Assembly: GCA_965248445.1 (NCBI GenBank)
Contig: CBDFJG010000004.1
Coordinates: 1,248,001-1,312,000, forward strand
Direction: 5' to 3'
Length of the DNA stretch: 64,000 nucleotides
DNA from: Planctomycetota bacterium
GTDB lineage: Bacteria; Planctomycetota; JAJSAM01; JAJVHW01
Shown here in pieces: positions 1-64,000 of this stretch (position 1 is the first letter of the stretch; each line of letters opens with the position of its first letter). A program made the position numbers and the translations under genes. The notes beneath the pieces are model-generated. The model was not told where the DNA came from. It worked only from the letters and a program-made list of their open reading frames with translations, and searched no databases.

Positions 1-84
1 GATCACGTGCCGCTGCGTGTCGAGCCCGGTCATCTCGAGGTCGCACCACACCAGGCGGTGTGACTTCGGCTGTCGCTTTCCCAT
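1..84 (-). CDS. orn: Oligoribonuclease, 5' part only (runs off the window edge)
   Basis: Not in the ORF track. ATG at 84 (minus) with GGGAG upstream reads MGKRQPKSHRLVWCDLEMTGLDTQRHVI, the DEDD ExoI motif of Orn (WxDLEMTGLD). Confidence 0.85.
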   Translation of the reverse strand, partial: MGKRQPKSHRLVWCDLEMTGLDTQRHVI

Positions 85-161
85 TCGTGACTCCCGCCAG
101 GGCACGACAGAGGGCGAGACGCCACGCGCCCCGCCCCCCATTGCGTTGTCCAGTGTGCCGT

Positions 162-1481
162 CTAGTACCGGTAGTCGTCGCGCTTGAAGGGACCGTTCTG
201 CGGAATGCCCATGTACTCCGACTGCTCGGAAGTCAGCGTGGTGAGGTTGACACCCAGCTTGCCGAGGTGGAGCGTCGCCACCTTCTCGTCGAGGTGCTTG
301 GGCAGCGTGTAGACCTCGAGTCCGTAGTTGTCGTGGTTCTCCCAGAGCTCGATCTGCGCCATCACCTGGTTTGTGAAGCTCGCGCTCATCACGAAGCTCG
401 GGTGGCCGGTCGCGCAACCGAGGTTCATCAGGCGGCCCTCGGCCAGGATCGTGATGCGCCTGCCGTTCGGCCAGACGACCTGGTCGACCTGAGGCTTGAT
501 GTTCACGCGCTCGAGCGCCGGATCGTCGAACACGCTCGCGACGTTGATCTCGTTGTCGAAGTGGCCGATGTTGCCGACGATCGCCTGGTCCTTCATCGCA
601 TCCATGTGCTGGCGGTCGATGACGTTCAGGCAGCCCGTTGCCGTGATGAAGATGTCACCCACCGGCGCCATCGCGTCCATGGTCGAAACCTCGTGGCCCT
701 CCATCGCCGCCTGCAGGGCGCAGATCGGGTCGATCTCGGTGATGACGATCCGAGCGCCGAGTCCCTTGAGCGACTGGACGCAGCCCTTGCCGACGTCGCC
801 GTAGCCGCAGATCACCGCGACCTTGCCGGCCACCATCACGTCCGTGGCGCGTTTCAGTCCATCCACGAGCGACTCGCGGCAGCCGTACAGGTTGTCGAAC
901 TTCGACTTCGTGACCGAGTCGTTGACGTTGATCGCCGGGACCTTCAACTCACCCTTCTCGACCATCTGGTGCAGGCGGTGCACGCCCGTCGTCGTCTCCT
1001 CGGACAAGCCCTTCACGTCGGCCAGCATCTCGGGGAACTCGTTGTGCATGCGCAGCGTCAGGTCGCCGCCGTCGTCGAGCAGGAGGTTCGGGCCCTGCCC
1101 GTTCGGCCAGCGGATCGTCTGGTCGACGCACCACCAGTACTCCTCTTCGGTTTCGCCCTTCCAGGCGAACACCGCGACGCCGGTCTTGGCGATCGCCGCG
1201 GCCGCGTGGTCCTGCGTGCTGAAGATGTTGCACGACGCCCAGCGGACCTCGGCGCCGAGCGCCGTCAGCGTCTCGATCAGCACGGCGGTCTGGATGGTCA
1301 TGTGCAGCGAGCCCGCGATGCGCGCGCCCGCGAGCGGCTTGCTGTCGCCGTACTCCGCGCGCAGCGCCATCAGGCCCGGCATCTCGGACTCGGCGATCGC
1401 GATCTCCTTGCGGCCGTACTCCCACTGGGAGATGTCCGCGACCTTGTAGTCATTGGCCGTCGTCGTGTCGGTGGCGCTCAC
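162..1481 (-). CDS. ahcY: Adenosylhomocysteinase
   Basis: Motifs [78 protein letters not shown]. Confidence 0.98.
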
Positions 1482-2506
1482 TTGTTCCTCCTCGGTGCGC
1501 TTCGCCCCCGCGGCCGTTCACCGACCACGTGGAGCGCTGTAAGTGTGTCAAGAGCGGCGCGACCTGCGGATGACAGGTCGTCTCTTCCGTTCGTACGAGA
1601 GGCCGGCGCGGGAAACTCCACGCGCCGCACGTTCGCAAGTCCGGCCCGCACGAACGCCTTCTGGAGTTCGTCCGGGTCGAAGCCCGCAAATCCGTTTCCG
1701 AGACGCCGTACGAGCGTCTCGTCGCCGTGGTGCTCGACGTCGCAGACCACGACCTGCCCCCCCGGACGCAGTGCGCGGCGGCAGCGGCGCAGCGCGGCGA
1801 CGGGGTCCTTGGTGTGTCCGAGGGCGAGGCAGAGCACGACGCGATCTGCCCAGCGGTCCGGCACGGGCAGTTCCTCGATCCGACCGCGTTCGACGCGCAC
1901 GTTGCCGAGTTGCTTCGCGCGCCGCTCGGCGCGCCGCGCCATGCGGGCGGAGCGTTCGACAGCGATGACCTCGCCGTCCTGACCGGCCAGCGCGGACAGC
2001 CACGGCAGAAGAACACCGGTGCCCGCACCCGCGTCCACGATGCGCAGTCCGCCCGGCACCAGCAGCGACGCGATCTCCGGGGGCGCGAGGCTTCCACCGA
2101 GCAGCCGGTCGCGGAGCGCGTCCCAATCGTCGGCCAGCGCGTCGAACAGCGCCTCGCGATCGCCCTCCCGCTCGGCGCGGACGAGTTCGAGTCGCGTCAG
2201 GTCCTCGGGGTGCTCGAGATCAGCTCCGCGAACCACGTCCATCACCGCGGTGACGAGCGGCGCGACGTCGCCGGGAGGCGCGCTCGCGAGACTCAGGTAC
2301 GAGCGGACTCCCTCGGCCCGCTCGACGACGAGTCCCGCCCGGCGGAGCACGGCCAGGTGGCGGGAAACCGAGCTCTGGGCGAGGTCCGTGATGCTCGCGA
2401 GCTCGCCGACCGAGAACTCGTCCCGGTCCAGCAGACGGAGCAGCCGGAGCCGGGACGGATCGGCCACGGCCTTCAGGGCGGTCAGCGGGCTGGCAACTGT
2501 ATTCAT
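1478..2506 (-). CDS. ArsR-family HTH fused to a SAM-dependent methyltransferase fold (SahR/SamR-like regulator)
   Basis: N-terminal ArsR (ADPSRLRLL...SVGELA...[17 protein letters not shown]), C-terminal VDAGAGTG motif; overlaps the ahcY start by 4 nt. Confidence 0.9.
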
Positions 2507-2523
2507 GCGTCAATCCGGATGAA
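2502..2523. promoter_or_regulatory. Putative ArsR/SahR operator overlapping the regulator's start codon
   Basis: TTCATGCG-N6-CGGATGAA, an inverted repeat matching at 7/8, in an AT-richer patch. Confidence 0.6.
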
Positions 2524-2642
2524 AGCATGGATTTGTATGACCAGCAACCCAATTCGGAGCGGAATGGCCCTGCGGCCAGGCTGGCCTCTCGCAGCGGGTA
2601 CCTTGGGGGCGAAGCGTTCGGGCAAGGCGGAGGACGAGACGG

Positions 2643-3653
2643 ATGCGAACGGCGCGTGCAGGCCTGCTGCTGGGGCTCCTGGCGATCTCGGCCTCCCCCG
2701 GCCACGCGGCGAGCGTGCCCGTGTCGCCCGGGGAGAACCTGCAGGCCGCCATCGACGCGGCGAGCGCCGGGGACGTCCTCGAACTCGGCGCCGGACGCTA
2801 CGACGGCGACATCGACTTCGGCGGCAAGGCGGTGACCGTCCGCGGCGTGGGGACCGAGACCGTGATCCGAGGCACCGGCGACGGCCCCGTCGTGACGTTC
2901 TCCTCCGGCGAAGGCACCGACAGCGTCCTCGACTCGGTCACCGTGACGGGCGGCGAGGCCGCCCGCGGCGGCGGCATCCTGATCGACGGTGCGAGTCCCA
3001 CCGTCCTTCGGTGCGCGATCGTCCGGAATCGCGCAGCCGCTCAGGGCAGCGGCATCCACGTCACCGGTGGATCGCTGGCCCGGATCTACAACAACCTGGT
3101 CTTCCGGTCGCGGCGCCGCGGCAACGCCGATCCGCACGGGATCGAGATCGTGGACGCCTCCCCCACCGTCGTGAACAACACGGTCGTCAAGGGAGACAGC
3201 AACGGACTCATCATTCGCGGCACGTCGTCGCCGCTGATCGCAAACAACGTCTTCGCGATCAACGGGAGCCGCGTCGGGCGCAAGCTGCGCGGGCGCGGGA
3301 TCTGCGACTTCAGCGGCGGCGCGGCCGTCATCCGGCACAACGTGTTCTTCAAGAACCGGAAGTCCGCGATCCTGCGCAGCGGCACGGATTCGAAGAAGAT
3401 CGCCCGCCTCGAGAACGAGCTCGCCGATCCCAATCTCGTAGGCAATACGGACGGCAACCCGCGTTACCACGGGACGCGGGGCCGCAAGGTGCGCTATCGC
3501 GACTTCACTCCGCGGGGCGCCCGAAGTCGCGCGCGCGACGCCGGCGACCCGGCCCCCGAGCACGAAGATCTCGACGGAACCCGCAATGACGCCGGATTCA
3601 CGGGCGGGCCGTACCCCCCCGGATCGACGGCGCTGCCCGGCAACGACTCGTAG
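2643..3653 (+). CDS. Secreted right-handed parallel beta-helix protein
   Basis: Signal peptide; LQAAIDAA..GD.L.L..G.Y; repeated NN beta-helix motifs; C-terminal DLDGTRNDAGFTGG. Confidence 0.8.
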   Translation: MRTARAGLLLGLLAISASPGHAASVPVSPGENLQAAIDAASAGDVLELGAGRYDGDIDFGGKAVTVRGVGTETVIRGTGDGPVVTFSSGEGTDSVLDSVTVTGGEAARGGGILIDGASPTVLRCAIVRNRAAAQGSGIHVTGGSLARIYNNLVFRSRRRGNADPHGIEIVDASPTVVNNTVVKGDSNGLIIRGTSSPLIANNVFAINGSRVGRKLRGRGICDFSGGAAVIRHNVFFKNRKSAILRSGTDSKKIARLENELADPNLVGNTDGNPRYHGTRGRKVRYRDFTPRGARSRARDAGDPAPEHEDLDGTRNDAGFTGGPYPPGSTALPGNDS

Positions 3654-3787
3654 GGGCGGGGTTCCACCCGTGATGGAGCGCCGCGCCCAGCGGCGCGGCC
3701 GAACGCCCGCGACCCGAGTCCGCGTGTCGGCGGACCGGGGGCAAACGCCATGAACAATGGCGTTTGCAGCGGGAGCGCCCGCCCCTA

Positions 3788-5263
3788 CTAGGCGTCGCTG
3801 CGCATCAGCGGGAACAGCACCGTGTCGCGGAGGTTCGTCTGCCCGGTGAGCAACGCCACGATGCGGTCGACGCCCATACCCCAGCCGCTGGTGGGGGGCA
3901 TGCCGTACTCGAGGCAGATCAGGTAGTCGTCCTCGGTCGGCAGCGCCTCGTCGTCACCGGCGGCACGGTGGGCCGCCTGTTCCTCGAAGCGCGCCCGCTG
4001 GTCGTCCGGATCGACGAGTTCGCTGTACGCGTTCACGACCTCCCAGCCGTTCACGAGCAGTTGGAAGCGGTCCGTGATCCCGGGGTCGGCGTCGTTGCGG
4101 CGGGCCAGCGGCGAGAGTTCGATCGGATGCCCGACCACGAAGATCGGCCCGAGCAGATCCGGACGCACGGTCTTCTTGTAGATGAAGTCGACGAGCGTCG
4201 GATAGGCCATCTTGTCGAGTGCGTCGTCGTGGAACCCGCGCTCGCGGCACCACGCGCGCAGCGCGACGGGATCACGGACTTCGAGCACGTCGATGCCCGC
4301 GCGTTCGCGGATCAGGTCGGTCATGCGCACGGCCGGCCAGTCACCGGCCAGGTCCACGGTGCGTTCCGCGCCGTCGGATCCCTCGCACGTGAACGTGAGC
4401 TTGCCCGTTGTCTCCTGCACGACCGACTGGAGCAGTTCCTGCGTGAACCGCATGTTCTCCTCGTAGCTCCAGTACGCGACGTAGTACTCGAGCATCGTGA
4501 AGTCCTGCAGGTGCGATGGGTCCATGCCCTCGTTGCGGAAGCAGCGCGCGAACTCGTACACGCGCTCGTATCCACCTACCACGAGCCGCTTCAGATACGT
4601 CTCGGGCGCGATGCGCAAGACTACGTCCATGTCCAGCGCGTTGTGATGGGACACGAACGGCCGCGCGAGCGCCCCGGACGCCTTCGTCTGGAGGATCGGT
4701 GTCTCGACCTCCTCGAATTCGCGCGCGTCGAGGTAGTCGCGGATCGACTTGGTGAACCGTGCCCGAAAGCGAAAGCGCTCCCGCGTCTCGTCGTTCGTCA
4801 AGAGGTCGAGGTACCGCTGCCGGTAACACGTCTCGCGGTCCTGCACCCCCGCCCACTTCTCCGGCATCGGACGCAGCGCCTTCGAGAGGATCTGCGCGTG
4901 TTCCGCGTCGACGGTGGGCTCGCCGGTGCGCGTCACCCACGTCCGGCCGCTCACGCCCAGGAAGTCGCCGACGTCCAGGGTCCGCCGCAGCACGCGGAGT
5001 TCCTCGCTGTCGAGCGTGTCCTTGCGCAGGGCGATTTGCATGCGGCCGGTGCGGTCCTGCAGCGTCAGGAAGATCATCTTCTTCGAGATCTGGCGCTTCA
5101 GGACGACCCGCCCGGCGACGGACACACCGGCGGTCTCCTCAGGGAGTTCACGTGCATCGGCCAGCCCGTGCGTGCGCTCCCAGCGGTCGGGATAGGGGTT
5201 CTTGCCCTCCTCACGAAGGAGGTCGCGCTTGTTGCGGCGTGCGGCGATCTGGTCCTCGGCCAT
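3788..5263 (-). CDS. lysS: Lysine--tRNA ligase (class II)
   Basis: YRQRYLDL, EVETPILQ, GALARPF, LRIAPETYLKRLVVGG, FRNEG, LEYGMPPTSGWGMGVDR; start at MAEDQ. Confidence 0.97.
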   Translation of the reverse strand: MAEDQIAARRNKRDLLREEGKNPYPDRWERTHGLADARELPEETAGVSVAGRVVLKRQISKKMIFLTLQDRTGRMQIALRKDTLDSEELRVLRRTLDVGDFLGVSGRTWVTRTGEPTVDAEHAQILSKALRPMPEKWAGVQDRETCYRQRYLDLLTNDETRERFRFRARFTKSIRDYLDAREFEEVETPILQTKASGALARPFVSHHNALDMDVVLRIAPETYLKRLVVGGYERVYEFARCFRNEGMDPSHLQDFTMLEYYVAYWSYEENMRFTQELLQSVVQETTGKLTFTCEGSDGAERTVDLAGDWPAVRMTDLIRERAGIDVLEVRDPVALRAWCRERGFHDDALDKMAYPTLVDFIYKKTVRPDLLGPIFVVGHPIELSPLARRNDADPGITDRFQLLVNGWEVVNAYSELVDPDDQRARFEEQAAHRAAGDDEALPTEDDYLICLEYGMPPTSGWGMGVDRIVALLTGQTNLRDTVLFPLMRSDA

Positions 5264-5353
5264 GGGGCGCCATTCAAGCACTACGGCGGGGCACCGGCGA
5301 ACGCTACCCGAGGACACCGCTACCCAAAGACAGGGGGAGCGGCAGTGCGCGGG

Positions 5354-7627
5354 CTACGACGTAGCGGACGACTTGCGCGTCGCGGCGCCGGGCATGGGGT
5401 GCGTTGGCTCGCGCGCTTCGTTCAGCAGCTGCGTGGCGGCCGCCCGCAGCAGGTCGCGCGCGGTCGGGAAGTCCGCGTCGATCGAGAGGATGCGCGTCAG
5501 CGCGACCGCGGCGCGCGCCGTCTGGCCCGCGCGCATGCGAAGCTCGACCAGCGCGGCGAGGGACGCGAGCAACTCGCGCTTCTCGTCGTCCTCGGCTCCG
5601 AGCAGTTCGCAGAGCTCGGCCAGCAAATCGGCGTCGGTGGGACGCATCGCGACGGCCTCGCGCAGGAACGGCACCGCTTCCTCCCGGCGGCCGTTGGCGC
5701 GGTGCAAGAGCGCGGCGCGGTGGAAGTGCTCGGCCGCGCGGGTCTGCTCGCCGGCGTGGTGCAGCGCCATCGCGAGGCTGCGGTGGGCATCGAGGCTCGA
5801 GGAGTCGATATCCAGCATCTCCTCGTACGTCTCGGTGGCCCCCGTCCAGTCGCCGCGCTCTTCGTAGCGCGCTCCGGCCCGGCGGAGCTGGGCCAGCGCA
5901 CGGTTGCGGTCACCCATGTCGGCGTGGCAGCGCGCCATGGCGCGTCGGACGGCGAGGTCGTTGGGGCGCAGTTCGACGAGTTCGTTGAAGCTCTCGATCG
6001 CCGTGCGGTGGCGCTTCGCGTCGCTGAGCGCCGTGGCGGATGCGGCGAACAGGCGCTCGGCGCTCTCGACCGCCCCGGCGTGCAGGAACGCGGCACCGAG
6101 GTGTTGCGATGCGGAGGACGCCATGCCGCCGACGGCGAGCAGACTGTGCTCGACCTCGAGCAGCTTCGCACCGCGCAGGGCGTCGTCTTCGATCGCGCCG
6201 CCGCGGTCGAGGAGCCCGACGAGGTCCGAGAGCTCCTGCACCGCCATGTCGGAGTGACCACCTCGGTGCAGCGCGTCCACGAGACGGAAGCGCACCGACC
6301 ACGCGTGGGGGACCAGCGCCATCGACGCGCGATAGCACTCCTCCGCCGCCTCGAACTCCTCCGAATCGAGGTGCAGATCACCCGCGCGGCGAATGCAAAG
6401 CGCACCGCGGCCCGGTGCGCCCTCCGCCGTGTACGCGTCGCCGAGACGCTGCCAGACGGCCGGGTACATCGGAGACAGGCGGGCCGCGCGCCGATAGGCG
6501 GCACGACTGCCGACGACATCGCCGGCCTCGGTAAGCACATCGCCGAGAACGCCGACCGCTTCCGCCATCTTCGTCTGGTCGCCGCTGCGCTCGAGTACCC
6601 GGATCTCGAACCGGCGGAGCGCCGGATCGTCCGGGACCAGGAGCGTCGCGCGACTCGCGCTGCCGAGCGCGGTCTCGGTGTCGTCGTTGCGGAGCGCGTT
6701 CTTGGCGTGCTTGACGTACGTGCCGGCGGCGTCGCGCCGCCGGCCGAGTTCCTCGTAGGTGCGCGCGAGGGGCTGCAGCACGTCGAAGCCCTCGCCGCCG
6801 AGCTCGATCACCCGCTCGAGCACACGTGCCCGCTTCTGCGGGCTGAACTCGTTGCGGCGGTTCTCCGCCAGCATCAGAAGCTCGAAGCCGTTCTTGCTGC
6901 GCAGCAGGCCGGCCTGGTGGAAGGAGTAGAACAGCTCCAGCACCTCGAACCGGTTCATGCGCATGTCCCGCAGGACCTCGCGCATGTCGCGCACGCCGTC
7001 GATCAGGAGCATGAACTCGCGGTGCGCTGGATCCGGCACCTTCGCCTCGAGCTCGTCGATCGAGTGGATCAGCAGTTCGTACACGTCGCGCAGTGACGGA
7101 GTGACGCTGTTGAACTTCGCGAGGTCGTCCGTGATCTTGGTGCAGTTGATGAGGATCGAGTCGACCGCCACCCTATCGCCGACCAGCTGGTACCCGTCGG
7201 CGAACAACTTCTCGATGACGGCCGGCTCCTCGCCGGCGTGAAACTCGAAGCCGACGTTCGGCCAGTAGAAGAGCTCCAGCCCTTCCTCGATCAGCTGATA
7301 GCGGCGGGCGCGATCAAGTGCGTCGGGCGTGACGTGGTCGTGGTCTCGCAGGAAGCGTGCGACCTCCGCGTCCGTGCGCTTCTCCCCGAGCTCCGCCGCT
7401 GCGGCCTTGAGGTGCGCAACGTCGACGGTGCGGTGGTTGTAGAGGACCTTCTGGAGCGTGACGCGGGGCTTACGCGTGTACACGCCGCGGAGCGTCGCGC
7501 GGTCCAGGTGCAGGTACTTTCGCCGGCCGCCCGAGCTCACCGCGAGCACACCGATCTTCAGATTGCTCGAGAGCGCCTGGAGCAGAACGCCCACGTCGAA
7601 CAGCTGCAGCGAATCCTGGCCCTTCAT
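5354..7627 (-). CDS. DUF4388 (PatA-N-like) domain plus TPR-repeat protein
   Basis: N-terminal MKGQDSLQLFDVGVLLQALSSNLKIGVLAV...LELFYWPNVGFEF, then many TPR-like helices. The track's 8851 start overlaps a real plus-strand gene; alternative start 7639. Confidence 0.75.
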   Translation of the reverse strand: MKGQDSLQLFDVGVLLQALSSNLKIGVLAVSSGGRRKYLHLDRATLRGVYTRKPRVTLQKVLYNHRTVDVAHLKAAAAELGEKRTDAEVARFLRDHDHVTPDALDRARRYQLIEEGLELFYWPNVGFEFHAGEEPAVIEKLFADGYQLVGDRVAVDSILINCTKITDDLAKFNSVTPSLRDVYELLIHSIDELEAKVPDPAHREFMLLIDGVRDMREVLRDMRMNRFEVLELFYSFHQAGLLRSKNGFELLMLAENRRNEFSPQKRARVLERVIELGGEGFDVLQPLARTYEELGRRRDAAGTYVKHAKNALRNDDTETALGSASRATLLVPDDPALRRFEIRVLERSGDQTKMAEAVGVLGDVLTEAGDVVGSRAAYRRAARLSPMYPAVWQRLGDAYTAEGAPGRGALCIRRAGDLHLDSEEFEAAEECYRASMALVPHAWSVRFRLVDALHRGGHSDMAVQELSDLVGLLDRGGAIEDDALRGAKLLEVEHSLLAVGGMASSASQHLGAAFLHAGAVESAERLFAASATALSDAKRHRTAIESFNELVELRPNDLAVRRAMARCHADMGDRNRALAQLRRAGARYEERGDWTGATETYEEMLDIDSSSLDAHRSLAMALHHAGEQTRAAEHFHRAALLHRANGRREEAVPFLREAVAMRPTDADLLAELCELLGAEDDEKRELLASLAALVELRMRAGQTARAAVALTRILSIDADFPTARDLLRAAATQLLNEAREPTHPMPGAATRKSSATS

Positions 7628-7801
7628 CCCTGGACCCATCGGAACCCCAGGCTCGGGAAGTGAGCGGAATCCCGCCTCCGAGGCCGCCCTCCCGGGCTCG
7701 GGGACGTGGTATCGTCCGCGGCTCGCGGCCGGGAGGACACGGACGGGGCCGCGAGGGGCCGAGATCGAGCCTGGGTGCCGGACTGCAGGGGTGACCTCGG
7801 A

Positions 7802-9277
7802 GTGACAGCCACGATCGCGATTGTGGGCGGCGGATTCAGCGGACTCGTCTCGGCGTTCCTGCTCGAACGGAGCGTCCGAGACCCACCGAAGATCGTGGTC
7901 CTGGAGGGCGGTCCCCGCTTCGGCGGCCGCATCCGGTCCGGCTCGCTCGGCGCGGGCGGCATCCCCTACGACGCGGGAGCCGCCGAGCTGTACGACATCA
8001 CCGGCATCCCGCAGCTGCGGCGCCTGGTCAACCTGCTGGGTCTGTCGACCCGGACCATGCGCGCGACCCCGACGTTCTTCCACCGGGGCCGCCGGCTCGA
8101 GTCCGATGCCGACTTCACGGACGCGTTCGGCGCCGATGCCGTCGCGCGATACGAGGCATTCTGGGAACGCGGCACGTCGCTCCGGACGCCGCAGGAGTAC
8201 TCGCGCGCGGGCCACCCACAGGACAACGCGCACCCGTGGTCCGGCAGGACGTTTCGCGACGTGCTTCGCACGATCGGCGATCCCGCCATCGAGGCGTTCG
8301 CGGCGATGCAGGTGCACAGCGATCTCGCCGCGTCCCCCGACCGCACGAGCGGCACGTACGGCTTCGACAACCTGCTGATCGACGATCCCCGCTACTGCTC
8401 CATGTACACGATCGTCGGAGGGAACGAACGGCTCATCACGCGACTCGTGGAAGAGGTTCGTGCAGAGAAGCGTCGCGACGCGCCGGTTGCGTCCGTCGCG
8501 CCGCGCCGCGATGGTCGATTCGACATCGCAGTGGGACCGGACGAGATCCTGACCGTGGACGGCGTGCTGCTCACCCCCCCCCCTGCGTACTTGCTCGAGA
8601 TCGACTACCGCGACGAGCGTCTGCGGCGCGCGATCGCAGAACACGTCGAACACCACGACCACCCTGCCGCGTACCTGCGGGTGACGATGCTGTTCGACCG
8701 GCGGTTCTGGGGCGACGACCTCCCCGAGGACTACTGGGTCTCCGACGCGTTCGACGGCGTGACGGTCTACGACCAGTCCCCGGACAGGAGCGACCGTGAC
8801 GCGCCCGGCATCCTCAGCTGCCTCATCGGCGGGCTCCCCGCGGAGCGGCACGAGCGGCGACGCGACGACGACATCGTGCGCGACGTGATCGCGTCGCTGC
8901 CGCAGTCACTCGCGGACGCGGCCGAGCGTCTCGTGGACGCACGGGTCGACCGCTGGACGGGACGCCTCGGGGTGGCGGCGCTACCGGGGGGGCAGCCGCT
9001 GCTGCCGATCCGGCGGCGCCACCAGCCGAGTCTGGCCCATCCGGGTCTCGTGCTCGTCGGCGACTACCTGTACGACGCCACGATCAGCGGGGCGCTCGAC
9101 GGCTGTTCCAACGGTCTCGAACTGTTGCTGCGAGCGATCGGCTCGGCCGAGACACCCGACGCCGCCGACGTCCTCGCCCGCGCCGGGCTCTCCGATGCGC
9201 GCAGGTCGGACGATGAGGCCAGAGTTCGGAACAGCGCGCTGCCGTTCCTGCGGGCGGCCGCCGAGAGTTTGAGTTAG
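7802..9277 (+). CDS. FAD-dependent oxidoreductase, amine oxidase family
   Basis: IAIVGGGFSGLVSA, LEGGPRFGGRI, DAGAAELY, IVGGNERLI, LVGDYL...ISGAL. Confidence 0.85.
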   Translation: MTATIAIVGGGFSGLVSAFLLERSVRDPPKIVVLEGGPRFGGRIRSGSLGAGGIPYDAGAAELYDITGIPQLRRLVNLLGLSTRTMRATPTFFHRGRRLESDADFTDAFGADAVARYEAFWERGTSLRTPQEYSRAGHPQDNAHPWSGRTFRDVLRTIGDPAIEAFAAMQVHSDLAASPDRTSGTYGFDNLLIDDPRYCSMYTIVGGNERLITRLVEEVRAEKRRDAPVASVAPRRDGRFDIAVGPDEILTVDGVLLTPPPAYLLEIDYRDERLRRAIAEHVEHHDHPAAYLRVTMLFDRRFWGDDLPEDYWVSDAFDGVTVYDQSPDRSDRDAPGILSCLIGGLPAERHERRRDDDIVRDVIASLPQSLADAAERLVDARVDRWTGRLGVAALPGGQPLLPIRRRHQPSLAHPGLVLVGDYLYDATISGALDGCSNGLELLLRAIGSAETPDAADVLARAGLSDARRSDDEARVRNSALPFLRAAAESLS

Positions 9278-10956
9278 ACCAAGCGCACGGCGAGGACGGA
9301 GGTGGCGCCGGCAGGGTCGTCGGCGCGTGCGCCGGCCACGAGCACGCGCATGCCCTGCGCCAAGAGCCCGGCATCGACGGCCCCCGCCAGTCCGGCGGCG
9401 AGCGTCTCGCCCTCGGTCTCACCGGTCGCCACGACCGGGCGCACCGAGCCGACCAGTGCGAGCGACCGTGCCGTCCGCGCGTCGGGGACGATCGCGACCA
9501 CGGGAACGAGCGAGAAGAAGCGCGCGATGTTGCGCGCCGTTCGCCCGGAACGCGTGACCGCGACGATCGCCTCGCAGCCGAGGCCTTCGGCGATACGCAC
9601 CGCCTCGACCGTCATTCGGTCGGTGATGCGTTCGGCCTGATCGTTCTCGCCGCGATCCTCGCGCAACTTCGAGACGTCCATGCGCATGTGATTGAGGAGC
9701 ATGCCGCGACCGAAGCGGCTCCCGTCACGCCAGCCGGCCGCCGCCAACGCGACCTGTCGCAGCATCGCCACGGCATCGTGCGGCCTCTGGCCGAGCGCTG
9801 TTTCCCCGGAGAGCATGAGCGCGTCCGCACCGTCGAGCACCGCGTTGAAGACGTCGGACGCCTCGGCGCGTGTCGGCTCCGGCGCCTTCTCCATGCTGCC
9901 GAGCATCTGCGTGGCGACGATCGACGGCCGGCAGAGCAGCGCCGCTCGGTGGATGATGTCCTTCTGCAGCCGCGGCACGTCCTCGGGGCGGCACTGCAGG
10001 CCCAGATCGCCACGCGCGATCATGACGGCGTCGGCTGCGAGCAGGATGCCGTCGAGGTTCTCGGTCGCCGAGCGCGTCTCGAGCTTCGCGACGATCTGGA
10101 TGTCGTCGGGGTCGAGCGGGCCGTAACCGGCGCGCAGGTCTGGCAGCAGCCCGTCCAGCTTGCGCAGCAGTTCGGCGTCCGCGGCGTCCGCCGGCTCCAC
10201 GCCCTCGCGGAAGAACGCGGCTGAAACGCGACAGAACGCGCGGAGCGCCGCGATGTCCGCGGCGCTCCGCGTGAACGACAGCGCGAGGAGGTCAGCGTCT
10301 CCGCGCAGCAGAGCCGGCAGAGCGAAGGCCGCGAGATCGACGCGGTCGCGGAATGGCAACGGCGGCTCTTCGACGAGATCGACGTTCCTGAACGTCACGC
10401 CCTTTCGATGCCGCAGCTTGCCGGGCTCGCTTGCCCGCAGCACCGCAACGTCGTCGTCGACGGCGACGCACGTCAGCATCGGGTCACCGTCGGCGATCGC
10501 GACCTGCACCGAGTCCTGCCGTGACAGCGCGTCGCGCAGCGCCTGACGGACGAGCGGAGACGCGTCGCACGCCAGTTCATCGTCTGAGGGCTCCGCAGTG
10601 AGCCGCATCCGGAACTCCGCGCCCGTGTCGAAGGCCAGTCCCGTCCTGCGCTGCTCGACCGGCAGATAGAGACGCAGTTTGATTCCCTGCAGATCGAGCA
10701 AGACGGCGACGTGGCTCTCCGGCCCGGCCGCGGCCGACTCCCGTTGCACAAGGTCGATACTGCGGGTCTCCCGCGAGTAGTCCGGAGCGCGGCCCGCACG
10801 CAGGTCGGCCGCGCCGCCCGCGTGCGAGAGGTTGATCCGGGCGACGTCCATGCCTGCACGGACCAGCCCGGCGACGTACTCGTCCTTGTCGCGCAGACGC
10901 CGTCCTCCCGGCGCGCCAGGGCCGAGGGTGCAGATGACGCGGATGCGCGCCTTCAC
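9274..10956 (-). CDS. pyk: Pyruvate kinase (divergent, with insertions)
   Basis: ICTLGP, ARINLSH, DLQGIKLR, AKLE, MIARGDLG, ATQML.SM, PTRAEASDVFNAVLDGADALMLSGETA; GTG start overlaps the upstream stop. Confidence 0.9.
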   Translation of the reverse strand: MKARIRVICTLGPGAPGGRRLRDKDEYVAGLVRAGMDVARINLSHAGGAADLRAGRAPDYSRETRSIDLVQRESAAAGPESHVAVLLDLQGIKLRLYLPVEQRRTGLAFDTGAEFRMRLTAEPSDDELACDASPLVRQALRDALSRQDSVQVAIADGDPMLTCVAVDDDVAVLRASEPGKLRHRKGVTFRNVDLVEEPPLPFRDRVDLAAFALPALLRGDADLLALSFTRSAADIAALRAFCRVSAAFFREGVEPADAADAELLRKLDGLLPDLRAGYGPLDPDDIQIVAKLETRSATENLDGILLAADAVMIARGDLGLQCRPEDVPRLQKDIIHRAALLCRPSIVATQMLGSMEKAPEPTRAEASDVFNAVLDGADALMLSGETALGQRPHDAVAMLRQVALAAAGWRDGSRFGRGMLLNHMRMDVSKLREDRGENDQAERITDRMTVEAVRIAEGLGCEAIVAVTRSGRTARNIARFFSLVPVVAIVPDARTARSLALVGSVRPVVATGETEGETLAAGLAGAVDAGLLAQGMRVLVAGARADDPAGATSVLAVRLV

Positions 10957-12518
10957 AGGTAGCCCAGCCCTTCGAGCGACTCGCGCAACGCGGCCTCCTC
11001 CTCCGGGGTGAACCCGGGGGCAGTCGACCCGTCGGCGGACTCGAGCGCGCCCGTCGTGGACACCTCGCGGCCGTCGTCGAACGCCTCGAGCAACACCCGT
11101 CCGTCCAGACCCTCGGGCACCGAGAGTCCCATGCTGTGCAGGATCGTCGGCAGGCAATCGACGATGTGCCCCTCGATCGTGGCTCCGGCGCGCACGCCGG
11201 GACCGGCGAGCGCCACGAATCCGCGGGGACTGTGCTGGCCACCCGGCCGCTTGTGGGTGCGCACGACATCGCCACGCTCGAGCGAGATGCCGAACTCGAC
11301 ACCGTCCGCTGGCTCCGTCACAACGTCCGGCGCCAGCTCAGCGTGCGGTCCCTCGTACACGTCTTCGCGGCGCCGCACGCTGCGGAACGCCGGACGTCCG
11401 TCCGGAAGTTCGAGTGCGGTCAGCGCCGCAATCACCTCGTCACGCACCGTCTCGTAGTCGCTGTCGTCCACACATCCGTAGGGATACCGGCTGGCCAGGT
11501 TGACTCCGATCCCCGCCGTGTCGAGCGACCACGTGAACGCCCGCGTGCGCGACCAGTCCATGACCGTCGCCCCGCCGATGCCCACCTTAGCGAGAACGCG
11601 TCCGACCGCGCCCGTCACGCCTGCCCCGCCGCCGCCCTGGAAGTCCTCGAAGTAGTCCGGCCTCCGGCGCGCATACGGGTCCTCGCCCGGCGCTCCCCGG
11701 CCGGTCGCCAGGAGCCCGCGCTCCTGCAACCAGCGGTTCAAGTACACCTTGTGGGTCGCGTCCTGGAACCCGTGGTCGCTCATCAGCATGACGAGCGTGT
11801 CGTCGTCCGCCGCGGCGTTGAGCACGTCGCCGACGCACGCATCCACGAGAGCGAAGAACTCGTCGATCTTCTCCCGCACGGAACGCCAGAGAGAGTGCTG
11901 GATGCGATCGGTGTTGGTGAACACGGTGACCAGTAGGTCCCAGGGCTCGTTCTCCGCCAGATGCACGAACAGGTCGCGTCGCGCTCGCGTCATGGCGGCC
12001 ATCGCGTCGTACACCGTGTCGCTCGCATCGAGCATCTCGCGGTCCACGTCGATGCGGTAACCGGGGACCACCTCCTCGAGCTTCGCCTGGAGTTCCTTCG
12101 GATGCGTCCACTGCACCTTCCGGGACTCGGGGGTGAGCATCCCCGTGACAATCACTCCGTCGAACGCAGGCGGCGGCCAGGTGACCGGGATGTTCGCGAT
12201 CACCGGCCGGCGGCCCTGCGCAGCCACGGCGTCCCAGACCTTCGGGGCCTGCACGTCGCCGATGTTGGCGAGCTGCGTGTCTCCGCCGTCCCCGCGCTCC
12301 ACCACGAAGGAGTAGAGCCCGTGGCCGCCGGGCTGCCGTCCGGTCATGAACGACGCCCAAGCCGGCGCGGACACCGGCGGCAGCGTTGACCGCAGCACCC
12401 CTGAGGCCCCGCGCGCCATCAGCCCGCCGATGTGCGGCAGCTCTCCGCGGGCGACGAGCGGACGCATGACGGCCAGGTCCGCCGCGTCGAGGCCGATCAC
12501 CAGGACCCTGCGCTGCAT
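10953..12518 (-). CDS. AlkP-superfamily phosphodiesterase/phosphomutase
   Basis: VIGLDAAD, STLPPVSAPAWASFMTG, TDRIQH, MSDHGF, GQHSPRG, C-terminal LEGLGYL. Confidence 0.88.
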   Translation of the reverse strand: MQRRVLVIGLDAADLAVMRPLVARGELPHIGGLMARGASGVLRSTLPPVSAPAWASFMTGRQPGGHGLYSFVVERGDGGDTQLANIGDVQAPKVWDAVAAQGRRPVIANIPVTWPPPAFDGVIVTGMLTPESRKVQWTHPKELQAKLEEVVPGYRIDVDREMLDASDTVYDAMAAMTRARRDLFVHLAENEPWDLLVTVFTNTDRIQHSLWRSVREKIDEFFALVDACVGDVLNAAADDDTLVMLMSDHGFQDATHKVYLNRWLQERGLLATGRGAPGEDPYARRRPDYFEDFQGGGGAGVTGAVGRVLAKVGIGGATVMDWSRTRAFTWSLDTAGIGVNLASRYPYGCVDDSDYETVRDEVIAALTALELPDGRPAFRSVRRREDVYEGPHAELAPDVVTEPADGVEFGISLERGDVVRTHKRPGGQHSPRGFVALAGPGVRAGATIEGHIVDCLPTILHSMGLSVPEGLDGRVLLEAFDDGREVSTTGALESADGSTAPGFTPEEEAALRESLEGLGYL

Positions 12519-12566
12519 CGCGGCGAAGATACCCGTCTCCGACCATCGGCAGCGTAAGTTCGGGTC

Positions 12567-13451
12567 GTGCCACGGGTCAGCGTGATCGTGCCGGTCTTCA
12601 ACCGCCCCGCCTTCGTGGCGGAGGCGCTCCGTTCCGCACTGGCGCAGGAGTGCCCCGGGGGCTTCGAGGTCGTCGTGGTGGACGACGGCTCGACCGACGA
12701 GACACCGCAGGTCCTGGCCGCGCTAGCGGCAGAGGACGAGCGACTGCGCGTCATCCGGCAGGACAACTCCGGGCCCGCGGTCGCGCGCAACCGCGCGTTC
12801 GCCGAGTCCACCGGCGAGTTCCTCGCGCTCCTCGACAGCGACGACATCTGGATGCCGGGAAAGCTGGCCGCCCAGGTCACGCTGCTCGATACGCACCCGC
12901 GCGTCGCGCTGGTGCACGCCGAGGTCGAGGAGTTCTTCGAGGGCGCGGAGCGACAGTGGCGCCACCGGCCGCGGATCGTGTCCGGCGACGTGCTGGCGAC
13001 TCTCCTCAACCGCAACTCGATCCACACCATGACCGTCATGCTGCGGCGCAGCGTGATCGACGAAGTCGGCGGGTTCGATCCGACGTATCCGCCGTGCGAG
13101 GACTGGGACCTCTGGCTGCGCATCGCCGAGCACCACGAGTTCATGGGCGACCGCGAGCCCCGCGTGTGGGTCCGCATCCACGAGGGCGGAATCAGCAGCG
13201 ATCCGCTGGTGGTCTACGCACAGGCAACCCGCCTGCTCGCAGCAGCCGCAAAGCGTCTGGCCGCGCGCGGCAACGATGCCATGGCGTCGGAGGCCCGACG
13301 ACAAGCCGCCCGCTGGTACGTCAAGTACGGACGCCGCCTCGTGCGCGCCAGGCGCTCGGACGAGGCGCGCACGGCATTCGACGCGGCGATCCGCTTGCAC
13401 CCGCCGTCGCGTTTCGCGGTGATCAGGGCGCGGCTCTTCCCGAAGCGCTGA
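12567..13451 (+). CDS. Glycosyltransferase family 2
   Basis: VSVIVPVFN, VVVDDGSTD, NSGPAVARN, LLDSDD, EDWDLWLR. Confidence 0.92.
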   Translation: MPRVSVIVPVFNRPAFVAEALRSALAQECPGGFEVVVVDDGSTDETPQVLAALAAEDERLRVIRQDNSGPAVARNRAFAESTGEFLALLDSDDIWMPGKLAAQVTLLDTHPRVALVHAEVEEFFEGAERQWRHRPRIVSGDVLATLLNRNSIHTMTVMLRRSVIDEVGGFDPTYPPCEDWDLWLRIAEHHEFMGDREPRVWVRIHEGGISSDPLVVYAQATRLLAAAAKRLAARGNDAMASEARRQAARWYVKYGRRLVRARRSDEARTAFDAAIRLHPPSRFAVIRARLFPKR

Positions 13452-13477
13452 ACCCGCCCGCGCACGTCTCGACCGCC

Positions 13478-14593
13478 CTATCGCTCGACGGGCAGTCCCG
13501 ACGCCTCCCAGCCGTCGGTGCCGCTCGCCACGTTGAACACGCGGCGATATCCCTGTTCGATCAGGAAGAGCGTGGCGCGGGCGGAGCGCTGACCGCTGCG
13601 GCAGATCACGAGCATCTCCGCATCCTTCTGCTGTGGCAGGTCACCGAGCCGCGACGGCAGTTCGCCAAGCGGGACCAGCACGGCGCCGGGCGCGTGGCGC
13701 CCGCGCGGGCCGGAGTACTCCCACGGCTCGCGCACGTCGAGCAGGAACGGTGCAGCGTCACCGGTTGCGGTCCGGCGGCGATGGGCCTCGGCCGGCATCA
13801 CGAGCGGCACGGCGTCGACCGGTCCTGCGGCACACGCACCGCCGGTATCGCAGGCGGCGTCCGCGAGCACAGGATCGAGGGCGGGCATCGCGTGCTCGGC
13901 GTGATGCGCCGCGTGCGTCGGCGCGGTGCCGAGGTTCTTCGCGATGACGTCGAGCATCCAATCCGGCGTCGGTGAAGCGATCGCGCGCTGCCACGCGACG
14001 TACTCCTCCGGCGACAGGTCGGTCAACCGCGGGTTCCGCGTGCGCTCGGCGCCGAGGGTCGCGCTGTCTTCACCGACGTAGTCGTGGCCGGGGTGCACGA
14101 CGTGCTCGTCGTCGAAGCGGCTCAGACGCTGGAGGCTCTCCCAGTGGACGCGCGGATCGCCTCCCGGCAGATCGGTGCGACCGGCGCCGTCCTGCGCCAG
14201 GAACAGGAAGTCCCCGGTGAAGAGGTGATGACCTGCGCGCAGCGTGAGGCTGTCCGGCGTGTGCCCGGGCGTGTGCAGCACCTCGAGGGCGACCTCGCCA
14301 CACTCGATCACCTGTCCGTCGCGGAGCTTCTCGTTGGCGCCGTCGCACTCCGTGTCCTCGTAGAGCGCGTACGGCACACCAGTCGCCTTCGAGACGGCGC
14401 GCCCCCCGCTCAGGTGGTCGGCGTGAGTGTGGGTGTCGACGACGAGATCGAGAGAGAGTCCGCGTGAGTCGATGCCTGTGAGCACGCGGTCCACGTCCTG
14501 AAAGAGTGGATCGATCCAGACCGCACGTCCTGCTCGGGGACACGCCACCAGGTACGAGCGGCACGCAGCGGGTCCGATCTGCTCAATCAGCAT
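13478..14593 (-). CDS. Persulfide dioxygenase-like MBL hydrolase fused to a rhodanese
   Basis: DTHTHADHLSG, HTPGHT, FTGDFLF, GRTD, PGHDY; C-terminal LLDVREPWEY and ICRSGQRS. Confidence 0.87.
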   Translation of the reverse strand: MLIEQIGPAACRSYLVACPRAGRAVWIDPLFQDVDRVLTGIDSRGLSLDLVVDTHTHADHLSGGRAVSKATGVPYALYEDTECDGANEKLRDGQVIECGEVALEVLHTPGHTPDSLTLRAGHHLFTGDFLFLAQDGAGRTDLPGGDPRVHWESLQRLSRFDDEHVVHPGHDYVGEDSATLGAERTRNPRLTDLSPEEYVAWQRAIASPTPDWMLDVIAKNLGTAPTHAAHHAEHAMPALDPVLADAACDTGGACAAGPVDAVPLVMPAEAHRRRTATGDAAPFLLDVREPWEYSGPRGRHAPGAVLVPLGELPSRLGDLPQQKDAEMLVICRSGQRSARATLFLIEQGYRRVFNVASGTDGWEASGLPVER

Positions 14594-14743
14594 GTCAGCC
14601 TCCGGGTCGAGAGCCCGACAGTCTACTCCCGCCGATTTCGCCGCTCACGGCTCACGTGACGGGTAGCTTGGCGCGCGGAGTGTGAGGCACGAGTGGCAGC
14701 AGGCGGAGGCGGAGCCTGCTCTGCGAACCGGAGAGCGCACGGG

Positions 14744-15979
14744 ATGCAGGCGACGACACGCGGCGGGACCGACATCGGTCGGCGCCGCGAGCACAATGAG
14801 GACACGTTCCTCGTCGACGACGACATCGCGCTCGCGATTGTCGCCGACGGCATGGGCGGCCACGCGTGCGGCGAGGTCGCCTCGGAGCTCGCCGCTGAGG
14901 CCTTCCGCGACGCGGTGACAGGCGAGCGCGAGACCCTCTCGAAGTACGCCGCCGGAGGCGCATCGTCGGACGAGGTGCACGCGGTGCTCGAGAGCGCGAT
15001 GCTGATGGCGTGCAACACGGTCTACGAGGCCGCGGAGGACGATCCCTCCAAGCACGGGATGGGAACTACGTGCACGGCGGTGGTATTGGCGGGCGACCGG
15101 CTGTTCGCCGCGCACGTCGGCGACTCGCGGTTGTACTTGGTGCGCGACGACCAGGCGCTCCAGCTGACTCGAGATCACACCGTCCTGGCCCAGTTGGTGG
15201 CGCTCGGCCGCATCACCGCGGAGCAGGCCGCGGGCAGCGGTTACGCGGGGTATCGCAACGCGCTCGCCCGTGCAGTCGGCGTCACGCCCGAGGTCGAGGT
15301 CGACACGCTGTCGGTCGATGTGCTGCCGGGCGACGTCCTGCTGCTCGCCTCCGACGGTTTGACGACGTACTGCAAGCCCGCCGAGATCGCGGATCTCGCC
15401 GGTGGTAGCAAGGGCGACCTCGCAGAGAGACTGATCGCCGTCGCAAACGAGCGTGGCGGTCACGACAACATCACTGTCGTCACCGTTCACATGGCCGGCG
15501 ACGAATCGGACAACCTGCGCGCCGAGGTGCTCGCGTCGAAACTCGCCGCGCTGCGTCGCGTTCCGATGTTCGCGCTCCTCGAGCCGGAGAGGCTTCTCGA
15601 AGTGAGTGCACTCGCCGAGATCGTGGCGGTACCCAAGGATACGTACGTCGTCCGCAAGGGCGAGGCCGGCGACGCGCTCTACGCCGTGCTCGAGGGCACG
15701 GCGTGTGTGGCGTCCGAGGACGAAGAGGATCGCGAGCTGAGCGCCGGTGAGTTCTTCGGCGAATTCACTCTGCTCGACGTGCGCCGGCGAGCGACGGACG
15801 TCGTGACGACGGAGCCCTGCCGACTGCTGCGGCTCGACCGCGCCTCTCTGGCAGTGTTCCTCGAACGCTCTCCGCAGGTGGGCGTGCAACTGCTGTGGTC
15901 GCTCGCGCGATTCGTCTCCGGGCACGCGGGTTCAGGCGCCACAGAGGACGATGCGGACACGGCGGAGGACTCAGCGTAG
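14744..15979 (+). CDS. PP2C Ser/Thr phosphatase with a C-terminal cNMP-binding domain
   Basis: GRRREHNED, VADGMGGH, GMGTT, AHVGDSRLY, LASDGL, GGHDNIT; then GEAGDALY...GEFFGE...RRATDV. Confidence 0.9.
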   Translation: MQATTRGGTDIGRRREHNEDTFLVDDDIALAIVADGMGGHACGEVASELAAEAFRDAVTGERETLSKYAAGGASSDEVHAVLESAMLMACNTVYEAAEDDPSKHGMGTTCTAVVLAGDRLFAAHVGDSRLYLVRDDQALQLTRDHTVLAQLVALGRITAEQAAGSGYAGYRNALARAVGVTPEVEVDTLSVDVLPGDVLLLASDGLTTYCKPAEIADLAGGSKGDLAERLIAVANERGGHDNITVVTVHMAGDESDNLRAEVLASKLAALRRVPMFALLEPERLLEVSALAEIVAVPKDTYVVRKGEAGDALYAVLEGTACVASEDEEDRELSAGEFFGEFTLLDVRRRATDVVTTEPCRLLRLDRASLAVFLERSPQVGVQLLWSLARFVSGHAGSGATEDDADTAEDSA

Positions 15980-16057
15980 ACGGCCGACGGCGGCTCCGGC
16001 AACGCTTGACGGCGCTCCGGGGGGGTGGGTACAAGCCGCGGTTCCGACGACTCCGGT

Positions 16058-16133
16058 GGCGGCGTAGCTCAGGGGTTAGAGCGGCGGATTCATAACCCGC
16101 AGGTCGCTGGTTCAATTCCAGCCGCCGCTACCA
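16058..16133 (+). tRNA. tRNA-Met (CAT), elongator type
   Basis: Acceptor GGCGGCG/CGCCGCT, D-arm GCTC/GAGC, anticodon loop TTCATAA, T-loop GTTCAATTC, encoded CCA. Paired position 1 argues against initiator tRNA; G4/G5 argue against Ile2. Confidence 0.93.
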
Positions 16134-16335
16134 CGAGTCGCTCGGGACGCTCGCTCCTCCACCGCGAGAGCCACCTGGCGGCTGGAATCTCCCAGCGCCC
16201 TACGGCACGCCGGCTATGCCGGCGCACCTGGTCGCGGGTTGCCTTCGACGGCTACGCCGCCTCGGCCACGTCGCTGCGCTCCGTTCAATCAAGCCGCCGC
16301 TACCACGAGTCGCTCGGGACGCTCGCTCCTCCACC
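16120..16335 (+). repeat. 44-bp direct repeat of the tRNA-Met 3' end plus trailer (16120-16163 and 16292-16335)
   Basis: AGCCGCCGCTACCACGAGTCGCTCGGGACGCTCGCTCCTCCACC occurs twice, 172 bp apart; each copy is preceded by GTTCAAT. Confidence 0.9.
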
Positions 16336-16504
16336 ACCACCTTCGTCCGGCGGAATCGGACAGCGTCTCCCGCAGGGGAGTAGAGCAGCGCGGATCGGAC
16401 ACCCCCGCGGCGCCCGGGCGGGGAGCGTTCCGTCGTCAAGGACGCGCGACGGTTGCCCGCGGTTACATCACGTCCGAGAGCGGCCGCGGACGTACGCTGC
16501 GCCG

Positions 16505-17191
16505 GTGCGGACCGGTGTACTACTGCTCGACCTCTTCCACACGCTCGTTCACGTGCGCGCGGGGACGCCGACCTGGTCCATCCTCGGAGTCCCGAAAGAC
16601 GCGTACGAGGAGTCGTTCTACGACGATCGCGACGGACGGGCAGAGGGCCTCGTGCGCGACCCCGTCGAGTGCATGCGCATGGTTGCTCACGCCATCGATC
16701 CCGACATCCCGATGTCGCGGATCCGGACAGCCACCGAGACGCGCGAAGTGCGCTTCGCCGACGCGTTCACGAAGCTGCCCCACGGTGTCGAGGACGGCAT
16801 CCGGCGGCTCTCCGAGTCGGGAGTCCGCCTCGGGCTCGTCTCGAACGTGATGCACGGCGAAGCCGTGGGGTGGGTGGACAGCGCCATCGCGGCCCACTTC
16901 GAGACCGCGGTCTTCTCGTGCGACGTCGGAATCGTCAAGCCAGACCGGGGCATCTACGACCTCGCGCTCGAGGCGCTCGGCACGCCTCCGGAGCAGGCCT
17001 GGTTCGCGGGCGACGGAGGGAGTGACGAACTCCGCGGCGCGCGCGACATCGGGCTGACGAGCGTCCTCGTCACGCACGTCTTGGATGAGATCGCGCCTCA
17101 CCGCGTCGTCGAACGCCGCGCGCACGCACACCACGTCGTACGCGGAATCGACGATCTCGCGGACCTTGTGCTCGAGACTGCATCCGCATGA
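16505..17191 (+). CDS. HAD-family hydrolase
   Basis: LLDLFHTLV (motif I variant), LGLVSN, SCDVGIVKPD, FAGDGGSDELRGA. The track's 16025 start runs through the tRNA. Confidence 0.85.
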   Translation: MRTGVLLLDLFHTLVHVRAGTPTWSILGVPKDAYEESFYDDRDGRAEGLVRDPVECMRMVAHAIDPDIPMSRIRTATETREVRFADAFTKLPHGVEDGIRRLSESGVRLGLVSNVMHGEAVGWVDSAIAAHFETAVFSCDVGIVKPDRGIYDLALEALGTPPEQAWFAGDGGSDELRGARDIGLTSVLVTHVLDEIAPHRVVERRAHAHHVVRGIDDLADLVLETASA

Positions 17192-17889
17192 CACCCACCG
17201 CGGGTCCGCCGCTGACGCTCACGGGCGGGCTCTCTCCGCAGACCGCTCTCGGCGTCGTCGTCGCGCGCGGGATCTCACTCACGGCCGCGACCTCGACCCT
17301 CGACACGGCGATCGACGAACTCGTGCAGGTGCGGCAGCGTGGCGACTTCCCGCCCGCGGAGTTGAAGGCGGGCGTGCGTGCGCTGCTGCGTTTCGGCGGT
17401 TACAAGCCGTCCGGCCGCGGCAAGCCGGCAAGCGAGTACCTCGCCGGCGCAGCCCGGAAGGGAGCGTTCCCGCGGTTGAGTCCGCTGGTGGACACGGCCA
17501 ACCGTTACTCGCTGCTCACCGGTCTGCCGATCTCGCTGGTCGATCTCGACCTCGCCGCACCGCAGGGAGAGCCGCTCGTCGCGCGACTCGGTCACGAGGG
17601 AGAGCGCTACGTGTTCAACCAGTCCGGGCAGGACATCAACATCGCGGGACTCTTGGTGCTGGCGCGCGAGGGCGGCGACGCATTCGCCAATCCGGTAAAG
17701 GACTCGCTCGCAACACGCACGCACGACGGTACGAAGAACGCGCTCGCCGTGATCTACGGTACGACGGCGGTGGCAACGGCCGACATCATCGAGCGGATGG
17801 CCGCGCAGCTGGGGGCGGAGTTCGCCCGTCACGCAGGCGCGACTGGGATTTCCTCCGTTGTGCTGACCGCTGCTCCGCCGGTCGCGTAG
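17188..17889 (+). CDS. Stand-alone B3/B4 (PheT editing-like) domain protein
   Basis: GYKPSGRGKPASEYL, SPLVDTANRYSL..GLPISLVDLD. Confidence 0.8.
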   Translation: MTPTAGPPLTLTGGLSPQTALGVVVARGISLTAATSTLDTAIDELVQVRQRGDFPPAELKAGVRALLRFGGYKPSGRGKPASEYLAGAARKGAFPRLSPLVDTANRYSLLTGLPISLVDLDLAAPQGEPLVARLGHEGERYVFNQSGQDINIAGLLVLAREGGDAFANPVKDSLATRTHDGTKNALAVIYGTTAVATADIIERMAAQLGAEFARHAGATGISSVVLTAAPPVA

Positions 17890-17904
17890 GATCGCCTGCA
17901 CACC

Positions 17905-20166
17905 GTGTCGCGACACACACTCCCGCTGACGTCCGCGCTGGTTCTCCTGCTCGCAGCTTGCGGCGACGCGCGCGGGCAGGACGACAAGCCGGCGCCCCCG
18001 CCTCCGCCGAGGAACCCTGCGATGGACGATCACGACAACGCGGGCGCTAACACGGCAGCAGAGCACGGCAAGACAGGAGAACACGGGCACACGAACCGGC
18101 TGGCGCAGGAGTCGAGTCCGTACCTGCTGCAACACCAGCACAACCCGGTGGACTGGTACCCGTGGGGCGAGGAGGCGTTCGCCAAGGCCGAGAAGGAAGA
18201 CAAGCCCGTCTTCCTCTCCATCGGCTATTCGACCTGCCATTGGTGCCACGTGATGGAGCGTGAATCGTTCGAGAACGACGACATCGCAGCGGTCCTGAAC
18301 AAGCACTTCGTCGCGATCAAGGTGGACCGCGAGGAGCGTCCCGACGTGGATGCCGTCTACATGGCATCGGTCCAGGCGATCGGCGGCCGCGGCGGCTGGC
18401 CGCTGTCCGTGTGGATGACTGCAGACGGCAAACCGTTCTTCGGGGGAACGTACTTCCCGCCGGAGGACCGCTACGGCCGCGCCGGCTTCAAGACGGTTCT
18501 CCTGCGCATCGAGGAACTCTGGCGCACCGACCGGCTTGGGCTGATCGAGCGTTCGAACCAGCTCCTCGAGCACGTGCGCGCTCAGAACTCGGCGAAGGGC
18601 GGAGCCGAACTCGACGCCGAGGTGCTCGCCCTCGCCGTGCGGCAGTACCAGGGCGCGTTCGACTCGGAGCGCGGCGGCTTCGGACCCGCCCCGAAGTTCC
18701 CGCGGGCGTTCTCCCACTGGTTCCTCCTGCGGCAGGCTGGCGAGCGCCGCACGCAGATCGAACCGATGGTCCGCCGGACTCTCGACGCAATGCGCCTCGG
18801 GGGCATCCACGATCACGTGGGCGGCGGCTTCCACCGCTACTCGACGGACACCGACTGGCTCGTCCCCCACTTCGAGAAGATGCTCTACGACCAGGCGATG
18901 CTCTCGCGTGCGTATGCGGAGGCGTACCAGGTGTTGCACGACGAGCGCTACGCCGAGACCGCGCGCGATGTCCTCGAGTACGTCCTGCGCGACCTGCGCG
19001 ACCCTGCCGGGGGATTCCACTCCGCAGAGGACGCGGACTCCGAGGGCGAGGAAGGAAAGTTCTACGTCTGGACGCGCAAGGAACTCGTCGAGGTGCTCGG
19101 GGCCGAGGACGGCAAGCTCATCGCCGATGTCTACGAGGCGACCGACGCCGGCAACTTCATCGACGAGGCGGCGCGCGCGCGCAACGGCACCAACATCCCC
19201 CACCTCTCACGCGACCTGCGCGAGCACGCTGCGGCCCGGCGCGTGGATGTCGCAGCGTTCGAGACGCGTCTCGCCGGTCTACGCGACAAGCTCCTGGCGG
19301 TGCGGGACAAGCGCATCCGGCCGGGCCTCGACGACAAGGTGCTGACGGACTGGAACGGCCTCATCATCGGATCGCTCGCTTACTCCGGGCGTGTGCTCGA
19401 CGAGCCGCGCTACATCGCGGCGGCGACCGAGGCGGCGGAGTTCGTGCTGCGCGAGATGTGGGACGGCAACAGGCTGCTCCACCGCTACCGCCGCGGGGAG
19501 AAGGGCATCGACGGCTTCCTGGAGGACTACGGCTACCTGGCGCACGGCCTCTTCGAGCTGCACCAGTCGACGCAGGATCCCAAGTGGCTGCGGGCCGCGC
19601 GCGATCTGCTGCACGTGATGATCGACCGCTTCCACGACGCTGAGGGCGGCGGCTTCCACCTGGCGTCGCGCGGCGGCGAGGTTCTGGTCGCGAAGACCAA
19701 GGAGCTGTACGACGGCGCACTCCCCTCGGGCAACTCCGTCGCGCTCCACGAACTCCTTCGGCTCGGGCGGCTGCTCGGGGACGAGCGCATGCTCTCGGTC
19801 GGACGCGCAACGCTGAAGGCGTGGTCCGGCACCATCTCACGGCACCCCATGGGCTACGCGTTCGCGCTGCTCGGCCTCGATCTCGAGGTCGGGACCGCAC
19901 GCGAAGTCGTGATCGCCGGGGATCCGGCGGCGGAGAGCACCAAGGCGATGCTCGCGGCGGTACGACGCCGCTACGCGCCCCGTGATCTCGTGCTCCTGCA
20001 CCCGACGGGCCCTGCCGGCGACGACCTGCGCAAGCTCGCGCCCTTCGTGGCGGCGCAGGGTCCGGTGGACGGGCGAAGCGCGGCCTACGTCTGCACGGAT
20101 CGCGCGTGCCAGGCCCCCGTCACCACCGCAGCGAAGCTCGTAGAGACCCTCAACAGCGCTGAGTGA
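17905..20166 (+). CDS. YyaL/SPATA20-like thioredoxin-domain protein, possible lipoprotein
   Basis: [54 protein letters not shown]-terminal LLLAAC lipobox. Confidence 0.93.
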
Positions 20167-20212
20167 GATGGGGCCGACTGAGGCCCCCGGGGCTCTCGAG
20201 GAACTGCGGTGC

Positions 20213-21250
20213 TCACCACTGGCGCTTGTTGCGGAAATCGTCGTGGCACGACTTGCAGCCGGCCTTGACGTCGGTGTACGCGGCCTCCGACGCGACGGAG
20301 TCACTGCGCCTGAGCGCGTCCTCGAGGCTCTTGGCGGCGGTCTCCGAGCGAGACAGGTGCGCGGCGAACGCATCGCCGAGCTTCTTCGCCTCGTCGGTCC
20401 GCGCGATCTCGCGGAAGTGCTCCCAGATCATGCGCGCCTCGTGCGGCGGGTCGACGTCGGGGTTCTGGGCGGGCACGGTCCACTTCGCCTCGCGGGAGTC
20501 CTGCAGATTGCTGAACCGCTCGTCCACGTGGACCATCGCGTCCACCAGCCCCGCCGGGGCGACGTAGGACGGCAGGTCCGCGGGCACGGCCGCCACGGCC
20601 TCTCGGTCGGGCACGAACGCCTGCACGTCCGCGTAGAGGCCCGTGTACTTCGCGCTCGTGCCGCTCAGCTTCATGGCCGCGACGGCCTCGTCGTTCGAGA
20701 TGCCCTCGAGCGCGATGCGCGCGATCATCGTCGCCGTCGGGCCGCGGTGCAGGCCGTGATGGCAGTGCACGTACACGGGTCCGTCCGACGATTCGACGGC
20801 CTTGGTGATGCGTGCGGCCTGCTCGGCCTCGACGCCGTGGTACCCGATCGGGATGTGCACGTAGCGCAGGCCGTGCTTGGCGGCGTTCTCGAGATCCGGA
20901 CGGGCGCCGTCCACCGACAGCACCGTCGTGTAGCCGAGGGCGGAGAGGTTCTGGAACGCGACCTCGCCGCCGGGCTGCGCCCCCTGGCCGAGCCGGTGTG
21001 TCCAGCGCCGGTGGTGGTGCAGCCCGAGCGGCTCGCCGTGCTCGTCCAGGAGCACCTCGGACGGGGTCTCGAATGCGGTAACGGCACCCGGCCGGTCGTC
21101 CGGAGCCGGCGTGGACGTCCCGGGCGAGTCCGCGCAGGCCGCGGCGGCCAGCACCGCCAGCATCGCCACCAGGCTCCCGGCGAGGAGCCTCGTGCGATGG
21201 CCGCTCCTCTGGTTTCTCTGGGCTCGGGTGGGCTTCTGGCGCGCGCGCAT
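20213..21250 (-). CDS. Exported DUF442/PTP-like (CX5R) domain protein with C-terminal CxxCH heme-c motif
   Basis: Hydrophobic signal ending LAAAAC; VYVHCHHGLHRG; helical C-terminus ending GCKSCHDDFR. Confidence 0.75.
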   Translation of the reverse strand: MRARQKPTRAQRNQRSGHRTRLLAGSLVAMLAVLAAAACADSPGTSTPAPDDRPGAVTAFETPSEVLLDEHGEPLGLHHHRRWTHRLGQGAQPGGEVAFQNLSALGYTTVLSVDGARPDLENAAKHGLRYVHIPIGYHGVEAEQAARITKAVESSDGPVYVHCHHGLHRGPTATMIARIALEGISNDEAVAAMKLSGTSAKYTGLYADVQAFVPDREAVAAVPADLPSYVAPAGLVDAMVHVDERFSNLQDSREAKWTVPAQNPDVDPPHEARMIWEHFREIARTDEAKKLGDAFAAHLSRSETAAKSLEDALRRSDSVASEAAYTDVKAGCKSCHDDFRNKRQW

Positions 21251-21417
21251 CGTCGTGATCCCTCCGTCACGCACCGGGGTGCGTGGCAGACCAGGCGCAA
21301 GGGACGTACCGCTCGGCCGCCCGGCGGCTCAGGCACCGCGAGCGTATCGTCTCCGGTACACGTCCCGTCGGGGTAACCGCGGGCAGGCGTGGGCGGACAC
21401 GCAGTACGATCCCCTCC

Positions 21418-23211
21418 ATGTGGAGGCTGAGGCTGATCGAGGGTGCCGCCGACCCTGCCGAGATCGACGTCGAGAGCGTCGTCGTCCTCGGCCGGGGCTC
21501 CGGGGTGGACGTGCGCCTGGCGGGCAACAACGTCTCGCGGCGCCACGCCCGGGTCGCGGTGCGGGGGGAGGATCTGCGAGCAGAGGACCTCGACTCCGCG
21601 AACGGGATTGCGGTGAACGACACGGCTGTGGAGAGCGGCGGGGTCGTCGGGCTGGCAGACGGCGACGCACTGCGACTCGGCGACGTGGTCTTCGCGGTCG
21701 AGCGGCTGCTCGACAGCGACTCACGTCCGCGCACGGTCGGCACGGACGCGAACGTACGGGTCGAGGGCAGCGTCAGCAGCGCCGACCACACCGAGTTCCC
21801 GGACCTGCTGAGCTGGGTCTCGGACGCCGCTCGCGGGACGACCGCTGCACAGCGCGTCGCATCGGGCACGTCGGAGTTGCTCCGCGCCGACTCGGTGGTC
21901 GTCCTGGTGCGCGTCCACCGCGGCGGGTCGTACCACGTCGTCGCCTCGCATCCAGCGGGAGACGACGACGCCCCACCCGTGTCGCGCGCACTGCTGGCGC
22001 GCGCGGAAGTGGCGCGTGAGGGACTGCTGCTCTCTGCGGATCTGCCCGACCTGCTGTCGCGCGAGTCCGTCGCCGCCCGCGCTGCCGGCTCCGCCCTCTG
22101 CGCGCCGATCGAGCACGACGGGGAGGTGATCGGCGCGTTCTACGCGGAACGGCGCGCGGACTGGCTCGTCTACGAACAGGCGGACCTGGCGGTGTTCGCG
22201 GCGATCGCGCGCGCCGCGGGCGCCGTGCTGGCGGACGAACTGGTCGCCGCGCGCCGCGGTGCGCGGGAGTCCGCCCTGCTCGTGCCGGAGGGCCGCGCGC
22301 AGCCGACACCGCTCCTGATCGGCGCGTCCCCGACGTACCTCGCCGTGCTGGATGTCGTCGAACGGGTCGCCAGTCTGCCCAGCAGCGTGCTTCTCGTCGG
22401 CGAGCGCGGGACCGGACGCAAGACGCTGGCCCGCACGATCCACCAGGGAGGACGGCAGCAGGCAGGTCCGTTCGTGGTCGTGCCGTGTCCGGAGCTCGGT
22501 CCCAACCGCGAGGCGGAGCTGTTGCTCGGGGAGGTCACGGCGGACGGGGCGCGCACCGGTCTGCTCGCGCACGCCGGCGGCGGCACGGTGTGCCTCGCGG
22601 AGGTCGACCGCCTCGGCACAGAGGGGCAGGCAGCGCTCCTGCGTGCGCTCACCACCCGCGCGCTCACGCCGGTGGGCGGAGGGAGCAGCGAGCCGCTGCG
22701 CGCTCGCATCGTCGCGACCGCGGACCCCTCCGTGGCGAAGCGGGTCGCCGCAGGCGAGTTCTCCGCCGATCTCCACGCGCGCCTCGGACCGGTCCTCGTC
22801 CACGTACCGTCCCTGCGTTCCCGCTCCGAGGACGTCGGGCTGCTGGCGAGGCACTTCGCGTCACTGCACGGACTGCGCATCCGGCACGCGCAAATGCGCG
22901 TTGCGGACGACGTCGTCGAGGCGCTGCGCACCTACTCGTTCGGCGGGAACGTGGCGGAACTCTCCGCGATCATCGAGTGGATGGTGCTGTCGGCGGCAGG
23001 AGACACGCTCGTCATGGACGACGTTCCCGAAGACGTGCGCGCATCGTCCGGCGCGGAACGTCCGAGCGATCTCTCTCTTGCGGCGGCCGAGCGTGCGGCG
23101 GTGGCGCGCGCGCTGCGCGCGACCGGTGGGAGGCGCGGGAAAGCGGCGGAGTTGCTCGGGATCTCCTGGCCGACGCTGACCAAGAAGATCCGGAAGTACG
23201 GGCTCGAGTGA
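21418..23211 (+). CDS. FHA-GAF-AAA+-Fis HTH regulator (NtrC-like, lacks GAFTGA)
   Basis: FHA (LGRG, VSRRHA, DLDSANG), GAF (ALCAPI), VLLVGERGTGRKTLA, C-terminal AAELLGISWPTLTKKIRKYGL. Confidence 0.87.
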   Translation: MWRLRLIEGAADPAEIDVESVVVLGRGSGVDVRLAGNNVSRRHARVAVRGEDLRAEDLDSANGIAVNDTAVESGGVVGLADGDALRLGDVVFAVERLLDSDSRPRTVGTDANVRVEGSVSSADHTEFPDLLSWVSDAARGTTAAQRVASGTSELLRADSVVVLVRVHRGGSYHVVASHPAGDDDAPPVSRALLARAEVAREGLLLSADLPDLLSRESVAARAAGSALCAPIEHDGEVIGAFYAERRADWLVYEQADLAVFAAIARAAGAVLADELVAARRGARESALLVPEGRAQPTPLLIGASPTYLAVLDVVERVASLPSSVLLVGERGTGRKTLARTIHQGGRQQAGPFVVVPCPELGPNREAELLLGEVTADGARTGLLAHAGGGTVCLAEVDRLGTEGQAALLRALTTRALTPVGGGSSEPLRARIVATADPSVAKRVAAGEFSADLHARLGPVLVHVPSLRSRSEDVGLLARHFASLHGLRIRHAQMRVADDVVEALRTYSFGGNVAELSAIIEWMVLSAAGDTLVMDDVPEDVRASSGAERPSDLSLAAAERAAVARALRATGGRRGKAAELLGISWPTLTKKIRKYGLE

Positions 23212-23215
23212 CGAG

Positions 23216-25849
23216 TCAGTTGGCGCGCTTGTAGGCGTTGCGCGCTTCGAGAACCAGTTCGTCCATCTTCCTCTTCGCGACTTCGCAGATGGCCTGAACC
23301 GCGCCGTCGCCCTTGTCCGCGTCGGGCTCGAACGTGCGATCGGCGAGCTCGCCCGCGGCCTTGAGGAACAGGCGTCGTTCGTCGTCGTCCTTCGCGTTCT
23401 CGATGCCGTGTCCGACGCGCCAGGCAGCCTTGTCGCCCATCGCGTCGAGGTCCGTCTTCGCCGACGCCTCGGTGGCGGGCCGGCTGAGCGCCTCCATGAT
23501 GCGTTCGAACTTGGCGCGTTCCTTGTTCGTCCCCGCGCGCGCGGCCGTCAAGAGCCGACCTGCGCGAGCGCGGTCGTCGTCGCCGAGTGCGGACGCCGCC
23601 TCATCGGCCTGCGTCAGCGCAACCAGCGCGCGCCGGGGGTCGCCGAGGCGGAGGAGGACGTCGCCGAGTTCGAGGAACACCCTGACGTGCAACTCGTGCG
23701 GCGTCGTGGCCGCCGCTTCCTCCAAGCCGAGCAGGATGCGGGCGGCTCCCCGCAGGTTCTCGGCGTCGCCGATCGCGTGGGCGGCGCGGGCCTCGAGAAG
23801 TGACCAGCGTGCCTTCGGGTCGTCGTCGCGCGCGGACGTGACGAGTTCGCCGGCGAGTCCCATGGCGCCGGACGGGTCGCCACCGACCAGGAGCCACTCG
23901 GCCAGTTGTTCGCGCGGCATGCCGCGACCGCCCTCCGCCTCCCACGGCCGGTCCCGTGAGGCGACGACACTCGCGAGCAGCGCGACACCCCGCGCGCGGC
24001 GTGCGGCCACGGGTGAGTCCCACAGACTCTGCGCGTCGTCCAGGACAGACTTGATCGGCAGCTCGCGCTCGAGTTCCAAGAGCCGGTTCGCGACGTACAC
24101 CTCAAACACCGCATCGACGTCGATTGCGTCGCCGAGGTGTCCCAGCGCGTCGTCCGGCGCGAGTTCGAGGACGGCGCGGGCGGCCTCCTCGCGCACTCCG
24201 GTGTCCTCGTCTTCGAGGAGGACCCGTTTGAGTGCGGGCAGCGTCTCGTCCAGCCCCTCCTTGGGGCCGCCCTTCAAGTAACCCGCGCTGCTGCTGCGGA
24301 CACGCGGACTGGCATCGCGCAAGCCGAGTTCGACCAGCGCGGCGCGCGCTGCGGGGACGCCGCGCCCCCACAGCTTGCCGAGCGCGGAGGCGGCGCTGTT
24401 TCGCAGACCCGCTTCGCCCTCTGCGGTGCGGACGCGCAGCAGTTCGATGAACACGTCGTGGGAGACGTCTTCGGGCGAGTTCGTGAGCATGATCACGAGT
24501 TGCTCCGCCACTTCGACGTCGCGCTCGCGCTGCAACCGCTCGGTGAGCCACGGCACGATCCGCACGTCCACCGAATCGAGGTTCTCGAGCTTCTCGAGGG
24601 CGCCGAGTTGCAGGCGGCGCAGTTCTGCGTCGGTGTCCGCGAGAAGGTCGTACTGGTCCTGCAGGAACTTGGCGGGGCGCGGGTCGCGCAACGCACGGAT
24701 CATGCGGAGGGCAGACTCACGAACGCGCCGAGACGCCCGCCCCGCGACCTGAGCGCGGACGGTCAGCGTCTCCAGCCCTGCGTCCGTGACGCTCTCCCGC
24801 AGTGAGTCTGCGAATGGGATGAGAGCCGCGAGCAGCGCCTGTTCGACGTCGTCGTGCGTCTCGGCGTCCAGCGCCGCGAGCAACGCGGCCGCTGCAGCGC
24901 TCTTCGTGGGCGTGGCGTCGGGATCGGCAGCGAAGTCGTGCCCGGACACACGCGCGACGGCGGCCACGCGGATACCCGGTGACGGGGAAGCCACCACGAG
25001 CAGATCAAGAAGCTGCTCGAGCGGGAGCGCAGCGACAGCCGCGTGCGCCAGCCGGATGTACTCCTGCTCGAACGCGTCGCGATCGCCGGTTCCCGTTGGA
25101 GCGGCCACCTGGCCGGCGATGCGTCTGCGCAACAACTGGGCGAGCGTAACCCCGGAGCCGAGCTCGGCCACGTCTGAGCGCGCGGTCTCGATGTCGGGCG
25201 TGGCCGGGAGGATTCGTCGGAACGCACGCTGGGCGGCGGCGCGGAGCGCCTCGTCACCCGACGTGCCCCAGATCTGGACCAGTGTCGCGAGGCCGCCGCC
25301 TTGACCGCACTCGCCGAGCGTCTCCACAGCGGTCACCCGGTACGCCACCGGGCGGTTCGAGTTCAGGCAGAGCTCGCTGAGCGCGCGCACCACGGTCTCG
25401 TTCGCGTTCTGCGCCACCGGCGCCCGGATGCGTCGCCCGAGAGACGAGTCGCCCTCGAGCCGGAGCCGCTCGACGAAGGAGCCGAGCAGTTCGGTCGCCC
25501 CCGGATCGGAGATCACGCTGAGTGCGATCTGCTCGACCACGTCGCGAGGCGCCGAGGGGTCCTGCAGCATGGCACCGAACCGCGTCCGTGCGAGGGGCGA
25601 TCCGGAGGCCAAGAGCCGGTCCACAGTCTCGCGCAGCCGCCCGGGCACCTTGCGCGTTACGGGCATGCGCAACCGGTTCAGGAGATCGCTGATCGAGGGC
25701 TCATCCTCCGCGGGCGAAGCCACATCGGCGGCGTCCTGCGCGTGCGCCGGACGCTCGACGACGTCGGTGACGAGCGCCGCTGCGCCGACTGCGGCGAACC
25801 CGCAAGCGAGACGGCGAACGAGACGGCGAACGGGCGTGGATTCGGTCAT
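23216..25849 (-). CDS. Exported HEAT/TPR-repeat protein
   Basis: Signal-like N-terminus ending AHA-QD; HEAT-like repeats (LRDASPRVRSSSA, EDEDTGVREEAARA). Confidence 0.7.
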   Translation of the reverse strand: MTESTPVRRLVRRLACGFAAVGAAALVTDVVERPAHAQDAADVASPAEDEPSISDLLNRLRMPVTRKVPGRLRETVDRLLASGSPLARTRFGAMLQDPSAPRDVVEQIALSVISDPGATELLGSFVERLRLEGDSSLGRRIRAPVAQNANETVVRALSELCLNSNRPVAYRVTAVETLGECGQGGGLATLVQIWGTSGDEALRAAAQRAFRRILPATPDIETARSDVAELGSGVTLAQLLRRRIAGQVAAPTGTGDRDAFEQEYIRLAHAAVAALPLEQLLDLLVVASPSPGIRVAAVARVSGHDFAADPDATPTKSAAAAALLAALDAETHDDVEQALLAALIPFADSLRESVTDAGLETLTVRAQVAGRASRRVRESALRMIRALRDPRPAKFLQDQYDLLADTDAELRRLQLGALEKLENLDSVDVRIVPWLTERLQRERDVEVAEQLVIMLTNSPEDVSHDVFIELLRVRTAEGEAGLRNSAASALGKLWGRGVPAARAALVELGLRDASPRVRSSSAGYLKGGPKEGLDETLPALKRVLLEDEDTGVREEAARAVLELAPDDALGHLGDAIDVDAVFEVYVANRLLELERELPIKSVLDDAQSLWDSPVAARRARGVALLASVVASRDRPWEAEGGRGMPREQLAEWLLVGGDPSGAMGLAGELVTSARDDDPKARWSLLEARAAHAIGDAENLRGAARILLGLEEAAATTPHELHVRVFLELGDVLLRLGDPRRALVALTQADEAASALGDDDRARAGRLLTAARAGTNKERAKFERIMEALSRPATEASAKTDLDAMGDKAAWRVGHGIENAKDDDERRLFLKAAGELADRTFEPDADKGDGAVQAICEVAKRKMDELVLEARNAYKRAN

Positions 25850-25926
25850 GGTGCGGCGCAGGGAACGTGGTCACCTCCATCGTACGGGATCGACTGTCGC
25901 GCCGAGCAGACGCGAGGAGCGCGCCG

Positions 25927-27939
25927 TCACCCGAGCCCGACGCCGCGGTCGGCCGTCGCAAGCCGGTCCGCAAGCCACTCGGCCGTCTCGACGGCGTTCA
26001 TGTCCGACACGTCCACGGTGAGCGTCGCGAGCGCGCGGTAGAGTGGCATTCGTTCCGCCCGCTGCACCCGCACCTCCTCCGACGAGGGACGATCCGAGAG
26101 CGGAGCGCGAGGCGTTTGCTGCCACCGCGCGACCAGTTCGTCGTCCGCGGCGTGCAGCAGCACGACCGTCGCATCATCGCCCAGGGCGCGCAGCGCTGCT
26201 GCGTGCAGTGCGGCGCCGCCGCCCGTTGCGAGCACCACGCCGCGCAGCGAGGCGGCGTGGTGCAGCGCGTCCCCCTCCGCCGCGCGGAAGGCGTCCAGCT
26301 GACCCGCAGCGATGAAGTCGTCGGGCGTGCGTCCGGTGCTCTCCGTCACCAACGCATCCGTGTCGACGAACTCCCGTCCCAGCAGCGCCGCGAGCTCACG
26401 TCCCGTCGTGGTCTTCCCAGTGCAGCGCAGCCCGACGAGGACGATGTTGCGTGCACGCCGGGCGAGCAGCCGCCGGCCGACACGCGCAATCGCGTCGGGA
26501 GACATGGTCGCGCCGACCAGGTGTCCGATCTGCGGCATCGCCTGTTCGACCAGCATCTCGAATCCCGGCACGACGACGTGTCCGGCCTCTCGTGCCGCGG
26601 CGAGTAATGCCGTGTCCTGCGCCGCCACCAGCATGTCGAGGACGGTCGCGGGCCCCGGCAGCTTCGACGGATCGATAAAAGGAGTCCCGCCGGGTGGCCC
26701 GGCCGGCGTGGCGTCGACGACGATCTCCGGAGCGGCTGCGACCGCGTCGTCCGCACTCGTGTGGACCGTACGCGCACCGAGCGTGCGCAGCGACTCGGCT
26801 TGAGCGATGCGCCGCGCGAACACCGACACGCGTGCGCCTGACGTGTTCAGGGCGACAACTGCCGACCGCGCCGCCCCGCCTGCCCCGAGCACGAGCGCGC
26901 GCTTGCCGTCCAACTCCGGCGCAGGCAGCCCCGCACCGGCGAGCGCTCCGAGCAGGCCCGCGCCGTCCGTGCTCAAGCCCTCGAGCGCCGCGTCACGCAC
27001 GCGGACGGTGTTGACCGCGCCTGCCGCCCTGGCATGGCCACCGATCCGCACCTCCGCTGCGACGAGAGCGTCGTGCACGGTCGCCTTGTGCGGGTTCGTC
27101 ACCCCCATGCCGGCCCAGCCGAACTCGTCCAGGGCCCCGAGTAGATGCCGTGGATCGTCGACGGACCACCGCGCCGCCACGATCTGGCTCCCCACGGCAC
27201 GGAATGCCGCATTCAGCATGTCGGGGCTGACGCTGTCCGACACGTCGCGTCCCACGAGGACGAACAACGGCGTGCCCTCCGTGGCGCGCCGGAACTCCAT
27301 GCGGTCGATCACCTGGTTCACCGTCGGGAGCGGCAGTCCGAGCCGTCCACCCGGTCGCAGGGCCGCGTACACGAGCGGAGAACCGAGCGCCGCGCCGGCA
27401 AGCCGCGTGAACGGATGCGACACGATGTGCGCCGCGAGCCGCGGTGCGTGCATGCGCACGGCGCGGAGCACGCGGAGCGCATCGCGCTCGTCGCCACGAT
27501 GCACGACGTACTTCACAAGTCCGTCGCTGCTCAGCAGTCGCGGGATGACCGCCTCGAAATCCTCCGGGACCCTCGTCACGTGAACCGAGTGAACGACCTC
27601 GGCCACGCCGTCGAAGGACTCGGCGTCCAACTCGCTCCCGGCTTCGATGTCGACCAAAGTGGCCCCGGCGTTTGCGGCGCGCAGGAGCAACGCCGCGCGG
27701 TCGGCTTCCAAACCCTCGTACAGTCCGCCGTCACAGAATCGGCGGCACGTGGCGAGCACGTCGCGCCGCGACGACGCCACGAGATCTTCCAGTTCGCTCT
27801 CGATGCCCGGGATCAAGTCCAGCCGCAACTCGATGACGTCGGCACGGGCGGCGGACGGTGCGGCGAGCACGCGCGCCATCTCCCCGGCCGAGCGCGGTCC
27901 GAAGGTCCCGACCAGCAGGTTTCCCGGTGGGCGGGTCAG
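25927..27939 (-). CDS. aroDEK: Trifunctional type I 3-dehydroquinase / shikimate dehydrogenase / shikimate kinase
   Basis: ADVIELRLD, TCRRFCDGG, VDIE (AroD); SVSPDMLN, VTNPHK, GAVNTV, LGAGGAAR (AroE); GLRCTGKTT, VDTD, LATGGG (AroK). Start is CTG 27939 (inferred) or ATG 27879. Confidence 0.88.
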   Translation of the reverse strand: MTRPPGNLLVGTFGPRSAGEMARVLAAPSAARADVIELRLDLIPGIESELEDLVASSRRDVLATCRRFCDGGLYEGLEADRAALLLRAANAGATLVDIEAGSELDAESFDGVAEVVHSVHVTRVPEDFEAVIPRLLSSDGLVKYVVHRGDERDALRVLRAVRMHAPRLAAHIVSHPFTRLAGAALGSPLVYAALRPGGRLGLPLPTVNQVIDRMEFRRATEGTPLFVLVGRDVSDSVSPDMLNAAFRAVGSQIVAARWSVDDPRHLLGALDEFGWAGMGVTNPHKATVHDALVAAEVRIGGHARAAGAVNTVRVRDAALEGLSTDGAGLLGALAGAGLPAPELDGKRALVLGAGGAARSAVVALNTSGARVSVFARRIAQAESLRTLGARTVHTSADDAVAAAPEIVVDATPAGPPGGTPFIDPSKLPGPATVLDMLVAAQDTALLAAAREAGHVVVPGFEMLVEQAMPQIGHLVGATMSPDAIARVGRRLLARRARNIVLVGLRCTGKTTTGRELAALLGREFVDTDALVTESTGRTPDDFIAAGQLDAFRAAEGDALHHAASLRGVVLATGGGAALHAAALRALGDDATVVLLHAADDELVARWQQTPRAPLSDRPSSEEVRVQRAERMPLYRALATLTVDVSDMNAVETAEWLADRLATADRGVGLG

Positions 27940-28835
27940 CGTTCCGACTCCGCGCTTGCCCGCGACGGAACGCCGCGCGCGAATCCATGGCCTGCGCCGT
28001 CGGTCAACCCGACGGCCGCCGGCGCTTCATCCTGTCCGAGCGGCAGATACAGCGCCGAGCCGCTCCCGGTCATCTGCACGGCCGAGGAGACGCGGTCGCG
28101 CGCACGGGCAAACACGTCACTCATCTCCGGGGCAACCCGCATCGCCGGCGCGACGAGCGCATTGAACGTGGCGGCGGCGAGCGCCTCGGCATCCCCCGCC
28201 GCAAGCGCAGCGACGACGGCGTCCGGCCGCCGGGGCGGCCCGCCATGCGCGGGGAGCGCGCCGTACACACGGGTAGTGGAGAGGGAGAGGTTGGGGAAGA
28301 GCAGCAGGTAGCGGAGGCCGGTCGCCGCATCGATCCGCTCGAACACGTCGCCCCTGCCGCTTGCGAGCGCGGCGCCACCCGCGAGCTGGAACGGAACGTC
28401 GCTGCCGAGACTCCGTGCGATCGTGAGCAGGTCGTCCTGAGACGCCGCCAGCCCGAGCAGCCGGTTCACGGCGCGCAGTGCGCCGGCGGCATCCGCGGAT
28501 CCGCCGCCCATCCCGGAACCGACGGGGATGCGCTTGTCGATCACGATCTCGAGCGCTGCATCGCTCCCTGCGAGCTCGAGGAGCGCTACCGCTGCACGCG
28601 CGGCGAGGTTCGTCTCGTCCTCAGGCACGCCGGCGGAGAGACCCTGCACGGCGATGCGCACCGAACGCGGCTCGCCGAGCGTCCGGCGCACGGTCATCGC
28701 ATCGGCGTACTCGACCTCGTGGAACACGGTGACGATTTCGTGGAAACCGTCCGCGCGCTTGCCGCGCACGTCGAGGAACAGATTGAGCTTCCCGCGGCAG
28801 AGCTCGCGTTCCTCCGTGAGGTCGAGATGGCTCAC
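27936..28835 (-). CDS. ispE: 4-diphosphocytidyl-2-C-methyl-D-erythritol kinase
   Basis: GKLNLFLDV.GKRADGFHEI, KRIPVGSGMGGGSADAA, LGSDVPF, MTGSGS. Confidence 0.95.
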   Translation of the reverse strand: MSHLDLTEERELCRGKLNLFLDVRGKRADGFHEIVTVFHEVEYADAMTVRRTLGEPRSVRIAVQGLSAGVPEDETNLAARAAVALLELAGSDAALEIVIDKRIPVGSGMGGGSADAAGALRAVNRLLGLAASQDDLLTIARSLGSDVPFQLAGGAALASGRGDVFERIDAATGLRYLLLFPNLSLSTTRVYGALPAHGGPPRRPDAVVAALAAGDAEALAAATFNALVAPAMRVAPEMSDVFARARDRVSSAVQMTGSGSALYLPLGQDEAPAAVGLTDGAGHGFARGVPSRASAESER

Positions 28836-29695
28836 GCGACCCCGCCGGTGCGAACGACGACATTGTCCAGGAGGCGTGTCGTGCCCACGCGGAGCACGGC
28901 GATGAGCAGGGCACGGGTCTCGATCGTCTCCAGCGGTATGAGAGTGTCCGGATCCACGACGTCGGCGTAGTCCAGCAGGACGTCGTCGCGCACCGACGCC
29001 GTCATCTCGACCATCGCCGCGCGCAACCGGTTCGCATCGCGCTCGCCCTCGTTCGCGAGTTGTTCCGCCCGCGCGAGCGCCTGCGGCAGACGCAGCGCCT
29101 CTTCTCGATCCTCTGGCGAGAGGCTGCGGTTGCGGCTGGAGAGCGCGAGTCCGTCCTCGTCGCGCACGATCGGACACACGACGACCTCGACAGGCACGGC
29201 GAGGTCGGACACCAGCCGTCGGATGACCAGAGTCTGCTGATAGTCCTTCTGGCCGAAGTACGCGCGATCCGGCTGCACCATGTTGAGGAGTGTCGTAACG
29301 ATCGTCGCGACGCCCTCGAAGTGCCGGGGACGGCGGGCGCCCTCGAACTCCTCCGTGACACCGCGCACGACGACGACGGTCGACCGGCCGGGCCGCTGCA
29401 TCTCCCGCACCGTTGGCGCGAACACGACGTCGGCGTTCGCCTCCTCACAGATCCCGACGTCGGTGTCGAGCGTGCGCGGGTACGACTCGAAGTCCTCGCC
29501 CTCCCCGAACTGCAGAGGGTTCACGTAGACGGAGACGATCGTGCAGTCGTTGTCCTGCACGGAGCGGTGCACGAGCGACAGGTGCCCGTCGTGCAGCGCG
29601 CCCATCGTCGGCACGAATCCGAGCGAGAATCGGTTGCGCTTCGTCATCGTCACGTACTCGCGCAACTCGCGCGCTGTGTGGATCACCCGGGTCAC
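28832..29695 (-). CDS. panC: Pantoate--beta-alanine ligase
   Basis: GFVPTMGALHDGHLSL, VNPLQF, RPRHFEGV, YFGQKDYQQ, DGLALSSRN, RLLDN. Confidence 0.97.
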   Translation of the reverse strand: MTRVIHTARELREYVTMTKRNRFSLGFVPTMGALHDGHLSLVHRSVQDNDCTIVSVYVNPLQFGEGEDFESYPRTLDTDVGICEEANADVVFAPTVREMQRPGRSTVVVVRGVTEEFEGARRPRHFEGVATIVTTLLNMVQPDRAYFGQKDYQQTLVIRRLVSDLAVPVEVVVCPIVRDEDGLALSSRNRSLSPEDREEALRLPQALARAEQLANEGERDANRLRAAMVEMTASVRDDVLLDYADVVDPDTLIPLETIETRALLIAVLRVGTTRLLDNVVVRTGGVA

Positions 29696-30228
29696 GTCAG
29701 GTCCTCCAGAAGTTCGCGAACGGTGCGGTCCAGCACGGGGTGCCGCATCTGCGGAGCGATCTCGGCGGCCGGTCCCAGGACGAACCTGCGCCGGCTCATG
29801 CGGGGATGCGGGATCTGCAGGCCGGGTTCGTCCACGACCCGATCCTCGTAGAGAAGCAGGTCCAGGTCCACGACGCGCGGACCCCAGCGTGGCCCGCCCG
29901 GCTCTCTCCCTACCTCGCGCTCGATCCGCTGCAGCACGCGCAACAACTCCCGGGGGGCCAGCACGGTGCGGACGAGACATGCGGCGTTGCGGAAGTCCGG
30001 CTGGGGTGGACCGCCCACCGGTGAGGTCGTCATCGCCGCGCTTCGGCTGGAGAGCGTGACTCCCGTCTCGGCGGCGAGCAGGCTGAGCGCGCGGTCAATG
30101 TGCGCGTCGCGGTCGCCCAGGTTGCTGCCCAGCGCGATGAGCGCCCAGCCGGAGCTTGTCGCCCCCCCCGCGCCGGCGGGACCGTCTGCGCCGGACGGGT
30201 CACCCGCGTCGTGCGGCGGTTCGTCCAC
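29692..30228 (-). CDS. folK: 2-amino-4-hydroxy-6-hydroxymethyldihydropteridine diphosphokinase
   Basis: IALGSNLGDR, QPDFRNA, RWGPRVVDLDLL, IPHPRMSRRRFVL. Confidence 0.95.
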   Translation of the reverse strand: MDEPPHDAGDPSGADGPAGAGGATSSGWALIALGSNLGDRDAHIDRALSLLAAETGVTLSSRSAAMTTSPVGGPPQPDFRNAACLVRTVLAPRELLRVLQRIEREVGREPGGPRWGPRVVDLDLLLYEDRVVDEPGLQIPHPRMSRRRFVLGPAAEIAPQMRHPVLDRTVRELLEDLT

Positions 30229-30229
30229 G

Positions 30230-31189
30230 TCAGTCGAAGATCTCGGGCAATCGCGGGCGGCGGCGGCCACGGAGCGCACGCCAGAGGACCATGAACGGCC
30301 CCGAGACGGCGTACGCCACGAAGAGAATCGCCAGGACGTGGGCAATGCTGAGATGGAGCATCACCATGACCGCCAGGACCAGGATGGCGACGCTTCCGAC
30401 CGTCCGCCTCTGGCTGAGCAGCCGGTTGGCGGCATGCATGTAGCGGACACGGCTCACCATCAGCAGGCCGAGCGGCACGAGAACGCCGAACCCGATCACG
30501 TATGCGACCACCGTCAGCGCCCGCGGACTGAGAGTCGCCTGCTCGATGAACCCTCGGTGCAGGATCGCGAGGCCGGCCACGACTCCGGCGGCGCCGGGTG
30601 TGGGCAGTCCGCTGAAGTGGTTCACGCCGTCGGCGGTGGGTTCGTCGTGCTCCGCGCTGTACCGCGCCAGGCGCAGGCAGGCGCAGAGTGCGAAGAACAC
30701 AGCGGTGAGAAACGACGTGCGGTCGTAAGCGAACTCCAGCGGCGCCTCCATCAACGCCTTCGCGATCAACGCGGGGGCGACGCCGAACGTGACGACGTCG
30801 GCCAAGCTGTCGAGCATCCCGCCGAAGCTGGTCGTCGAACGGGTGATGCGCGCGACGCGGCCATCCAGGCCGTCGCACGCCATGCCCGCGAGGATCAACC
30901 AGCCGGCCATCACGAACTTGTGCGCGCCGAGGGCCGCTGCATCCACCGCAGTGGCACCGACGCTGGCGCGCGCGATCGCGTGCGCCGCCACGCCGTCCAC
31001 CACGTACGAGATCGCGAGCACGCCGCACACCAGATTGGCCAGCGTGACAGCCGTCGGCAGCATGCTGAGACGCAGGATGCGCCGGCGACGCTGCGGCGAC
31101 CGCGCCGCGTCCGCCGAACCGGCGGCGTCGCCGTCGGCAGCGGGTGGCGCTGCGGAGGGGACCGGTACGGCTGCGTCGGGTCGTGTCAT
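30230..31189 (-). CDS. pssA: CDP-diacylglycerol--serine O-phosphatidyltransferase
   Basis: LPTAVTLANL, DGLDGRVAR...FGGMLDSLADVVTFGVAP, LRLARY, FSGLPTP; adjacent to psd. Confidence 0.92.
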   Translation of the reverse strand: MTRPDAAVPVPSAAPPAADGDAAGSADAARSPQRRRRILRLSMLPTAVTLANLVCGVLAISYVVDGVAAHAIARASVGATAVDAAALGAHKFVMAGWLILAGMACDGLDGRVARITRSTTSFGGMLDSLADVVTFGVAPALIAKALMEAPLEFAYDRTSFLTAVFFALCACLRLARYSAEHDEPTADGVNHFSGLPTPGAAGVVAGLAILHRGFIEQATLSPRALTVVAYVIGFGVLVPLGLLMVSRVRYMHAANRLLSQRRTVGSVAILVLAVMVMLHLSIAHVLAILFVAYAVSGPFMVLWRALRGRRRPRLPEIFD

Positions 31190-31199
31190 AAGGTGCGGG

Positions 31200-31895
31200 T
31201 CACTCGTTACCCAGGCCCAACTCACCCAACACAGTCAGCCCCCCCTTGACCGCGTCGCCGATGCCGACGCGCCAGGTGACGGATGCGTCTGCTGGGAGCC
31301 AGACCTCGGTGCGTGACCCGAGCTTGATCATACCGTAGCGATCGCCCGCCCGCAGGCGGGTGCCAGGCTCCACGGGGCACACGATTCGCCGCGCCACGGC
31401 GCCGGTCACCTGCCTGACGATCATGGGCACGCGGCCTGCGAGGACTGTCAGCCGCAGCGCTGCGGCCTCGTTCTCGGTCCGCGCGCGGGGGTCGTACGCG
31501 CGATGCATGGCGCCGCGCCGGTAGTCCACTTGTCTCACTTCGCAGTCCATCGGCACGCGGTTGACGTGGACATTCAGCGGCGAGAGGAAGATGCCCATCC
31601 GGATCGCCCGGCCCCCGATCCACTCGGGCTCCTCGACCTCCTCGAGGTCCGTCACCGTGCCGTCCGCCGGCGAGACGATCAGACCGTCTCCGGCGGGCGG
31701 GGTGCGCTCTGGATCGCGGAAGAAGTTGACCAGCAGCAGCCAGACCACGAACGGGACAGCAGCCGCAGCGAGCCAGAGCAATCGGCGGTCGGGCTGCGAC
31801 GCAGCCAGGGCGACGGCCCCGGCCGTGAGCGGCAGGAGGAGGAGGCTCGCCAGCAGGAGGTCCCGCCGGCCCCAGACGGCAATGGGAAGTCGCAC
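31200..31895 (-). CDS. psd: Phosphatidylserine decarboxylase proenzyme
   Basis: FFRDPER, VSPADGTV, IFLSPLNVHVNRVP, ARRIVC, self-cleavage motif GMIKLGSRTE. Confidence 0.93.
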   Translation of the reverse strand: MRLPIAVWGRRDLLLASLLLLPLTAGAVALAASQPDRRLLWLAAAAVPFVVWLLLVNFFRDPERTPPAGDGLIVSPADGTVTDLEEVEEPEWIGGRAIRMGIFLSPLNVHVNRVPMDCEVRQVDYRRGAMHRAYDPRARTENEAAALRLTVLAGRVPMIVRQVTGAVARRIVCPVEPGTRLRAGDRYGMIKLGSRTEVWLPADASVTWRVGIGDAVKGGLTVLGELGLGNE

Positions 31896-32295
31896 GGCCG
31901 GGGAAGCTACCGCCCCCGTGCCACGCCCCCGCCTTCCGCTCGCCCCGGCTCCCCGCTGGCCCCCGCTCCCGTTGCTTCTGGCCGGGCGGACGGAATCGAG
32001 ACGCCCCGCGCCGGTCGTTTCCGTCCGGGCGGGGCGGTCGTGTGCAGCCGGGGCGTTCCCGGTGATCCGAAGATCACCTCGGGCGTGCGTCCGGTCCGCC
32101 TTGCGGGCGGAAGGAAGCGCTTGCTTCCACCCCTCCTTAGACAAAGGCCGTGCCGAAGCGGTCGCGCGGCATCCGAGCCTGGAACACCCCACTCCCGACT
32201 CTCGATCTGATCGGAATCCCATTTCGGATCGAGAATCGAGGCTCGCCCGGCGAACCGTCACCGTGCTCATGCGTCTCGTAGGATGGAGGGAGACG

Positions 32296-32604
32296 ATGCG
32301 CCGCACCACAGCCGACCACGACCGTCCCGCGCCGATCCGCCCGCGGCGGTGGACCGCGGCCCTCGGCCTGGCCTGCGCGCTCGCGATTGCCCTGCCGGCC
32401 ATGACCACGTTGGCCGCCTGGCCCGAACGGCAAGAGTGCGTCATCAGGAAGAGCAACGACTGGTGCGGCACGACCGCCGTTGGCGAGATCTCCGAAGCGG
32501 TGCGGCTCGGGACGCAGTGCAAGGAGTGCAGTTTGCCCCCGGGTTGGCACGAGGGAGTCCGCCGGAACCAGAGCGCAGGCCTGGTGCTCGGCCGCTTTCG
32601 ATAG
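32296..32604 (+). CDS. Small exported Cys-containing hypothetical protein
   Basis: GGAGGG RBS; RPRR followed by a hydrophobic helix; four Cys in the predicted mature part, including CKEC. Confidence 0.5.
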   Translation: MRRTTADHDRPAPIRPRRWTAALGLACALAIALPAMTTLAAWPERQECVIRKSNDWCGTTAVGEISEAVRLGTQCKECSLPPGWHEGVRRNQSAGLVLGRFR

Positions 32605-32650
32605 CCCTCCCGCCTCAGCTTCCGGTGAGCGCGGACGATCATGTCGGTAG

Positions 32651-34259
<1,609 letters not shown>

Positions 34260-34296
34260 CCGTGGCGCGCAGCCGGGGCCTGTTACGCTGCGCAGC

Positions 34297-36582
34297 GTGA
34301 CGAGGCACAACATCCGACGACTGCGCACGTTGTCTCTCGTCCTCGTGCTGTGTGGGTCGAGCGCAGTTGTGCTTGCTGCAGACGGCGAGCGCGGAGCCGA
34401 CGGCGAGACCTCCGTCGCGAGCGCCGTCGGCGTCGTGGTGCACGGCGTGGATACCGGCAGCATCGTGGGCCAGTTGCACGCGATCGACGACGCCGCCGCC
34501 GAAGAGAAGTGGGACGTCGTCGCCAACGGGCTCGACGCGCTGCTGGTCGGCGATCTCACGTCGCTCGTGGAGGAGTCCGAGGGCGTGTACCTGCGCGCGC
34601 AGGAAGCCGCGATCTTGCGTCTCGCCACGCTGCCGGAGCCCGCCCTGGCTGCGTGGCGGCGACTGGCCGACCCGCGGGCCCGCGCGCTCACCGAGTCGGT
34701 CGGCCGGCCGGGATCGGTCGAGGTGCTCGAGCGACAGGCCCGGCGACTGGTGATGTCCGCGTGGGGACCACAGCTGATGGTCGCGCTGGCCGACGCCCGG
34801 CTGCGCAGAGGCGAACTGGCCGGCGCCGGACGCATCCTCGAAGAACTGCTGATGCTCTGGCCCGACGGCGGCATTCACACGCCGCTCGGCGGCATGGGAC
34901 GCGCCGGGGTGCTCAGCCGCCTCGCAGGGATCCACGTTGCCCTCGGCGACGCCGCTTCCGTGCGCGCGCTGCGCGAGGGCGCAACCCCTCAGACTCTCGC
35001 CGTTCCTTCGCCGCGCGGTGGAACGGTGGAGGAGGAACTCCTCGCCGCGGAACGAACCGCGCGGGCGCAGTCCCCGTCCGCACGCCTGCCGGGGAAGCTC
35101 CGTCCGATCTCAGAGCTTCGCCTGCCCGGCGGCGGCGATCTCCGCATCTCGAACCTGCAGGATTCGCGTGAGATCATCGGGACCGGCGCGGCGACGCGCA
35201 TCGACGGCGCACCGGTGTTCCTCGCGCGCGTCTCGGACTCCGACCGCATCGCCTCGCGCGTCCTCGCGGTCACCGCCGGCCCCAAGACGTCGAGCATGGC
35301 CGGCGCGTCGCAACTGCGCCCGCTCTGGGGCTGGCCCTCGGCCGAAGAGCTGCAGCGTTGGCCGCGGGCCGCCGGCAACGTGCCGTTCGCGCCCGTGTTC
35401 GTCGACGACCTGGCGATCTTCTGCTGGCCGTCGTCGCGCGAGTTCGCCAGCACCGACGAGCGGCACAGCGTCGGCGACGAGAACCCGCAGGATCTCATCG
35501 CCCTGTCGCTCACCGCGGAGGGCCGGCTCGAGGACGGGCGCGGCTCCGCCGAGGAGCGCCGCGAGGACCGGGACTTGGGGCTCGTGCAACTCTCGTTCGT
35601 CGGCCCGCCTCTGGTCGTCGGACGGCGCGTGTACGTCAACCTGATCGGCCGGTCGAGCAACGGCGGCGGCACGGAGTTGCACCTCGCCCGCTTCGACGTG
35701 CTGCCCGCCGGGAGTCCATCGCGACTCCGGCTGCGCTGGCGGAAGCGACTGGTCGACGGACACGCCGTTCCCCCGCAGCGGTACCACGCGAACCTGCATC
35801 CGGAACTCGAGGGCCCGCTGGCGCTGCCGTCGGGCCCGGCCGAGCGGCTCGGGTACGTCTACGTCGGCACCAACACGGGTGCGGTGGTCTGCGTCGACGG
35901 CGACACCGGCCAACCGGTGTGGGCCGAGACGTACGAGCGCCTCGGCACGCAGCGCGCGCGCCCGGTGATCGAGGGTGACCCGTCCGGGTGGAAGTACGGG
36001 CCGGTCCGCATCGACGGCAATCGCGTCGTGGTCGCACCCCGCGATGCCGAGCTGCTGCTCTTCTACTCTGCACTCCCGCTGGACGAACGCTCGACGCGCC
36101 TCGGGAGGGTCAAGGTCCGGGGCGGCGGCACGTCCACGCGGAAGGGCTCGCCGCTCGGCGACCTGCTGGCCGACGAGGTCGCCGGGGTTCGCGACGGCGT
36201 CGTCTGGATCGCCGGGCGCCTGCCGGTCCGCCGCGGGGGCGCGATCCGGTGGCCGCCGGGACCTCTGGTGGCCTTCCGGGGAGAGCCCGACCCCCGCCCG
36301 GGCGAGCCGGCGCGCAGAATGCTTATCCCGGAGATCGCGGAGCTCTCTGCCGCCGGGCGCCCGGCCATGGTCGGCGACTCGCTGTTGTTCCCCACGTTCA
36401 AGGCCCTCTACCAGATCTCGCTCGCCGAGCCCGAGGCCCGGCCCGTCACGCTCTACCGGCTGGAGTCCGAGCGCGCCCGCCGCACGATCCCCGACCGCCT
36501 CGGGAACCTCGTCGTGGACGGCCCGCACGTCTGGTCCGTGACCCCGTCCCGGCTCGTGCTGTTCGGACCCGCCGACGAGTAG
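34297..36582 (+). CDS. Exported PQQ-like beta-propeller protein
   Basis: Signal peptide, helical region, propeller motifs (GPPLVVGRRVYV, VYVGTNTGAVVCVDGDTGQPVW). Confidence 0.7.
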   Translation: MTRHNIRRLRTLSLVLVLCGSSAVVLAADGERGADGETSVASAVGVVVHGVDTGSIVGQLHAIDDAAAEEKWDVVANGLDALLVGDLTSLVEESEGVYLRAQEAAILRLATLPEPALAAWRRLADPRARALTESVGRPGSVEVLERQARRLVMSAWGPQLMVALADARLRRGELAGAGRILEELLMLWPDGGIHTPLGGMGRAGVLSRLAGIHVALGDAASVRALREGATPQTLAVPSPRGGTVEEELLAAERTARAQSPSARLPGKLRPISELRLPGGGDLRISNLQDSREIIGTGAATRIDGAPVFLARVSDSDRIASRVLAVTAGPKTSSMAGASQLRPLWGWPSAEELQRWPRAAGNVPFAPVFVDDLAIFCWPSSREFASTDERHSVGDENPQDLIALSLTAEGRLEDGRGSAEERREDRDLGLVQLSFVGPPLVVGRRVYVNLIGRSSNGGGTELHLARFDVLPAGSPSRLRLRWRKRLVDGHAVPPQRYHANLHPELEGPLALPSGPAERLGYVYVGTNTGAVVCVDGDTGQPVWAETYERLGTQRARPVIEGDPSGWKYGPVRIDGNRVVVAPRDAELLLFYSALPLDERSTRLGRVKVRGGGTSTRKGSPLGDLLADEVAGVRDGVVWIAGRLPVRRGGAIRWPPGPLVAFRGEPDPRPGEPARRMLIPEIAELSAAGRPAMVGDSLLFPTFKALYQISLAEPEARPVTLYRLESERARRTIPDRLGNLVVDGPHVWSVTPSRLVLFGPADE

Positions 36583-36630
36583 AAGGCAGTCGCGGAATGG
36601 AGTTCCCCCGGTTCGGTGGACACCCGGGGA

Positions 36631-37488
36631 CTATGATACGGCGGCCTCCGGCCGTCGCCGCCTCTCGAACTCGATGGGCGACAGGTCCTCGATGGAGGAG
36701 TGTCGCCGCTGCGGATTGTAGAAGCCCTCGATGAAGTCGAACACCGCCAACCGCGCTGCGGACTTGGTCGAAAAGCTGGTGCGGTCGATCAACTCGGTCT
36801 CGAGCGTGGCGAAGAAGCTCTCGCACATGGCGTTGTCGTAGGCGTCTGCGACCGATCCCATGGACGGCCTGACGCCCGCTTCTCTGCAGCGCCGCCCGAA
36901 GGCGAGCGACGTGTACTGGCAGCCCTGGTCGGAGTGGTGGACGACTCCGAGGGGCTGGCGCTGGCGCACGGCCATCTCGAGTGCGTCCAGCACGATCTTG
37001 GTGTGGAGCGTCGTGGCCATGGACCAGCCGACGATCCGGCGGCTCCAGACGTCGAGGACGACCGCCAGGTACAGGAACCCCGTCCAGGTCGGCACGTACG
37101 TGATGTCGGCCACCCAGAGCTGATCGGGTGCGTCGGCCGTGAAGTCGCGATCGACCAGGTCGGCGGCCGGCGCCTGACGCTGCGAGCGCTTCGTGGTCTT
37201 GGCTCTCTTGCGGCGGCTCACGCCCTCGATCCCAGCCTGGCGCATGAGGCGCTCGACGCGCTTCCTACCGATGTGGAGGCCCTCGTAGCGCAGCTCGGCA
37301 TGGATGCGCGGTGATCCGTACGTCTGGCGAGAGCGCTCGTGGATCTCGCGGACGCGCTCGGTCAGGGCAGCGTCCTCGCGATCTCTCTTCGAGGGCGCAC
37401 GGCCGCGCGATGCGTAGTACCCGCTCCTCGAGACGCCGAGGACCCGACACATGGTGGCCACGTCGTGCTCTGCCTGGTGATCGCTCAC
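36631..37488 (-). CDS. IS3 transposase OrfB (DDE)
   Basis: YGSPRIHAEL, WVADITY, HHSDQGCQY, DNAMCESFF, FYNPQRRHS. Confidence 0.96.
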   Translation of the reverse strand: MSDHQAEHDVATMCRVLGVSRSGYYASRGRAPSKRDREDAALTERVREIHERSRQTYGSPRIHAELRYEGLHIGRKRVERLMRQAGIEGVSRRKRAKTTKRSQRQAPAADLVDRDFTADAPDQLWVADITYVPTWTGFLYLAVVLDVWSRRIVGWSMATTLHTKIVLDALEMAVRQRQPLGVVHHSDQGCQYTSLAFGRRCREAGVRPSMGSVADAYDNAMCESFFATLETELIDRTSFSTKSAARLAVFDFIEGFYNPQRRHSSIEDLSPIEFERRRRPEAAVS

Positions 37489-37799
37489 GAACCCGAACCC
37501 TTCTCTGGGATCGAGCGCGTCTCCCGAGCGAACCAGGCCGCGGCTTTTTTCAAGATGTCGCGCTCCTCGCGCAGCCGGCGCACATCTCGTCTGAGCTTGC
37601 GCAGCTCATCGCGCTCCGCGGTGGTCAAGCCGTCGTCACGCTCTCCGGCGTCCAGCGCGGCCTGCTTGATCCACTTGCGGATCGTCATCTCCGTCGGCTC
37701 GAACTCGCGGCACAGGCTCATCACGCTCCGGCCGGCGCGGTGCAACTCGACGATCTGGCGCTTGTACTCCTCGTCGTACGGTGGTCTCGATCTGGGCAT
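37485..37799 (-). CDS. IS3 transposase OrfA
   Basis: YDEEYKRQIVEL...LREERDILKKAAAWFA. Confidence 0.95.
   Translation of the reverse strand: MPRSRPPYDEEYKRQIVELHRAGRSVMSLCREFEPTEMTIRKWIKQAALDAGERDDGLTTAERDELRKLRRDVRRLREERDILKKAAAWFARETRSIPEKGSGS
37544..37550 (-). other. -1 programmed frameshift motif A-AAA-AAG producing OrfAB
   Basis: Plus strand CTTTTTT, minus AAAAAAG, at the LKKA codons near the orfA 3' end, as usual for IS3. Confidence 0.85.
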
Positions 37800-38116
37800 C
37801 TGGACATCCTCCCAACCTCAGTGGTCGGGTGTCCACCGAACCGGGGGAACTCCATTGGGCCGCGACTCCTCCCTCGGCGTGATCGCTCCCCGCTAAGGCT
37901 GGCGGGGCCGCGCCCACGGGCGAGATGTGGCGTTGTGGCGGCTCATAGAGGACACACCCCCCGGAGCCGTCGCCAGCCCTCCAGACCACGAGCAAGAGTG
38001 ACCGGAGCAGCCCCGGGTCACTCTTCGGGTCACTCATTTCCTGCGACATGTGCAACAGATGCGACGGATGCGACGAGCAATCGTCGTAAGTCCAGCCTCA
38101 GCAAGGGCGGCCCCAC

Positions 38117-38164
38117 TGCTTCGGGAGCAAGAGGCCGGAGGTTCAAATCCTCTCGCCCCGACCA
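38117..38164 (+). other. att core: 3' half of tRNA-Pro(CGG)
   Basis: TGCTTCGGGAGCAAGAGGCCGGAGGTTCAAATCCTCTCGCCCCGACCA gives anticodon arm, T-arm, acceptor 3' strand and CCA; no CGGGGCG 5' strand or D-arm upstream; lies next to an integrase. Confidence 0.88.
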
Positions 38165-38447
38165 GCGTAATGCGCGATGAGCGCGTGACTTACGACGTTT
38201 CCCCGCGCGCCCTTCGAGTATGCCATCCGGCCCGATTCCGCGAAGAGTTGGGTAAGAGTTGCGTTACGGGCCTGCGTCGAGCCCGGGGTGCGGGGAGCGT
38301 GCTGCTGTGACTGCGGGGAGTTGCACGGGCTGCACACCTTGCACGGGCTGCAGGACCGGCGGCTGCTCCCCGCCGCGGACTGGCCCGACGGCGCGCCGTG
38401 TCGCGCCGTGCGCGCGTCATCGGCGGCCTGCGCGCCCATCCCTCGCG

Positions 38448-39743
38448 CTACTCGCCCGAGGCCGCCCTGCGCGCACGTCGGCGCGTCGTGGCGCCCTTCT
38501 CGCCGTTCGCCCGGAAGTCCAGTGCGAGGACGGCGCTGCGGCGGCGTTCGCTGAGGGAGGCGGCGTAGATCTGCGTGGTGGCCAGCGCGGCGTGCCCGAG
38601 CTGTTGCTGGAGGTCGGTGACCGCGCCGCCGCCCTCCAGGAAGTGCGTCGCGAAGGAGTGCCGCAGGCAGTGGAACGTCAGCCCCTCGCGGCCTTCGAGT
38701 CCCGCGCCACGCAGTGCGATGGCCCAGGACTTGGTGACGTTGCTGAACGGCGTCCCGCGGCGGGAGAGGAAGACGTGGTCGCCCGGCCCGGTCTTCTTCC
38801 GCCGCATCCGGAGCCGCAGCAGCGCGGTGCGCACGGCGGGGTGCAGGTCGATCGCATCGACGTTGCCGACCTTGCTGCGGACCAGCGTGATCTTGCCGCG
38901 GTCGAAGTCGATGTCGCTCCAGCGCAGCGCGGTCAGCTCGCTCTTGCGGGCACCCGTGTAGACGGCGGCGACGACCAATGGACGGAAGTGCTTGGGGCTG
39001 TGCTCGATCAGGCGGGCGATCTCGTCCTTGCTGAGGTAGCGGCGCGGGCGCTTCGGCTCGCGGAGCTTGCGGAGTCCCGCGAGTGGGTTGCGCTCGATGT
39101 GCCCGTCGAGGACGGCCTCGTTGAGGATGCGGCTGGCGAACTGCTGGTCGGCGTTGACGGTGCGGGGGGAGACGGTCGTGGCGGTCCCGTGGGTCGAGTT
39201 GCGCACGCCGAGCCGCCACGCGCGGTAGTCGAGCCAGGATGACGGCGTGATCTCGTCGAGCGGCGTGTCGCCGTAGAAGGCGGTGAGCGCCTTGAGGGCC
39301 GCGCGGTAGAGCCCGAGCGTGCCCTTGGCGAGCGTGGCGACGAGCCGGTTCTCGATCACCGACTCGGCGTACGCGGTAAAGGAGGGGATCGCCGGGACGG
39401 TGGGCTGCTCGTCCTCGTCGGCCCTGCCCAGCGCGGTTCCCGCGACCGGCTCCGTGCGCATCGTCTCGGCCAAGGTCGGCGGTGTCTCGTAGACCTTCGC
39501 GAGGATGCGGCGCTCGAGCTCGTCGAGGAAGTCGTGGGCGTCCTTCTCGGTGTCGAAGTGCCGCGTGACCCGCTTGCCGTCCTGCGTCTGGTCGAACCAC
39601 TGCGCGGCCCAGGTCGTCCGGCCCGACTTCCACCGCCGCGGGAACACGTGCCCGAAGCGCCGCCGCTGGCGTGCCTTGCGTCGGCTCAACTCTCTACCTC
39701 CTTGCCTCCCGGGACCCTGGCCCGGAGGACTCTTGCTTCGCAT
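38448..39743 (-). CDS. Tyrosine recombinase / phage integrase
   Basis: YTGARKSEL (R), RSKVG (K), FHCLRHSFA (HxxR), LGH, TTQIY (Y); N-terminal arm-binding-like domain. Confidence 0.95.
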   Translation of the reverse strand: MRSKSPPGQGPGRQGGRELSRRKARQRRRFGHVFPRRWKSGRTTWAAQWFDQTQDGKRVTRHFDTEKDAHDFLDELERRILAKVYETPPTLAETMRTEPVAGTALGRADEDEQPTVPAIPSFTAYAESVIENRLVATLAKGTLGLYRAALKALTAFYGDTPLDEITPSSWLDYRAWRLGVRNSTHGTATTVSPRTVNADQQFASRILNEAVLDGHIERNPLAGLRKLREPKRPRRYLSKDEIARLIEHSPKHFRPLVVAAVYTGARKSELTALRWSDIDFDRGKITLVRSKVGNVDAIDLHPAVRTALLRLRMRRKKTGPGDHVFLSRRGTPFSNVTKSWAIALRGAGLEGREGLTFHCLRHSFATHFLEGGGAVTDLQQQLGHAALATTQIYAASLSERRRSAVLALDFRANGEKGATTRRRARRAASGE

Positions 39744-40029
39744 GGACGCTCTCCGCGCGCCCGATCGCGAGGTCGTTCCAGGGGGCGGGGCGGGATCGTC
39801 GCGAAGTCCCCGAGACAAGCCGCTCGGCCCGGCCCGAGCGAGCCGCCCCGGCCCGCGTGCGCTCGGCGAGGAACGCCTCAACCTCCTGCGGCCGAAACCG
39901 CAAGAGGCGCGGTCCGAGTGACACAGACGGGAGAGCACCCGACGTGGCGAGCCGGTAGACGGTCGTCTTGTCCACGGCGAGGTACTCCGCGACTGCGGCG
40001 GCATCCACCAGCGGCTCCTCCCACGTCAC
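39694..40029 (-). CDS. Excisionase-like HTH protein (frame open upstream to GTG 40341)
   Basis: LVDAAAVAEYLAVDKTTVYRLATSGALPSVSLGPRLLRFRPQEVEAFL. Confidence 0.85.
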   Translation of the reverse strand: MTWEEPLVDAAAVAEYLAVDKTTVYRLATSGALPSVSLGPRLLRFRPQEVEAFLAERTRAGAARSGRAERLVSGTSRRSRPAPWNDLAIGRAESVHAKQESSGPGSREARR

Positions 40030-40337
40030 CGGAGGCGGCCCCAGCGCGGGACGAGGAGCGGCGCGATCCCGAGCGCGCGGTTGCGACGTTGGGATCGCTC
40101 CTGCGCGGCGAGGAGGGGCGCCAAGTCGATCGGAGCGGGGCGCCGGCGCGTCACCCCGGCTCTGCCTGCCGGCCCCGCGGGAAGCCCCCGCCTGGAGCCG
40201 CAGGAACTCCGCCTGACGGACGCGGCGGTGGCGCTGCTTGCGGCGTTTCTCCACGGCCAGCCACCGCGGCGTGCGGCCGTCCTGCGCGCACAGGACCTCG
40301 ACGATCCGGCGACGTTGGGCCTGCGTGGTCTGCTTCC

Positions 40338-40982
40338 TCACCGGCCACCTCCCCGGCGGCCCATGCGCCCGTCGATGGCCCGCAGCGCCGCTTCGGCCTG
40401 CTCGAGGGCGCCGACGATCTCGTGCTCCTCCAGCGCGGCCACGAGGCAGAGCGCGTCCACCCGCTCCTTGGCGGCCGCGAGATCGGTGTGGAGCCCGTCC
40501 ACCTCGGGGGCGTTGACGATGCGCGTGTACGCCTCCATGAACTGCCCGACCGTCTCGCGCACGAGCAGCCGGTTGGCGGTGTGGTGCCACTGGACCCACT
40601 CGTCGCGCAGCCGCTCGGCCACCTCGCGCAGCCGCGGGTCGGCGCTCGCGCGCAGCAGGTTCTCCGAGCGGTCGATCGTGTGGTTCGAGTCGAGGGAGAG
40701 GTTGACCATCTGGTTGCGGGTCTCGCCCCAGCGGTTCCGCGCGGCATCGGAGAGGAGCCGGGCCTCCTGCCACTCCTGGTGCAGTTCCTCGACCCGCTCG
40801 TCGAGCGGCGGGATGTCCTCGCGCTTCACCCGCCGCGCTTCCTCGATCGCGGCCACGAGCTCGTGACGCCGGGCGGTCGCTGCGGCCTGCTTCTCGCCCT
40901 GGCGCTCCATCTCATCCACATGGCGCCGTCCTTCCGGACTTGCGATCCAGCGGCGGAGGCGTTCCATCACGTCGGTGCTCAT
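40338..40982 (-). CDS. Hypothetical coiled-coil protein of the element
   Basis: GAGGAG RBS; charged helical sequence MSTDVMERLRRWIASPEG...; stop overlaps the next GTG. Confidence 0.7.
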   Translation of the reverse strand: MSTDVMERLRRWIASPEGRRHVDEMERQGEKQAAATARRHELVAAIEEARRVKREDIPPLDERVEELHQEWQEARLLSDAARNRWGETRNQMVNLSLDSNHTIDRSENLLRASADPRLREVAERLRDEWVQWHHTANRLLVRETVGQFMEAYTRIVNAPEVDGLHTDLAAAKERVDALCLVAALEEHEIVGALEQAEAALRAIDGRMGRRGGGR

Positions 40983-40986
40983 CGGG

Positions 40987-41373
40987 TCATCTCCTCGCGT
41001 CCCAGGTGGTGGTCGTGGACTCAGCGGCCCGCGCGGGGACAATGCGCCGGGTCCGGGTCGTCTTCGTGGTCGGGCGGCTGCCCAGGCGGACGAGCCGCGT
41101 CTTGACGGTGCGGATCTCGCTGCGGATCGCGCTCGTCTCGGCGAGCCACGTCCTGCCGTCCAGGTAGCGCAGCGCCGAGTACAGACCGCCGCTCCAGTGG
41201 TCGATCTGCTCGCGGCGAGTGACTTCTTGGACCTGCCGTCCGAGTCGCCGACGCAGCCGCCGGACCTCGTACTCGACGTCGCGGCGGCACGAAACGGCGC
41301 AGTAGCGGCGGTGGGGAGCCCGGAATCGAACCACGTACACGGCCCCACAGCGGGTGCAGCGAGGCTCACTCAT
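40987..41373 (-). CDS. Hypothetical protein with CxxC...CxxxC zinc-finger-like motif
   Basis: GGAGG RBS; MSEPRCTRCGAVY...RRYCAVSCRR. Confidence 0.65.
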   Translation of the reverse strand: MSEPRCTRCGAVYVVRFRAPHRRYCAVSCRRDVEYEVRRLRRRLGRQVQEVTRREQIDHWSGGLYSALRYLDGRTWLAETSAIRSEIRTVKTRLVRLGSRPTTKTTRTRRIVPARAAESTTTTWDARR

Positions 41374-41597
41374 GGAGTCCTCCACCGCGTTCCCTCCCCC
41401 CCTTGGCTTATTTCGCGCACGCGCACGCGCGATTTCCCGGGGGGCGGCTCGCCACGGCCGCCGGGGGGAGGCGGGGATCGGCCGTGGGCACCCTCGCCTG
41501 CTGGACCGTGGCGCCAATCGCACACGCTCCCGTGCAGGTTTCGAACTCCCGTGCGAGCCTGGCGCGAGGCTGGGAGTTCCGGCGGTTGCGGGGTGCG

Positions 41598-41870
41598 TCA
41601 CGCCGTCCTCCCGCTCGTCGTGCCGAGCAGGCGCTCGGGATCGAGGTCACCGTCGAGCAGGCCGGGATCGAGCGGACCGTCCAGGTCCTCGCCGGGCTCG
41701 AACGTGGCGAGATCGAACGTCAGGAGGTCGATCTGCTCGGCGGGACGGTCGATCTGCTCGGCGGCCACCGCGCCGTCCCTGTCTCCGGAAGGGTCGGAGG
41801 GGTCGGAGGGGTTGCCCAGCCGCTCCCACTGGGCATCTATGTACGCGTCCGTGGCACCGTGTTCGGGCCT
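41598..41870 (-). pseudogene. 3' remnant of a gene cut at the IS1380 junction (possible replication-protein tail)
   Basis: Open frame RPEHGATDAYIDAQWERLGNPSDPSDPSGDRDG...GRTA*, acidic and with no start codon; not in the track. Confidence 0.45.
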
Positions 41871-41872
41871 AG

Positions 41873-43541
41873 CCGCATCTGTTCACGAGACGTCGCGATG
41901 ACGGTGCTTTCGGAGTCCACAGGGTCAGATCTTGGCCAGGCGAGGGCGGATGCTGTCGTCGTTGCCACAAGGGCAACGCGAGTGAGCGGCCGAAACGGCG
42001 CGGATTCTGCGGTGTGGGCAGACCGTAGGCCGGGCGGTGGTGTGGCGGACGGCGCGGCGGGACGTCAGGTCGGCTTCGGGGATGCCAGCAGTCGTTGCGC
42101 GCAGCGCTCGAAGACGTGCTGCCAGGGCCACGACGAGGACATCGAGACCCAGATCCGGCGCGTCGTGATCCGCACGAGCGCGCCGATCTTGAGCAGCCGC
42201 AGGCGGATCGTGCCGGCTTGCGCACGCGCCATCTCGGTGCCGGCGAGACCGATGCGTCGCAGCGCACAGGTCAGGACGTAGGCCATGGCCGACATGGCCA
42301 TCCGCACGGCGTTGCCCTGCATCGTGTGCACCGACAGACGGGTGCCGAAGAGCTCGAGCTGCTGCTCCTTGATGCGATTCTCCGCCTCGCCCCGGGCGCA
42401 GTAGAGCTGCTCGTAGAGACGCTTGCTGCTCCAGCTACGAGGCGGCAGATTGGTCACCACGAAGCGGGGATTGCGCTTGCCGCCCGGCAGGTGCTCGGCC
42501 TTGGCGACCACGCGACGCCTCTGGCTCCAGCTCCCCAGCGTGGTCCAGGCAAAGTCGCGAAAGACCCGGGCTGCTCGGCCGGTCTGCACGGCACGGGCTG
42601 CGGCCTCATCGAGCGCGTCTTCGACGTGTCGCTCAAGGCGCTCATTGCGCGCCATGCCCAGCAGGTAGAAGTGGCCGGCGGCCTCGCACCAGGCCATCAG
42701 CTCCTCGCGGCAAAAGCCCGAGTCTGCGCGCACGAGCACCTTGGCCCGGGGCCAGCGGCGCCGCAGACGTAAGACCAGCGCACGGAGCTCGTCCACGACT
42801 CCGCGCGCGGGATCTCTGTCAGCGGTCTGGAGCCGAGCGAGCAAGAGGTGCTCGCCGCAGAAGACGTACAGCGGCAGGTAGCAGTAGTGCCCGTAGTAGC
42901 CGTGGAAGAAGCGGCCCTCCTGCCGGCCGTGCAGCCGCACGTCGGAGTGGTCCAGGTCCAGCACGAGCAGGCCCGGATCCTCCGGCCCCATGGCCTCGCA
43001 GAAGACGTCGCTGAGCACGCTGTCCACGCGCTCCTGGTCCATCTCGATCTTGGCGTAGCGCGTCTGTGCCGTGGCGCCGAGCTGCGTGGTCTCGAGCCGC
43101 GAGAGCGTCGGGTGCGTGGCCAGAGCACCCTCGCGCTTGCCGCACGCCGCGGCAAACAGCGGGTCCTTGCCGACATGGTCGTGGTCCACCAGATCCTCGT
43201 AGCCCGCGCACAGCCCGAAGACCCGCTGACGCAGCATCTGGCCGACCGTGTGCTCGACCCGACGCGGGTCCCGGTGGTCCCCGAAGCAGCGCGCAAACCG
43301 CGAGAGCAGATCGATGCGACGATCGGTCCGCTCGAGCAGCAGCACGCCCCCGTCGCTCGTCACGGTACCGGCGTCGAAGCGCGTCACCGCGGTGCGTCCA
43401 CAGATGCCCGCGAAGAGGGTCCCCTGCGGGCTACAGTCTGTCGTCATCGGGCCGGCGCTCCTGTCGGTGCAAGTACTAGCGAGTACGAGCACTTAGACAG
43501 ACGACGGCCCGCTCAGATTCCCGGCTGGTGAACGATTCGGG
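41873..43541 (-). mobile_element. IS1380-family insertion sequence (1669 bp)
   Basis: Imperfect IRs CCGCATCTGTTCAC / GTGAACGATTCGGG, flanked by CTAG at 41869-41872 and 43542-43545. Confidence 0.9.
42065..43447 (-). CDS. IS1380-family transposase
   Basis: FDAGTVTSDGG, GYEDLVDH, LDLD, HGRQEG.FFHGYY, VRADSGF, YCARGEAENRIKE. Confidence 0.96.
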   Translation of the reverse strand: MTTDCSPQGTLFAGICGRTAVTRFDAGTVTSDGGVLLLERTDRRIDLLSRFARCFGDHRDPRRVEHTVGQMLRQRVFGLCAGYEDLVDHDHVGKDPLFAAACGKREGALATHPTLSRLETTQLGATAQTRYAKIEMDQERVDSVLSDVFCEAMGPEDPGLLVLDLDHSDVRLHGRQEGRFFHGYYGHYCYLPLYVFCGEHLLLARLQTADRDPARGVVDELRALVLRLRRRWPRAKVLVRADSGFCREELMAWCEAAGHFYLLGMARNERLERHVEDALDEAAARAVQTGRAARVFRDFAWTTLGSWSQRRRVVAKAEHLPGGKRNPRFVVTNLPPRSWSSKRLYEQLYCARGEAENRIKEQQLELFGTRLSVHTMQGNAVRMAMSAMAYVLTCALRRIGLAGTEMARAQAGTIRLRLLKIGALVRITTRRIWVSMSSSWPWQHVFERCAQRLLASPKPT

Positions 43542-43736
43542 CTAGAGCGCCCGGGGGTCCGGCGCGAGGCCCGGGCCCGAACTCAGGACGCAGGGCGGCC
43601 GGTCGCACGTTTCCGCAGCAGGGGCAGCTCGGTCACGCCTACCCGGCAGGGCATTGCTCGCAGCCGCCGGGGCGTGCGTCGTAGGCTGCGGGACTGGCCG
43701 CCAGGCGGCCTACAGAACACGATCAGGAGCCATCCG

Positions 43737-44981
43737 ATGGGCGACTTCGCCAGCATCCCCGAGATCCTCGACGAGCTCCGCCAGGGGCGCTTCATCGTCC
43801 TGGTAGACGACCCCAGCCGCGAGAACGAGGGCGACCTGATCCTCGCCGCGGAGAAGGTCACGCCCCAGCACGTGAACTTCATGCTCACCCACGGTCGCGG
43901 CGAGGTCTGCACGACCATGCCCCAGAAGTGGGCGATGCGTCTCGGGCTCGAATTGCAGGTGTCGACGAACACGTCGCCGATGGGCTGCGCGAAGTGCGTC
44001 ACGGTCGACGCCGTCGAGGGCACCTCGACGGGCGTGTCCGCCTCGGACCAGGCGACGAGCATCCGCAAGCTCGCCGACCCGCGTGCGGGTCCGGACGACT
44101 TCAGCCGTCCGGGGCACACGCGCCCGATCCGCGCCCGGCCCGGCGGCGTCCTCGTGCGCACCGGACACACCGAGGGCTGCAGCGACCTCGCGCGCATGGC
44201 CGGGTTCCAGCCGATCGGCGTGCTGTGCGAGATCCTCGACGAGGACGGAGAGCCCCGCCGGCTGCCGTCCCTGCGCGAGTTCGCGGCGCAGCACGACCTC
44301 AAGATGACGACGATCGAGGAGCTGATCCGCTACCGGCGCGAGACCGAGCGCCTGGTGCGCAGGAAGGTGACGACCCGTGTGCCCACCGCGCACGGCGTGT
44401 TCTCGATCCACCTGTACGCGAACGCCGTCGACCGCAACCAGCACATCGCGCTCACCATGGGCATCGACGCGCCGGCGGACGCGGCGCCCGCGGAGGCACA
44501 GGACGACGCGATCCTCGTACGTGTGCACAGCGAGTGCCTGACCGGGGACATCTTCGGGTCGATCCGCTGCGACTGCGGCGCGCAGCTCAACGCTGCGATG
44601 CGCGCGGTCGCCGAAGCCGGACGCGGCGTCGTGCTGTACCTGCGCCAGGAAGGGCGCGGCATCGGCCTCGAGAACAAGCTGCTCGCCTACCGCCTGCAGG
44701 AGCACGGTCTCGACACCGTCGAGGCGAACAAGAAGCTTGGCTTCAAGGCGGATGAACGCGACTACGGCATCGGCGCGCAGATCCTGCACGACTTGGGTGT
44801 GCGGCGCATGCGGCTGATGACGAACAACCCGAAGAAGCTGCAGGCGATCGCCGGGTTCGGACTCGAGCTGGCCGAGCGCGTGCCGCTCGAGATCGCGGCG
44901 ACCGAAGAGAGCGCGGACTACCTGCGCGCCAAACGCGACAAGCTCGGACACCTGCTGCACGGGCTGCCTTCCGAGGCGTAG
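43737..44981 (+). CDS. ribBA: Bifunctional DHBP synthase / GTP cyclohydrolase II
   Basis: DDPSRENEGDL, RTGHTEG, LVRVHSECLTGDIFGSIRCDCG, QEGRGIGL, LMTNNPKK. Confidence 0.97.
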   Translation: MGDFASIPEILDELRQGRFIVLVDDPSRENEGDLILAAEKVTPQHVNFMLTHGRGEVCTTMPQKWAMRLGLELQVSTNTSPMGCAKCVTVDAVEGTSTGVSASDQATSIRKLADPRAGPDDFSRPGHTRPIRARPGGVLVRTGHTEGCSDLARMAGFQPIGVLCEILDEDGEPRRLPSLREFAAQHDLKMTTIEELIRYRRETERLVRRKVTTRVPTAHGVFSIHLYANAVDRNQHIALTMGIDAPADAAPAEAQDDAILVRVHSECLTGDIFGSIRCDCGAQLNAAMRAVAEAGRGVVLYLRQEGRGIGLENKLLAYRLQEHGLDTVEANKKLGFKADERDYGIGAQILHDLGVRRMRLMTNNPKKLQAIAGFGLELAERVPLEIAATEESADYLRAKRDKLGHLLHGLPSEA

Positions 44982-45024
44982 CATCTTGACGGTCGAGAAC
45001 GGCGGGGGGACGGGAGCGAGCGAC

Positions 45025-45393
45025 ATGATCGGAGAGACCGCCGAACTGCTGCTCGCAAACGAGACGTTCTACGAGGCGTTCGCCGCAGGTGACGTCGATG
45101 CGATGGACGGTCTCTGGGCGCGACACACACACGTCGCGTGCGTGCACCCCGGTCACGACGTCCTGACCGGACGGGACGCGGTGATGACGTCGTGGAGGAG
45201 CATCCTCGGCTCGGGCGGCGCGCCGGGATTCCAATGCGAGCGAGCGCACGTGACGTTGCTCGGAGAGGCGGGCTTCGTCACCTGCATCGAGCGCCTCGGC
45301 CAGGGCCGGCTGATCGCAACGAACGTCTTCGCGCGCGAGGACGGCGAGTGGCGCATGGTCCACCACCACGCCGACCCGCTTCCGCCCGCCTGA
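45025..45393 (+). CDS. SnoaL/NTF2-like protein
   Basis: ANETFYEAF, CVHPG, ATNVF, WRMVHHHA. Confidence 0.85.
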   Translation: MIGETAELLLANETFYEAFAAGDVDAMDGLWARHTHVACVHPGHDVLTGRDAVMTSWRSILGSGGAPGFQCERAHVTLLGEAGFVTCIERLGQGRLIATNVFAREDGEWRMVHHHADPLPPA

Positions 45394-45473
45394 CCTCGGG
45401 CTGAGCACGTCCTCCGCCCGACTCGGAATGACGCTCGCATCGGCATCGCGCCCCCCGGTAGGCTCCGCACAGC

Positions 45474-45620
45474 ATGAAGTTGGAAGGAGTTCCGCTCGAG
45501 AAGCACCGGACGCGCCTGCGTTCGGGATTCTCGCTTCTCGCGGTTCTCGCCGCGGTCTCCGTGGTCGAGTTGCTCGTGGTGCTCGTGGTGGGGCACCAGA
45601 TGTTCGGCTTGACCTACTGA
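45474..45620 (+). CDS. 48-aa single-TM protein with prepilin-like GF motif
   Basis: MKLEGVPLEKHRTRLRSGFSLLAVLAAVSVVELLVVLVVGHQMFGLTY*; ends 7 nt before the next gene; below the track's length cutoff. Confidence 0.5.
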   Translation: MKLEGVPLEKHRTRLRSGFSLLAVLAAVSVVELLVVLVVGHQMFGLTY

Positions 45621-45627
45621 GGGCGTC

Positions 45628-46452
45628 GTGAACGGCCTAGCCGTCACGATCCTCGGAGCGGGGACCGCGGTACCCACACTCGGGCGTTTCCCCGCCGGCG
45701 TTCTCGTCGCAGGCGGCGGCGCGCGCATCCTCATCGACTGCGGTCCCGGCGTGCTGCGTCGCTTGCCGGAAGTCGGGATCGGTCTGGAGCAGATCGACGC
45801 CGTGCTGCTGACGCACCGGCACCTGGATCACAACGCGGATCTCGCAGCACTCCTGTTCGCGCTGCAGAACCCGCGGTACGAGGGACGCAAGCCGCTCCAC
45901 GTGCGCGGCGCCGCATGGCTGACGGAGTACCTCGCGGGAATCCGCGCCGCGTGGCCCAAGTGGACCGAGCCGCGCGGGTACGAACTCGACGTCGCGACGA
46001 TCGGTGCCGGAGCGTTCGAGCTGTGCGGACTGACGATCACCGCGGTCCCCGTCACGCACAGCGAAGGATCCCTCGCGTACCGCATCGAGCATGCTGGACG
46101 CTCGGTCGCGGTCAGCGGTGACGCCGACGCGCTCGATGGACTCGCCGACGTCGCGCGCGGAGTCGACGTCTTCGTGTGCGAGGCGGCGGTGCCCGAGAGC
46201 GAACGGCGGGGCCGGCACCTGAGCGCTGAGCTGGCCGGACGGGCGGCCCGCGAGGCGGGCTGTAAGACGCTGTGCCTGACCCACCTCTATCCGGAGTGCA
46301 CCGGGCTCCCCTCGGCCGATCTCGCCGCCGAGGCCTTCCCCGGCGAAATCGTGGTGGCCCGGGACCTCCTCCGATTCGATCTGGCTCCGCTTCGATCTGA
46401 CGGCCCGCAGGGGCTCGAAGTGAGCCTGCCGCCGAGGCTCCGCCGCTCGTAG
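45628..46452 (+). CDS. MBL-fold hydrolase, RNase Z/BN-like
   Basis: ILGAGTAVP, LIDCGPG, LTHRHLDHNAD, SGDA, HLS, LTHLYP. Confidence 0.88.
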   Translation: MNGLAVTILGAGTAVPTLGRFPAGVLVAGGGARILIDCGPGVLRRLPEVGIGLEQIDAVLLTHRHLDHNADLAALLFALQNPRYEGRKPLHVRGAAWLTEYLAGIRAAWPKWTEPRGYELDVATIGAGAFELCGLTITAVPVTHSEGSLAYRIEHAGRSVAVSGDADALDGLADVARGVDVFVCEAAVPESERRGRHLSAELAGRAAREAGCKTLCLTHLYPECTGLPSADLAAEAFPGEIVVARDLLRFDLAPLRSDGPQGLEVSLPPRLRRS

Positions 46453-46462
46453 AGCGGAGTAG

Positions 46463-46490
46463 GGAAGATGACCAGCGATGGGACGTCCAA
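46463..46490 (+). promoter_or_regulatory. Candidate ECF-type promoter upstream of the ECF sigma gene
   Basis: GGAAGA-N16-GTCCAA, resembling the GGAAC...GTC ECF consensus. Confidence 0.45.
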
Positions 46491-46526
46491 CGAAGCGCCC
46501 CACGATCTGCGACGCGGAGGAAACGG

Positions 46527-47078
46527 GTGAAGGACGCCGAGCTCGTCGTCGCCGCCCGCAAAGGCGACGGCGCCGCCTTCGCTGAGCTGGTCGACCGGTA
46601 CGAGGAGAGAGTTCTCCGCCTCGTCCGGGGGATGGTCCCGGTGGCGGATGTGGAGGACGTGGCCCAGGAGGCGCTCCTCAAGGCGTACCGGAAGCTGGCC
46701 CTCTTCGATGGGCGGTCGTCGTTCTACACCTGGCTCTACCGGCTCACGGCCAACACGGCCATGGACTGGCGGAAGAAGGAGGCACGGCGGCGTCACGCTC
46801 CGCTGCCCGAGGGCGCGGAAGGACAGGACCTGCTCCCCGGACGCAGCCCGACACCCGCGGCACGGGCGGCCCAGCGAGAGCTCGGCCGGTTGATCGACGA
46901 AGCGATCGCGTCCCTCTCGCCGCAGCACCACGAGATCCTCATGCTCCGTGAGGTGCAGGGACTCGCCTACGACGACATCGCACAGGCGCTCGACATCAGC
47001 AAGGGGACCGTGGAGTCCCGGCTGTTCCGGGCGCGGGAACACCTCCGCCGAACACTGAGACCGCAGCTCGAAGAGTAA
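46527..47078 (+). CDS. ECF RNA polymerase sigma factor (RpoE-like)
   Basis: AFAELVDRY, EDVAQEA, SSFYTWLYR, YDDIAQALDISKGTVESRLFRAR. Confidence 0.95.
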   Translation: MKDAELVVAARKGDGAAFAELVDRYEERVLRLVRGMVPVADVEDVAQEALLKAYRKLALFDGRSSFYTWLYRLTANTAMDWRKKEARRRHAPLPEGAEGQDLLPGRSPTPAARAAQRELGRLIDEAIASLSPQHHEILMLREVQGLAYDDIAQALDISKGTVESRLFRAREHLRRTLRPQLEE

Positions 47079-47085
47079 GAACCGC

Positions 47086-47568
47086 ATGAACAACAACGCG
47101 CCCCCCACCGATCCGCACTGGCCCACCGATCCGCGCTGCGAACGCGTGCGACTCTTGCTGTCGCTCGCGATCGACAGGGCCGCAACGCCGCAGCAGCAGC
47201 GCGAAATCGACGACCACCTGCCCGCGTGCGCGGGCTGCCGCACGTCGACGCTCGCCGACCGCGCCGTGCGTGTGCGCCTGCAGGAGCCGGCCGTCGTACC
47301 GGCCGGGTTCAAGGAGCGCGTCCTCGCCGCGATCACGCGACAAGCGGCGGTCGCGCGCTCCCAGAACCGCTTCCTGATGGCCGGTGCGGCTGCGGCCGTG
47401 GTCATCGCCGCCCTATCCGTGGCGCTGCTCCGTCCCGACGGCAGCGGCGACGGCGACGGCGAAGGCGAGACAGTCGCGGCGCAGGACGAGCGCGTGCTCG
47501 TGCGGGACGCCGTCACCGTCTCGTTCGCTGCGGGACGTGTTGCAGCTCCCACGAAGGAGAACCGCTGA
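47086..47568 (+). CDS. zf-HC2 anti-sigma factor with TM helix
   Basis: CERVRLLLS...HLPACAGC, then a hydrophobic helix. Confidence 0.88.
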   Translation: MNNNAPPTDPHWPTDPRCERVRLLLSLAIDRAATPQQQREIDDHLPACAGCRTSTLADRAVRVRLQEPAVVPAGFKERVLAAITRQAAVARSQNRFLMAGAAAAVVIAALSVALLRPDGSGDGDGEGETVAAQDERVLVRDAVTVSFAAGRVAAPTKENR

Positions 47569-47936
47569 TGCTTGCCGACAAGATGATCCTGTCCTCCACG
47601 CTGCTCGTGGCGTTCGCCTCGGGCGGGGCCGTGGGATACGCGCTGAACGACGGCCCGGCTGCGGACGATCGCAACCCCTACGCGGCCCGCATGGTCTTCA
47701 ACGAGCAGATCACGGAGCTGCAGGCCAAGGGCTACGAGAAGGCCGAGGCCGACGACGCTGTCGACGCGTACACCGACTACCTCCGCGAGTACCAGAAGTG
47801 GTGGGATGCGTTCGCCGAGAGCCACGGCGCCAACCTCGACCTCGTGGACGAGGAACTGCGGGAGCGGCTGGCAGAGGTCGAGGCCAGGTACCGCACACGG
47901 ACGGGCGGTCCGGACTCGGGAAACGACAAGAAGTGA
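47568..47936 (+). CDS. Hypothetical membrane-anchored protein
   Basis: AAGGAG RBS, TGATG overlap; MLADKMILSSTLLVAFASGGAVGY, then helical. Confidence 0.75.
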   Translation: MLADKMILSSTLLVAFASGGAVGYALNDGPAADDRNPYAARMVFNEQITELQAKGYEKAEADDAVDAYTDYLREYQKWWDAFAESHGANLDLVDEELRERLAEVEARYRTRTGGPDSGNDKK

Positions 47937-48031
47937 GACACCCCGCGCCAGTGCTGGACAGCGACCGGCCGGACCGGGAGCCTCGCGCGCTGCAATGGGC
48001 CCCGAGGGGCCGGGAAGGGAGCCGCTAGAGC

Positions 48032-49819
48032 ATGGCCAAGGCCGTCGGAATCGATATCGGAGCACGCGCCGTCAAGCTCGCCGTCGTGGACGGCGGCCCC
48101 AAGGGCGCCAAGCTCCTGCGCTTCGTGGAGCGGCCCTACGAGACCGAGGGCGCTCCCACCCAGACGGAGATCCTCGACGCGCTCAAGAAGGCGCTCGCGG
48201 CGGCCAAGGCACCCAAGAACGCTGCGTGCTTCGCGATGCCCGCGGAGCGCTGCGTGCTGCGCGAGGTCTCCGTGCCGTTCACGCAGGACGATCAGATCGC
48301 GAAGGTCGTCAAGTTCGAGTTCGAGCCGCACCTTCACAGCGCCGCGATCGAGGACGTGATCGTGGACTACATCACGACCGGCCCGTCGCGCACCGGGACA
48401 CGCCTGCTCGTCATGGCGTGCATCAAGACGAATCTGAGCCAGCTGCTCGACGAGCTGAAGCAGGCCGGCATCGATCCGCTGCACGTCGACGTCGATGTCG
48501 CCGCGCTGTGGAACGTCGCCGCGGCCGCCGGCGTGACCGCCGCCGATCCGAACTGCCTCATCCTCGACGTCGGCGCGCGCACCACGAAGACGCTGCTCGT
48601 GCAGGACGGCCTGCTCAAGGTCGCCCGTTCGATCCGCATCGGATCCGACAGCGCGCGCAAGCGCCTGACCACCGACTTCGAGGGCGATGCGGCCGAGGCC
48701 GAGAAGGCGCTCGAGGCCGCCTCCGGCGTCGAGGCGCTGGCGGCGCCCGTCGAGGTGGCCGGCACGCTCGAGATCGTCCACTCCGTCGGCGCCATCGAGA
48801 CCGCGGTGGCAAAGTCGCGCGCCGACCAGTTCCTGAGGCGCGTTGTGCGCGAAACGCAGCGCACGCTCCCGATGATGGGAGACGAGTCCGCAATCACGCG
48901 CATCTACGTCACGGGCGGAGGCATCGCTGACCACCCGAACACGCGCCACGAACTCGAAGAGCGCTTCGGCGTGCCGGTCGTGGATCTGCCCGTGCAAGAC
49001 GCGGTCGGCCATGACCTGCCGCCGTCCGAGGCCGAGGACCTGCGCCGTTCGGGCGCCGTCGCCGTCGGCACCGCTCTCAAGGTGCTCGGCATCGATGTCG
49101 CCGACATCGATCTGCGCCAGGACGAGTTCCGCTTCGCCCGCACATTCGACCAGCTCAAGAACGTGCTCGCCTTCGGCGTCACGTTCGCGTTCTTCGCCGT
49201 GTTCCTGCTCTTCCTCGCAACCTTTATGAAGAAGCAGCGGCTCGACCTTGAACTCGAGAAGCTCGTCAAAGCGACACACGAGAAGCTCGACGCCGAGGTG
49301 TTCCAGGCCTACCGCGAAAACGTCAGCGACGCACGTCCGCTGATGATCTCGCAGGACCCGCAGAAGTACTTCCAGACGGCCGAGTCGTCGATCAAGAAGA
49401 TCAACAACCACCTCGAAAACGAACTGGGGCTCGGCACGTCGGTGCCGCCCGTGATCTCGGCACTCGAGATCCAGCAGGCGGTCATGGCGAGCCTCAAGGC
49501 GGTGCGCGGCAAGGTCGAGTTCCTGGCGATCAAGTCGGAGGACTACGACCAGGAGAAGGCGACCGTGTCCGTGATCGTCGGGCAGTTGCAGGACATCGAC
49601 ACGATCGTCACGGAGCTGAGCAAGCACACGCCCGAGAAGGGCGGCACGCTGTTCGAGAGCGTGGACAACCAGCCACCCCGCCCGACCAAGCTGCAGCGTT
49701 ACGACGTGCCGATCCGGCTGACGATCGCAGCGCGCGATTCGGAGCCGGCGGAGGACACGGGCGCACTCGAGCCGGACGGCACGCGAGAAGTCGACACGGC
49801 GAAAGGCGGTGGCAAGTGA
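48032..49819 (+). CDS. PilM-like actin-fold domain plus TM and periplasmic domain (PilM-PilN fusion / GspL-like)
   Basis: VGIDIGARAVK, ILDVGARTT, IYVTGGG, VAVGTALK, IDLRQDEF, TM helix, periplasmic tail. Confidence 0.82.
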   Translation: MAKAVGIDIGARAVKLAVVDGGPKGAKLLRFVERPYETEGAPTQTEILDALKKALAAAKAPKNAACFAMPAERCVLREVSVPFTQDDQIAKVVKFEFEPHLHSAAIEDVIVDYITTGPSRTGTRLLVMACIKTNLSQLLDELKQAGIDPLHVDVDVAALWNVAAAAGVTAADPNCLILDVGARTTKTLLVQDGLLKVARSIRIGSDSARKRLTTDFEGDAAEAEKALEAASGVEALAAPVEVAGTLEIVHSVGAIETAVAKSRADQFLRRVVRETQRTLPMMGDESAITRIYVTGGGIADHPNTRHELEERFGVPVVDLPVQDAVGHDLPPSEAEDLRRSGAVAVGTALKVLGIDVADIDLRQDEFRFARTFDQLKNVLAFGVTFAFFAVFLLFLATFMKKQRLDLELEKLVKATHEKLDAEVFQAYRENVSDARPLMISQDPQKYFQTAESSIKKINNHLENELGLGTSVPPVISALEIQQAVMASLKAVRGKVEFLAIKSEDYDQEKATVSVIVGQLQDIDTIVTELSKHTPEKGGTLFESVDNQPPRPTKLQRYDVPIRLTIAARDSEPAEDTGALEPDGTREVDTAKGGGK

Positions 49820-50382
49820 AGGCCGAACGCACCGAAGTCGGCGACGACATGGATCTCGTCAAGGTCTACATCTGGCTCATGGCCGCGCTCAGCGTCGGCT
49901 TGGGCGGCGTGCTCTGGTACTTCAGCGGGCAGGTCGACCAGACGGACAAGCTCGTTAACACGGCGCGCAAGAAGATGGACGCGTTCTCCGACCAGAAGGA
50001 GGACGTGCTCGCGATGCTCAACGTGTTCACGAACAACCAGGAAGAGCAGGCGCGCGAGCACCCGATGACCTGGTTCCCTCGACGCTGGCAGCGCAAGGGC
50101 ATCTCCGACCAGTCCGTCCGTCCGGGCGCCTGGGTCGAGAAGTACTACCCGCGCGGCAACTTCGACGAGCACCGCATCGAGTTCAAGTTCGACAACAAGA
50201 AGCCGCTCAGCCGCCAGCACATCGGTGAGTTCGCACACGCCATCGAGCGCGACAGCACGCGCCTGCGCATCATCGAGATGAAGATGCGCCGCGCCTCCGG
50301 AGCCCGCAACGAGGAGTACAAGCCGGAGGACTGGTCCGGCGAGATCGTCGTCGGCTACCGCAAGGCACGCATTCGCGAGTAG
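49816..50382 (+). CDS. Bitopic membrane protein, PilO/GspM-like by position
   Basis: N-terminal TM, coiled coil, small C-terminal domain; overlaps the preceding stop. Confidence 0.6.
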   Translation: MKAERTEVGDDMDLVKVYIWLMAALSVGLGGVLWYFSGQVDQTDKLVNTARKKMDAFSDQKEDVLAMLNVFTNNQEEQAREHPMTWFPRRWQRKGISDQSVRPGAWVEKYYPRGNFDEHRIEFKFDNKKPLSRQHIGEFAHAIERDSTRLRIIEMKMRRASGARNEEYKPEDWSGEIVVGYRKARIRE

Positions 50383-50424
50383 TCACTCGAGACCGGCGTC
50401 GATCGACGCGCGAGTCGTGCGGCG

Positions 50425-51132
50425 CTACGCTCGCGCCAGGAGTCCGCTCGCGACGAGTCCGTCCAGTTCCCGCACGAACCCTCGGACCCGCGGCACTCGC
50501 AGCGCGAGCGCGAAGGGTGCAAGTGACCGCTCCATCAGTCCGATGAGCTTGCGTGTGACGGATTGACCGCGGCTGCGGTCGAGGAGCCACCAGAGGATCG
50601 CGCCCAGGTGCACGAGGTACAGCACCCGGCCGAGCGCCGCCCCGGTTGCGCCGCGAGGTGCGTCCTTGGCCCCGGTGACGGCCCGCACGAAGGCTCCCTC
50701 GACCCGGGCGCGCGATGTCGCAGTCGACGCCGCGAAGAGCCCTTCGTCGGAGGTGCTGACGAGGAGCGGCACCAGCGCGCGCAGCGTGTCCCTGTGCGGG
50801 CCGAGCACCTCGAGACTCGCGCGTAGCGCCGTCCCGAATCGCTTCCGCCAGCTCCCGGCCGGCAAGCCCTGCGTGCGGTCGGCGAAGACGGCTGAGAGCT
50901 CATCATACAGCGCGAGCACGACGGCCCGCTTGCTCGGGAAGTAGCGGTAGAGGAGCCCCGGACTCACGTCGGCTCGTCGGGCGATGGCCCGGAGCGTCGT
51001 CCGCTGGTAGCCGTCGTCCGCAAAGAGCCGGATCGCGGTCTCGTACAGCCTCCGGCTGGTGGCCGCGCTCTTCAGGCTCGGGCCCCGTGGGCGGCCGGGA
51101 CCGCGGCTCCCGGGCGGATTTCGGGACGCCAC
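50425..51132 (-). CDS. TetR-family regulator
   Basis: LYETAIRLFADDGYQRTTLRAIARRADVSPGLLYRYFPSK. GTG 51132 is preferred because the track's start lies inside the operator. Confidence 0.92.
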   Translation of the reverse strand: MASRNPPGSRGPGRPRGPSLKSAATSRRLYETAIRLFADDGYQRTTLRAIARRADVSPGLLYRYFPSKRAVVLALYDELSAVFADRTQGLPAGSWRKRFGTALRASLEVLGPHRDTLRALVPLLVSTSDEGLFAASTATSRARVEGAFVRAVTGAKDAPRGATGAALGRVLYLVHLGAILWWLLDRSRGQSVTRKLIGLMERSLAPFALALRVPRVRGFVRELDGLVASGLLARA

Positions 51133-51149
51133 GGCCTGACCCGGAGTGT

Positions 51150-51173
51150 TATAACTAAACATGTTCACTTATA
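51150..51173. promoter_or_regulatory. Putative TetR operator in a divergent promoter
   Basis: TATAACTAAACA|TGTTCACTTATA, a 10/12 inverted repeat; AT-rich, with TATAAC on both strands. Confidence 0.7.
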
Positions 51174-51303
51174 TTGTCACAGCCGCGGACCGATGCCAAG
51201 GACGAAAGCGGGAGGTGAGAGATGAAGATCGTGATACCGGGAGGTAGCGGCCACATCGGGCAGGTGCTGGCACCGGCGCTCCGCGCACGCGGGCACGAGA
51301 TAG

Positions 51304-52348
51304 CATGCATATCCGGTTAATGACCGCGCCCACTACATCTTGTGCTAGAAGGGCAGCGGGCTTGCAGGCTCGTCGGCGTAGACCTGTTCGTACGTGCGCG
51401 GCGGCGTCTTCGCCGCGATGCCGAGGACCGTCTGGAACGCTGCCTGCGGCGTGCGTCTCCTGTTGAACCGGAACGTGAACTCGTCGAGATACCGCTGCAG
51501 GTGCTTCTTCGAGACCCGGCCGTGGTGCGTGCCTACGAGCCAGGTCTCTTGAGGTTGGAGAAGACCAGGTGCAGGTGCCTCAGGACGTCCGCCTGCGCCG
51601 CGCCCATCATCGTGGACTCGATCCCGTGCTCGTAGCCGAGTTTCTCGACTGCGTCGTAGGTCTCGTGGCCGTCGGTCACGACGAGCGCCCCACGCTCGAT
51701 GCTGTCCTTGACGAACGCCAGCAGGTGCGGCTTCGATGAGGCCGGCACGTGGCGCAGCCGGATGCGTCCGGGCTGTGTACCTCTCTTCGTCGGACGCACC
51801 TCGACCGCGCCGACCACGACGGCCTTGTCTGCCGCGGTGCGCTCCTCTCGGCCTCGAAACGGCGCTCCGATCAGCGCCTCGTCGACCTCGACGACGCCGA
51901 ACAACTGCGCGCGCTCCGGCGCGACCATCGCAGATCGCAGTTTCTGGAGCATCTGGTACGCGGTCTCGTAGCGGGTCAGACCGAGCTGTCGCTGGAGTGC
52001 GAGCGCAGAGACGCCCCGCTTGTCCGTCGTCATCAAGTACGCGGCCCACATCCAGGACTTCAGCGGCAGCCGGCTGCGATGCAGCACTGTGCCCGCGGTG
52101 ACCGACGTGATCAGGTCGCAGCCCACGCACCGCATCGCTCTTCGATCTGGACGGGGCCAGTACTTCTTGCCGCCGCACCGGCGGCAGCGGAACCCGTCGG
52201 GCCAACGACACTGCACGAGGTACTCGAGGCACTGCTCTTCCGTCGCGAACTGCTCCGTGAACTCCACGATGTTGCGAGGGTAGCCCGGCTTCGGCATGCG
52301 TCCGAGACACTACCCCTTGGGGTCACGGTCGTCAACCGGATATGCATG
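51304..52348 (-). mobile_element. IS1595-family insertion sequence (1045 bp)
   Basis: IRs CATGCATATCCGGTT(A/G)A(T/C)GACCG; 8-bp target duplication CGAGATAG at 51296-51303 and 52349-52356. Confidence 0.96.
51345..52297 (-). pseudogene. IS1595 transposase, frameshifted near 51546
   Basis: Zn ribbon CRRC..CVGC, VEVDE, VTDG; KHLQRYLDEFTFRFNRR lies in another frame after CTC AAG AG ACC TGG. Confidence 0.88.
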
Positions 52349-53264
52349 CGAGATAGTCGTGCTCAGCCGCAGCGCCGAGACAGGGGATGGCCGCGTCCGC
52401 TGGGACGGTCGAACGCTGGGGCCCTGGACCAGCGCAATCGACGGTGCGGATGCAGTGATCAACCTCTCCGGGCGCAGCGTCGACTGCCGGTACAACAAGA
52501 CGAACCTCTCCGAGATGCTCTCCTCACGGCTCGACTCGACGCGCGTGATTGATGAGGCCATTCGCGGGGCGGCGCGTCCGCCGAGCGTGTGGTTGCAGGC
52601 GAGCACCGCGACGATCTACGCGCACCGGTTCGACGCCGACAACGACGAGGCCGCCGGTGTCCTCGGTGGGCATGAGCCGGACGTTCCGGCCTACTGGCGG
52701 TACAGCATCGAGATCGCGCGGGCGTGGGAGCGCGAGCAGGCCGCAGCGGACACGCAACACACGCGCCGGGTCGCCATGCGCATGGCGATCGTCATGAGCC
52801 GAGCTCCCGGCTGCGCGTTCCGGATCATGGAGCGGCTCGCGCGCATCGGGCTCGGCGGTCCGATCGCGGGCGGCCGGCAGTTCATGTCGTGGGTCCACGA
52901 TCGCGACCTGGTGCGAGCGGTCGCGTGGCTTCTCGAGCACGAGGAGATCGAGGGAGTCGTGAACATCGCCGCTCCCCACCCGCTGCCGCAGGCGGAGTTC
53001 ATGCGCCTGCTGCGCCGTGAGGTCGGCATGCCCATCGGCATCCCAGGATCCAAGCTCCTGTTCGAACTCGCTGCCGTGCTTCATCGCACGGACACGGAGT
53101 TGCTCCTCAAGAGCCGCCGCGTGGTCTCGGGGAGGTTGATGGATGCCGGCTTCCGTTTCGACTTCCCCAGGTGGGAGCAGGCAGTGGCAGATCTCGTGTC
53201 GAGGCGGACCGGACAGCGGCGATCTGCATAGACCGGCGGGGCGCTGCCCCGCCCGCGTACCCGG

Positions 53265-56200
53265 TCAGCGGGGCGCGTCCTCCGCGTAGTAGTCCTGCAG
53301 CGGCTTCACCGTGTAGCCGCGCTCGCGGATCTGTTCGATCGAGCGGATCGCGGCGGCGGCGCCGGAGAGCGTCGTGATGCAGGCGACGCCCTGCTGGACG
53401 GCGGCGGCTCGGATGCGACCCTCGTCGGTCGCGCAGCCCTTGCCCGTCGGGGTGTTGATGATCATGTCGATCTTGCCGTCGGCCAGGAGGTCGAGGACGT
53501 TCGGGCGGCCGCTCACGATCTTGTGCACGAACTCGGTCTCGACGCCGACCTCGGTGAGTGCCGCGCGCGTGCCGCCGGTCGAGATGATCGCAAAGCCGAG
53601 CCGCGCGAGTTCCTGCCCGATGTACTTGGCGGTCTCGCGGTCGTCGTGACGCACCGACAGGAACACGGTCCCGCCGTCGAACGGGATCTTCAGGTTGGCG
53701 GACACCAGCGCCTTGGCGAACGCGACGCCGAAGTCCGGGTCGATGCCCATCACCTCGCCGGTCGACTGCATCTCCGGGCCGAGCACGGTGTCGACGCCGG
53801 GGAAGCGGTTGAACGGGAACACCGGGCCCTTGATCGCGACGCGGCCCTTCGGCATGCCGATCTCGGTGATGCCCTGATCGTCGAGTGACTGCCCCGCCAT
53901 GGCGAGCGCGGCGACCTTCGCGATCGGCATGCCCTCGGCCTTCGAGACGAACGGCACCGTGCGCGACGCGCGCGGGTTGACCTCGAGGACGTAGACGTCG
54001 TCACCCTGGATCGCGTACTGGACGTTCATCAGGCCGACGACCTTCAACTCCTGCGCCAGCGCCAGCGTTGCAGCGCGGATCTCGGCGATGTGCGCCGCAG
54101 TGAGCGTCTGCGGCGGGATCGAGCACTGCGAGTCGCCGGAGTGCACACCGGCCTCCTCGATGTGCTCCATGATCCCGGCCACGACCCCGCGCGTGCCGTC
54201 CGACACGCAGTCGACGTCGATCTCGACAGCGCCTTCTAGGAATCGATCGAGCAGCACTGGGCGGTCGTCGGAAACGTCGAGGCCCGTGCGCACGTACTGC
54301 TCGAGTGTCTGCTCGTCGTAGCAGAGCATCATGCCACGGCCGCCCAGCACGTAGCTCGGCCGCACAAGCACCGGGAAGCCGATGCGCTTCGTGATCTCGA
54401 CCGCCTCCTCCGGCGTCGCAGCCATGCCGTTGGGCGGCTGACGCAGGCCGAGCTTCTCGATGATCTGCGCGAAGCTCTCGCGGTCCTCGGCCAGGTCGAT
54501 CGCGTGCGGCGACGTGCCGATGATCTTGACGCCCGCGTTCTCGAGTTCGCGCGCCAGCTTGAGCGGCGTCTGTCCGCCGAACTGCACGATCACGCCCTCG
54601 GGCTTCAGCTTGTCGTGGATGTTCAGCACGTCCTCGACGGTCAACGGCTCGAAGAACAAGAGGTCCGACGTGTCGTAGTCCGTCGAGACGGTCTCGGGGT
54701 TCGAGTTCACCATGATGGTCTCGTACCCGGCGTCGCGGAGCGCGAACGCGGCGTGCACGCAGCAGTAGTCGAATTCGACGCCCTGCCCGATGCGGTTCGG
54801 ACCCGAGCCGAGGATCATCATCTTCGGGCGGTCCGAGACGCGCGCCTCGCACTCGTCTTCCCACGTCGAGTAGTAGTACGGCGTCGCCGCCTCGAACTCC
54901 CCCGCACAGGTGTCGACGAGCTTGTAGGTCGGAACGATCCCGCGCCGCAAGCGATCCGCGCGCACCGCGGAGAGCTCCATGCCGTACAGGGTCGCGAGTT
55001 GCGCATCACTGAAGCCGTCCTGCTTCGCCATTCGCAGAAGGTCGTCGGAGACATCGGAAATCGAGTCGACAGCGCGGAGCGCGTCCTCCGTGTCCTGCAG
55101 CGACCGAAACTGTGCGAGGAACCACGGATCGATGCTCGTGATCTGGTGGATCTCGGCGTCGGTCATGCCGCTGCGCATCGCGTAGCGGAGGTACTGGATG
55201 CGACGGCTGTTCGGGCGTCCCAGGTGCTCGAGGATCTCCTCGCGGGGCGGCGGGTTCCCGAAGAGCATCGGGTCCTTGCGATCCAGACCGAGGCCGATGT
55301 GGCTCTCCACCGTTGAGCGAAGTGCCTTCTGCAGCGCCTCCTTGAACGTGCGACCGATGGCCATCGCCTCGCCCACCGACTTCATCTGCGAGCCGAGCGT
55401 CGAGTCCGCGTCCGGGAACTTCTCGAACGCGAAGCGCGGCACCTTGACGACGATGTAGTCGATGCTCGGCTCGAAGCACGCGGGGGTCTGCCGCGTGATG
55501 TCGTTCGAAATCTCGTCGAGCGTGTACCCGACTGCCAGCTTGGCGGCGAACTTCGCGATCGGGAACCCTGTGGCCTTGGATGCGAGCGCGGAACTGCGCG
55601 AGACACGCGGGTTCATCTCGATCACGATCATGTCGCCGTTCGCGGGGTCGATCGCGAACTGGATGTTCGACCCGCCCGTCTCGACGCCGATCTCGCGGAT
55701 GCACGCGAAGGCGGCGTCGCGCATGATCTGGTACTCGCGATCGGTGAGTGTCAGCGCCGGCGCGACCGTGACGGAGTCACCCGTGTGCACGCCCATCGGA
55801 TCGAGGTTCTCGATGGAGCAGATGACCACGCAGTTGTCGGCGTGGTCGCGCATGACCTCGAGCTCGAACTCCTTCCAGCCGAGGACGCTCTGCTCGATGA
55901 GGACTTCGGTGACCGGCGAGAGCCGCAGCCCGCGCTCGCAGATCGCGATGTACTCCTCGCGATTGTACGCAATCCCGCCGCCCGCCCCGCCCATCGTGAA
56001 CGATGGTCGGACGATGCATGGAAGGCCGATCTTCTCGACGGCATCGAGTGCGGTGGCCATCGAGTTGACGACGAAGCTCTTCGGGCAGTTGAGCCCGATC
56101 TTGCGCATCGCGTCCTTGAACAGCTGCCGGTCTTCGGCCTTCTTGATGACGTCGACCTGGGCGCCGAGCATCTCGACACCGAACTTCTCGAGCACGCCGT

Positions 56201-56513
56201 GCTCGTGCAGTTCGATCGCCGCGTTCAGGCCGGTCTGGCCGCCGAGCGTGGGGAGGAGCGCGTCGGGCCGCTCCTTCTCGATGATCTTCGCGATCGCTTC
56301 CCAGGTGATCGGTTCGATGTAGGTCCGGTCCGCGATGGTCGGATCGGTCATGATCGTGGCGGGGTTCGAGTTGACCAGGATGACCTGGTAGCCCTCCTCG
56401 CGCAGCGCCTTGCACGCCTGTGTGCCCGAGTAGTCGAACTCGCACGCCTGCCCGATGACGATGGGCCCGGAGCCGATGATCAGGATCGAGTTGAGGTCGT
56501 CGCGCCGGGGCAA
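53265..56513 (-). CDS. carB: Carbamoyl-phosphate synthase large subunit
   Basis: [30 protein letters not shown], duplicated ATP-grasp domains, MGS domain; TTG start. Confidence 0.98.
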
Positions 56514-56616
56514 GGCAGTCTCCGCTCGCGCACCACCGAACGGGGCACGCGGTGTCGCAGTTTCGTGACGCCCAGCCCCGCTCGATCATGGAATCCGGCG
56601 GGACGGGGAAAAGACG

Positions 56617-57843
56617 TCAGGAACCCGGTCCGGAAGAGCTGCCCGAAGAGCCACCAGAGGAGCCGCCACCTCCCCCGCCTCCGCCACCCCGGCGCCCTCG
56701 GCGTCGTCGGCGCGGCCGGGACGACTTCTCTGCTCCGGGCTTTCCGCTGGGCTTCCCGCCGGGCGCGCCGCCGGAGGGCTTCGCGCCCCCGGACTGTGTG
56801 CCCCCGGACTGGCCACCACCGGCACCGGACGGGCCGGGACCGCCAGGCCGCGAACCGCACCCCCTGCGGCGGCGGCGGCCGGGACCCGACCCCTCTCTCT
56901 TCGACCCGTCGTTCCGGGGCCCGTCCTTCGTCGCCTTACCCGGCCGCGCGGACCGGTCGCCTCCGGACGTGCGTTTCGCGCCCGAGCGACCGCCCTGCCG
57001 ACTCCGGCCGCCGCGGGAACGGCGACCGCGCCCACTGCCGGACCGTCCACCGTCGGACCGACCACCGCCGGACCGGCCACCGTCGCCCTTGCGGCGGGTC
57101 GGCCGCTCCGACGCCTCGGGGAGGTGCGCCTCGGGCGTTGCGTCGAGGAGTTCCTCGACCGTCCTCGGGCGCTCGTCCGCGGCTGGTTCCTCGCCGCGCT
57201 CCGCGGCCTCGCGGGCCGCACGCCGTGCCATCTTGCGGCGCCGGGCGCGCTCCTCGGAGCGCCGCTGACCCGGGTAGAGCTCGGGGCCACGGTCTTCGGG
57301 CACGTCCGGCGCCTCGTCTGCGGCGTCTTCCTCTGCAGTCTCGTCGGCAACGGTGCCCGCGGCGTCGCTCGGAGCGTCCGCCTCAGTGGCCGCCTCAATG
57401 GTCGCCGGGGGCGCGCCCTCGGCTGCCGGTTCGTCGCCGGGAGGCGGGCGGATCAGGAGGTCGCGCGGGTCCTGGGGACCGCGCTCGGGATCCTCGACGG
57501 CCTCGACCGTCAGAAGCGCCGGCAGGTAGCCGCGCGGCTCTCCGAGGGCGCGGACGCGGCGCGTGTAGTTCCAGCCGAGGAAGTCGCGCAGCAACTCGTC
57601 GTGGGCGAGCGTGATAGCACGGTCCGTTACGGGCTCAGGTGCCGAGGGGACCGGATCGAAGTACGTGCACGACAATCCGAACACGAGCGGACAGTCCACC
57701 ATGTGCACGACGCCGAGGTCGTTGCGGCACAGAGTCGTCGCCTCCGGAGCCGCGCCCTCCGCTTCGGCAACGCGGTGCAGGTTGTTCGCGCACAGGCTCG
57801 TCGCGGGCACGGAGGTGGCGGTTGGGGTCTCGAAGTCGGCCAT
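56617..57843 (-). CDS. Hypothetical protein: Cys/His N-domain, acidic linker, Gly/Arg/Ser-rich tail
   Basis: Folded-looking N-terminus (CANNLH, LCRND, DCP, SCTYF), then low-complexity GGRS repeats. Confidence 0.65.
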   Translation of the reverse strand: MADFETPTATSVPATSLCANNLHRVAEAEGAAPEATTLCRNDLGVVHMVDCPLVFGLSCTYFDPVPSAPEPVTDRAITLAHDELLRDFLGWNYTRRVRALGEPRGYLPALLTVEAVEDPERGPQDPRDLLIRPPPGDEPAAEGAPPATIEAATEADAPSDAAGTVADETAEEDAADEAPDVPEDRGPELYPGQRRSEERARRRKMARRAAREAAERGEEPAADERPRTVEELLDATPEAHLPEASERPTRRKGDGGRSGGGRSDGGRSGSGRGRRSRGGRSRQGGRSGAKRTSGGDRSARPGKATKDGPRNDGSKREGSGPGRRRRRGCGSRPGGPGPSGAGGGQSGGTQSGGAKPSGGAPGGKPSGKPGAEKSSRPRRRRRGRRGGGGGGGGGSSGGSSGSSSGPGS

Positions 57844-57937
57844 GGCAGGCCGAGGAGGATACCGGGGCCTGCACAGAAAGAGACGACGCCGCCCGCGCAG
57901 TGCGCGGACGGCGCGTTCCTTCTCTCCCGCTCGCGGC

Positions 57938-58573
57938 TCAGGCGACCCGGATGCGACCGGCTGCGGGGAACCGCCGTTCGGTACGCGTACCGGTGTCGCT
58001 TCGCTCGACCTCGAGGCGACCGCCCAGGGCGGTCACGAGGCCGTTTACGTGCGGGTCCGTGCTCTCCTCGCCCGTTCCGGTGTCCCGGACGACGAGGACG
58101 AGTCCACCGTGGCCGGCAGGTCGCACACTCACGACGACGCGGGCCTGTGCCGCTGCGGAGTGGCAAATGCCCTCCTCAACGACTCGCGTCAGCACGTTCA
58201 CAACCGCCGCGACATCGATGTCGTGGTTGCTGCGGGTCGTGCTTGTCGTGATCAGTAGTACGCCCTGGTCCTGCGCCAGCGGCTCAACGACCGTGCGCAG
58301 ACGACGGAAGATCTCCGCCGACGTGCAACGCGGCCGCATTTCAAGTGCGCCCCCCGCCGGCGTGGCCGTGCGGTCCGCCTGAGATCGAATGACGCCTACA
58401 TCGGCGACATGTTCGGATTCCTGGAGTGTTCGGGTCCCCTCTCTCTCGGGTTCCCACCGCCGATCGAGACGGCACACTTCCAGCACCGCAGCGAGTTCCG
58501 GCGCGAACGCTGGAGCCGCTGTGCGCTTGTTGCGCAGCAAGGGGGCGCGGTTCTTCATAGTTGAGCTCCTCAT
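57938..58573 (-). CDS. Degenerate stand-alone HATPase_c-like protein
   Basis: VLTRVVEEGICHS...LVLVVRDTGTG...ALGGRLEVERSDTGTRTERRFP; TGATG coupling to the subtilase. Confidence 0.55.
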   Translation of the reverse strand: MRSSTMKNRAPLLRNKRTAAPAFAPELAAVLEVCRLDRRWEPEREGTRTLQESEHVADVGVIRSQADRTATPAGGALEMRPRCTSAEIFRRLRTVVEPLAQDQGVLLITTSTTRSNHDIDVAAVVNVLTRVVEEGICHSAAAQARVVVSVRPAGHGGLVLVVRDTGTGEESTDPHVNGLVTALGGRLEVERSDTGTRTERRFPAAGRIRVA

Positions 58574-59556
58574 CAGTCGTTCACCGCGGCGTCGCAATCG
58601 ACACAGCCGCGGGTACTCGGTGAACTTCCCGTGATCGAAGACACGGTGTCCATCAACAGATCGCGGACGTCTTCCGGCGTGCGCGTCGAGTCGTCGTCGA
58701 GCGCGAGCGCGGCAGCGCCGCTCACGAGGGCGGCGGAGAACGAAGTTCCGTCCCACCAGCCGTAGTCGATTGCGGCGTCGTCGAGCGCTCCGGAGAGTCC
58801 TTCGCCCGGTGCGTAGATGTCCACCTCGGCGCCACCCGGGCTCCAAGACGCCACGACGTCGTTCGCATCGACCGCGCCGACCGTGATCGACGCCGCGCGC
58901 ACGTCTTCGTCATCGAGCAGATCGTCGGCCGCGTTGCCGGCGGAGGTCACGATCGTGACGCCTGCGGCGACGGCGTCGCTCACGGCGTCCAAGAGAACCT
59001 GCGTCGCATCGGGGATGACGGCGCTGATATTGATCACGTCGACGCCCTCGCTCACCGCGTGGTCGATCGCGGAAGCAAGATCGGCGCACGTGCCATTGCC
59101 CTCGTCGTCAAGACAGCGGATCGGGAGGATCTTGACGCCCGGCGCCGTCGCCCTGATCAGCGAAGCGATGAAGTTGCCGTGACCGGTGTTGCGGTCCGTG
59201 ACGCCGTCGCTGTCGTCGTCGGTGCCGTTCGGCGACTCGTCGACATCGCTGTCGTCGTCCACTGCGTCCCAGGCCCCGCTCTGCAGCGAGCCCGTCCAGA
59301 CCTCGTGGGTCAGGTCAAAGCCACTGTCGAGCACGGCGATGACGATGCCGTCGCCCGTGGCGACCGAGTGCGCATCGCCGGCGAGGATCGCGTCGAGAGC
59401 CGACTGCGAGTCGACCATTGACGCGGAGATCACCTCATCGCGCGCAGGCTTGTCGAACGGCTGCGCGATGACTTCCGCGCCGCTCCGCAGTCCGACCGAG
59501 AAGAGAACCGTTGTCGCCCCCAGCACCAGGGGCAAAAGTGTGTGTCGCGCTCCCAT
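58573..59556 (-). CDS. S8 subtilase with signal peptide
   Basis: IAVLDSG (D), GHGNFIAS (H), SAGN (oxyanion), GTSFSA (S). Confidence 0.92.
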   Translation of the reverse strand: MGARHTLLPLVLGATTVLFSVGLRSGAEVIAQPFDKPARDEVISASMVDSQSALDAILAGDAHSVATGDGIVIAVLDSGFDLTHEVWTGSLQSGAWDAVDDDSDVDESPNGTDDDSDGVTDRNTGHGNFIASLIRATAPGVKILPIRCLDDEGNGTCADLASAIDHAVSEGVDVINISAVIPDATQVLLDAVSDAVAAGVTIVTSAGNAADDLLDDEDVRAASITVGAVDANDVVASWSPGGAEVDIYAPGEGLSGALDDAAIDYGWWDGTSFSAALVSGAAALALDDDSTRTPEDVRDLLMDTVSSITGSSPSTRGCVDCDAAVND

Positions 59557-62495
59557 CAGGAGCTCCTTCCTGACTGTGGGCTCACGCTCCCCTGCGCACC
59601 ACCCGACTGAAACTCGTGCCCCTCACCTGTGACCCGGCCGGGATGACCGATCAGGAAGAAGGGCGCCCAGAAGTACGGATGCGCGTGCTTCGCGCGGACG
59701 GAACGCATGGCCGTGCGGAGAGCGGATCCCCACGAGCCTGACTCACGCGCCGCGCCGTAGAAGGCGCGCATGAAGGCCGAGGTGGCCTGGTCGGCAATGC
59801 GCCACTGCCCCGCGAGGAGGCGTGGCGCACCGGCGAACAGGAAACCTCGGAACAACCCCTGCACTTCGTCGCCTCTGGTGACCGCGGCGACACCGCTCTC
59901 GCATGCTGCGAGGGTGACGAGGTCGGAGCGAACGTCGAGGTCGAAGGCGTCGTAAACCGTCAGCGGTCCGTCGGCCAGCTCGATGCTCGAGAGCGCGGAC
60001 TCCTCGCTGTCGTACGTGCCGTGCGTTGCGACGTGCAGGACGTGACTCGTCCGGGCCGCTTCGCGCAGCGCGTCAGACGTCGCTGCTTCGCCGAGCACGA
60101 GACGGGTGTCGGCGCCAAGGGCGTCCGCAACGGCAGCCGCGTCTTCCTCGATCCCCGGGGCGTCGGCATCCGGCAGCGCGAGCACCGTCGGGCTGCCCGT
60201 CGCGCGCCCGTGCCGATGCTGACCGCAGTACGTGAACACCGAAGCACTCGGTGCATACCAGATCTCGAGCTCGTCGCTCAGCCAGCCGCCGTCGTGCGGG
60301 AGCGCGTGGAACGGGAACCCGTGCAGGCACCCGTGCGGCGAGATCACCACCCGGCGTGTCGTGAGGAGATCCGCGATCGGGTCGATCAGGACAGCGTGCA
60401 CTGCCGCCAGGTTCGCCCGCGTTGCCCGAAGCTGCGCGCCCTCGGCCATCGTGGGTGCCGCGTCTGAGGTCTGATGGCTGACGAGCTGACGCTGGAAACG
60501 GCGGAGCAGGCGCTCCAGGTCCTCACGCGGCACGTCGATGGCGACCGCATCGAAGCCGTCGCGCGTGACGACGAACACGTACACGCTCGTGGCTGAGACG
60601 AAGTACTGCAGCAGCGTGGTGTCGGCATCCAGGCTGCGCTGCACGTCTGCCGGCGGCACGGCTCCGACCGCCGAGATCGATGCGAGCTCCGCGTCCTCTT
60701 CCCAAGCGGCCTGCAACGCGGTGTTCACGGACTGCCGGAGCGCCCGGAGTTCGGCACGCAGCGCGCGAGCGCGCTTCTTTCCGGCCGGGGACCGGTCGGC
60801 GACAACGCTCTCGAGCCGCGCGACGAGCGCGTCAGCGCGACGGCGTTGGCGATCGACGCGGCGGCCGCGGAGGGCACCCGAGCGGGTTCGCCGCGCGCCC
60901 CGGTGCGATGCGTCGTGGAGCATGTCAAGGAGCGCGCGCGACTTCGCCCGCTCCGTCAAGGAGAACGCCTCGACGATCCGTTCCGCATCGACGAGCGAGG
61001 ACACGGTCGCGGCATAGAGCGACGCCTTGCTCGCGAGGAAGGCGATCATGAACTCGCCGGGCGGGAGCGAGCCGCGGAACTCCTCGAGGTTGCGCACGGC
61101 GCGCAACCGGATCTCGGTCGCCTCGTCTTCGCGGCCGAGTGCGGCCAACGCAGAGGCGTGGACCTCGCCGAGCTCGACCTGCAGCCATGGCGACGGCACG
61201 CGCCGCATCCGCCGGCGTGCGCCGTCGATCCACGTCATGGCGCGCGCCGGCCGGTGCAGCGCCACGTCGATCGTGGCCAGCAGAACCTCGGCGCCGATCG
61301 TGCGCTCGACGAGCCCGCGACGCAAGAACGCCTCGTGGGCACCCGCTGCGTGCTCGGCCGCTTCGATCGTGTCGCCCACGATGAGCAGCGCGCGCGCCGT
61401 GAGCATGTCCACGTCCGCGAGCCGCGCGCCCATGCCCAGTGCCGCGTAGATCGCCCGTGCCTCGTCCAGCAACTCGACGGCGCGGCGGTCGACCAGCGCG
61501 GCGGTCGCGCCGATCTGGAGCGCCTGCCCCCACTCCTTGCGCTGCCCGAGGCGTGCGAACTCCGCCGACGTTTCGGCCGCGAGCCGCCGGGCACGATCGA
61601 CGAGCCCCACACTCAGCAGCACCTCGGCGCGCTCGAGCCTGCACTGGGCCACGCTGCGCGCACTCCCCAGCTCCGCGAGGTCTCTCTCGGCCTCGCGATA
61701 ACGGTGGAGGGCGGCCTTTACGCGCCCCTGAACGAACTGCGGGTGCGCGCCATTCGCGCGCAGCTGAGCAGCGGAGATCGGAGAGCCCGGCTCTCTGTAC
61801 GCATTCTCGGCCCAGGTCAGGTGACGCTCGGAGGCCTGGTAGCGCTGCACCGCCTCCAGCGAGACCGCTGTGTTCGATGCGAGCGCCGCCCGCAGGTTGC
61901 GAGAGACGTCCTCCAGCCGACGTGCCATGCGGAACCACAGCAGCGCCTCGCGGTACCGCTCCGCCCGCTGCGAGCGCACACCCAGCGCAAGACGCGTCGA
62001 GACGCGGTCGTGCGGGCTGCCGGCTCGCTCGAAGTACGCGTAAGCCGAGAGAGCGGCCCCCTCGGCCTCATCGACCCGTCCGAGCTGGTCGAGCGGGAAC
62101 ACCAATCGGAGTTCGGCGCGGTGCTCGAAGTCCGGGGACTGCGCGCGGCCCAAGCGGGACACCGCGCGGCGCAACAGGCCTACCGCGCGCCGGTTCCTGC
62201 CGAAGTCGATGTACGCCTGCCCCGCAACCGCAAGCGCGCGTCCCCGAGCCAGGTCGCAACCGAATTCGCGGCCGAGCGAGCCCAGGACACGACAGACGCG
62301 CAATGATCCGGATCCCTCGTCGAGAAGAGCGGCGCCCGCTGCGCGATCCAGCGCTTCGAGAATCAGTCCGATCTCCTCGTCGCTCTCCATGAGGACACGC
62401 GCGGCGGCGCTCGTGCTCGTGCTGGCCTGCACGACACGCGCGACTTCCGCGACGAGCTCTACGCTCGCGGTCCCAGCAGGAGCGATGCAGCTCAC
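59556..62495 (-). CDS. TPR-CHAT (caspase/HetF-like) protease
   Basis: TPR-like N-terminus; AFSLTERAKSRALLDML; ISPHGCLHGFPFHAL; HVATHG (His); VTLAACESG (Cys); HPYFWAPF. Confidence 0.93.
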   Translation of the reverse strand: MSCIAPAGTASVELVAEVARVVQASTSTSAAARVLMESDEEIGLILEALDRAAGAALLDEGSGSLRVCRVLGSLGREFGCDLARGRALAVAGQAYIDFGRNRRAVGLLRRAVSRLGRAQSPDFEHRAELRLVFPLDQLGRVDEAEGAALSAYAYFERAGSPHDRVSTRLALGVRSQRAERYREALLWFRMARRLEDVSRNLRAALASNTAVSLEAVQRYQASERHLTWAENAYREPGSPISAAQLRANGAHPQFVQGRVKAALHRYREAERDLAELGSARSVAQCRLERAEVLLSVGLVDRARRLAAETSAEFARLGQRKEWGQALQIGATAALVDRRAVELLDEARAIYAALGMGARLADVDMLTARALLIVGDTIEAAEHAAGAHEAFLRRGLVERTIGAEVLLATIDVALHRPARAMTWIDGARRRMRRVPSPWLQVELGEVHASALAALGREDEATEIRLRAVRNLEEFRGSLPPGEFMIAFLASKASLYAATVSSLVDAERIVEAFSLTERAKSRALLDMLHDASHRGARRTRSGALRGRRVDRQRRRADALVARLESVVADRSPAGKKRARALRAELRALRQSVNTALQAAWEEDAELASISAVGAVPPADVQRSLDADTTLLQYFVSATSVYVFVVTRDGFDAVAIDVPREDLERLLRRFQRQLVSHQTSDAAPTMAEGAQLRATRANLAAVHAVLIDPIADLLTTRRVVISPHGCLHGFPFHALPHDGGWLSDELEIWYAPSASVFTYCGQHRHGRATGSPTVLALPDADAPGIEEDAAAVADALGADTRLVLGEAATSDALREAARTSHVLHVATHGTYDSEESALSSIELADGPLTVYDAFDLDVRSDLVTLAACESGVAAVTRGDEVQGLFRGFLFAGAPRLLAGQWRIADQATSAFMRAFYGAARESGSWGSALRTAMRSVRAKHAHPYFWAPFFLIGHPGRVTGEGHEFQSGGAQGSVSPQSGRSS

Positions 62496-63121
62496 CCGTC
62501 CCTCTTCTCCGACCACAGCTCGACACGCGGCGCGATCGCGTCGTCACCGAGCCGCAGACCGAAGTGATCCGCGCGGTGCTTGCCGAACTCGAACTCGCCG
62601 AACCCGTTGGTGCGCGTCGAGTCCGACGGCAGGTGGTTGACGAGCAAGGTGATCGGGAGGCCCTCGGCGGGCTCACCGTCCGAACGCAGGATCTGCCCGG
62701 AGACGGCGAACTCGTTGCTGAGCTGCCCGGGGTGCAACAGCACATCCAGATGGCTGTCGCCGATCGTGCAGTTCAGGTGGTACTCGTCGGTGCGCGCCAC
62801 GCGGTACCCGGCCATGGCCCGAACCGGCTCGGCGACGAACCACTCACCGTCGTCCGCGGGACTGTAGCCGGCGTCCCCTCCAGCGAGGAGGCGCGCCGTG
62901 ATCGAGCGGACCGACGACACGACGCCGGCAGGCACCGGCGGATACGCGGTCAGGCTGCGATGCGCGAACTGGATCGAGTGGACGTCCTCGCGGCACGGCT
63001 CGCAGTCGATCAGGTGGACGGCGACCTCGCGGGTCAGGTCGTCCACCGGTCCTTCGAGCGCGTAGCGGTACTGCGCGGCGTCATCTGGATGGGTGTTGTG
63101 AGGAAGAGACGGATCAGACAT
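62492..63121 (-). CDS. Soluble zinc anti-sigma factor with C-terminal beta-sandwich (carboxypeptidase-regulatory-like) domain
   Basis: H-x24-HLIDCEPC ZAS motif; no TM helix; VSGQIL...TNGFGEFEF; GGAGGTG RBS. Confidence 0.78.
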   Translation of the reverse strand: MSDPSLPHNTHPDDAAQYRYALEGPVDDLTREVAVHLIDCEPCREDVHSIQFAHRSLTAYPPVPAGVVSSVRSITARLLAGGDAGYSPADDGEWFVAEPVRAMAGYRVARTDEYHLNCTIGDSHLDVLLHPGQLSNEFAVSGQILRSDGEPAEGLPITLLVNHLPSDSTRTNGFGEFEFGKHRADHFGLRLGDDAIAPRVELWSEKRDG

Positions 63122-63250
63122 GCAGGCACCTCCCGGTCAGGGGTCGTGCCCGGGTAGTGCGGCGCGGGCGGCGATCCGTACACCCGATCTTCGGATTTCT
63201 CCGAATCCGGGGCCTCGCGAGCCCACGGGGCGTCGCAGCGAGGCTGCGTC

Positions 63251-63811
63251 TCAGGCGGCCTGAGGTGGCTCGAGCCCGCGGTCAGAGAGTGCCTTGCGAA
63301 GGCGTTTGAGTGCGCGGCCGAGGAGCGAACCGATGCTGTTCTCGCTGACGCCGATCTTCGCGGCGAGCGCGGCGTGGGAAAGCGGCGGGTATGTGAAGTG
63401 CTTGCCCTCGATCAGCGTGCGATCCCGATCGGAGAGCCCCTGCACCGCCTCGCGAACGAGCCGGCCGGTCTCCATCGTCTCGACGATCTCGTCAGGAGCG
63501 TTCTCGCCTGGCTGCGGGAGCTGTTCCAGGAGCTCCGTGCTCGAAGCCACATCCCGACGGCGGCGGATCACGCCTCGAGCCGTCCAGCAGACGATGGACG
63601 CGAGCCAGGCGACCCGGCGCTCGCGGCCGGGCATCGCAGCCACGCGGCGGATGACGACGGTCCAGGCGTCGGAGATCGTCTCCTCCGCCTCTTCGTGCGA
63701 GAGCGAGTACCGCCGGCGCAGGATCGACCACATGAGCGGCAGGTAGGCGTTCATGAACACCTCCCAGTCCGCTTCCGCGCGGGGAGGATCGTCGGAGTCT
63801 GCCGTCCACAT
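63251..63811 (-). CDS. ECF sigma factor (start uncertain; frame open to the window end)
   Basis: WEVFMNAYLPLMWSI, EAEETISDAW, AWL, LSDRDRTLI, SHAALAAKIGVSENSIGSLLGRALKRLR. Confidence 0.9.
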   Translation of the reverse strand: MWTADSDDPPRAEADWEVFMNAYLPLMWSILRRRYSLSHEEAEETISDAWTVVIRRVAAMPGRERRVAWLASIVCWTARGVIRRRRDVASSTELLEQLPQPGENAPDEIVETMETGRLVREAVQGLSDRDRTLIEGKHFTYPPLSHAALAAKIGVSENSIGSLLGRALKRLRKALSDRGLEPPQAA

Positions 63812-64000
63812 CGAATCAGACCCGGACCCGCGGAGCGCGAGGCTGGAGGGTCCGGGCGGACCGGGGTCCGCATGCGTGGGTTTTGTCGGTCGGCGGTGCA
63901 TCCGTACTAAGCGCGAGCCGGGCAGCGCGCCTCGCGACGCGGCGCCCGACTGTGTACTCATCTGCAACGGCAGCGTCCACGATCGGCTTAACTCGGAAGC

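Follow-up and report, generated by a model that had tools for sequence, protein, structure and literature searches.

Described relatives of the locus

To our knowledge, stand-alone TPR-CHAT proteases are numerous in bacteria, and few of their natural substrates are known. The genomic context of the ECF54 sigma factors, in which one such protease is found, reportedly goes back to Huang et al. 2015. In the passages that deal with this group, Casas-Pastor et al. 2021 (PMC7826278) and a review (PMC8999054) describe ECF54 as 100% actinobacterial and without an anti-sigma factor. The review and the supplement to PMC7826278 propose that proteases control the sigma factor, and the published promoter is GTATCAG / CTCC.

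Four other systems offer points of comparison, each as it appears in the sections of the source cited here. In Anabaena, the HetF CHAT domain cuts the inhibitor PatU3 once, after arginine (Y116-R117↓S118), and the pieces are then degraded by general proteolysis (PMC9457339). We propose a similar cut for the locus described here, but HetF has a membrane anchor and carries its TPRs in the periplasm, that account does not call PatU3 an anti-sigma factor, and no subtilase takes part. In the type III-E Csx29-Csx30-CASP-sigma system, the inhibitor of the sigma factor is soluble and is cleaved within a loop by a cytoplasmic TPR-CHAT protease, leaving an N-terminal piece of Csx30 that keeps its sigma-binding and is thought to be degraded (PMC10028731). 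That system differs in being activated by Cas7-11 and RNA and in cutting within a Met-containing loop (PMC10028731); furthermore, Csx29 lacks an Asp that is invariant in the family of our protease, and we found no cas genes in our genome.

DdvA-DdvS of Myxococcus xanthus also brings a zinc anti-sigma domain, an ECF-type sigma factor as well as a TPR-CHAT protease together in a single switch. However, DdvA is one transmembrane protein with a periplasmic TPR-CHAT part, depends on RseP and controls a CBASS-CRISPR island (PMC11506125), whereas the locus described here has separate genes for soluble proteins, no membrane helix in the +1 protein and no defence island. Finally, EACC2-caspases found with an ECF sigma factor and DUF1822 tie a caspase-like domain to an ECF sigma factor, with proteolytic activation proposed, but their constant domains differ, and the account in PMC8195603 mentions neither an anti-sigma factor nor a subtilase.

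Gene content and ECF54-like context

The window, by which we mean the whole 64,000-nucleotide stretch analysed, carries five genes on the minus strand that the first-pass annotation placed at 57938..63967. All five open reading frames are present, with one amendment: the sigma start at 63967 is an upstream TTG, and we prefer the ATG at 63811 because orthologues are 176-188 aa long. The genes encode an ECF sigma factor of an ECF54-like clade (63251..63811, 186 aa; NCBIfam sigma70-ECF TIGR02937, 63.2 bits against a cut-off of 42.9; Pfam Sigma70_r4, E 6e-7), a predicted soluble anti-sigma factor at +1 (62492..63121, 209 aa), a cytoplasmic TPR-CHAT caspase-like protease (59556..62495, 979 aa, the length also given by its protein database entry; CHAT, PF12770, E 3e-53), an acidic S8 subtilase (58573..59556, 327 aa; Peptidase_S8, PF00082, E 3e-37) and a decayed, sensorless histidine kinase (57938..58573; HATPase_c, E 0.012, below the cut-off). 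The last four are coupled, as had been noted, through a GTGA overlap at 62492-62495, where the CHAT gene starts with GTG, and through TGATG overlaps at the CHAT/S8 and S8/HATPase-like junctions, where the S8 and HATPase-like genes start. The 64-kb stretch recurs as a single piece, with zero differences, in contigs from four runs of one sample, which are not independent support because that sample is probably the source sample.

The arrangement had been thought uncharacterised, but it is the ECF54 context already in print, the proposal of protease control included. A carboxypeptidase-regulatory-like protein stands at +1 (PF13620, E 0.008, together with a beta-sandwich in the model; the match lies under the curated cut-off here, as it does in actinobacterial +1 proteins), and the subtilase and TPR-CHAT genes lie at most three genes away. 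The locus departs from the printed ECF54 description in that it belongs to Planctomycetota, as does locus L041 (= L042) from a genome of the same family, and in that the +1 protein has a zinc motif, a modelled anti-sigma fold, a predicted complex with the sigma factor and a predicted Arg cut site. Export of its subtilase is also likely, and the locus carries a histidine kinase gene in addition. In a quick tree whose rows were picked by similarity, the window sigma factor groups with those of L022, L023, L024 and L029 (SH-aLRT 93), and that group nests in a clade (98) that takes in every actinobacterial row, separate from 29 other sigma factors of the genome.

The genes keep company well beyond this family. 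In a set of 80 sigma-anchored loci from six phyla, 49 combine sigma factor, +1 protein, CHAT and S8, which bears out the co-conservation that the first-pass annotation expected; individually, and with several loci cut by contig ends, the +1 family is present in 70, CHAT in 63 and S8 in 52. Among CHAT-anchored loci of relatives, 14/20 hold all four genes and 4/20 are sigma-less modules of the form CHAT-S8-ZAS/sandwich-sandwich-kinase. Sampling of 251 Actinomycetota genomes, which as kin are not independent, returned the +1 family in 31, this type of CHAT in 39 and both in 30. Culturable, non-pathogenic hosts of the locus include Amycolatopsis, Actinoplanes, Catellatospora and Jiangella.

The gap between the sigma and anti-sigma genes contains a candidate sigma-dependent promoter for the anti-sigma, CHAT, S8 and kinase genes (63154..63181, minus strand: -35 GTACGGA, 13 bases, -10 CGCACTAC), which is consistent with the earlier proposal that the sigma factor induces the operon. 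The motif CGCA(T/C)TAC lies 27-32 bases upstream of the +1 start in the window, L022, L023 and L024, and in the orthologous locus L023 it is preceded, 13 bases ahead, by GTATCAG, the published ECF54 -35 element. The window -35 differs from GTATCAG, of which the window's module has no exact copy; among 79 related loci, 47 have one at most 700 bases from the module, at 0.139 per kb vs 0.035 outside. Region 4.2 of the window sigma factor likewise departs from the family motif in the alignment. The exact -35/-10 pair of the window occurs once in the genome, and a looser pattern adds 5 matches, which have the look of coding sequence; we therefore predict no regulon. Upstream of the sigma gene the 8-mer GTACGGAT appears a second time (63900..63907, minus strand), and this copy may be a -35 element, a weak and post hoc suggestion for a word that the 5.4-Mb genome contains 153 times, both strands counted.

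Independence from CRISPR is supported, as the genome, 92% complete, yielded no match to RAMP or Cas1. The idea of a role in conflict did not fare as well: the locus has a stable chromosomal position and no recurring defence neighbours, and PADLOC returned a generic subtilase match only. Clustering of 1191 flanking ORFs, with cluster representatives inspected, gave kinases, lineage-specific housekeeping genes and STAND-LuxR genes and no recurring defence effector, and viral contigs held no relative of the sigma factor.

The +1 protein as a predicted anti-sigma factor

We predict that +1 encodes a soluble anti-sigma factor built from a zinc anti-sigma domain (residues ~10-79; 62885..63094, minus strand), a loop bearing a conserved arginine and a carboxypeptidase-regulatory-like beta-sandwich (~114-206). 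The zinc ligands H11, H36, C40 and C43 form the ZAS motif noted at first reading and fit the pattern His/Cys-x(23-26)-His-x3-Cys-x2-Cys. There is no membrane helix, the best 19-residue hydropathy being 1.04. In the model (pLDDT 86), helices 14-23, 28-39, 41-58 and 65-79 make up the ZAS three-helix bundle and its fourth helix, and residues 10-75 superpose on RslA (3hug_B) with a middling Z of 5.1 and an rmsd of 3.0 over 62/62 residues. Profile matches are weak (DdvA ZASD, E 0.21; RsiW, E 0.86), a single-sequence search matched only the protein itself, and Foldseek gave nothing for the model at E 0.001 or better. Likeness of the sandwich to alpha-2-macroglobulin MG domains (Z 8.4) we took as a sign of common fold, not of function.

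The sigma:anti-sigma complex suggested as a check on the earlier reading was predicted at 0.73, compared with 0.00 for the best of 3 controls, with at least 70% of contacts shared between runs and partner pLDDT of at least 80. The mark applied is attained by 116/157 solved pairs and 2/215 mismatched pairs, and the pass may reflect likeness, because like complexes have already been solved. The predicted sigma interface covers residues 13-21 and 46-86 of the +1 protein, and neither Arg107 nor the sandwich is named in it. Helices III-IV (residues 41-79) are predicted to contact the sigma factor and would supply most of this interface; conservation of interface and non-interface positions in these helices does not differ (0.38 vs 0.32, p 0.25).

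The zinc motif is present in 14/16 Planctomycetota rows and in 43/45 representatives, several of which repeat seed rows and were chosen with an Arg-containing profile. Actinobacterial +1 proteins have lost the zinc ligands and keep only two helices, which align with helices III-IV. This absence of the motif, the direct cutting by PCaspase of its own sigma factor in a type III-B system, and the accounts in PMC8999054 and in the supplement to PMC7826278, as far as their passages on ECF54 go, would favour the printed view that there is no anti-sigma factor and that the proteases act directly on the sigma factor. We hold that view to be highly improbable, given the zinc motif, the anti-sigma fold and the predicted complex of the window protein and the alignment of the actinobacterial proteins with the very helices that form the bulk of the predicted interface. 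Sigma binding by the +1 protein is a prediction from modelling.

The arginine loop and a candidate proteolytic switch

The loop between the two domains of the +1 protein varies in length from 15 to 32 residues, with indels on both sides, and holds the best-conserved column of the family, Arg107 (codon 62801-62803), present in 81/82 rows. Among 76 candidate +1 ORFs, 9 failed against the family profile and were set aside (L071 and L096 among them show the Arg motif by eye); L042 is a duplicate of L041 and L125 of L091, and L047/L048 are nearly the same. A further 29/30 loci have Arg in this column, the 30th being shifted by one column. The next residue is Gly in 43, Ser in 17 and Ala in 13 of 81; the window site, A104-G-Y-R107↓V108 (62798..62812, minus strand), is atypical, with Tyr before the Arg in 1/81 and Val after it in 4/81. 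On the strength of family conservation and the HetF analogy, the loop is the likely site at which CHAT would cut the anti-sigma factor. Separase also cleaves after Arg (PMC10317155), and other CHAT proteases cut after Met or Leu. Helix III is missing too from the one Arg-less homologue, L113, whose genome yielded no CHAT, a single case with completeness unknown. Where an Arg-bearing +1 protein has no CHAT in its locus, the same type of CHAT occurs elsewhere in 3/3 genomes checked; G193 has the Arg with no CHAT found, in a locus that begins at a contig end.

The CHAT domain has an intact dyad, His825 (60021-60023) and Cys865 (59901-59903), as first reported, and with Asp902 (59790-59792) these residues are present in 76/76 homologues. 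The model (pLDDT 88) matches Csx29, separase and DdvA in fold, with DdvA the best solved match (E 1e-13), and the protein is not a member of the Csx29 family NF041237 (38.9 bits, cut-off 300). The P1-Arg-binding Asp of separase lies 41 residues past the catalytic Cys, a position that is not Asp in our CHAT in a gap-free profile alignment. Asp902, 37 residues after the Cys and one helical turn earlier, is common to separase and DdvA and absent from Csx29; we had expected it to be the separase-type Arg-binding residue, but it aligns with a different separase Asp, four residues earlier.

The subtilase, with its triad intact (Asp77/His126/Ser272), has a short pro-region and a hydrophobic N-terminus that is probably a signal peptide. 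Export, which had been assumed, applies to part of the family only: the S8 proteins of Actinobacteria have no such hydrophobic N-terminus and may stay in the cytoplasm. Together with the acidity of S8 (18% Asp+Glu) and the unmatched separase specificity Asp in CHAT, this could mean that the subtilase, or a foreign trypsin-like protease that is thereby detected, cuts the Arg loop while CHAT acts elsewhere. We consider this improbable: loci of Planctomycetota, Chloroflexota and Zixibacteria retain the Arg although the N-terminus of their S8 is signal-like, which points to CHAT, not S8, as the cutter; CHAT is the steadier neighbour (63 vs 52 of 80); and HetF provides a precedent.

Our reading, to which we would give about an even chance, is a switch gated by proteolysis: CHAT would cleave the anti-sigma factor after Arg107 and so free the sigma factor. 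The N-terminal domain is predicted to grip sigma through helices III-IV. A cue, probably sensed by the TPR solenoid, would turn on CHAT, which would cut the exposed loop and remove the beta-sandwich. Because a cut at 107 spares the whole predicted sigma-binding surface, release needs a second step: housekeeping proteases may destroy the 107-residue fragment still bound to sigma, as the cases of Csx30, PatU3 and RseA suggest by analogy. Freed sigma would then transcribe the anti-sigma, CHAT, subtilase and kinase genes from the promoter in the gap, yielding an exported protease as output and resupplying the inhibitor.

The survival of the sigma-binding helices after such a cut also suits another reading, in which the +1 protein is an anti-sigma factor whose Arg loop docks on or restrains CHAT (as bait, decoy or securin-like element), a different cue such as zinc loss frees sigma, and the regulon has CHAT and S8 among its outputs instead of being triggered by them. 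Sandwich-only paralogues, which lack the anti-sigma domain, keep the Arg motif in 6/6 cases, so the loop has a role that does not need sigma; the sigma-less modules (4/20 loci) and a candidate promoter that places CHAT and S8 downstream of sigma fit as well. Nevertheless, securin blocks separase with a hydrophobic residue in place of the P1 Arg, whereas the +1 loop keeps Arg and a small next residue, and zinc loss is not a general trigger because actinobacterial copies without zinc ligands keep the Arg. We judge this docking role rather unlikely.

Extending the cleavage reading to the family, we tentatively suggest, at somewhat less than even confidence, that ECF54-type loci encode a caspase-like switch that is widespread, free of CRISPR and confined to the cytoplasm, in which a hidden anti-sigma factor stands at +1 (with a full zinc domain outside Actinobacteria and a two-helix minimal form within) and presents one Arg cut loop on a beta-sandwich to its own TPR-CHAT, and sandwich-only paralogues serve as threshold-setting decoy substrates. 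The first-pass annotation is supported in part: in co-conservation, the anti-sigma fold with its predicted sigma binding, a candidate CHAT cut site, independence from CRISPR and a candidate promoter. What is added to the printed ECF54 picture is the predicted anti-sigma role of +1, Arg107 as candidate cut site and the decayed-kinase origin of the fifth gene. With an inhibitor, a residue and a promoter named, ECF54 regulation and the CHAT substrate become testable questions, and a soluble three-protein protease-to-transcription switch would make a compact synthetic-circuit part once its trigger is found.

Alignment with 4 intact homologues shows that the fifth gene, called a pseudo-HATPase at first, spans an entire histidine kinase from which segments have been deleted in frame. 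The acceptor His is deleted from the phospho-acceptor helices, the N-box Asn is lost, and the ATP lid and G2 box are deleted; overall, the phospho-acceptor His and the N, F and G2 boxes are deleted or substituted in the window and present in L022-L025 and L028, and HisKA/HATPase_c are detected in the L022 kinase. A conserved pseudo-HATPase is rejected, as the kinases of orthologous loci are intact. The kinase is an accessory of this bacterial family, and its deletions show the window copy to be dead. Such decay could extend to the whole window copy, the switch being lost here while the family works as described: GC3 is lowered in the kinase remnant (0.75), which is deleted at two places, there is no counterpart of the sandwich-only paralogue that L023 and L024 carry, the -35 and region 4.2 of sigma have diverged, and IS66 interrupts the second module of the genome. 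We find this distinctly improbable, since the four core genes have open and coupled frames, GC3 of 0.84-0.87 and all catalytic residues, and the second locus, though IS66-broken, retains an intact kinase and both sandwich proteins, which could act in trans.

Genes of the module and their conservation

The first-pass annotation had proposed five co-directional genes, the last four of them overlapping, and the sequence bears out both the ORFs, which lie on the minus strand, and their overlaps (57938..63967). Domain scans identify gene 1 as an ECF sigma factor, gene 3 as a TPR-CHAT protein and gene 4 as an S8 subtilase; the second gene, coding for the 209-aa +1 protein, has a weak carboxypeptidase-regulatory-like match and the fifth a weak HATPase match. 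The CHAT dyad (His825/Cys865) and the S8 triad (Asp77/His126/Ser272) are present, as had been claimed. Contigs from four runs of a single sample, likely the source sample, match the stretch without difference.

Outside the window, we took the 20 strongest CHAT matches from 41 related genomes. Sigma, +1, CHAT and S8 genes are all present in 14/20; sigma is absent from 4/20, and 2/20 have CHAT alone or with S8, one of them on a 2.6-kb contig. GTDB genomes were also scanned with the sigma alignment, and the best 80 of 512 confirmed loci come from Actinomycetota, Planctomycetota, Chloroflexota, Acidobacteriota, Gemmatimonadota and Zixibacteria. Among these 80, the +1 family is found in 70, CHAT in 63, S8 in 52 and all four genes in 49, in varying order. 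The expected co-conservation of the genes is borne out in both sets. The +1 family occurs in 8/8 genomes of the window's family and in 31 of 251 sampled Actinomycetota genomes, where the CHAT type occurs in 39 and both together in 30 (Fisher p 1e-29, which is overstated since kin are not independent).

The window locus and the orthologous locus L022 are flanked alike, with a SelT-like gene and an amidohydrolase gene upstream and a hypothetical gene and carB downstream. The upstream pair is also common to two further orthologous loci, L023 and L024, which argues for an inherited chromosomal locus rather than an island. Just past the window's right end, the SelT/SelW/SelH-family gene (L001:12052-12297, minus strand) has an in-frame TGA in its CxxU motif and is likely a selenoprotein; a gene of this family also lies upstream of the orthologous module loci. 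Between the module and carB is a 408-aa ORF (window 56617-57843, minus strand) without a Pfam or NCBIfam match. Over residues 1-120 it shares 55% identity with the syntenic L022 gene, and its remainder is low-complexity. Transposase-like frames at window 51345-52310 (minus strand), apparently frameshifted, are presumably IS1595-like.

Relation to ECF54 and candidate promoter elements

The neighbourhood is that of the sigma group ECF54 and is already in print. In the supplement of PMC7826278, the ECF54 entry lists a subtilase, a TPR-CHAT protein and, invariably at +1, a carboxypeptidase-regulatory-like protein, and gives the group as 100% Actinobacteria, with 'lack of putative AS factor' and the promoter GTATCAG/CTCC. 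A passage of PMC8999054 proposes that proteases control ECF54, without an anti-sigma factor. The window module is ECF54-like, yet it falls outside the published definition in phylum, probably Planctomycetota here, as well as in its predicted anti-sigma and its promoter. In the openly searchable literature we found no experimental study of an ECF54-type cassette and no statement of the +1 protein as an anti-sigma factor or as having a cut site. Both the gene neighbourhood and protease control as an idea have thus been published already; newly named here are the absent inhibitor and a single testable residue.

In the window and three orthologous loci, a CGCA(T/C)TAC box lies 27-32 bases ahead of the +1 start; 13 bases ahead of the box stands GTACGGA (window), GCATTGA (L022), GTATCAG (L023) or GCATCAA (L024). 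In the window and in L022, the respective variant recurs ahead of the sigma gene. These candidate promoter elements, drawn from four related loci only, would be compatible with autoregulation. GTATCAG occurs near the module in 47/79 related loci, and its frequency there is four times that in the flanks. In the non-coding DNA ahead of the first module gene, L023, L024, L026 and L027 have in common the stretch GACTTGAG with its flanks, upstream of the candidate promoter and in either orientation.

Other partners of the sigma clade were also seen. Actinobacterial clade sigmas adjoin a large AAA-ATPase/LuxR (STAND-like) gene at L078, L079, L083, L086, L100, L117 and L118, some having lost the +1 and CHAT genes. 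After a Chloroflexota clade sigma (L044:5631-7079) comes a zinc anti-sigma of the conventional type, which has a membrane helix and a long extracytoplasmic portion, CHAT being absent nearby.

The +1 protein and its candidate cut site

The model of the +1 protein (pLDDT 86) shows four helices at the N-terminus followed by a beta-sandwich. Alignment of residues 10-75 with RslA covers 62/62 residues (Z 5.1, rmsd 3.0), and the weak matches of the N-terminal part of the family profile are DdvA and RsiW. The predicted sigma:+1 complex, with its interface at residues 13-21 and 46-86, scored 0.73 versus 0.00 for the best of three controls, with at least 70% of contacts in agreement between runs and partner pLDDT of at least 80. 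The mark is attained by 116/157 solved pairs and 2/215 mismatched pairs; because similar complexes have already been solved, a pass indicates likeness rather than binding. By fold and by modelled sigma binding, the window's +1 protein is predicted to be an anti-sigma factor. In Actinobacteria the +1 proteins have no zinc ligands and start at helix III, which would explain their being overlooked as anti-sigmas; they keep helices III and IV with the Pro turn between them. Interface columns are not significantly more conserved than non-interface columns of helices III-IV, so we can only infer an anti-sigma role for the actinobacterial members.

The best-conserved column, outranking the sandwich glycines, is Arg107 (81/82 aligned +1 proteins), in a loop between the anti-sigma domain and the sandwich that varies from 15 to 32 residues. 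It has a hydrophobic residue before it and Gly/Ser/Ala after it in 73/81. In 30 further loci the Arg holds its column in 29 and is shifted by one column in the other; it is present in 45/45 short representatives, a set that is only partly independent, and kept in 6/6 sandwich-only paralogues. No CHAT was found in the genome of L113, the sole Arg-less homologue among the 82, and Arg-bearing orphan modules have CHAT elsewhere in the genome (3/3). HetF-CHAT cleaves PatU3 at Tyr116-Arg117|Ser118 (PMC9457339); the window loop reads Gly-Tyr-Arg|Val against Tyr-Arg|Ser there. Two points count against Arg107 as a CHAT cut site: the specificity of CHAT proteases varies, with a Met loop in Csx30 and Leu in Runella gasdermin, and in our alignment the P1-binding Asp of separase (Cys+41) has no counterpart in this CHAT type.

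The proposed switch, the kinase gene and a second locus

The His, the Cys and Asp902 occur in every CHAT domain compared (76/76); this Asp, at Cys+37, is also present in separase and DdvA, but neither Csx29 sequence has it. The full-length CHAT protein model (pLDDT 88) places a TPR solenoid upon the CHAT domain and resembles Csx29, separase and DdvA. No signal or membrane segment was found in the window's TPR-CHAT protein. The subtilase, a rival cutter, had been described as exported, and by hydropathy and inspection its N-terminus is signal-like in most Planctomycetota-type loci; the description does not extend to the whole family, actinobacterial S8 proteins being without this feature. Given those signal-like N-termini, S8 cannot be what cuts a cytoplasmic inhibitor in every locus.

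The genes, their motifs and their conservation are observed, and fold and sigma binding are predicted; we infer the cleavage, release, promoter and output of the switch, which most likely would work as follows. Some cue would switch on CHAT, which would cleave the anti-sigma after Arg107; the fragment still bound to sigma would be degraded, by analogy with proposals for Csx30-N and PatU3; and the freed sigma would transcribe downstream genes. Such a working resembles Csx29-Csx30 and HetF-PatU3, although the module is a member of neither. Neither RAMP nor Cas1 was found in the 92%-complete genome to which the window belongs, in line with the suggested CRISPR independence. Recurrent defence neighbours were not found around the module loci either, so a role in conflict, also suggested, is unsupported.

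The fifth gene had been read as a pseudo-HATPase and is better described as a decayed histidine kinase copy. An intact sensorless histidine kinase gene follows the module in L022-L027. The window's copy has lost the helices that bear the His, as well as the N-box Asn and the lid, and it has a GC3 of 0.75 versus 0.84-0.87 in the other four genes. The kinase is accessory, since just 7 of the 80 loci from the sigma scan have it as a neighbour. The same genome has a second, sigma-less paralogous module (L028:5148-10940, corresponding to G000:C2 about 229100-234900), in which kinase, S8 and both sandwich proteins are intact and an IS66 element with terminal inverted repeats stands in place of the CHAT gene's TPR half and the region upstream of it. 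The losses at the two loci are complementary.
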